29,815 nucleotides of DNA from the NCBI GenBank assembly GCA_029858305.1, contig JAOUFI010000025.1:1-29815 (forward strand), given 5' to 3'. The position numbers were made by a program, and so were the translations under genes. Below, piece by piece: positions 1 to 29,815 of the stretch (the first letter of the stretch is position 1; each line of letters begins with the position of its first letter). Source of the stretch: Candidatus Thorarchaeota archaeon. Its GTDB lineage: Archaea; Asgardarchaeota; Thorarchaeia; Thorarchaeales; Thorarchaeaceae. Below the pieces are notes generated by a model, which made no database searches, was not told where the DNA came from, and saw nothing but the letters and a program-made list of their open reading frames with translations.

Positions 1-103
1 ACTTCCTAGAGTGTGATGGGAAGTGACTTTTCACACAGGGCCTCAGATTGCCAAATGTTCTTTAACCAATCTTAGTTAGTAACGCAAAGATAAGACGAGA
101 AAC

Positions 104-739
104 ATGTACGCATCCATTTTGTATATTGTTTCTCTCAACCAGATTGCGACATCCGAGGAATCATCAAGTATGTTTGCTCAAGGACAAATGACTGGAATTG
201 GATATGGCGGTGTGATCATTCCTATTCTAATTATTATAATTATATACATAGCCTATACAAGACGGTCAGGATCATCCGATGTTCGAGATACAAAGAGCAG
301 TGACTGGTTCGATGAAAGTTCGCCTGCAACAATTGCTCAAAAGGTTGCATTAATTGAAGGATTACATACGCTCTTGATGTTCCTATTCATTATTCCATTC
401 TATCTATATGGTGGCAGTATTCTCTATGGGTACACGCTCCTTTCGTTTCCCTACGAAGTTGCATCTTTTGTCTTTCGAGCATCTATAACAGTTCTGATTG
501 CTGAGGTTGTCTTCAATTGGATTCCGCACTTTGGGTTTCGCTTAATCTGGTGGAGAAAGGGATGGCTGCATGTGATTTTATCTGGAGTGCTTTTTTCTCT
601 TCTTGCTTACTTTGTAATACCACCTCCTTACTACGAAGGCGAAGCAACAATTGGAATAGGGATTGTTTGGGTCGTAGGCGGAATTATCATTCACAAGATT
701 TTCAAAACCCTAGGATGGTACAGAAGGGAATATGATTAA
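104..739 (+). CDS. Hypothetical multi-pass membrane protein
   Basis: 211-aa ORF with about 5 hydrophobic segments (GGVIIPILIIIIIYIAY, LLMFLFIIPFYLYGG, ITVLIAEVVF, VILSGVLFSLLAYFVIP, IGIGIVWVVGGIII). No recognisable family motif. Confidence 0.6.
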   Translation: MYASILYIVSLNQIATSEESSSMFAQGQMTGIGYGGVIIPILIIIIIYIAYTRRSGSSDVRDTKSSDWFDESSPATIAQKVALIEGLHTLLMFLFIIPFYLYGGSILYGYTLLSFPYEVASFVFRASITVLIAEVVFNWIPHFGFRLIWWRKGWLHVILSGVLFSLLAYFVIPPPYYEGEATIGIGIVWVVGGIIIHKIFKTLGWYRREYD

Positions 740-900
740 GAACGAAAACAAAAGACTCCTAATAATCAGTAAATTGCATTATACCTCATTGAGAAACCTC
801 ATACAAAGTTGAGAAGAATTGTCATTTTGTAGGAGTATATATTGTCAAACGGTCACTCACGATTGGGCTCAAAATCCAAGGAACTCATGGATTTGTCACA

Positions 901-1845
901 ATGTCAAATTACCCTATTGATGCAACATGGATCTCTACAGCTGAAGAAAGGACGAGGAAATCCAAGCTCGAAACGGAGACTTTGAAGAAAGGCGAACGCT
1001 TCTCACTTATCGAGGGAGTTGTCGCTGTATATGTCAATGCATCATATGATGCTTTGGAATCCATGTTGAAAGAGGACGATGTGTATCTTGTGGACGTTGG
1101 TCCTCAAGAACACATGGATAACTTAGCAGCCTCATCGATGGGTGCTGAACTTGAATGGAAGCCAGTGCTAGGGCCATTATTAGACGTCGCACACTTTGTC
1201 AATAAGTACTCTGTAAATGGATGAAGGAATACCACTCACAGTTGAAAAATCTCCCAGAGATTGCGGAATTGGTCATTTAGACTTGGAGAACTATGAAGAA
1301 AGGGAGAGCATAATCAACTTTGCACAAGTCCCCATTGATGCTATGCAAGAATCCCTAGGCAGACTAATGGGAATGAATTTATACGATGTGAGTGATTGGA
1401 ATAAAATAGGTAGCAAGCTCTTACTTGCTCATGAAATTGGATCTATTGTCTTTCGAGGTATTCAGAGGTTGTCAATTCAATCTTACGAATTGAGCTTGAT
1501 TTTAAACAAAATGAAGGAATCTAGCGGAATAGATTTGATAACGTACTCTTTAGTGGATTCTCAGGTGAAGCACCTGGTAATTCTTCCGCTGTGAGAGCTT
1601 TTGACACAGCAATAAAACTTGACAGAACTAATGCTGTTGCATCTATAGGAAAAACTACTCTGGATATCCTAATGTCAGAATTTGAAAGAACTTTCAATTA
1701 TCTTGAAGATATCCGCGATTATCTCTCTAAGCCAAATCTGGAAGTTGCTAAAATCTATCGGGAGATTGGACGAAACATGCGCAGTGAAAGCATCCAACGT
1801 TGGAGATTGGCGTATACACGAGCCACTGAATTTGAATCCAATTAG
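901..1845 (+). pseudogene. Probable fragmented TPR-like gene (overlapping ORFs 901-1224, 1217-1594, 1591-1845)
   Basis: Three short ORFs overlap in different frames. TPR-like phrases occur (SDWNKIGSKLL; AVRAFDTAIKLDRTNAVASIGK; AYTRATEFES). Could instead be three small translationally coupled genes. Confidence 0.35.
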
Positions 1846-2052
1846 CTCTTGACGAATCTAAGATTTAAAGTCGACCATTGAATACAGAAATGGCAGAAAA
1901 CATCAATATAATGAACTTGCTTCTTTTCCATTCTCAACTGAAGACTTTATGTAGTATCCAAATTAAGCAGCCTTTTCCTTCATTTACGGAGGTACTTGGT
2001 TTGACAGTAAACAATATACGCAGGATGATTGGCACAACGCGCAGGGGTAAAT

Positions 2053-3252
2053 ATGAAACTCAATATCACTCCACGCGCAGCTAATCTTCAATATGCCATC
2101 CGAGACATTGTTGTTATCGCCAAGCAATATGAGAAGCAGACCGGTGAAAAGCCACTTTATCTAAACATTGGAGACCCTATCGCATACGATTGGAAGACTC
2201 CTCAGTTTATGGTAGATGCCCTATGCAAGGCAGCACAGGATGGATGGAATGGGTATTCTCCATCTGAGGGGGAACCAGAATTGAGGCGAGCTGCGGCTGA
2301 TAAGGAAAAGAGAGTGAATGGTATTGATGTGGACCCTAATCGGATGATTGTAGCTGCTGGAGTTTCTGAAGCAATTCAGTTCCTAGCAGGAGCTTTAATC
2401 AGCGATGGCGCAGAGCTGCTTGTTCCTGGCCCAAGCTACCCGCCTTACATTTCTTATGTGAAGTTCTTCGGAGGAAAACCTGTAGCCTATAGGACTATTG
2501 AGGAGGATGACTGGAATCCCGACACTGAGGACCTTAGGAATAAGATCTCAGACAATACCGTAGGTATTCTAGTGATCAATCCTAACAATCCTACTGGTTC
2601 AGTCTATAACGAGAAGACGCTTAGAGAGATTGTCGATATTGCGGGAGAGTATGAATTACCACTCATTTCAGATGAGATATATGATCAACTCACATACGAT
2701 GAACCTCAGACACCAATGGCGCGTATTGCTAAAGATGTCCCTGTTATTGGATTAAATGGGATCAGTAAGGTGTATCTAGCTCCAGGCTGGCGAGTAGGTT
2801 ATGCATACTTCTGTGATACTAACGGCGAGCTCAATCCGTTGTATGATGCAATGATACGTCAGGCACGGATCAGAATTTGCTTGAATTCCACTGCTCAGAT
2901 TGCTTCTATTGCTGCTTTGCGAAGTGATGGGAGTCACCTTAAGGAGACAATGAGCAAAATGCGTACTCGCAGAGATCTTATTCATAGACGGCTCAATGAT
3001 ATTGATTCAATCTCCACAAGACTTCCAGAGGCGGCATTCTATATCATGCCAAAGATAGATCTTCGAGGGAGATGGCCGAATGATGTGGAGTTCGTTAAGG
3101 AGGTCCTAAGGGAAACAGGTGTTGTATTCGTTCCTGGATCTGGCTTTGGAGCAGAACATGGAGCAGGACATTTCCGAAGCGTGTTTCTGCCTCCGGTAGA
3201 ATTGATAGATGAAGCCATGAATCGACTAGAAGGGTTCATGGCCAGACATTAA
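2053..3252 (+). CDS. PLP-dependent aminotransferase class I/II (alanine aminotransferase-like)
   Basis: Motifs YAIRD, LNIGDP, INPNNPTG, SDEIY, NGISK (PLP lysine), PGWRVGY, VFVPGSGFG, HFR. ATG at 2053 is more likely than the TTG at 2029. Confidence 0.92.
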   Translation: MKLNITPRAANLQYAIRDIVVIAKQYEKQTGEKPLYLNIGDPIAYDWKTPQFMVDALCKAAQDGWNGYSPSEGEPELRRAAADKEKRVNGIDVDPNRMIVAAGVSEAIQFLAGALISDGAELLVPGPSYPPYISYVKFFGGKPVAYRTIEEDDWNPDTEDLRNKISDNTVGILVINPNNPTGSVYNEKTLREIVDIAGEYELPLISDEIYDQLTYDEPQTPMARIAKDVPVIGLNGISKVYLAPGWRVGYAYFCDTNGELNPLYDAMIRQARIRICLNSTAQIASIAALRSDGSHLKETMSKMRTRRDLIHRRLNDIDSISTRLPEAAFYIMPKIDLRGRWPNDVEFVKEVLRETGVVFVPGSGFGAEHGAGHFRSVFLPPVELIDEAMNRLEGFMARH

Positions 3253-3258
3253 ATCATA

Positions 3259-3738
3259 TCATTTGTAGGCATTAGAGATTCTCTCTCTCATAGCCTCTGT
3301 GAATTCATGAAACTCATTTCCAGAGTATACTGGAGGTTTGACATCTCGAGGATCTATTACACTATCACTGAAACGATCACCAACAAGATATCTTGGAAAG
3401 AGATGCAAATGAAGATGAGGAACTGTATTTCCATGGATTTCATAATTAATCTTAGTTGCCCCAGTGACTTCCTTCAATGCTCGAGCAGTAACCATGACAT
3501 CTTTGAGAAAAGAAAAGGCTTCTTCATCCGAGAGGTCGTAGAGTTCAACAGCATGCTTTTTTGACATAACATAGCAAGTTCCTTTGAAGGGTACATTCGG
3601 ATGTGCTTCAATCCACGATGCAGCAGTTTCTGCAATGGTGACATAATCATCCGGTTGCGGGAGATTTCTGCAAACCGGGCAGTTTTTACTATCACACCAT
3701 TGATTCCATTTCTCGGTTTTCTTCCAGAGGTAGCTCAT
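3259..3738 (-). CDS. HIT family hydrolase
   Basis: N-terminal CPVC, H(A)VELYDL, and KINYEIHGNTVPHLHLHLFPRY histidine triad. Confidence 0.92.
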   Translation of the reverse strand: MSYLWKKTEKWNQWCDSKNCPVCRNLPQPDDYVTIAETAASWIEAHPNVPFKGTCYVMSKKHAVELYDLSDEEAFSFLKDVMVTARALKEVTGATKINYEIHGNTVPHLHLHLFPRYLVGDRFSDSVIDPRDVKPPVYSGNEFHEFTEAMRERISNAYK

Positions 3739-3830
3739 ACTGATTCAATTGTATTCAAGAATTTCAAGGTTACTTTGTTATGAATGCAGTTCCAATCCTT
3801 TTGTACGGAATTTAGAGAACACTACAATCA

Positions 3831-5534
3831 TTACTCAAGTTCGCTTCTCTTCTTCTCCATGAGCTGTGTGATCTCATTTCGAATGGAACGAGCAACAACA
3901 AGAGCCATCTCAACCTTTTCAGGAGATGCTGGACGCTCGCCCACAACAAGTAGTGAGTCGATAAGTATTTTCTCAGCCTCCATCTGGACATCTGAGATGC
4001 TGTTTTGTATGAGTTGATGCTCAGGAGATGTGAGCTTGCCTTTCACTTCATTGGCAATAGACTTAATCTTGCCTGCTGCACCAATGATTCGCTTTTTCTT
4101 CTCAGCCATAGAATCCCACTCTGTTAACGCAAGCGGAACTTCAGCCTCCAGCTTCTTCTCTTGATTTGATGCATAAGCAATTGCTTGCTCAAAGGCAGAA
4201 ACAATCTTGCTCATAGCAAAGGCCTTTTTCTCGGACATCTTTGCCTCTGCGACTCGTTCAACTAAAGCTTCATCACCGACTAGTGCATCAATCTGATCAA
4301 CTATGTCATTTATAATTCGAATTCTTGCTTTTGCTGCATCAAGTTCTCCTCTCTCGACTTCGGCGCGGCTTTCCTTTAAGGAAGATGTCAAGCCATCAAC
4401 AATGCGAAGAAGTGGTTCCGCTTCAAACTCGGACTCCTCAATTGATGCACGGAGAAATCCTACTCGACCACTAGTTACATCAGAGTCCTGGAGAAGTTTC
4501 TCACTCTCCTTGAAATCCTTCAGTGTGATAATGGTAGGTCCAGCTTGAAGGCTGTACACTGTCTTTAGCTTGTCCTCGTATGACCCTCTGACAACAATTG
4601 AATAGTCACGTATACCACCAAGGGCTTCTGCACCTCTCAGGATGACAGCAAGCTTAAGATTCTCTCCTGCAGGAAGTGATGGAATTGTTTTTGTCTTTTC
4701 ACCGGATACGAATTGTAATCCCTCATCAAGATGCCATTCAATCTTCATATTGGACGCGGCACCGTCGCCAGAGTTTCGAATATTCAGATGAACAGAGAAG
4801 TCTTCTGTGAAAGTGAGGTCTATTGGGATCGTCAGCTGAGAAGAGATTTTGGGAACCTTTAATTTACCTCTGAGTATCTCGCGGACCATGTCAAGACCTT
4901 TATCCACGTACTTTGAAAACTCTGGACTCGATGAGCTTGCTAGTGCGGATTTTAATTCTGTGACGGCAGCATTCTCAGCTTCAGCAAAGGAATCAAGATT
5001 CAAAGCCTGGATTGAATTCTCGAGCATTTGTGGGATTTGACTTAGTCGAACTACTGCAGGAAGCCTGATTTTCGACGCATTCTCAGCTGCAAAACCACGT
5101 GCCTTGTAAAAAGCTTCGGCTTCCTTACCTATCATAATATAGATCATACATGCTGTAACAGCGAGTGTAGCGCCTTTACTGGTTTCTGCATCATCGCCCC
5201 ACATAAGATGCTCACTTGATGCGGCGAGAAGATCATCAGCTCCTCGCTGATATGCAGCAACTGCTTTACTTGCATCAGCTAACTCAGAAAATACATCGCC
5301 TGCATCACACATGTTCAGGGCGGCTTTTTTGAAGCTCTTAGAAGCTCTATATTCATCTGCAGATTGGATGAATGCTTGTGCAGCAGCAGCATATTCGCTT
5401 TCCATTTTGGCTATATCGCCTGCACGCTCAGCTTGTGCCGCAGTTTGCAAATGCATTTTTCCAGCAGACTGACGTGTAGCGTCTCTTTGTGATTCTTCAA
5501 CCCATCTTTTGGCTCTATCGTCCGACATCGTCAC
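3831..5534 (-). CDS. Alpha-SNAP/TPR-like N-terminus + Ig-like (CARDB/DUF11-type) domain + C-terminal coiled coil
   Basis: N-terminal helical repeat AAAAQAFIQSADEYRASKSFKKAALNMCDAGDVF. Beta-sandwich signature FSVHLNIRNSGDGAASNMKIEW...IPSLPAGE...GSYED. Long E/K/A-rich helical C-terminus. No signal peptide. Confidence 0.6.
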   Translation of the reverse strand: MTMSDDRAKRWVEESQRDATRQSAGKMHLQTAAQAERAGDIAKMESEYAAAAQAFIQSADEYRASKSFKKAALNMCDAGDVFSELADASKAVAAYQRGADDLLAASSEHLMWGDDAETSKGATLAVTACMIYIMIGKEAEAFYKARGFAAENASKIRLPAVVRLSQIPQMLENSIQALNLDSFAEAENAAVTELKSALASSSSPEFSKYVDKGLDMVREILRGKLKVPKISSQLTIPIDLTFTEDFSVHLNIRNSGDGAASNMKIEWHLDEGLQFVSGEKTKTIPSLPAGENLKLAVILRGAEALGGIRDYSIVVRGSYEDKLKTVYSLQAGPTIITLKDFKESEKLLQDSDVTSGRVGFLRASIEESEFEAEPLLRIVDGLTSSLKESRAEVERGELDAAKARIRIINDIVDQIDALVGDEALVERVAEAKMSEKKAFAMSKIVSAFEQAIAYASNQEKKLEAEVPLALTEWDSMAEKKKRIIGAAGKIKSIANEVKGKLTSPEHQLIQNSISDVQMEAEKILIDSLLVVGERPASPEKVEMALVVARSIRNEITQLMEKKRSELE

Positions 5535-5629
5535 TTACTCTCCTATCCGAATTAAGGACATTACTCGCTCCATGCCTAATCGATATTGGAAACAGGCAAG
5601 GTCATTCAGACGGCATACGACGAAGTGGT

Positions 5630-5923
5630 TTAGTACACTTCACGTGGTGAGTGTCTCAACCGATCTGGAAGCCCTCCACCATGGCCCTCGACTACAAGTT
5701 CATAGCCACGGCCTACGCGGCCATGTTTCGCAGTCTGAAATCCTACCTTCTCAATGCCACGAGCGTTGCGTTCAGCTGCTCGACGTTCAATCATGCTTGC
5801 ACCTGTTGGAATCACAAGGATTAGTTTCTTTTGTGAGTCATCAACAGTTAAGCTAATGGCAGTGGACGGCTGCCCTGAACACTCGTGAAATTGACTATCT
5901 CGATATTCCAAGTTTATCTTCAT
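5630..5923 (-). CDS. Small protein, possible divergent single gelsolin-like domain
   Basis: ISLTVDDSQKKLILVIPTGASMIERRAAERNARGI...YELVVEG resembles the gelsolin pattern (hhhD-x3-4-hhhW-x-G-x2-S...A..A..I...V.EG). The conserved Trp is absent. Confidence 0.45.
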   Translation of the reverse strand: MKINLEYRDSQFHECSGQPSTAISLTVDDSQKKLILVIPTGASMIERRAAERNARGIEKVGFQTAKHGRVGRGYELVVEGHGGGLPDRLRHSPREVY

Positions 5924-6031
5924 CTAGACCGTACACCATCCAGTACTCATTTCTAGGCAAAAACTATCTTGGTCACATATTAGGATTTGCGCGATGGAGC
6001 ATTTTCACTAAATATGTCCATTTTAAGCAAT

Positions 6032-6078
6032 AAAAAGAAAGAGAAGAAGAGCCTTGGGCCACAATGACCCAAGAGCTC
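6032..6078 (-). terminator. Hairpin + U-rich tract after the 6105-6395 gene
   Basis: Imperfect inverted repeat GAGCCTTGGG...CCCAAGAGCTC (6049-6078), followed on the minus strand by TTCTTCTCTTTCTTTTT. Confidence 0.5.
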
Positions 6079-6104
6079 GGAAGAAATTGTATATCCAGGA
6101 AGGA

Positions 6105-6395
6105 TTAGTCTGGCGGTGGTGGAGGCGGTGGAGTGTCACTCAGTTTCTTGGTGTCAATTCTGCCAGTGACAGAATCGCGCTTCTTCTTTGTAAAGACAAA
6201 GCCCATAATTATGAATAACAGTCCAACGATTGCAACAACAGCGCCAATCAGTATAGTGTATCCAGGTATGAAGTCATATGCTGGATTATACCCAGGTAGT
6301 AATGCCAGAATTGCTCCAGCGATCACAAGGAGTGCTCCTAGACACACGGGACCTGAACGCGTGTATTCACGCCAAGTTAAGTAGCTCAAGTTCAT
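6105..6395 (-). CDS. Small two-TM membrane protein with basic linker and C-terminal polyproline tail
   Basis: Two hydrophobic helices (LGALLVIAGAILALL; ILIGAVVAIVGLLFIIMGFVF), then KKKR, ending TPPPPPPPD. Confidence 0.75.
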   Translation of the reverse strand: MNLSYLTWREYTRSGPVCLGALLVIAGAILALLPGYNPAYDFIPGYTILIGAVVAIVGLLFIIMGFVFTKKKRDSVTGRIDTKKLSDTPPPPPPPD

Positions 6396-6511
6396 AAGCT
6401 CCTACTCGAGACTTACCACGTTGTCTCGTCTAATTGTAGATGAGTCGGCCCAAGCGATTTAAGATTATTGGGTGGATAGAAGGAATGAAAGTATAGCTAT
6501 CGAAACGAGTG

Positions 6512-7420
6512 TTACTCAATGGACATGCTAATAATACAGCCTGTTGATGATGTATTAACAGATACCTTAACTCCGGAAACATCACTAATCTTCTTAGCAA
6601 GAATTTCATGAAAAGCACATGGATAGCCTGCAGGAATTTTTGATACATTTGGATCGATTTCTCGACATACTCGAAGAACCTCGCAAACTCCAGTTTCTAT
6701 GGTTGCTGTCCCAGTACCAGTTTTTGGTAGTTGACTCTCTTTTGAACAGCTCTGAATTAGCGCTCCGAATTTCTTCAGCACAGCGGCTGAGTCTTCAGGA
6801 TTTGATGTGACCCAGAAATGAATTAATTGGTCGGCAGCTTTATTGAACATCAAGTCCAGATGACCTTTTGGAAGCGAACTTCCATAGGCAGAAACCTCGC
6901 ATATTAAAGAGGCGTAACCCTCAGTGATAGCATACCATGCGGCATCTCCTATTGTCCTCGGAATCTGTGGTATTTCTCCTACTCTAATGTCAGGAAGCGT
7001 AGCGATTGCAGATTCCTCATGTAAATCATGCACCACACCACCTTCTGCAGCAATTGCTTGTTCACCTATGGTAGTACCATCTTCATAGATCAAGTCAGTA
7101 ATCTCGTAATTTGGACAGACACCAGCCTGCTGATACGTCCTTGCGTACTGCATTAATCTGCCTGCCATGGTTGCCACAGCATGTCTACTAAGGCCTTCTA
7201 CGCGGATATGACCATATGCAACACCAACGATGTTGTCAAGCTCAAGACCAGGAATCGCTTTCTCAGCTATTATCTTCTTTCCTCGCACGACGCGCACAGC
7301 CCATTTTTCATCCATGACACCAACTTGTGCGCCATAACTAGTGTTCGTGATACCTACGAGTGGAGATATTGGATAGAAATTACTCATAACTGGTCCTCCC
7401 ATGAGGCGTACAATGACCAT
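6512..7420 (-). CDS. Hypothetical protein with C-terminal V4R/HNOX-like Cys-rich domain
   Basis: C-terminus IETGVCEVLRVC...YPCAFHEILAKKISDVSGVKVSV...GCIISMSIE has the Cys spacing and terminal C-x-h-x-h strand typical of V4R-fold domains. The start may be a downstream ATG (MSNFY). Confidence 0.5.
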   Translation of the reverse strand: MVIVRLMGGPVMSNFYPISPLVGITNTSYGAQVGVMDEKWAVRVVRGKKIIAEKAIPGLELDNIVGVAYGHIRVEGLSRHAVATMAGRLMQYARTYQQAGVCPNYEITDLIYEDGTTIGEQAIAAEGGVVHDLHEESAIATLPDIRVGEIPQIPRTIGDAAWYAITEGYASLICEVSAYGSSLPKGHLDLMFNKAADQLIHFWVTSNPEDSAAVLKKFGALIQSCSKESQLPKTGTGTATIETGVCEVLRVCREIDPNVSKIPAGYPCAFHEILAKKISDVSGVKVSVNTSSTGCIISMSIE

Positions 7421-7519
7421 GTCCTAATTGCTATTCAAAAGGGTATCGTGATTGTAATTCGACAATAATTTTGACCTGAATTTACGCCTAATGACATCAT
7501 TCAACATTGATAAATTTCG

Positions 7520-7563
7520 AAGAAAAAGAAAACAGGGACTAGATGATTAGTCTTCATCTAGTC
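7520..7563 (-). terminator. Hairpin + U-tract terminator of the hsp20-cdc48 unit
   Basis: Perfect 10-bp stem GACTAGATGA (7537-7546)/TCATCTAGTC (7554-7563) with a 7-nt loop, followed on the minus strand by CCTGTTTTCTTTTTCTT. Confidence 0.65.
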
Positions 7564-7576
7564 GCTTACATTCATC

Positions 7577-9766
7577 TTACATGTAGCCTGGAAGAACATC
7601 AGATGCCTTCTGAGGCTGTCGCTTCTTAACCTGTTCAGCTAGTTCTAGGAACCGCTTGATATCTTCTTGAGAGATACTTGGTCGAGTTTCCTCCAAGGCC
7701 GCCTTGAAATGTTTCATATGAACAGGTTTAGTCTTCCAATCACTTCTGACAGCAGTCATGGCAGCTTCACGGACAAGATTCTCAATATCCGCTCCAGAAT
7801 AGCCATCTGTTAAATCAGCAAGCTTCTCAAGACTAACATCATCAGCCAATGGCATCTTACGCGTATGTACCCTGAATATTTCGATTCTTGCGTCGCGATC
7901 GGGAGGTGGTACAAACACTACTGTATCAAAACGACCAGGTCTTAATGCAGCAGGATCTATGATGTCTGCTCTATTTGTTGCTCCGATGACAAGCACGTTT
8001 TGGAGGGATTGCATACCATCCAACTCAGCAAGGAACTGATTGACAATTCTTTGGCTAACGCCGCTATCATCACGCATTCCTCGAGCTCCGAGAATTGCAT
8101 CTATCTCGTCAAAGAATAAGACGCACGGTGCTACCTGACGGGCTTTCCTGAAGAATTCACGTACAGCCTTCTCAGACTCTCCAACATATTTGTTGAAGAC
8201 CTCTGGACCTCTCACGGAGATAAAGTTCGCCTCGGACTCTGTGGCAACAGCTTTTGCAAGGAGAGTTTTCCCAGTTCCAGGTGGGCCAAAGAGAAGTACA
8301 CCCTTTGGTGCTCTGATACCCATTCCTTCAAAGACCTCAGGATACTTCAGAGGGGTTTCCACGGCTTCGCGAAGCTGTAGTTTGACCTTTGACAGACCAC
8401 CGACATCATCCCAACGGATATTTGGCTTTTCAACAAGAACCTCTCTCAGGGCAGAGGGAGATACTTCAGTGAGAGCCATTTCAAAGTCAGCCTGTGTCAC
8501 AAAAAGATTAGACAGAATGTCAGCAGGAATATCACCAGTATCTGGATCAACATGAGGTAATACTCTTCGAAGAGCCTGCATTGCAGCCTCTCTTGCAAGA
8601 GCTGAGAGATCAGCGCCTACGAACCCATGTGTGACAGATGCTAGTTTTTCAAGATCGAGATCTTTCTCAAGTGGCATTGATCTAGTATGAATTTGGAGAA
8701 TCTCAAGTCTACCCTTCTTATCTGGGACTCCAATGATTATCTCTCTATCAAATCTGCCAGGACGTCTCAATGCTTCATCGATATCATCAGGACGGTTGGT
8801 TGCACCAATAACGATTACTTGCCCACGTCCAGCTAGACCATCCATAAGAGCTAGTAGTTGCGCAACTACTCTGCGCTCAACCTCTCCTGTGACTTCAGCG
8901 CGTTTCGGTGCAATGCTATCAAGTTCATCAATGAATATGATAGATGGGGCATTCTTCTCCGCATCTTCGAATGTCTCACGTAACTTCTGCTCAGACTCAC
9001 CGTAGAACTTTGACATGATCTCAGGGCCATTAATCACTTTGAAATTAGCCCCCGATTCATTTGCTACAGCCTGAGCAATCAGAGTCTTTCCAGTACCCGG
9101 AGGACCCATGAGGAGCACACCTTTCGGGGGAGTGATTCCAAGTCGTTTAAACAACTCAGGTGATTTCATGGGAAGTTCAATCATCTCACGAATCCTAACG
9201 AGTTCTTTGCCAAGTCCTCCAATATCTTCGTATGTGACTTGTGGAACTGCAAGTTCTTCTGGTTTTACAGGTTTGGTCAAGACCTCTACTGTTGTATCAG
9301 GTGTGACTCGACCGTATTTTCCTGGGGCAACAGCAGTGGCTGTGAATTGCATTCCTTGGCCTATTGATGAGATAAGAATTGTATCACCTTTGGTGATTGG
9401 TCTATTCAATATCTGTTGTTTCAAGTAATTCTCAAAACCGGGTTGAAACCTTACTGGTTGACCAGGTGCGATGACGACACGAGTGGCATCTGGAACATTC
9501 ACACTACTTACTTCTACCATTTCACCAAGCTTTACGCCCGCATTACTTCGGATTAGACCATCCATCCGGACCATGTCTAATATTTCATCCTCTTTGAGAC
9601 TAGGCCAACAGACAGCAATTGTTTCCCTTGATCCTTTAACAAGAACATAATCTCCTGAACGAACTTTCAGATGGTTTCTCACATCAGAGTTCAATCTAAC
9701 AATGCCTCGACCTTGATCCTTAGGCATTGCTGCTGCTACCTTAAGTCTAATAGCTTCATCAGTCAT
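7577..9766 (-). CDS. cdc48: CDC48/p97/VAT family AAA+ ATPase
   Basis: N-domain (DQGRGIVRL...RMDG..R.NAG) plus two AAA modules: GPPGTGKT twice, IIFIDELD and LFFDEID Walker B motifs, ALRRPGRFD and ALRPGRFD. Confidence 0.97.
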
Positions 9767-9780
9767 TTTGCATAACTCCT

Positions 9781-10203
9781 CTAATTGATTCTTAGATATC
9801 CTTCTTTTGCACCTGAATTGCCCTTTGATGCCATCTTCAATGATATCTCCATTACTCCATTTCGAGAAGAAACACTCGATTTCTCAATATCAACGTCAAA
9901 GTCAAGATCAATCTTAATGCTCTTTCTTGTACCATCGAATGTGATTGTCATGGTTCTTGCATCTATCTTCACAGAATGGCTAGTATCTTCATAGCCAGTC
10001 TTCACGAGGAATAATACTTCATCCTCAAGATCAATACGTTCAAAATCAGGTTCTTTTTCTTGATTGAATTCGTTATCATCTTCATCCATCATAGAGCCAG
10101 TAAAGTAACTATATGATGTGCTCCCCTCAGGAAGAGTTCCCAAAGAACCCAGGAGGGATTCGAACACCCTTCGAAACACTGACTCAAAGTCATCGTCTAT
10201 CAA
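9781..10203 (-). CDS. hsp20: Small heat-shock protein (Hsp20/alpha-crystallin family), divergent
   Basis: Acidic, Phe-rich N-terminus, SSRNGVMEISL (the NGVL motif), and a C-terminal LRIN (IxI-like) motif. Lies directly upstream of cdc48. GGAGG precedes the TTG start. Confidence 0.75.
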   Translation of the reverse strand: MIDDDFESVFRRVFESLLGSLGTLPEGSTSYSYFTGSMMDEDDNEFNQEKEPDFERIDLEDEVLFLVKTGYEDTSHSVKIDARTMTITFDGTRKSIKIDLDFDVDIEKSSVSSRNGVMEISLKMASKGNSGAKEGYLRIN

Positions 10204-10226
10204 TTAAGAATTCATCCTCCAGTTGC

Positions 10227-10272
10227 GAAGCCCCGGGCGGCTATGCCGCCCTTGAGTCACCAGTGGGGCTCC
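10227..10272 (-). promoter_or_regulatory. GC-rich structured 5' leader of hsp20-cdc48
   Basis: mRNA sense: GGAGCCCC-ACUGGUGACUCAA-GGGCGGC-AUA-GCCGCCC-GGGGCUUC. These nested stems lie just upstream of the GGAGG Shine-Dalgarno sequence. Confidence 0.5.
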
Positions 10273-10299
10273 TTTTCTGTACAGGTGCTAGTCAACACC

Positions 10300-10350
10300 T
10301 AGTATACCACATGGTATACTAATACCACTTGGTACAATAGGTATATAAAT
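10300..10350 (-). promoter_or_regulatory. TATA box with two tandem TACCA-N2-TGGTA palindromes (putative repressor operators)
   Basis: Minus-strand TTTATATA at 10349-10342. Perfect palindrome TAGTATACCA-CA-TGGTATACTA at 10300-10321 and a second TACCA-CT-TGGTA at 10323-10334. Confidence 0.7.
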
Positions 10351-10380
10351 CTTAGGAAATGCTCACCATCGGATTTTCAC

Positions 10381-10554
10381 TCAGATGTCAATATTCTCCT
10401 TTCGGAGAATATCACGTGCAACAAGCACCCCTGAAACTGATGCTTGCATAAGACCTCGAGTAATTCCTGCTCCATCTCAAATTGCATAGAGATTCGTCAT
10501 TTCTGTCTCAAGGTTATTCGAGAGTTTGAGTCTAGAACTGTAAAATTTGACTTC
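10381..10554 (-). pseudogene. Orphan 3' fragment of the FAD-dependent oxidoreductase gene (diverged duplicate of 17602-17778)
   Basis: Manual translation EVKFYSSRLKLSNNLETEMTNLYAI*DGAGITRGLMQASVSGVLVARDILRKENIDI* matches the C-terminus of the 17602-18993 protein at 42/57 residues. It has an in-frame TGA at 10479-10477 in place of Gly. Not in the ORF track. Confidence 0.93.
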
Positions 10555-10559
10555 CAGAA

Positions 10560-10935
10560 TTACTCCGATATTGTCAACATGATGTAGTCCTTTAATTCAT
10601 TAGGTATCGTACCAAGATCTTCTGCTATGTGGTCAGCTTCTTCTTGAGTTACATCAATTATCTTAATCTCTATTCCATCATCTCTAAAAGCTTTGAGCAC
10701 GATTTGAGCTTTTTCACTTGAATAATCCAAAACAATTTTTCGACCCAGTGAATGCAGAATCAGGTACGCATAAGCAGTAACGTAGAGTAGCTCGAATTGC
10801 TATGTCGCCATTATGATCAATAACCTGCCAGTAAAAACCAGTCGCAGACATCATTGATGCCGTTGTACTTGAAGGGGAGAACGACACCACTCGCAAGGGT
10901 ATTCTGTCTGAAGATTCAGTAGTTATAATTATCAA
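10560..10935 (-). pseudogene. Frameshifted remnant of an unknown gene at the island edge
   Basis: An open frame lacking a 5' start at 10799-10560 (QFELLYVTAYAYLILHSLGRKIVLDYSSEKAQIVLKAFRDDGIEIKIIDVTQEEADHIAEDLGTIPNELKDYIMLTISE*) could be joined by a frameshift near 10800 to the 10935 ORF. Confidence 0.45.
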
Positions 10936-11060
10936 ATAAAGATATGAGAATTTAATAGTTGGTTTGCTGTCAAATTATCTTGGTTAATATTAGTATATTG
11001 CATTAAGGCTAGCATTCGTCATGATTCTTTTTTCGATATATTGCCTTGGAGGAGTCAACC

Positions 11061-14000
11061 ATGGGATATGGAGATGGAATACTAAAGAGAGTGAATAAGA
11101 GGTCAAAATTGTTCTTTCGAGTTTGCGTTGTAATGATTTTTATAAGCATGATTTCATTGGTCGAATTTGAGTACGCTGCAAATCAAGCACTACCTGTTGA
11201 TAATCCATTGCAGATGTCCCGTGAGAACACAATTGAGAGTGATAATCCTCCACGAAATCCCTCTTCGTTGAAAGAACTTGTCCAAGAACTCATCGCTCTC
11301 CTACCTCCAGATCCACAGGATGCAGATGACGATGGACTCCCTGATATCGTGGAAAGGATTATCGGAACAAACTCTACATACAATGACACAGACCACGATT
11401 CATTGACTGATTACTTTGAGGTATTTGCAGATTCAGACCCCTTAGAACCAGATACAAACTTTGATGGAATGCCTGATAACCATGAGTTTTCTGTTTCAGT
11501 CAGTGACATCGATGGTGATGGTACACCGAATGTTTGGGACTTTGATAATGATGGCGATGGTGTCAATGATGACCTTGACGCAGACCCATTCAGAAGGACT
11601 AATACACGCATGAAATTTGATATGAGTATAGATTTGAGTGGTGTGCCAACATACATCACTTTTCAGTTGATACCTGCCAATGTCGAAAACCTACAGCTAA
11701 TAGACCAATTTTGGGACTGGCCCTATGATACAACTGGTGCCATGCAAGATTTGGATTCTTCCAAGGAAGATGTGAAAGTCATTCCAATGTTGAATATCAC
11801 ACTCAATGCAATTCCTGAACAGGCAGACGTGGAAGACTACGGAATTCAAGTGGTTTCGAATGGCATCCACGTGCCTATCAGTCCTGTTATGGAAAATGAG
11901 CGAGTAGTGGCGTTCAGTAGCAAAATGTTCTTTCCCGCAACTGAATCCTTTTGCTTGATGATGAGTGTAGAACTCGAATGGGAGGTCATCGGGTTTACAG
12001 ACATCAACGCAATTGCACTAAATTCCTCATCCAATGGATATGTAATAATAGATTCAACTGGATACGGTGTTGCGCGTGAATCCTCAATTGAGAATGCAGC
12101 CCTTCAACGTGTAATCTGTGGGAAGAACCAGATAGCACTCAAAGAAGTTGGTGGTGGTTATCTCTCAGTGACTGACGATGGTTGTGTAGTGGCAAATGCA
12201 ACCGATATCGGTTCTGATGAAACATTCACTGTTCACTATATCGATGATACCATCATCACTCTAGAGACTGCTGACCAGAATTATATTGGAATTGGAGATG
12301 GTGGATTTCTCATTGCTAATGCAAGTTCTTCAACAGCAGAGCGTTTCAATATGACTGACCTTGGATACAGACCTGATTCCACATTGCTTGTCACATATGA
12401 TGAAGGTTTCATGCTCACTGGAATGGCTGTTGAAGAGATGCATTCCAGTAGTGTAGGTTTATTCTATAGTTCAAACCGGGACATGACACTAGCATCTGAT
12501 ATGATTCTACCCTACATCTTTCTACATAATTCAACAAATCACCTTGCTGACATACCATCACTTCTACCAGATTACGACATCACCCTTCAATCCACAACAG
12601 ATGACTTTTCCCATCGTGACGAGGCACTGATCACCCTTAGTAATGAGCTAATCCCATCTGCTATGGAATACTTGCCTGACAATGAAAATTATCCAATCAT
12701 CATCGCGACTGAAGATGCGATGAAGACTGCAGACCTATCAGATATAGTTCCTGAATCATTTTTGATTACAGGTCCTATTGATCTGAATTTGACAGTATGT
12801 GATCTTGTGACATTGAAATCCTCCAAGACACACTTCTATAACACATCATCTAAGTCAGCTCTCTCTTTGATGGAGGTATTTGATGAGATTGATAGTTGGG
12901 CACTCAGCGAAAATGCCACATTCAACATCATGTCAATGATGCTCCGTTGGCACACTGGTGAATATACGATATTTGACCCAAGTACTCCAACGGTACCATA
13001 TTCACCTGAAACAAGCCTAGTGGATACGATTGTGTATGTGACAGGAATAGGAATGGAAGCACTCGGTGTGTATTCTCAAATTCTTACAGGATGGATGGCT
13101 TGGAAATGGTTGGGCTCCATGTATAATATACAGGGATTGAGCAAGGTAGAAGTTGGTGAGGTTCTTAATACCAAGAGCACAAACACCTTGACACAGTGGT
13201 TAAAGGCTTGCAAGAGTCTTGACAAGATTGATGATTCTGCAAAGTTCGCCAAATCTGTGAATCGCCTTGATGAATTCATGTTGATTGTAGGTATCATTAT
13301 TGATCTAGGGATCTCCATAACAGGGGGTATTATGCTAGCCAATAGTATCGGAGGTAGTTTTGGGAAAGCAGTAGGTGCCACCTTTGGTACGGTATCAGGC
13401 GTTGTTGGCCTAGCAATAACAGGTCTTCTCTATGGGATAGTCCAAATTCCTTATGTTGGATGGGTATTGGCCATTGGTATGGTCATTGCTGACATGATTG
13501 GTGGATTTTCAGATAAGCTTGTGTCGTGGTTGACAAGTGTGATTGTCGGTGATGTGGAGGTTTATTCTGAAGTGACACCTTCATTTGATCAAGAAGAAGA
13601 GTTTGATATCACAATTACAGACAAGGATAACAATGGACTTGATGCCAGAGATAGAATAGATGTTGTAGCTAGAATAATCGCTATTCTTAATGCGACAGGC
13701 CCTGGTAGAAGTAAGGGAATTCGTGATAGCTACAATATTCCAAAAATCACTATAGCTCCTCCATGGGGTGCTCTGTCCTCTAATACATGGTCGAGTGAAC
13801 CTGCTGAGGAAGATAGCAACACGATTTTTGGAGATAACTATACTGTCCAGGAGCGGACATACCGTTGTGAGGCATGGATTGAACCTAGTACAGGTATGCC
13901 CAACTTTCCAGTGACCCTTATCCTGCACAATGATTTCTATTTGAATAATATCTATCGTAATTATTGGCTTGGTTTTATCCCAGAATATCACTATCGACCA

Positions 14001-17000
14001 GTGAATGATTCCGAATCCACTCTAGAGTACGCAACTCTCTATTATGATGTGATGCCAAATAGTATTGACAGCTTCACTCGTTGGAGATACATAACTCCTC
14101 TCGACCATGACCATGATGGTCTGAATGATGAAGATGAACTCCCGGGCATGGCGTGGAAGTGGGACTATGACCAGGATGGTCTGAGTGATTATTATGAGAC
14201 GATCATCGGCTCAAACCCATGTTCGGCAGACACGGACGCTGATGGACTTCTTGATGGATGGGAACTGAATTATGGAACCAATATCACTGATAGAGACTCT
14301 GACAAGGATGAACTGAGAGACCTCAGAGAGATAGCAGGGTGGGAGGTCTCCTTCGAATTCGAATCCACACCATTCAAGATCCACGTCTATGCAGACCCTA
14401 GAATTCCTGATTCTGATGGTGATGGGATTGACGACTATGGCGAATACCGGAGTAACACCAATCCTCGATCTTATGACACGAATGGTGATGGGACATGGGA
14501 TGAAGAGAAGCCCATGATACAATATTCAATAGCGTTCGAACGTAGTTGGGGCATGGACCAGCCAATCAATACAACATTTGCTAATATTGAAAGTGACCTC
14601 AATGGAGACCTCTATGTCCTAATGGGGGATGGTGGATATTCAAGTGATAGTTACTATTATTCAGATGCAAGTACGTGGTGGATAACAAAACTGGATTCAA
14701 ATCTCAGCATTATACCAACAGGTTCCTATTTCTCGACTTTTGATGGAAACTCTGATTTTAAACCAGTATTAACAATCGACAAGGAAAATGAAACATTATA
14801 TTACCAAATTTACGTTGGGAGTCCTGGACATGGCAAGTTCGAATCATATAATCTCAATGGTAGTACGCATTATGGTACTATTGATTCTAGTATTATTATG
14901 ATGTTTGACGCTTGTTTTTCTCCACCTAACATGCTATATTATATTTGGCGCATCGAGGGTGATTGCCTTTCGTATAATGAGATTCTTTCGCCATCATCAT
15001 GGACTGAAATATGGACGGAATCTGTTGGCAATATTGAAACTGATTTAGGTACACTTGGTCAGCCCATTTCCTGTGCATATTCCAAAGAGAATCAACTCAT
15101 GTATGTTGCCTGTGAGAATAGAGTGTTTGGTTATGATCCTACTGGAACAATCAGCCCATTTCTCTTTGATGGGACATTCACTTTTCCAAGGGGAATTACA
15201 ATTAGTGATGACAATGTTATCTATGTTGCAGATACTGGTGGACATTGTATTCGTGCCTTTGATCTGAACGGGGAAACAATTCCCTCTTGGGGTATCAACG
15301 GAACCTATGGTTTCGAGGGTTATGAGGAGGGGAACTTCACAAATCCTATGGACATTACTTTTGGAACTGATGGTTCATTCTATGTTGTCGAGAATTGGGT
15401 CGAACATGGAAGAGTTCAGAAATTCGTGCAAAATAGTACATGTCTGAGTGATCAGCTCGTTGCTACCGATGATTCAGACTTTGATGGTCTCACAAATGAG
15501 GTCGAAGTAGCTGGATGGTCTACATCTATTACAGACTCCACCAGCACTCATCAGGTCAATGTCTACAGTAACCCTCTCCTCAATGATTCTGACTACGATG
15601 ATTTAGATGATTATACAGAGAATCAGATTGGAACTGATCCCCAAAGCATTGATTCTGATGGTGATGGTTTGAGTGATTCCATCGAGGTCGAGCTAGGTAC
15701 TGATCCTCTACATTGGGACTCAGATAGAGACCTGCTTGGTGATGGCATAGAGATCACCTATGGTTGCAGCCCTCTATCAGACGATACTGATACTGATGAA
15801 CTCACAGATTTTACAGAGTTCCTCCTTAATTCAGATGCAAATTCGACGGATACCGACAATGATGATCTCGATGACAAGACTGAGTTTGACTTCAATTCTA
15901 ATCTCTTGATTGCTGATTCGGATGGTGATCTCATGTTTGATGCACTTGAGTATGATGAGGGCACGGATCCCAACTCTCTCGATTCTGATGGCGATGATGT
16001 AGTCGATGGTATTGAGAAGATATATGGTACGAATACAATGTTAGCAGACTCAGATGGCGATGGAGCTTTTGATGGGCTCGAGATTGCGCTCTGGCTTAAT
16101 CCGCTCTGCAACGATACTGACGGTGATGGATTGGGCGACATGGATGAGTTAGAATTAGGTGTGAATCCATGGAGTAATGATACTGATTTTGACGGGATTC
16201 CTGACCTCTACGATCCTGATACCTACATCATAGATTTTCTTGATGTTCTCATCATTTCTGACTCAGACATTCTCCTAAGTAGTCAAGACTTTTGTGAAAA
16301 TCTGGATGAACTCGCTGATGTATCCCTTCTCTCCTGTAATGAGTTTACTTCAAGTTACAGAGATTCTCCATATGTCGTCATGATTGGTAGACCTGAGGCT
16401 AATGCAGAAGGAATATGCGGATTGATGTATGATGTCCTTGAGGATACTGGTAGTGTCCTTCAGGGAATGATGCAACCGGGAGCTCATAAGATTGCTACTC
16501 GATATGGTGTTTGGACAGAAACACAGACTGTGGTGATGTTGACCGATGCAACAGTGTATGATGTCTACTCAGTACTTGCTGCACTCAAAGGGAAGGAGGT
16601 AACAGTCCTTCCTGACACTATCCGGATTGAGTACACATCCTGTGCTGTGAATGCATCCAGCTATGCCGCCTTTTACCAGATGGATTCCATCGATGCCATC
16701 AAACAGACAGATTGTATTCTTGCCTTTATGATTGATTCATTAGAGAATGTCGTACTCAATGTGACGAGATATGCTGAGGAAACAACGCCTCATCCTCTAA
16801 CAGCTAGTTCTGGATTGATGAATAATGATGTATCTCTTGGAAGATACATAAACATCCAACTCACAGTTGGTGGAACAGGAACTCATGAGGTCAAAGAAGC
16901 ACTTGTCAAGATATATTATAGGCAATCTGATCTTGATAAGAACAACAATGGATTACTAAACGATACAGTGGATGTCAACGAAACAACATTGGTCCTCTAT

Positions 17001-17276
17001 CACTTTAATGATACAACTCAGACCTATACAAGACTATCTACTGATTTGGATTGGGTTCATGCATGGGGTGTGAATACCAGTGATGTTGAGATTTATGGCG
17101 AACTCTATGCGGGATATGTGTGGGCCAGAGTTGTTCACCTATCCATGTTTGCCATAGCTGGCTCAGTGAATGTATTGCCTATCCCGGACCAATCTCTCCT
17201 ACTGATTCTGATAGCATCCTCTGGAATTATTGGGATTCTTGCGCTAGTTGTCCTAATTAAACGGAGGAGACAATGA
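11061..17276 (+). CDS. Giant cell-surface protein: N-terminal signal/TM, DxDxDG Ca-binding (bacterial TSP3-like) repeats, fascin-like beta-trefoil, hydrophobic helical core, NHL repeats, PGF-pre-PGF-like domain, C-terminal TM anchor
   Basis: GGAGG at 11048 then ATG at 11061. Many DxDxDG..D..E...G.[DN]P repeats; IALKEVGGGYLSV...ETF (fascin-like); FTFPRGITISDDNVIYVADTGGHCIRAFD (NHL); ends LLLILIASSGIIGILALVVLIKRRRQ; many N-x-S/T sequons. Confidence 0.85.
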   Translation: MGYGDGILKRVNKRSKLFFRVCVVMIFISMISLVEFEYAANQALPVDNPLQMSRENTIESDNPPRNPSSLKELVQELIALLPPDPQDADDDGLPDIVERIIGTNSTYNDTDHDSLTDYFEVFADSDPLEPDTNFDGMPDNHEFSVSVSDIDGDGTPNVWDFDNDGDGVNDDLDADPFRRTNTRMKFDMSIDLSGVPTYITFQLIPANVENLQLIDQFWDWPYDTTGAMQDLDSSKEDVKVIPMLNITLNAIPEQADVEDYGIQVVSNGIHVPISPVMENERVVAFSSKMFFPATESFCLMMSVELEWEVIGFTDINAIALNSSSNGYVIIDSTGYGVARESSIENAALQRVICGKNQIALKEVGGGYLSVTDDGCVVANATDIGSDETFTVHYIDDTIITLETADQNYIGIGDGGFLIANASSSTAERFNMTDLGYRPDSTLLVTYDEGFMLTGMAVEEMHSSSVGLFYSSNRDMTLASDMILPYIFLHNSTNHLADIPSLLPDYDITLQSTTDDFSHRDEALITLSNELIPSAMEYLPDNENYPIIIATEDAMKTADLSDIVPESFLITGPIDLNLTVCDLVTLKSSKTHFYNTSSKSALSLMEVFDEIDSWALSENATFNIMSMMLRWHTGEYTIFDPSTPTVPYSPETSLVDTIVYVTGIGMEALGVYSQILTGWMAWKWLGSMYNIQGLSKVEVGEVLNTKSTNTLTQWLKACKSLDKIDDSAKFAKSVNRLDEFMLIVGIIIDLGISITGGIMLANSIGGSFGKAVGATFGTVSGVVGLAITGLLYGIVQIPYVGWVLAIGMVIADMIGGFSDKLVSWLTSVIVGDVEVYSEVTPSFDQEEEFDITITDKDNNGLDARDRIDVVARIIAILNATGPGRSKGIRDSYNIPKITIAPPWGALSSNTWSSEPAEEDSNTIFGDNYTVQERTYRCEAWIEPSTGMPNFPVTLILHNDFYLNNIYRNYWLGFIPEYHYRPVNDSESTLEYATLYYDVMPNSIDSFTRWRYITPLDHDHDGLNDEDELPGMAWKWDYDQDGLSDYYETIIGSNPCSADTDADGLLDGWELNYGTNITDRDSDKDELRDLREIAGWEVSFEFESTPFKIHVYADPRIPDSDGDGIDDYGEYRSNTNPRSYDTNGDGTWDEEKPMIQYSIAFERSWGMDQPINTTFANIESDLNGDLYVLMGDGGYSSDSYYYSDASTWWITKLDSNLSIIPTGSYFSTFDGNSDFKPVLTIDKENETLYYQIYVGSPGHGKFESYNLNGSTHYGTIDSSIIMMFDACFSPPNMLYYIWRIEGDCLSYNEILSPSSWTEIWTESVGNIETDLGTLGQPISCAYSKENQLMYVACENRVFGYDPTGTISPFLFDGTFTFPRGITISDDNVIYVADTGGHCIRAFDLNGETIPSWGINGTYGFEGYEEGNFTNPMDITFGTDGSFYVVENWVEHGRVQKFVQNSTCLSDQLVATDDSDFDGLTNEVEVAGWSTSITDSTSTHQVNVYSNPLLNDSDYDDLDDYTENQIGTDPQSIDSDGDGLSDSIEVELGTDPLHWDSDRDLLGDGIEITYGCSPLSDDTDTDELTDFTEFLLNSDANSTDTDNDDLDDKTEFDFNSNLLIADSDGDLMFDALEYDEGTDPNSLDSDGDDVVDGIEKIYGTNTMLADSDGDGAFDGLEIALWLNPLCNDTDGDGLGDMDELELGVNPWSNDTDFDGIPDLYDPDTYIIDFLDVLIISDSDILLSSQDFCENLDELADVSLLSCNEFTSSYRDSPYVVMIGRPEANAEGICGLMYDVLEDTGSVLQGMMQPGAHKIATRYGVWTETQTVVMLTDATVYDVYSVLAALKGKEVTVLPDTIRIEYTSCAVNASSYAAFYQMDSIDAIKQTDCILAFMIDSLENVVLNVTRYAEETTPHPLTASSGLMNNDVSLGRYINIQLTVGGTGTHEVKEALVKIYYRQSDLDKNNNGLLNDTVDVNETTLVLYHFNDTTQTYTRLSTDLDWVHAWGVNTSDVEIYGELYAGYVWARVVHLSMFAIAGSVNVLPIPDQSLLLILIASSGIIGILALVVLIKRRRQ
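15470..16220 (+). repeat. Tandem ~22-codon acidic Ca-binding repeats within the giant protein (smaller blocks near 11320-11590 and 14100-14500)
   Basis: Repeating D[ST]DxDxxxDxxExxxGxxPxxx units, e.g. DSDGDGLSDSIEVELGTDPLHW and DTDGDGLGDMDELELGVNPWSN. Confidence 0.85.
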
Positions 17277-17323
17277 GGTCAAAACACGGTAGGACTTTGA
17301 TGCCATTCGTAATGAGGTTTGTA

Positions 17324-17411
17324 CACCAGCTTCAGGAAACATCTTGCCACTTATGTAGCTGTGAACGATAGAGTACAACTTGAAACATATCAGGCAGTCC
17401 TTGATTCTTAA
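17324..17411 (+). pseudogene. Possible relic of a tyrosine recombinase/integrase catalytic box II
   Basis: CAC-c-AGC TTC AGG AAA CAT CTT GCC ACT reads H/SFRKHLATYVAVNDRVQLETYQAVLDS* after removing one base. This parallels HxLRHxxATxL...xDLxxVQxLLGH. The match is short and degenerate. Confidence 0.35.
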
Positions 17412-17601
17412 GAACTGTCGAGAAACAGCAATTGCACAGCGGAGTTGTCTTTCTTATTTCTCTGTTTTTAATCAGCTAGTCATATGAGGAGTCACTATTG
17501 TGAACCCGAAATGCAATAATATTTTCAACTACTCCATGACCGGTGACTTCCACCAATTAGTGGCTTGCCCCGTATAAGTGGTCGCAACATGTAATTCTTT
17601 C

Positions 17602-18993
17602 TTAAATTGTATCAATACCTTCCCTGCTGAGAATTTCACGTGCGACAATGACTCCGGAAACCGAGGCTTGTATGAGACCTCGCGTTATCCCCGCTCCGTC
17701 TCCAGCTGCAAATAGATTCGACACCTCGGTCTCAAGAACACTGGATAACTGGAGCCGGGACGAGTAGAACTTCACTTCTATTCCATAAAGAAGCGTACCA
17801 TCGTCTGCAACGCCAGGACAGAGTTTATTCAAGGCCTCCAACATCTCAAGTATGGAACTCAAGTGTCTAAATGGAAGGACAAAACTGAGGTCTCCAGGAG
17901 ACGCACTAGGAAGAGTAGGTCGTACCGGACTTCTAGCAATCCGCTCAGTGGTACTCCGTTTGCCTCTTCGCAGGTCTGCGAGTCTCTGAACTATAACTCC
18001 ATCGCCAAGCATATTGGCAAGACGTGCGATTGACTGACCGTATGCGATGGGTTCCTTAAAGGGAGCAGTGAAACGTGTAGAAACAAGGAGCGCAAAATTC
18101 GTGCTTGCTGTCTTCATATTAGCAAATGATTGCCCGTTGACTGTCAGAATCTCGTCATAATATTCTGTCGTAACAACTCCACCAGGATTAAAGCAGAACA
18201 CACGGACCTTATCGTCGAACTCTTTTGAGTAGTATACCAGCTTCGGTTCATAGAGTGCCTTTGCTATATCTCGCATTACTGGTTCGGGAATCTCAACTCG
18301 TAAACCAATATCCACGTAGTTGTTCTCAGTATGTAGATTCAATCGCGCTGCCTGCTTTGAAAGCCATTCATTGCCAACCCGACCTGGAGCTGCGATAACA
18401 TAACGCGCATTTATCATCTCTCCACCATTGGTCACAAGACCTTGGACAGCATGACCATTGATTTGTATATCCTTGGCTTCAGTATCGAAGAGGATTTTGA
18501 CGTGCTTCTGAACATCGTTGTACATTCGTCCCATAACATCTATACAGCCCTCACGTCCCATATGCCGTACTTTCTGGGGAATTAGCTCCATACCTATCAG
18601 TACAGCTTTCTGTGAGTAGTCTTCAATATCATCTTCATTCGCACCGTATATCTTGGTAGGAGCTCCGTAGGCAAGGTACTTTTGATCGACGTATTCAATC
18701 ATATCGGAGAGTCTCTTGTTGCCAATGAATTCATAGAGCCAACCTCCAACTTGTGTGGATTTAATCAATTTCCCATCAGAGAAAGAACCAGCTCCTCCCC
18801 AACCAGCTAGGATGTCACATGGATTACATTTTTTGCAGCCACGCGCTGAGTCGGAGTTTGGACAATGGCGCTTCTCAATGCTCTTTCCACGTTCAATTAT
18901 GATAATCTTTAGATCTGGTTTGTGTTCTATCATTTCGAGAGCACAAAATATTCCAGCAGGGCCGCTACCAACAATTGCCACGTCATAATCCAA
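17602..18993 (-). CDS. NAD(P)/FAD-dependent oxidoreductase (COG2509-like uncharacterised FAD dehydrogenase)
   Basis: DVAIVGSGPAGIF Rossmann motif, Cys cluster C..C..C.PC, GWGGAGSFSDGK, FCFNPGG, EVKFYS, GDGAGITRG. The true start is probably TTG at 18993 with GGAG upstream. The track's extension to 19278 overlaps the divergent neighbouring gene. Confidence 0.9.
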   Translation of the reverse strand: MDYDVAIVGSGPAGIFCALEMIEHKPDLKIIIIERGKSIEKRHCPNSDSARGCKKCNPCDILAGWGGAGSFSDGKLIKSTQVGGWLYEFIGNKRLSDMIEYVDQKYLAYGAPTKIYGANEDDIEDYSQKAVLIGMELIPQKVRHMGREGCIDVMGRMYNDVQKHVKILFDTEAKDIQINGHAVQGLVTNGGEMINARYVIAAPGRVGNEWLSKQAARLNLHTENNYVDIGLRVEIPEPVMRDIAKALYEPKLVYYSKEFDDKVRVFCFNPGGVVTTEYYDEILTVNGQSFANMKTASTNFALLVSTRFTAPFKEPIAYGQSIARLANMLGDGVIVQRLADLRRGKRSTTERIARSPVRPTLPSASPGDLSFVLPFRHLSSILEMLEALNKLCPGVADDGTLLYGIEVKFYSSRLQLSSVLETEVSNLFAAGDGAGITRGLIQASVSGVIVAREILSREGIDTI

Positions 18994-19161
18994 AAGACTT
19001 CTCTCCAGGTCGCCCAAAACTACTCTCGGCTCACTCTCATCGTTACTTAAGCATTGTTGTGAAAATTCAATCAAATGGAAATTTTGTACAAAATGTCCAC
19101 TAGGAATACGAATATATCTCAATAGTACTGCCGTTATCAAACGATACAATCGGGTGTTCGA

Positions 19162-20055
19162 ATGACAACATGCTCTTTGTGTGGACATGAAGACCTTAGC
19201 TTCACATGCCCATACTGCAATGGAGTTTACTGTGGGGAGCACAGACTTCCGGAAAGCCATGGTTGTCCAGGAATCCAAAAAGTTCGTGAAGATGCTAAAC
19301 GAAGAGTCAGTGACTCATTAGGCTTTGATGATTACGAGGAAGAGAATCAAACATGGACACCCATCATGCCCAAGAAGAAAGCAAAACGAAAGACCTCTAA
19401 GAAATCACGATTCTCGATAACAGAAAAGCGAGATCTACTAATTGCATCGATTCTGGTAACACTTGTGAGTATCTCCATATTTGGTGCACCTTCAGGAATA
19501 ATCAATGGAATTATAATATTCTACTCCTATTTGACGAGTGCAAATTGGTGGGTTCCTGTAGGAATGATATTGATATTCCTACTCTCATTTATGGGTCATG
19601 AATTGGCGCATAAATTTACAGCTCAGCACTATGGCATGTGGTCAGAGTTCCGAATGACATCAATGGGGTATTATCTCTCTGCAATTGCTATACTTTTCTC
19701 AATCCCAATCTTCGGCACAGGGACTGTTTATACAAGTGGTGCCACTAGTGGAGAAAATAATGCAAAAACGAACCTTGCTGGTCCTCTAAGCAATTTTCTT
19801 ATTGCTTCAGGATTGGTAATCGTCGCTCTAATTGCTGTGCTTCTTCTTAATCCAACAAGTCTTTTCTATATCATGTTTCTCGTACGATACGGAATCATCA
19901 TCAACAGCATTCTTGGTCTCTTCAATATGATTCCCATTCAGCCATTTGATGGAGCAACCGTCAAGGATTGGAGCAAACCCGTTTGGATTGTCCTAACTAT
20001 TGCTCTCATTTCAATGCTGATTATTGCATATCTTGTACTTCCAATGCTAATGTAG
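19162..20055 (+). CDS. AN1-type zinc finger fused to an M50 (site-2) intramembrane metalloprotease
   Basis: CSLC...FTCPYCNGVYCGEHRLPESHGC (AN1), HELAH (HExxH), LAGPLSN, FNMIPIQPFDG (NxxPxxxxDG). Confidence 0.9.
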   Translation: MTTCSLCGHEDLSFTCPYCNGVYCGEHRLPESHGCPGIQKVREDAKRRVSDSLGFDDYEEENQTWTPIMPKKKAKRKTSKKSRFSITEKRDLLIASILVTLVSISIFGAPSGIINGIIIFYSYLTSANWWVPVGMILIFLLSFMGHELAHKFTAQHYGMWSEFRMTSMGYYLSAIAILFSIPIFGTGTVYTSGATSGENNAKTNLAGPLSNFLIASGLVIVALIAVLLLNPTSLFYIMFLVRYGIIINSILGLFNMIPIQPFDGATVKDWSKPVWIVLTIALISMLIIAYLVLPMLM

Positions 20056-20124
20056 CTGTCATAATACCACGCTTCATAGCAAGATAATACAGAGCCTTCA
20101 TGAGATATCTCCGGAGGCATATTC

Positions 20125-21660
20125 TTGTTCACGTCAAACGTTCATACTCAAGACATTGTTGAACTATCTGTTTCAGCATGGTTTTACAGAAACAAAACCA
20201 TTGCAGGATTTGATAATCCGGCTAGGTCCCTATACGTTGCAGTTCGAGAACTTGTTGAAAATAGTCTTGATGCATGTGAAGAGATACGTATTCTACCGGA
20301 AATAACTGTGCTTCTCAGGAATGAAGAAGAGAGTTCGAGAGTAGATCTTCTAAATCAAGGACCAGAAAACTTCGAGTTAGTTGTAAAAGATAATGGAATA
20401 GGAATGAAGAGAGATTCGATTCCTCTTCTACTTGGCAAGATGTTGACTGGAACAAAGTTTTCTCATCGTCAGAGTCGGGGCACATTTGGTTTAGGGGGTA
20501 GTCTTGCGCTCCTATATGGACAGGTCACCACGCAAAAGCCAATCGAGATTGTAACAGGGCAAAAAGGCCAGCCACATGGGTATAGTGTGAAGATGCGGCT
20601 TGATATAGAGAATAATCGACCTGTAATCCTAGAAGAAGATAGAGTATCAAAAGGAGCAGATGAACATGGTACAATGATTACCTTTTCATTACAAGGAGAC
20701 TGGCTCAGAAGTAAAAGGCGTATTATTGACTATTTCAATCAGACGGGCATTATTGTTCCCTATGCCTCTCTCTTCTTCGAAACCCCAGATAATGAAGTTT
20801 ACAAGTACGATAGAATTATTCACTCGATTCCAAGGCCTTCTGTGGCCACTAAGCCCCACCCTAGAGGTATTGATGTCGAGATGTTAAAGAGTATGATCTC
20901 GACGACACGCGCAAGGTCTCTGAAATCATTTCTCACAACATCCTTTCAAAGAGTAGGAGATAAAAAAGCCAGTGAGTTCTTGGTTTTCGCAAGACTTGAT
21001 CCAGAGAGAGTGCCAGATTCATTGAGTATGGATGAGCTTGTGAGAATGATGAATTCTATGGAGAAATTTGAGAGATTTTTACCTCCTTCTCCAAACTCGC
21101 TTTCTCCTGTGGGCACAGAGGTTCTTCTAGCCGGTATAAAGAGACTTTCTCCTGAATTTGTGGTGTTTAGACAGAGACCTCCTAATGTATACGAAGGGCA
21201 TCCATTCATTGTCGAAACAGGAGTTGCCTACGGTGGAGACCTAAGTGCAGGTGCACATATTATCAGATTTGCCAACCGTATTCCTCTCCTCTATGATGAA
21301 CGTTCAGACATATCACACAGAGTTGTAAGAGATCTCAATCTCAAAAACTATGGTCTCCGTCAAGAAGATCCCTTAACCTTCATTATGCACATCTGTTCCA
21401 CAAAGATACCATACAAAACTGTTGGAAAAGAGTACATTGCCGATGTTGATAGTGTACGACGAGAAATCGAGCTTGGATTTAAGGAATGCTTGCGAGACCT
21501 AAGTGAGCGGTTAAGAAAACGAACCAAGACTCAGAAATATCAGAAACGAGAGTCCAGACTTGCATCATATTACAGATTTATTGCCGAAATATTGAAAACT
21601 GCGACCGGTAGAGAGGTGCAACTCGAACGTTTCCATTTTGAGGGAGGTGACAATCAATGA
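20125..21660 (+). CDS. top6B: DNA topoisomerase VI subunit B
   Basis: GFDNP, VRELVENSLDA (GHKL), DNGIG, QSRGTFGLG, KPHPRG, an H2TH region, RFANRIPL, KIPYKTVGKE. Confidence 0.95.
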   Translation: MFTSNVHTQDIVELSVSAWFYRNKTIAGFDNPARSLYVAVRELVENSLDACEEIRILPEITVLLRNEEESSRVDLLNQGPENFELVVKDNGIGMKRDSIPLLLGKMLTGTKFSHRQSRGTFGLGGSLALLYGQVTTQKPIEIVTGQKGQPHGYSVKMRLDIENNRPVILEEDRVSKGADEHGTMITFSLQGDWLRSKRRIIDYFNQTGIIVPYASLFFETPDNEVYKYDRIIHSIPRPSVATKPHPRGIDVEMLKSMISTTRARSLKSFLTTSFQRVGDKKASEFLVFARLDPERVPDSLSMDELVRMMNSMEKFERFLPPSPNSLSPVGTEVLLAGIKRLSPEFVVFRQRPPNVYEGHPFIVETGVAYGGDLSAGAHIIRFANRIPLLYDERSDISHRVVRDLNLKNYGLRQEDPLTFIMHICSTKIPYKTVGKEYIADVDSVRREIELGFKECLRDLSERLRKRTKTQKYQKRESRLASYYRFIAEILKTATGREVQLERFHFEGGDNQ

Positions 21661-22802
21661 GCCGCTCTAGGACTGAAATCGACTCTTCAGAGATTATCGG
21701 ACTAATTGATAATGTTCTCAATACAGTCGCTGAAACATTGGAGGATGGCGTGTTCCCAGAGATTGGGTACTATGGTGCTTCAAAAAAGAATGTATTTTAT
21801 CAAGAGGATGCGGGATATGTTTCAATTGATGAAACTCCATCATTTATTGATGGAAGGAAAGTTGAGAGCGCAAAGACAGTCGCTAGTTTTGTATATGGTC
21901 TCTCACGGTTCAAAGAACATCTAGAACAGAACATGTCAATGAGCCTGAGGGATTTCTATTACATGCACAAGGTGAAACATGTCCAAGATGTGTTGAAAAT
22001 CATTGACCAAAATGAAACTAATCGTTTAATTAACCTCTGTGAGCGTGTAATTAGACACAATGGGGCATCGGTACCCCGCGAAGAATTGGGAGTAGTGAGC
22101 TCTCCCAAAGGTACTTTCTATGGTGATATCACAATATCAGACATGTCCAAAAAGAGGTTGAATTGCACATCTGCGGGAGAATATGGATGGTTCATTTCTA
22201 GTAGACCTTTCGACGTGAAGATTCATGATATCAACATTGATGCTGCTATATTCATAGAAAAAGAAGCAATGGCTCGAAATCTTATCGAACTCGAAATACC
22301 AGAAGATTTGAGGATAGGCGTCGGAGCTCTCTTCGGACAACCAGGGAGAAATATGAGAGCATGGATACGACGACTTGCGGATGAAGAGATTCCTATCTTG
22401 ATTTTGGTTGACATGTCACCGTGGTCTTTGAGAATTTTCTCCACCATAAAAAGCAACTCGATAGAATTAGCTAATATAAGAGGGCTTGCGACACCAGAGG
22501 CAAAATTGCTGGGAATAACGACAGACGATTTTTGGGGCAAACGCGGAATGCTAACAGAGATTGAGCATTCTCTCGAATCTATGACGAAATCGGATTTGAA
22601 GTGTGCACAGCAGAATAAGAATATCCCAGCGATAAGTCAGGATCAGCTGTTGAGTAGGCAGAATGAAATAATGCTCAAAAAGAAACGAAAAGGTGAACTT
22701 GAGGCATTCAAATCCTTTGGACTGCCTCTAGCTGAGCTAAAAGGATTCTATATTAAATATCTCAAGACAAAATCCTCTGACCTCGATGTGAAAGTGATAT
22801 AA
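21657..22802 (+). CDS. top6A: DNA topoisomerase VI subunit A (Spo11-like), divergent Toprim motif
   Basis: SLRDFYY (catalytic Tyr), IEKEA, GQP, LATPEAKLLG, KKRKGELEA. ATGA overlap with top6B. The canonical DxDPxG reads DMSPWS. Confidence 0.85.
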   Translation: MSRSRTEIDSSEIIGLIDNVLNTVAETLEDGVFPEIGYYGASKKNVFYQEDAGYVSIDETPSFIDGRKVESAKTVASFVYGLSRFKEHLEQNMSMSLRDFYYMHKVKHVQDVLKIIDQNETNRLINLCERVIRHNGASVPREELGVVSSPKGTFYGDITISDMSKKRLNCTSAGEYGWFISSRPFDVKIHDINIDAAIFIEKEAMARNLIELEIPEDLRIGVGALFGQPGRNMRAWIRRLADEEIPILILVDMSPWSLRIFSTIKSNSIELANIRGLATPEAKLLGITTDDFWGKRGMLTEIEHSLESMTKSDLKCAQQNKNIPAISQDQLLSRQNEIMLKKKRKGELEAFKSFGLPLAELKGFYIKYLKTKSSDLDVKVI

Positions 22803-22840
22803 AGCAGGTTGTTCTTAGAAAAAGGGAGGAGTGTGTCTCC

Positions 22841-23518
22841 ATGACTGACAGGGAGAAAATGTTAGAATTATTGGATGAGTTCAAGAACTCCATCGTAAAA
22901 ATGATAGATGAACGTGATTCTTTAGCCAGTGAGAGTGAAGAACTAAGAGCTGGAAGAAGAGAAGCTGAAGAAAAATCGTGGGCTGCAGAGGAAAAAGTCA
23001 AAGCACTCACGAACGATCTTGAGAGGGCTAAGAAAGGTCAAACTACGGCAGAAGCTAAATTGGATAAACTTCAGGAAGAACTCGCCACCCTAAAAGCTCA
23101 ACTTCAAGAAGCTGAATCTTCAAAGACAGGAGAGATTGACAACATCCGTCGAGAACGTGATGAGTTCAAGAAAGAGCTTGATGAGATTAGTGAGCAGCTT
23201 AACAGAGTTTCAGAGTTGTATCGTGAAGCTTCTGCAGAGAAAGAAGCTCTTGCAGAAAAAGTGGATGTGAGCGATCTGCTGGCAATCTATATCACTTTGA
23301 TAGAAACTGCATTTTATGGGAAGCCTCATGCAAGGATTTTGTATATGCTTCATGACGTTAAGTCAGCAGTGACTAGAAAGAACATCGCATCAAGTAGTGG
23401 GATCATGCCTGCAGTCGTACGCAAAGCTGTATATGACCTCGCAAATGCAGATCTTGTCAAGGTAAATGAGGAAAGTGATGAGGTAACACTCACCAAAGAT
23501 ATACTCAGAAGAGGCTAA
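22841..23518 (+). CDS. Long coiled-coil protein with C-terminal winged-helix domain
   Basis: About 140 aa of E/K/L heptads, then PHARILYMLH...TRKNIASSSGIMPAVVRKAVYDLANADLVKV (wHTH-like). Strong GGAGGAG Shine-Dalgarno. Confidence 0.75.
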   Translation: MTDREKMLELLDEFKNSIVKMIDERDSLASESEELRAGRREAEEKSWAAEEKVKALTNDLERAKKGQTTAEAKLDKLQEELATLKAQLQEAESSKTGEIDNIRRERDEFKKELDEISEQLNRVSELYREASAEKEALAEKVDVSDLLAIYITLIETAFYGKPHARILYMLHDVKSAVTRKNIASSSGIMPAVVRKAVYDLANADLVKVNEESDEVTLTKDILRRG

Positions 23519-23549
23519 ACTATTACATACAAACCAAGAGAGTGTTGTT

Positions 23550-24557
23550 TTGGTCAAATCAACAATTAAAATCGGAAACGAACTGAGAAATCATGTGAAG
23601 AGATACACACTTAATGAGAAACTCAATTCAATAATAAATCTACTAGGTCAGGATGGTCAAGAGGTCATTGATTGGGCCTATTCCGAGGCAAATCGCCAAA
23701 TCACAGAAGACGCTTCTATTAAGAAATCCAATTTAGGAGCTATAGTATTCGATCTCATTGGGTATGAAGCGGCTGTCAATTTGGTCAAGATAAATCAGTC
23801 TCGTGGTAGAATAACAACGAAGGCGGAGATTAGGGCAAAAACAGGTCAACGTATTGAGATGCCTGTTCTGTATCGAGATGCAGGTCTAAGGCATCCACAA
23901 GAAGCTAGGAATCTGAGACACAATATGTTCCATGAAGCATTCTTGAGTCTAATCATGTATCTCTTTCCTGATGTGACAACATCAGTGCCCACAACAGGTG
24001 AAGGGCTTACTCCCGATTTAATGGTGCACCATAAAGACCCTGATTGGACTATATCAGTAGAATACAAAGGGTATAGATCATTGACTTTACTCAGTGAGTC
24101 TGAACTCTTGAAAGCGATGCGCTATCAAGCAGCATATGGCACAGCTTGGCTTGTCACAACTACAACCAAGAGTGTCCAATCGTTGTATGGTAAAAGATTG
24201 ATTGCTCAAGATATAATAGAGAGAGGGACGGCAAGACTTAGAACAATATATCGTAGGAGGGCATATACAAGCGAACAACGTGAGAATAGGGGAATTGCCA
24301 AGAAGGGCATAAGCCATCTTGAGAAACAGAATGATCTCGAACTAAAATGTGGATTATACACTGTTCAAGAATTGCTCGAATCAATGCATAATGGAAAACC
24401 TGTCAAGGGAGTTATTGTCACTACAGGATTCGAATTTGTAAATATGCTAAAGGAGGCGGGACTCGAGCAAGAAGCTGAGGCTGTCCTACGCGTGATGAAA
24501 CTACCTACAATAGCGTTGCATAGCGATACTGTTACATCTGTGCGTTTAATTGGCTAG
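23550..24557 (+). CDS. Putative PD-(D/E)xK (restriction-endonuclease-like) nuclease
   Basis: FHE...TPDLMV...ISVEYKGY...KAMRYQ matches the E...PD...ExK...Y arrangement. Confidence 0.6.
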   Translation: MVKSTIKIGNELRNHVKRYTLNEKLNSIINLLGQDGQEVIDWAYSEANRQITEDASIKKSNLGAIVFDLIGYEAAVNLVKINQSRGRITTKAEIRAKTGQRIEMPVLYRDAGLRHPQEARNLRHNMFHEAFLSLIMYLFPDVTTSVPTTGEGLTPDLMVHHKDPDWTISVEYKGYRSLTLLSESELLKAMRYQAAYGTAWLVTTTTKSVQSLYGKRLIAQDIIERGTARLRTIYRRRAYTSEQRENRGIAKKGISHLEKQNDLELKCGLYTVQELLESMHNGKPVKGVIVTTGFEFVNMLKEAGLEQEAEAVLRVMKLPTIALHSDTVTSVRLIG

Positions 24558-24629
24558 AGATGGTCTAATAACAATGCCCTCACTATCTTTATCTACAACT
24601 TCCCCATGTGAGAACTTATCAGGCATGAC

Positions 24630-25049
24630 TTGAAAGGATTATTTGAGGCGTTAAACTTGGAGAATCAGACTGCAATGAAACTTCAGGAAAGCATACTGGT
24701 GGTGCTCAAAGAGCTGTCCAATAAGTCACCAATATTAGGGGCAGCCATTTTTTCTGTCGAGGGCTTACCACTCGTTAGCCACTTTCATGCAGGAACTGAG
24801 GAGGTATCTGTAGCAGCAATGGTTGCAGGAATTCATGCTGCGGCAGAACAAACAGTAAAGGAATTGAAACAGGGCGATCTCAAATCAATTATCATTCAAG
24901 GAGATCTGGGAACCACTTTGGTAATCTCAGTGTCCCAGGATTATATTCTCACAGTGACTGCTCCAGACAATGCAGCGCTTGGACTTATTTTTTCAGACGC
25001 GAAACGTACAGCAAGAGATGTAAGAAAAATTCTACATGAGAGTTCTTGA
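24630..25049 (+). CDS. Roadblock/LC7 (MglB/LAMTOR-like) domain protein
   Basis: ILGAAIFSVEGLPLVS...VAAMVA...ELKQGDLKSIIIQGDLG...LGLIF. The start may be 24657 or 24675. Confidence 0.9.
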   Translation: MKGLFEALNLENQTAMKLQESILVVLKELSNKSPILGAAIFSVEGLPLVSHFHAGTEEVSVAAMVAGIHAAAEQTVKELKQGDLKSIIIQGDLGTTLVISVSQDYILTVTAPDNAALGLIFSDAKRTARDVRKILHESS

Positions 25050-25055
25050 CCAACC

Positions 25056-25886
25056 ATGGCGACTCACGATCAATATCCATTCGCCCATCACCCCTGCTTC
25101 TCAAGTACACGTGAGAATCTTTGGACACGGATTCATCTTCCTGTTGCAGCTCAATGCAATGTCAAATGCGTCTTCTGTGATCAAGATTCAGGCACATCAT
25201 GTCATACATCAAAACCGGGTTATTCATCGCGTTTGATGACTCCAGATGAGGCAATAGAAAGAGTTGTCATAGAAAGTACTGTGGAACCCAGATTAAGAAT
25301 TGTTGCCATATCAGGTCCAGGCGAACCCTTGGCGAATGATGCAACATTTTCAACGATTCGAGGAGTGCTCAATATCTTTCCAGAAGCCCGATTCTGCATT
25401 AGCACTAATGGCACTCTACTCACGCAATCACTCGAGAAGCTTTACGACCTGAACATATCAACTATCTCAGTTTCCATGAGCACTCAGAGTTATGATATTG
25501 CAGCGCAACTCTACGAGTGGGCAAATATTGACGGACATGTTCTTAGAGGGATAAAGATGGGTAAAGAGATAGTCAAACGTCAAATCAGTGGAATCCAATC
25601 CGCGACAGACGCAGGAATTTGTGTTAAAGTCAATACTATACTTATTCCCGGAGTCAATGATGGCGATATGGAGTCTTTATCACGGTGTATCTCAAATGCT
25701 GGAGCACAGCTGCAAAATATTGTTCCTCTCGTTTCACATGGAGAGGTAATTAATCTCAGACCTCCGTCAGCAACAGAACTCACTCTTGCACGGGCAGATG
25801 CATCTAAAAACATAGATCAATTCACACATTGTAAACAATGTCGCAGTGATGTAGTTGGAATTCCTGGAGAGGACAGAGTGCTCTAA
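25056..25886 (+). CDS. NifB-like radical SAM protein (no NifX domain)
   Basis: HPCF, RIHLPVA, CNVKCVFC, SGPGEPLAN, STNG, KVNTILIPGVND, HCKQCRSD. Confidence 0.85.
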   Translation: MATHDQYPFAHHPCFSSTRENLWTRIHLPVAAQCNVKCVFCDQDSGTSCHTSKPGYSSRLMTPDEAIERVVIESTVEPRLRIVAISGPGEPLANDATFSTIRGVLNIFPEARFCISTNGTLLTQSLEKLYDLNISTISVSMSTQSYDIAAQLYEWANIDGHVLRGIKMGKEIVKRQISGIQSATDAGICVKVNTILIPGVNDGDMESLSRCISNAGAQLQNIVPLVSHGEVINLRPPSATELTLARADASKNIDQFTHCKQCRSDVVGIPGEDRVL

Positions 25887-26722
25887 TTGTTATGAACTGC
25901 AGTTAGACATCCAACTTCAACGAGTTTGTTAATCAAGAACCATATTGCGTCCTTATCGTAAGGGAGGACATTCATTAGAACATTCATTATATCCACAATA
26001 CGTTTCTTACCATCAAATTTGCCTATTAGGTCATCAAGAACCTTACCGTATTGAGCTCTCAAACGCGTGAGAATAATCTCTGGACATGCGGATCGCACTA
26101 AAACATCATTCTCAGACAATCTTCGCTTGAAATCAATCCAACGATATCTTGCCAGCACAGACACGAGAGCAAGGACTTCTTCATCAGATAGACCCATCAA
26201 ATCCATTATTTCAGCGACTGTACGTTTTCCATTGATGAAAGTTTCGACTTGTTCTAGTTCTCGATCAACAGCTCCAACTCGAAACGGTATCCTAATTCCA
26301 TTACTTGTTTTAATAGGTATCATGTTAAGATCGGCAGACTGGAATGGAAATTCCTTAATGACGGTCAATGCAAATTCTCTAAACCTACGTACATCTCCTT
26401 CAAAATTACGCAGTTTTTCACCATGTTGTGATTCGACCTCATTTAGAATTCGTTTTAGCTTATTTCGATATGGCGTTTCATCGGGAACAGGGTCAACAAC
26501 CAGTAGAACAAGAACAGTATCACCGACTTCGATCAAAATATCGTATGCGGCTTTTCGAATTGTTCGAATCGGGGTTTTTGCGAAGATTATTACAGCAGTC
26601 ACAAAGCCAGCAATGAGATCAGGATCAACTGTTAGCTCGGCGTAGGGGATATTGAGGACCGATTCACCACCCTCCATGCGAATGAGAGAGATGTATCGGA
26701 CCTTAGAGAAATCAAGCCCCAC
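25883..26722 (-). CDS. Longin domain + two winged-helix domains (NPRL2/NPRL3-like), paralog B
   Basis: Asgard-type longin N-terminus (LIRMEGGESV...VDPDLIAGFVTAVIIF...FEGDVRRFREF), then FINGKRTVAEIM...LARYRWI and FDGKKRIVDI...KLVEVGCL. Confidence 0.65.
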   Translation of the reverse strand: MGLDFSKVRYISLIRMEGGESVLNIPYAELTVDPDLIAGFVTAVIIFAKTPIRTIRKAAYDILIEVGDTVLVLLVVDPVPDETPYRNKLKRILNEVESQHGEKLRNFEGDVRRFREFALTVIKEFPFQSADLNMIPIKTSNGIRIPFRVGAVDRELEQVETFINGKRTVAEIMDLMGLSDEEVLALVSVLARYRWIDFKRRLSENDVLVRSACPEIILTRLRAQYGKVLDDLIGKFDGKKRIVDIMNVLMNVLPYDKDAIWFLINKLVEVGCLTAVHNN

Positions 26723-27624
26723 TATGAATCAACCTCCGAACTGTCACTATCTTGGGATGGAGGATCTATGAATCCCAATACACCAGCATCAATAAGGTTC
26801 CTTGTAACAAGCTTAACAGCTTCCATATTATAGGGCAATAACTCACATATCTCTGCCAGACTCTTTGTGCCATCACACTGTTGAACTATGCTCGTAAGTT
26901 GTTCGCCATAAACCCCAAGAAGGAACTTGGGAGGCTCTATGATCTTGATAAGGATGGAGGAATCCTCTAACCTACGGGTCAAGGTAATCCATTTGTATTT
27001 ATCAAGCATGGATAGGATAGCTATAACCTCAGAGTCTTCAAGCTCTGATTGATTCATTATCTCCTCAATAGTTCGTTTCCCGTTGATGTAACCAATAATA
27101 GTTTGCAGCTTCTTATCCGTTGCTCCAACGCTCCAAGGGATACTAGCTTGATGATCAGGTGTAGCATCTGATTTGGATACGATGCGTGGGATCATCTCAA
27201 GGCTAAATGTTCGATATGGGTAAATCTGTAGAATATCTAGTGCGAACTCACGAAACGGTCGGATATCACCTTTCCAACTAAGAAGCTGAGTTTCGTATAT
27301 TTGTTCAAATCGTTCCAGGATAGTTCTCAAAGCTTTTCGATAGGGTTCATCATCATCTACTCTATCGATAATGAGTAACCCGACGACATATTCGCCCTCC
27401 TCAATTACAACGACATAACCTTCCTTAGTGAACGTCTTCAACTGCCTATTCTCAAAAATAATAACTGCAAGGACAAAGCTCGCGACTAGGTCAGGATCCA
27501 CTGACATCTCACGATAAGGGATGCCAATTATTGGCTCGCCTCCCTCTTTGCGTACCAGAGAGAGGTACCTGACCTCTGCTTTCTCCTCCAGATTATCAGT
27601 CATTGTTCTAACGACAACCTCCAC
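26722..27624 (-). CDS. Longin domain + two winged-helix domains (NPRL2/NPRL3-like), paralog A
   Basis: VDPDLVASFVLAVIIF...WKGDIRPFREF; YINGKRTIEEIM...MLDKYKWI; CDGTKSLAEIC...NLIDAGVL. Collinear paralog of the downstream gene, with overlapping stop and start at 26722. Confidence 0.65.
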   Translation of the reverse strand: MEVVVRTMTDNLEEKAEVRYLSLVRKEGGEPIIGIPYREMSVDPDLVASFVLAVIIFENRQLKTFTKEGYVVVIEEGEYVVGLLIIDRVDDDEPYRKALRTILERFEQIYETQLLSWKGDIRPFREFALDILQIYPYRTFSLEMIPRIVSKSDATPDHQASIPWSVGATDKKLQTIIGYINGKRTIEEIMNQSELEDSEVIAILSMLDKYKWITLTRRLEDSSILIKIIEPPKFLLGVYGEQLTSIVQQCDGTKSLAEICELLPYNMEAVKLVTRNLIDAGVLGFIDPPSQDSDSSEVDS

Positions 27625-27639
27625 GCTTAAAATAGATTG

Positions 27640-28533
27640 TCAGAAGAAGTCCATAAGACCTGTTTGTGTTACCAAGGTAATATCTGAGTCCAAATCGATG
27701 TTATACCCAATTATCTGCCTGAGATCCACAACCATAATAGAGGTGTCAATTCTAGTTACCATGAGGGATCCCTTCATTCCAACGATTTCACCAACAATTG
27801 CTTTTCCATCAATTGGTTCAGAACGCTTTCTCCATGGACTAGGTTGAGATTCTAAATCCTTCAGGGTGTAATGTGATGATAAATCAAAAAGCTCGACATT
27901 CGAATTGAGCTCAAGGTGACTTGCACTCTCCATAAATTGTTCTAATAATGCATGAGCCGCTGTCATGTCAAGTTTATCGAGCAGGGCTCGAGTCTTTCGC
28001 TCGGAACGAACCTGTTTGGTTATTCCTTGTAGTCGACCTATTCTATCCTCAACCCGACGGGCTGTCCGCCCACCCTCAATCTCTCGAAGCACGCCAGCAT
28101 AATCTGCACCTTGCTCAACCCATCGAGTAAGCGCTCTGCCTTTTGATGAAACGCCCACTTTTAGAGTACCATCATTAAAGAGGACAGCATAGATGACATA
28201 AGTTGTGGCATCACATTGTAATTTGCGAGCCTCAATTGCATCGCATCTTCGACCATCACACCTGATACAAGGATCTGCTATGTCGCCAGCTTGACATGGA
28301 CCACACTTCTGTCCTGTTCCGAGAACGATTGAATTCTCAGGACAACGTTCGAGCCTACCCGAGGCAGTGATGCTACCTATACATCTCTTTGGCCCATGAA
28401 GTGTCCATGAGAGTTCCTTTTTGGGGGGCAGAGCTAAAAAAGCAGGTTCTGGATCATCTTTTCTCCAAACTGTCAGACCTGCATCAAAATGGACAGCATT
28501 CTTTTGTTTCCATGCGATTTCGGCTACTTGCAT
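27640..28533 (-). CDS. DUF2797-like zinc-binding protein
   Basis: Cys-rich N-terminus (CIG...C...C..C...C..C...C), YVIYA...LKVGVS...RWVEQGA, A...E, GEIVGMKG..L, DLR.IIG. Confidence 0.75.
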   Translation of the reverse strand: MQVAEIAWKQKNAVHFDAGLTVWRKDDPEPAFLALPPKKELSWTLHGPKRCIGSITASGRLERCPENSIVLGTGQKCGPCQAGDIADPCIRCDGRRCDAIEARKLQCDATTYVIYAVLFNDGTLKVGVSSKGRALTRWVEQGADYAGVLREIEGGRTARRVEDRIGRLQGITKQVRSERKTRALLDKLDMTAAHALLEQFMESASHLELNSNVELFDLSSHYTLKDLESQPSPWRKRSEPIDGKAIVGEIVGMKGSLMVTRIDTSIMVVDLRQIIGYNIDLDSDITLVTQTGLMDFF

Positions 28534-28542
28534 ATCAAGACC

Positions 28543-29589
28543 TCAGAAGAATCCAATCTGACCCTTGCCACGGACCATCCACTGCACTCCAGACATGTTC
28601 AGATCAGCATTACATTTGGGACATCGACCGTCCTCATTTAGGTTATTACTCTTGAGGTAGACTGAATGTCGCTCAACCGCTTTGAATCCACATTCAGGGC
28701 AGTACGTATTCTCATAGTCATGCCCGGGAATATTCCCTGAATAGACGAATTCCAAACCAGCTAATTTTGCAATTTCAATATGTTTCTCGAGCATTTGAAC
28801 TGGTGTTCGAGGTATATGTGTCAACTTGTAGGTGGGCGAGAATGCAGTAACATGAAAGGGTGTGCGAGGACCTAGATTGTCAACAATCCATCCAGCTAAC
28901 TTCTTTGTATCTTCGGGATGGTCACCAACTTGCGGTATGATGAGATTGGTAATTTCAATCAGAATTCCTTTCTCATTCATATGTTGCATTGCAGACAAAA
29001 TGGGCTCTACCTTGGGAACCGACATCAAGTTATTGTAGAACTCCTTATTCCCACTACCCTTAAAATTCACTGAGGCTGCATTGAGATAAGGAGCGATATA
29101 ATCAATTGCTTCATGAGTCATGTAACCGTTTGTAACGAAAGTATTGTACATACCTTTTGAATGAGCAATCTCAGCTGTATCGTGAGCTAACTCCATGAAT
29201 ACAGTAGGTTCTGTGTAGGTATATGTGATTCCTCCACACTTGTATCTCTCTGCCAACTCAATAATAGAAGATGGACTCAACTGCTCTCCAACAGGATGTT
29301 CCCTATGAGCCGAGTGATAATTCAAGCAAAATTGACAACGGAAATTGCAGGACGAAGTGCTGATTGAGAAAGCATGACTTCCTGGGGCAAAATGAAACAA
29401 TGGTTTCTTTTCTATTGGATCTGCAGCCATCCCATCAATCAAACCATACACCTTGGTGTATAGCTTTCCATCCTTCATAGTTCTCACACGACAGAAACCT
29501 GTTTCTCCATCGTGGAGGACACAACGTCTAGCGCACAGATCGCAGCGAATTCCTGATTTTAAGTTAGAATAGAGTGCAGCCTCTCTCAT
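28543..29589 (-). CDS. amrS: AmmeMemoRadiSam system radical SAM enzyme
   Basis: CDLCARRC...GFCRVR, DPIEKKPLFHF.PG, CNFRCQFCLN, YTYTEP, VTNGY, VYSGN.PG, TYCPECG, CPKC. Confidence 0.92.
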   Translation of the reverse strand: MREAALYSNLKSGIRCDLCARRCVLHDGETGFCRVRTMKDGKLYTKVYGLIDGMAADPIEKKPLFHFAPGSHAFSISTSSCNFRCQFCLNYHSAHREHPVGEQLSPSSIIELAERYKCGGITYTYTEPTVFMELAHDTAEIAHSKGMYNTFVTNGYMTHEAIDYIAPYLNAASVNFKGSGNKEFYNNLMSVPKVEPILSAMQHMNEKGILIEITNLIIPQVGDHPEDTKKLAGWIVDNLGPRTPFHVTAFSPTYKLTHIPRTPVQMLEKHIEIAKLAGLEFVYSGNIPGHDYENTYCPECGFKAVERHSVYLKSNNLNEDGRCPKCNADLNMSGVQWMVRGKGQIGFF

Positions 29590-29718
29590 CTCATATTACC
29601 ACTCAATCCACAACTTATCGGTCTTACGGTACTACATATGCTTTCTCCTTGTTTCAGCAATTCATAGAGTGAGACAGAATTTAAAGGAAAAGAAGTATAA
29701 TAAAGCAAGAATCATCAA

Positions 29719-29815
29719 ATGCCTGAACCAAGTGAGATTGAAAGAGTTGGCAGTCTATTTAGCTCAATATCTGACCAGAGTAAACCGTTCCTAGATAAGT
29801 GCTCAAAAACCAAAT
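29719..29815 (+). CDS. 5' end of a hypothetical gene truncated by the window edge
   Basis: ATG at 29719 opens MPEPSEIERVGSLFSSISDQSKPFLDKCSKTK to the window end. AT-rich promoter-like sequence lies upstream. Confidence 0.45.
   Translation, partial: MPEPSEIERVGSLFSSISDQSKPFLDKCSKTK

Follow-up and report, generated by a model that had tools for sequence, protein, structure and literature searches.

A displaced oxidoreductase gene end in a Thorarchaeota genome, probably left by homology-guided capture of foreign DNA

Phage 21 and e14 are integrative elements of Escherichia coli icd that restore the 3' end of their target gene, and fungal mitochondria have mobile endonuclease ORFs that bring a substitute C-terminus for the gene they invade. 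On the displacement of C-termini, the work of Jackson et al. 2009 is cited by Kirchberger et al. 2017. The latter paper (PMC5361080) attributes such displacement, as seen at rhs, CDI and T6SS effector loci, to homology-facilitated illegitimate recombination and draws a parallel to integron cassette arrays, and a 2019 study (PMC6563490) places thaumarchaeal integrative elements (iMGE) in 3'-distal gene regions. No description of gene-tail displacement in archaea was found in the literature searched (main texts, with few subscription journals).

In this study, we analysed a window of 29,815 nt on a contig (C156; GenBank JAOUFI010000025.1) of a Thorarchaeota genome of the Asgard archaea (G000; GCA_029858305.1, an assembly of 3.04 Mb that is 88.9% complete), in which an intact oxidoreductase gene, a giant cargo gene and a second, orphan oxidoreductase tail lie in succession. 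The arrangement is probably a gene-tail displacement scar resulting from recombinase-free, homology-guided capture of foreign DNA. With the rhs, CDI and T6SS loci the island shares a 5' part that stays constant, a 3' end and downstream genes that were gained by transfer, an old 3' end lying downstream in the same orientation, a conserved anchor and the lack of an integrase. It differs from them in that the gene concerned encodes a housekeeping-type flavoenzyme with a new tail of the same function, with neither toxin tip nor immunity gene, and in its surface-protein cargo, its Asgard host and a native tail that was kept whole (i.e. a duplication rather than a partial replacement). With icd/e14 and the thaumarchaeal iMGE it has in common that an incoming, diverged 3' end completes the target and displaces the native end, that the site is empty in relatives and that it is reused; unlike them, it has no integrase, exact att core or other element genes, its junctions vary between events and its cargo is chromosomal, derived from another locus. 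The likeness to integron arrays lies in the accumulation of genes at a fixed point where earlier units are pushed back, as in the array-like nrdD tails of the relative G016, whereas integrase and attC are lacking here, the repeat is coding sequence and the oxidoreductase locus of G000 holds a single layer. As with the fungal mitochondrial ORFs, the native C-terminus gave way to a foreign one in frame and survives downstream, although no endonuclease gene is located in or near the island.

The genes beyond the island retain an order common to the genus. The orphan tail is followed by a native intergenic region (10204..10380, minus strand) with a palindromic motif at 10299-10340, by orf140 (9781..10203, minus strand), a small conserved gene, and by cdc48 (7577..9766, minus strand), which encodes an AAA+ ATPase (Pfam CDC48_N, CDC48_2 and two AAA domains) and is syntenic in relatives; tRNA and Rfam scans of the window gave no hits. 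Synteny was compared in 15 of 16 full-length same-genus matches, G019 being excluded as its contig ends inside the gene. In all 15 loci the oxidoreductase gene is followed by orf140, with cdc48 next wherever the contig continues, and in 13 the gap between the first two is 168-395 bp and represents the empty site. The gap is 1.4 kb in G007 and 3.1 kb in G008, each with a different cargo, and three different cargos are found at this junction across G000, G007 and G008, joined at varying positions (9 nt before the native stop in G007 and at the gene end in G008). The ancestral order was oxidoreductase, 177-bp spacer, orf140 and cdc48. A sequence-only reading of the window had proposed the order oxidoreductase-hsp20-cdc48 and had expected relatives to show either direct adjacency or different cargo at the same junction; the synteny agrees with it in both respects, while the hsp20 name stands on weak matches only (NF041800, whose cut-off is 140 bits, scored 22.6 bits; PDB 4rzk at E 0.011). 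A tail replacement in G008, which would have been the third, was also considered, since its last 100 nt are 0.87 identical to the near-twin G024 compared to approximately 0.95 overall; it was not counted because other G008/G024 windows are equally low (0.83-0.89).

The orphan tail (10381..10554, minus strand) comprises 57 codons and its own TGA stop, and the stretch 10560..10378 (minus strand) translates to ..EVKFYSSRLKLSNNLETEMTNLYAI*DGAGITRGLMQASVSGVLVARDILRKENIDI*. As had been noted from the sequence, it is a second copy of the last 57 residues of the oxidoreductase on the same strand. Exact counting gave 42 of 57 residues and 120 of 171 nt identical to the intact tail, a start-to-start distance of 7,224 bp and one nonsense codon (TGA, 10479..10477), without frameshift or indel. 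The earlier hand counts of G/C-ending codons were exact (18/57 in the orphan and 28/58, or 0.483, in the intact tail), and the synonymous sites are indeed heavily diverged (third-position identity 0.47, pS 0.67, pN 0.16, dN/dS 0.106). A protein search of the whole 3.04-Mb assembly recovered the orphan at C156:10387-10557(-) with 74% identity to residues 500-556 (E 1.7e-19) and no further copy, and a blastn comparison of the two tail regions gave 95 of 125 identical positions (E 4e-23 against a 401-nt subject), many more than chance would yield.

The orphan is the native end of the oxidoreductase gene, which worked as such until recently and is recently dead. Its 3' end lies 177 bp from orf140 and is contiguous with native intergenic DNA; this spacing falls within the gene-to-orf140 gap of most relatives (168-195 bp), in a region that is conserved across the genus. 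Behind its own 1.18-kb insert, G007 retains GACATCTGA, the last three codons of the orphan, in the same place, followed by intergenic DNA that is identical at 184 of 192 positions. Additionally, the orphan and the G007 tail form a clade in the tail tree (165 columns; support 91/92, not starred). Both tails diverged as working gene ends, because their synonymous sites are saturated and yet dN/dS is 0.106, a value comparable to those of working ortholog pairs (0.065-0.14). Two outgroup-like residues in the orphan (N13 and I25) count against the native reading. Furthermore, pS between the orphan and the G007 tail is 0.80, above the 0.59 observed between the gene bodies of G000 and G007; this extra divergence of the G007 tail is read as suggesting a second, independent replacement in that genome, and it makes G007 a weaker reference.

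The intact oxidoreductase gene (17602..18993, minus strand; Pfam Pyr_redox_2 and FAD-depend_C) is chimeric and ends EVKFYSSRLQLSSVLETEVSNLFAAGDGAGITRGLIQASVSGVIVAREILSREGIDTI*, with a normal stop and conserved tail motifs. Its true coding sequence is likely to be the 463-aa reading from a TTG at 18993, the 558-aa ORF from 19278 being over-extended, and the start LDYDVAIVGSG coincides with the position at which the oxidoreductases of relatives begin. The working tail (17602..17781, minus strand; codons 500-558 plus stop) is foreign, and its donor would be a thorarchaeote outside the sampled genus. In the tree of the gene body G000 is sister to G007 (support 100/99), whereas in the tail tree the intact tail stands alone on a long branch (end branch 0.69). 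Identity to G007 drops from 0.830 in the body to 0.703 in the tail, and at third positions the tail reaches 0.382, compared to a body mean of 0.586 and 0.436 in the lowest 55-codon body window tested. Foreign-type sites were defined as residues that none of the 17 genus-level sequences has but that occur in at least 40% of the 89 sequences of the outgroup. The five such residues (I500, Q510, F523, E548 and R552, present in 46-91% of the outgroup) all fall within the last 59 of 470 residues (uniform expectation 3e-5), with none in the preceding 411, and ten control members of the genus carry 0-2 each, none of them in the tail. The supply of a foreign tail, and the grouping of the orphan with the lineage of the gene's 5' part, had both been anticipated by the sequence-only reading. 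AU tests on the 165-nt tail alignment rejected none of four alternative groupings (p about 0.42), and those retained on these 165 columns include intact tail with orphan, with G007, and with G001 and G013. As a sign of foreign origin GC3 was discarded: the contrast is genuine, but 6% of 499 58-codon windows in the genes of the contig reach the value of the intact tail, and codons 360-400 of the oxidoreductase gene reach it as well.

The change from native to foreign sequence and the start of the duplication both lie within 17762..17797 (minus strand; codons ..LLYG(I/V)EVKFYS); the sequence-only reading had placed the entry at or upstream of the EVKFY codons. This 36-nt window (17797..17762) ranks first of 1,375 for identity of the G000 gene to 89 outgroup genes (0.752, with a gene mean of 0.545), a ranking computed on the present, already chimeric, sequence.

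Between the two tails lies the cargo gene (11046..17276, plus strand), convergent with the oxidoreductase gene. According to Pfam and sequence features, its product is a 2,076-aa cell-surface protein with an N-terminal hydrophobic segment, TSP3 calcium-binding repeats, an NHL repeat, a fascin/FRG1-like domain and a C-terminal membrane anchor followed by RRRQ. When examined against the polymorphic-toxin type, it proved to be a surface protein (NHL, TSP3, fascin-like), and both oxidoreductase tails encode the same conserved enzyme end. The sole close ortholog, the one locus also returned by a scan of the genome collection with the giant protein, is found in G003 at a different locus (87% aa identity; 90% nt identity over 6,389 nt, G003:C212). 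Fourfold-site identity between G000 and G003 is 0.852 for the cargo (n=815) and 0.31-0.38 for the core genes (GTPase, PGM, cdc48, oxidoreductase and topoVI-B). In G003 the cargo gene is flanked by a small GTPase gene on one side and a hydrolase/PGM pair on the other, and contig C107 of G000 displays the same neighbourhood without the cargo gene. Positions 17307-17330 represent the last 24 nt of the alpha/beta-hydrolase gene that neighbours the cargo in G003; they belong to a co-transferred downstream flank (17277..17330) that matches G003:C212:17097-17151 at 87% identity over 55 nt, a stretch into which the 3' end of an ORF at 17128-17940(-) extends. The upstream, promoter-containing region (10894..11045, plus strand) is likewise inside the 90% block common to G003. 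Sequencing runs X3 and X4 contain the cargo block only (approximately 10884 to 17329, matching in the X4 contigs starting at 10884 and stopping at 17329), and the sequence outside it is unlike that of G000. The cargo is a recently transferred chromosomal gene, which moved with its promoter and 24 nt of its old neighbour.

The insert extends past the block that it has in common with G003, by 271 bp on one side and 339 bp on the other. The 271-bp spacer between the oxidoreductase stop and the block (17331..17601) contains a 122-nt element (17442-17563) with 78% identity to G000:C107:32837-32958, related to the variable locus of C107, and is otherwise without a match in 28 genus genomes and 92 other loci. 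The 339-bp stretch between the cargo block and the orphan (10555..10893) had no match in the genome itself, the genus or the 92 loci. It contains a 56-aa ORF (10560-10730, minus strand) whose stop abuts the orphan, and a listed 73-aa ORF (10714-10935) that straddles the block border is probably spurious; Pfam and NCBIfam returned nothing usable for these two ORFs or for the 347-aa cargo ORF of G007. The hunt for a donor gave none with the intact tail or the unique flanks among the 28 genus genomes searched at the DNA level. A metagenome scan (80 loci kept of 573 relatives) yielded 81% aa identity at best and none closer than G007, a viral scan yielded two loci with full-length genes (52% and 41%) and no tail-only, att-like copy. 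None of these loci, nor the G003 locus from the genome collection, has the intact tail or the unique flanks, and among 92 further tails the best nt identity to the intact tail was 0.667.

According to the capture reading, the incoming DNA would have consisted of the last ~59 codons of the donor's own oxidoreductase gene followed by the cargo, which would itself have been lifted earlier, albeit recently, from a different chromosomal locus together with 24 nt of its old neighbour. Pairing and joining would have taken place at the best-conserved 36-nt block of the resident gene (LLYG-V/I-EVKFYS codons), and the resident body would then read in frame into the foreign tail, leaving the enzyme whole. 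The native tail would have been pushed 7.2 kb downstream, where it lost its function and has since gained one stop codon. In topology, the insert is flanked by a direct duplication of the homologous segment, as would be produced by a single crossover with a circular molecule or by an equivalent 'ends-in' or homology-facilitated illegitimate event. Ordinary homologous recombination within the tails would work poorly, as they are only 70% identical and have no long run of exact identity in common. As the donor was not found, we infer the joint arrival of tail and cargo, and likewise the recombination route.

The sequence-only reading had offered an integrative element, or else homology-facilitated capture, and the latter fits the evidence better. 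A site-specific element that entered the 3' end of the gene, restored its target and then decayed to its cargo is quite unlikely, even though the duplication begins at the crossover and stops precisely with the stop codon, past which the similarity ceases, and its 5' edge coincides with the exchange point, both as is typical of attL/attR around a target-restoring element, and so conserved a block would also suit as an att site. No integrase or other mobile-element domain was detected by Pfam in the ORFs of the 7.2-kb insert, and PF00589 had no hits in the whole assembly, with 14 of 14 control genomes positive, although the assembly is 88.9% complete and what it lacks could include a recombinase that acts in trans. 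The two tails share no exact att core (12 of 15 nt agree by eye in the EVKFY codons, the longest exact run between the tails being 8 nt), and a repeat scan revealed neither exact direct repeats nor terminal inverted repeats at the insert ends. Matches of 36-38 nt at 17759-17796 in X3 and X4 were considered as att sites and rejected, their flanks being unlike and translating as distant homologues of the oxidoreductase gene. Moreover, the orphan is too young for an entire element to have had much time to decay, the cargo is a chromosomal gene accompanied by a piece of the gene next to it on the chromosome, and the other insertions at the locus join elsewhere (9 nt before the stop in G007, at the gene end in G008). 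The switch within the most conserved 36 nt of the gene is also the kind of site that homing endonucleases recognise, and such an enzyme might have cut the block, with repair copying the foreign tail and the DNA behind it, as for the mobile ORFs of fungal mitochondria. This is very improbable, given that HNH, LAGLIDADG_3 and GIY-YIG searches gave no match on C156 (matches being located on C205, C139 and C32, the last at 52 kb), that the only long ORF of the insert encodes the surface protein and that the ORF directly behind the G007 tail matches no nuclease family at the thresholds used.

That the island arose in two steps is unlikely, and this possibility refines the capture reading rather than contradicting it. 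A small tail-replacing insert, with remains at 10555-10893 and 17331-17601, would have come first, and the giant-gene block (10894-17330) would later have landed inside it illegitimately. This would account for the unrelated DNA that borders the block common to G003 and X3/X4 (339 and 271 bp), for the 24 nt from a foreign hydrolase gene, which point to an illegitimate cut, and for the element in the right-hand spacer that is related to the variable locus on G000's own C107. Both events would, however, have to be recent, as the orphan has hardly decayed and the cargo is 85% identical to G003 at fourfold sites, and no genome shows the intermediate state. Staggered breaks or replication errors can yield direct repeats around an insert, and the window is a metagenome-assembled contig; nevertheless, duplication of the gene's own tail in situ followed by divergence, or an assembly chimera, is extremely improbable. 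Synonymous saturation combined with a dN/dS of 0.106 shows that both copies diverged as working gene ends, of which a copy without a body would be incapable; the working copy carries outgroup-only residues and the arrival of the cargo was recent. With regard to a chimera, a Logan contig of 9,132 nt from run X1 covers 10100-17893 without a difference and at even depth (11.3), and a 299-nt contig from run X2, of another study, is identical over 17315-17613; the parts of the stretch that are uncovered in X2-X4 carry no weight. The read continuity that had been called for across the junctions was covered in part, by one contig that bridges both; as X1 is probably the source run, this contig brings in another assembler but no independent data.

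Gene flow into an Asgard archaeon is recorded by this scar in a datable and polarised form: the old end, the donor end and the cargo are all readable, and DNA from outside the genus was built into the chromosome with no visible recombinase. If such events are general, displaced tails would provide a simple sequence signature by which hot spots of recombination and partners in transfer could be mapped in uncultured archaea, whose recombination is still out of reach of bench study. A wider and rather unlikely proposal is that in Thorarchaeota, and perhaps in Asgard archaea generally, conserved last codons serve as landing pads for integrase-free cassettes that loop out as circles and re-enter. 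A cassette between two tail copies would loop out by recombination between the copies, the circle would re-enter the same gene in another species or genus at its best-conserved block, and each entry would push the resident tail back to give integron-like stacks, of which the nrdD tails of G016 may be an example. Surface-protein genes would in this way be shuttled between lineages, and the oxidoreductase island would be a fresh, one-layer example in which both parents can still be read.

When 1,866 ORFs of G000 were scanned, three genes proved to have a displaced tail, namely etfA (C88), nrdD (C129) and one that is prenyltransferase-like (C32), and each of these tails brackets genes for membrane or secreted proteins without an integrase; these three scars, together with the giant surface cargo, indicate that the route may be a main way of surface change. 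Two further candidates of the scan were discarded, that on C76 being a TFB paralogue cut by the contig end and that on C114 (39% identity) probably a paralogue. In the relative G016, at least seven nrdD tails are present, with an array-like appearance.

The FAD-dependent oxidoreductase gene (likely CDS 18993..17602 on the minus strand; Pyr_redox_2 and FAD-depend_C in Pfam) is carried by contig C156, which constitutes the entire 29.8-kb window and is one of 205 contigs in a 3.04-Mb assembly (G000) that is 88.9% complete. The last 57 codons of this gene recur at 10554..10381, on the same strand and 7,224 bp downstream of the working tail. The displaced tail noticed in the sequence-only reading is real: this orphan copy is identical to the working tail at 42 of 57 residues and 120 of 171 nt, and ends in a TGA stop of its own, with a single further TGA inside the frame and no frameshift, while the DNA around it holds no ORF of at least 60 aa in its frame. 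In the orientation of the oxidoreductase gene, the working tail is directly followed by a 271-bp spacer, then by a convergent giant gene (11046-17276, plus strand, 2,076 aa) with an attached 152-bp upstream region, and finally by a 339-bp stretch with a 56-aa ORF that separates this upstream region from the orphan. The giant protein displays a hydrophobic N-terminus, TSP3 repeats, an NHL repeat, a fascin/FRG1-like domain and a C-terminal membrane anchor (Pfam and sequence inspection), and we read it as a putative cell-surface protein. The sole match to the 271-bp and 339-bp flanks concerns a 122-nt intergenic element of the spacer (17442-17563), which is 78% identical to positions 32837-32958 of the same genome's contig C107, in a variable GTPase-hydrolase locus.

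Full-length oxidoreductase orthologues were identified in 16 same-genus genomes, and a second tail copy was detected in G000 only (protein search, 41 genomes). Neighbourhoods were compared for 15 of the 16, G019 being omitted as its contig ends within the gene. As predicted from the proposed ancestral gene order, orf140 is next after the oxidoreductase in all 15 loci, followed by cdc48 wherever the contig goes on. The gap between oxidoreductase and orf140 measures 168-395 bp in 13 of the 15 loci; in the window, 177 bp separate the end of the orphan from orf140, and the orphan thus sits exactly where the end of the oxidoreductase belongs. Different cargo at the same junction had likewise been expected in relatives and was found in two: the sister genome G007 carries a 347-aa ORF with paired Cys motifs, and G008 a convergent 926-aa beta-helix surface protein. 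The G007 protein (L033:2992-4035) comprises two similar Cys-rich, zinc-ribbon-like modules and has no family match. Two oxidoreductase tails in one locus were observed in none of 92 further loci.

Eight of 24 sampled same-genus genomes (G009, G012, G014, G016, G017, G020, G021 and G022) gave no full-length oxidoreductase match, and G020 retains a 5' remnant with stop codons adjoining the orf140 upstream motif (C110:14845-15325); the gene therefore seems dispensable and repeatedly lost in the genus, some absences perhaps reflecting incomplete assemblies. The palindromic motif upstream of orf140 and cdc48 (10299-10340), which is conserved across the genus and recurs with 90% identity at 7046-7087 of G000 contig C114, may act as the operator of a regulon of the heat-shock type. 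Just upstream of orf140, a G+C-rich stretch (10205-10262) is near-identical between G000 and G007, conserved in the genus and apparently structured, and matches no Rfam family.

The orphan is identified as the native tail by four concordant lines of evidence: trees, a remnant in G007, selection on the orphan, and foreign residues in the working tail. In the gene-body tree (1,203 nt) G000 and G007 are sisters with support of 100/99. The expectation that the orphan would follow the gene body was borne out in that it groups with the tail of G007, albeit at a support of 91/92 from 165 nt, which is below the star threshold. In this 165-nt tail tree the working tail groups with no other sequence and has an end branch of 0.69; AU tests on the same few columns rejected no tested alternative (p about 0.42). 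Furthermore, the insert of G007 is followed by the last three codons of the orphan and then by intergenic DNA that is identical at 184 of 192 positions, and the gene of the common ancestor therefore ended as the orphan does. The orphan and the working tail differ with a pS of 0.67 and a pN of 0.16, giving a dN/dS of 0.106, in the same range as working tails of different species (0.065-0.14), which indicates that both served as working ends of genes during nearly the whole time over which they diverged. Since a tail copy deprived of its gene body could not stay functional, the two tails must have diverged in different genomes, the orphan having died only recently.

To identify foreign residues, the G000 protein was scanned for residues absent from 17 genus-level sequences (15 genomes plus the fetched loci L067 and L068) and present in at least 40% of 89 distant sequences. 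Five sites were recovered (I500, Q510, F523, E548 and R552), all within the last 59 of 470 residues, an outcome expected with probability 3e-5 under an even spread of such sites; the ten control members of the genus have 0-2 outgroup-like sites each, none in the tail. The working tail has a mean identity to outgroup tails of 0.68, versus 0.57-0.62 for other genus tails, and an identity to genus tails of 0.76, versus 0.80-0.86 for the others. These residues and identities thus place the donor outside the sampled genus. Two results run counter to this picture: the orphan also carries two outgroup-like residues (N13 and I25), and the G007 tail differs from the orphan with a pS of 0.80, above the 0.59 of the gene bodies. 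We read the latter, together with the remnant behind the G007 insert, as an independent tail replacement in G007. The hand counts of G/C-ending codons (18/57 in the orphan, 28/58 in the working tail) were exact on recount, but this contrast is not diagnostic of foreign origin.

The earlier interpretation is supported in its core, i.e. a native tail displaced by a foreign one within the ancestral order; of the two routes it had offered for insertion at or upstream of the EVKFY codons, an integrative element that later decayed finds no support. The ORFs of the insert carry no integrase, transposase or nuclease domain (Pfam), the whole G000 assembly (88.9% complete) yielded no PF00589 tyrosine recombinase at E <= 0.001, not even of the XerA type, with 14 of 14 controls positive, and the repeat scan listed no exact direct repeat or terminal inverted repeat at the insert ends. 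Additionally, the insertions of G007 and G008 have their junctions elsewhere in the locus, which speaks against a single att site. Of 68 thaumarchaeal elements, 14 are reported to be integrated in 3'-distal parts of protein-coding genes (PMC6563490), and for the Asgard lineage Atabeyarchaeia integrated elements have been described that carry tyrosine integrases and an 11-bp motif (PMC11529989). A site-specific element, since decayed, is quite improbable here. An endonuclease-driven event is very improbable, as searches for HNH, LAGLIDADG_3 and GIY-YIG lent it no support, their matches lying on other G000 contigs and none on C156.

We favour, as the probable account, a homology-guided capture that required no recombinase. 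One crossover with a circular molecule, or an equivalent homology-anchored event, would leave the homologous segment directly duplicated on either side of the insert, and a mechanism of this type has been put forward for displacement at rhs, CDI and T6SS loci (PMC5361080). The point where native sequence gives way to foreign sequence falls, like the beginning of the duplication, within 17797..17762, the best-conserved 36-nt window between G000 and 89 distant homologues (0.752 versus a mean of 0.545; rank 1 of 1,375), where the G000 sequence is itself already recombinant; the longest exact run common to both tails is 8 nt. A refinement of this capture into two successive events is unlikely. That the structure arose by in-situ duplication or is an assembly artefact appears extremely unlikely. 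A 9,132-nt Logan contig from sequencing run X1 spans 10100-17893 with 0 differences at an even depth of 11.3, although X1 is probably the source run of the window and the contig hence represents a second assembler rather than a second data set. A run from a different study, X2, yields a 299-nt contig identical over 17315-17613, crossing the spacer into the working tail.

Among 28 genus genomes, a close copy of the giant gene is present in G003 only (87% identical in protein, 90% over 6,389 nt), the remaining matches being paralogues of 35-46%. In G003 it lies on a contig other than that of the oxidoreductase, flanked by a small GTPase on one side and an alpha/beta-hydrolase and phosphoglucomutase on the other. 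The same GTPase/hydrolase neighbourhood exists in G000, on C107, but there four other ORFs occupy the position of the giant gene. The interval between the Rab-like GTPase and the hydrolase is thus variable: G003 (C212:9000-18200, L058) has a 167-aa ORF besides the giant gene, and one of the four ORFs of G000 (C107:30186-35291) is fasciclin-like. Fourfold-degenerate sites of the two giant genes are 0.852 identical (n=815), as opposed to 0.31-0.38 for five vertically inherited genes, and the giant gene therefore moved between lineages long after their split. The block shared with G003 extends from 10894 to 17330 and its final 24 nt correspond to the end of the G003 hydrolase gene, indicating that it was taken out of a locus where the giant gene and the hydrolase gene are neighbours. 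Runs X3 and X4 contain the block at 90-95% identity, solely from about 10884 to 17329, with sequence unlike the window outside it; beyond 17329, X4 resembles, as judged by eye, the continuation of the G003 hydrolase gene.

The locus represents a fresh, well-preserved scar of a known type, with an unusual setting that combines an Asgard host, a housekeeping enzyme, a surface-protein cargo, a donor from outside the genus and no recombinase. The literature searched, mostly open-access main texts, yielded no description of integrase-free tail displacement in archaea.

Same-strand, tail-only copies were sought elsewhere in G000 by comparing the last 150 residues of 1,866 ORFs (at least 200 aa) with the genome itself. 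Three further displaced tails were recovered, in etfA (C88:6403-9363, L150; 42 aa, 90% identical, 1.6 kb downstream), a prenyltransferase/cyclase-like gene (C32:6055-10565, L151; 46 aa, 67%, 3.3 kb) and nrdD (C129:18196-21850, L152; 24 aa, 92%, 1.4 kb); two other candidates, on C76 and C114, were discarded as paralogues. Each of the three pairs of copies encloses genes for membrane or secreted proteins, most of them convergent, but none for an integrase. The etfA product is an ETF alpha that includes a ferredoxin domain, and the displaced tail of the gene lies behind a convergent gene for a 470-aa membrane protein; G007 (86% nt) and G001 (78%) share this entire structure, and tail-like copies lie 0.6-1.5 kb downstream in G004, G005, G011, G016 and G020. 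The prenyltransferase-like locus holds an SBBP beta-propeller protein (555 aa) and two membrane proteins between its copies, and the nrdD locus a 447-aa secreted protein. For nrdD, G003 contig C5 (L154) displays an empty site and a decayed tail, and G016 (C133:20000-30730, L153) carries at least seven tails of 16-38 aa over 10 kb, interspersed with a beta-helix surface protein, a PLP enzyme, a TPR protein and a ParA-like ATPase. The nrdD tails share a core of approximately 26 nt, conserved even at synonymous sites, which holds a 5-bp inverted repeat.
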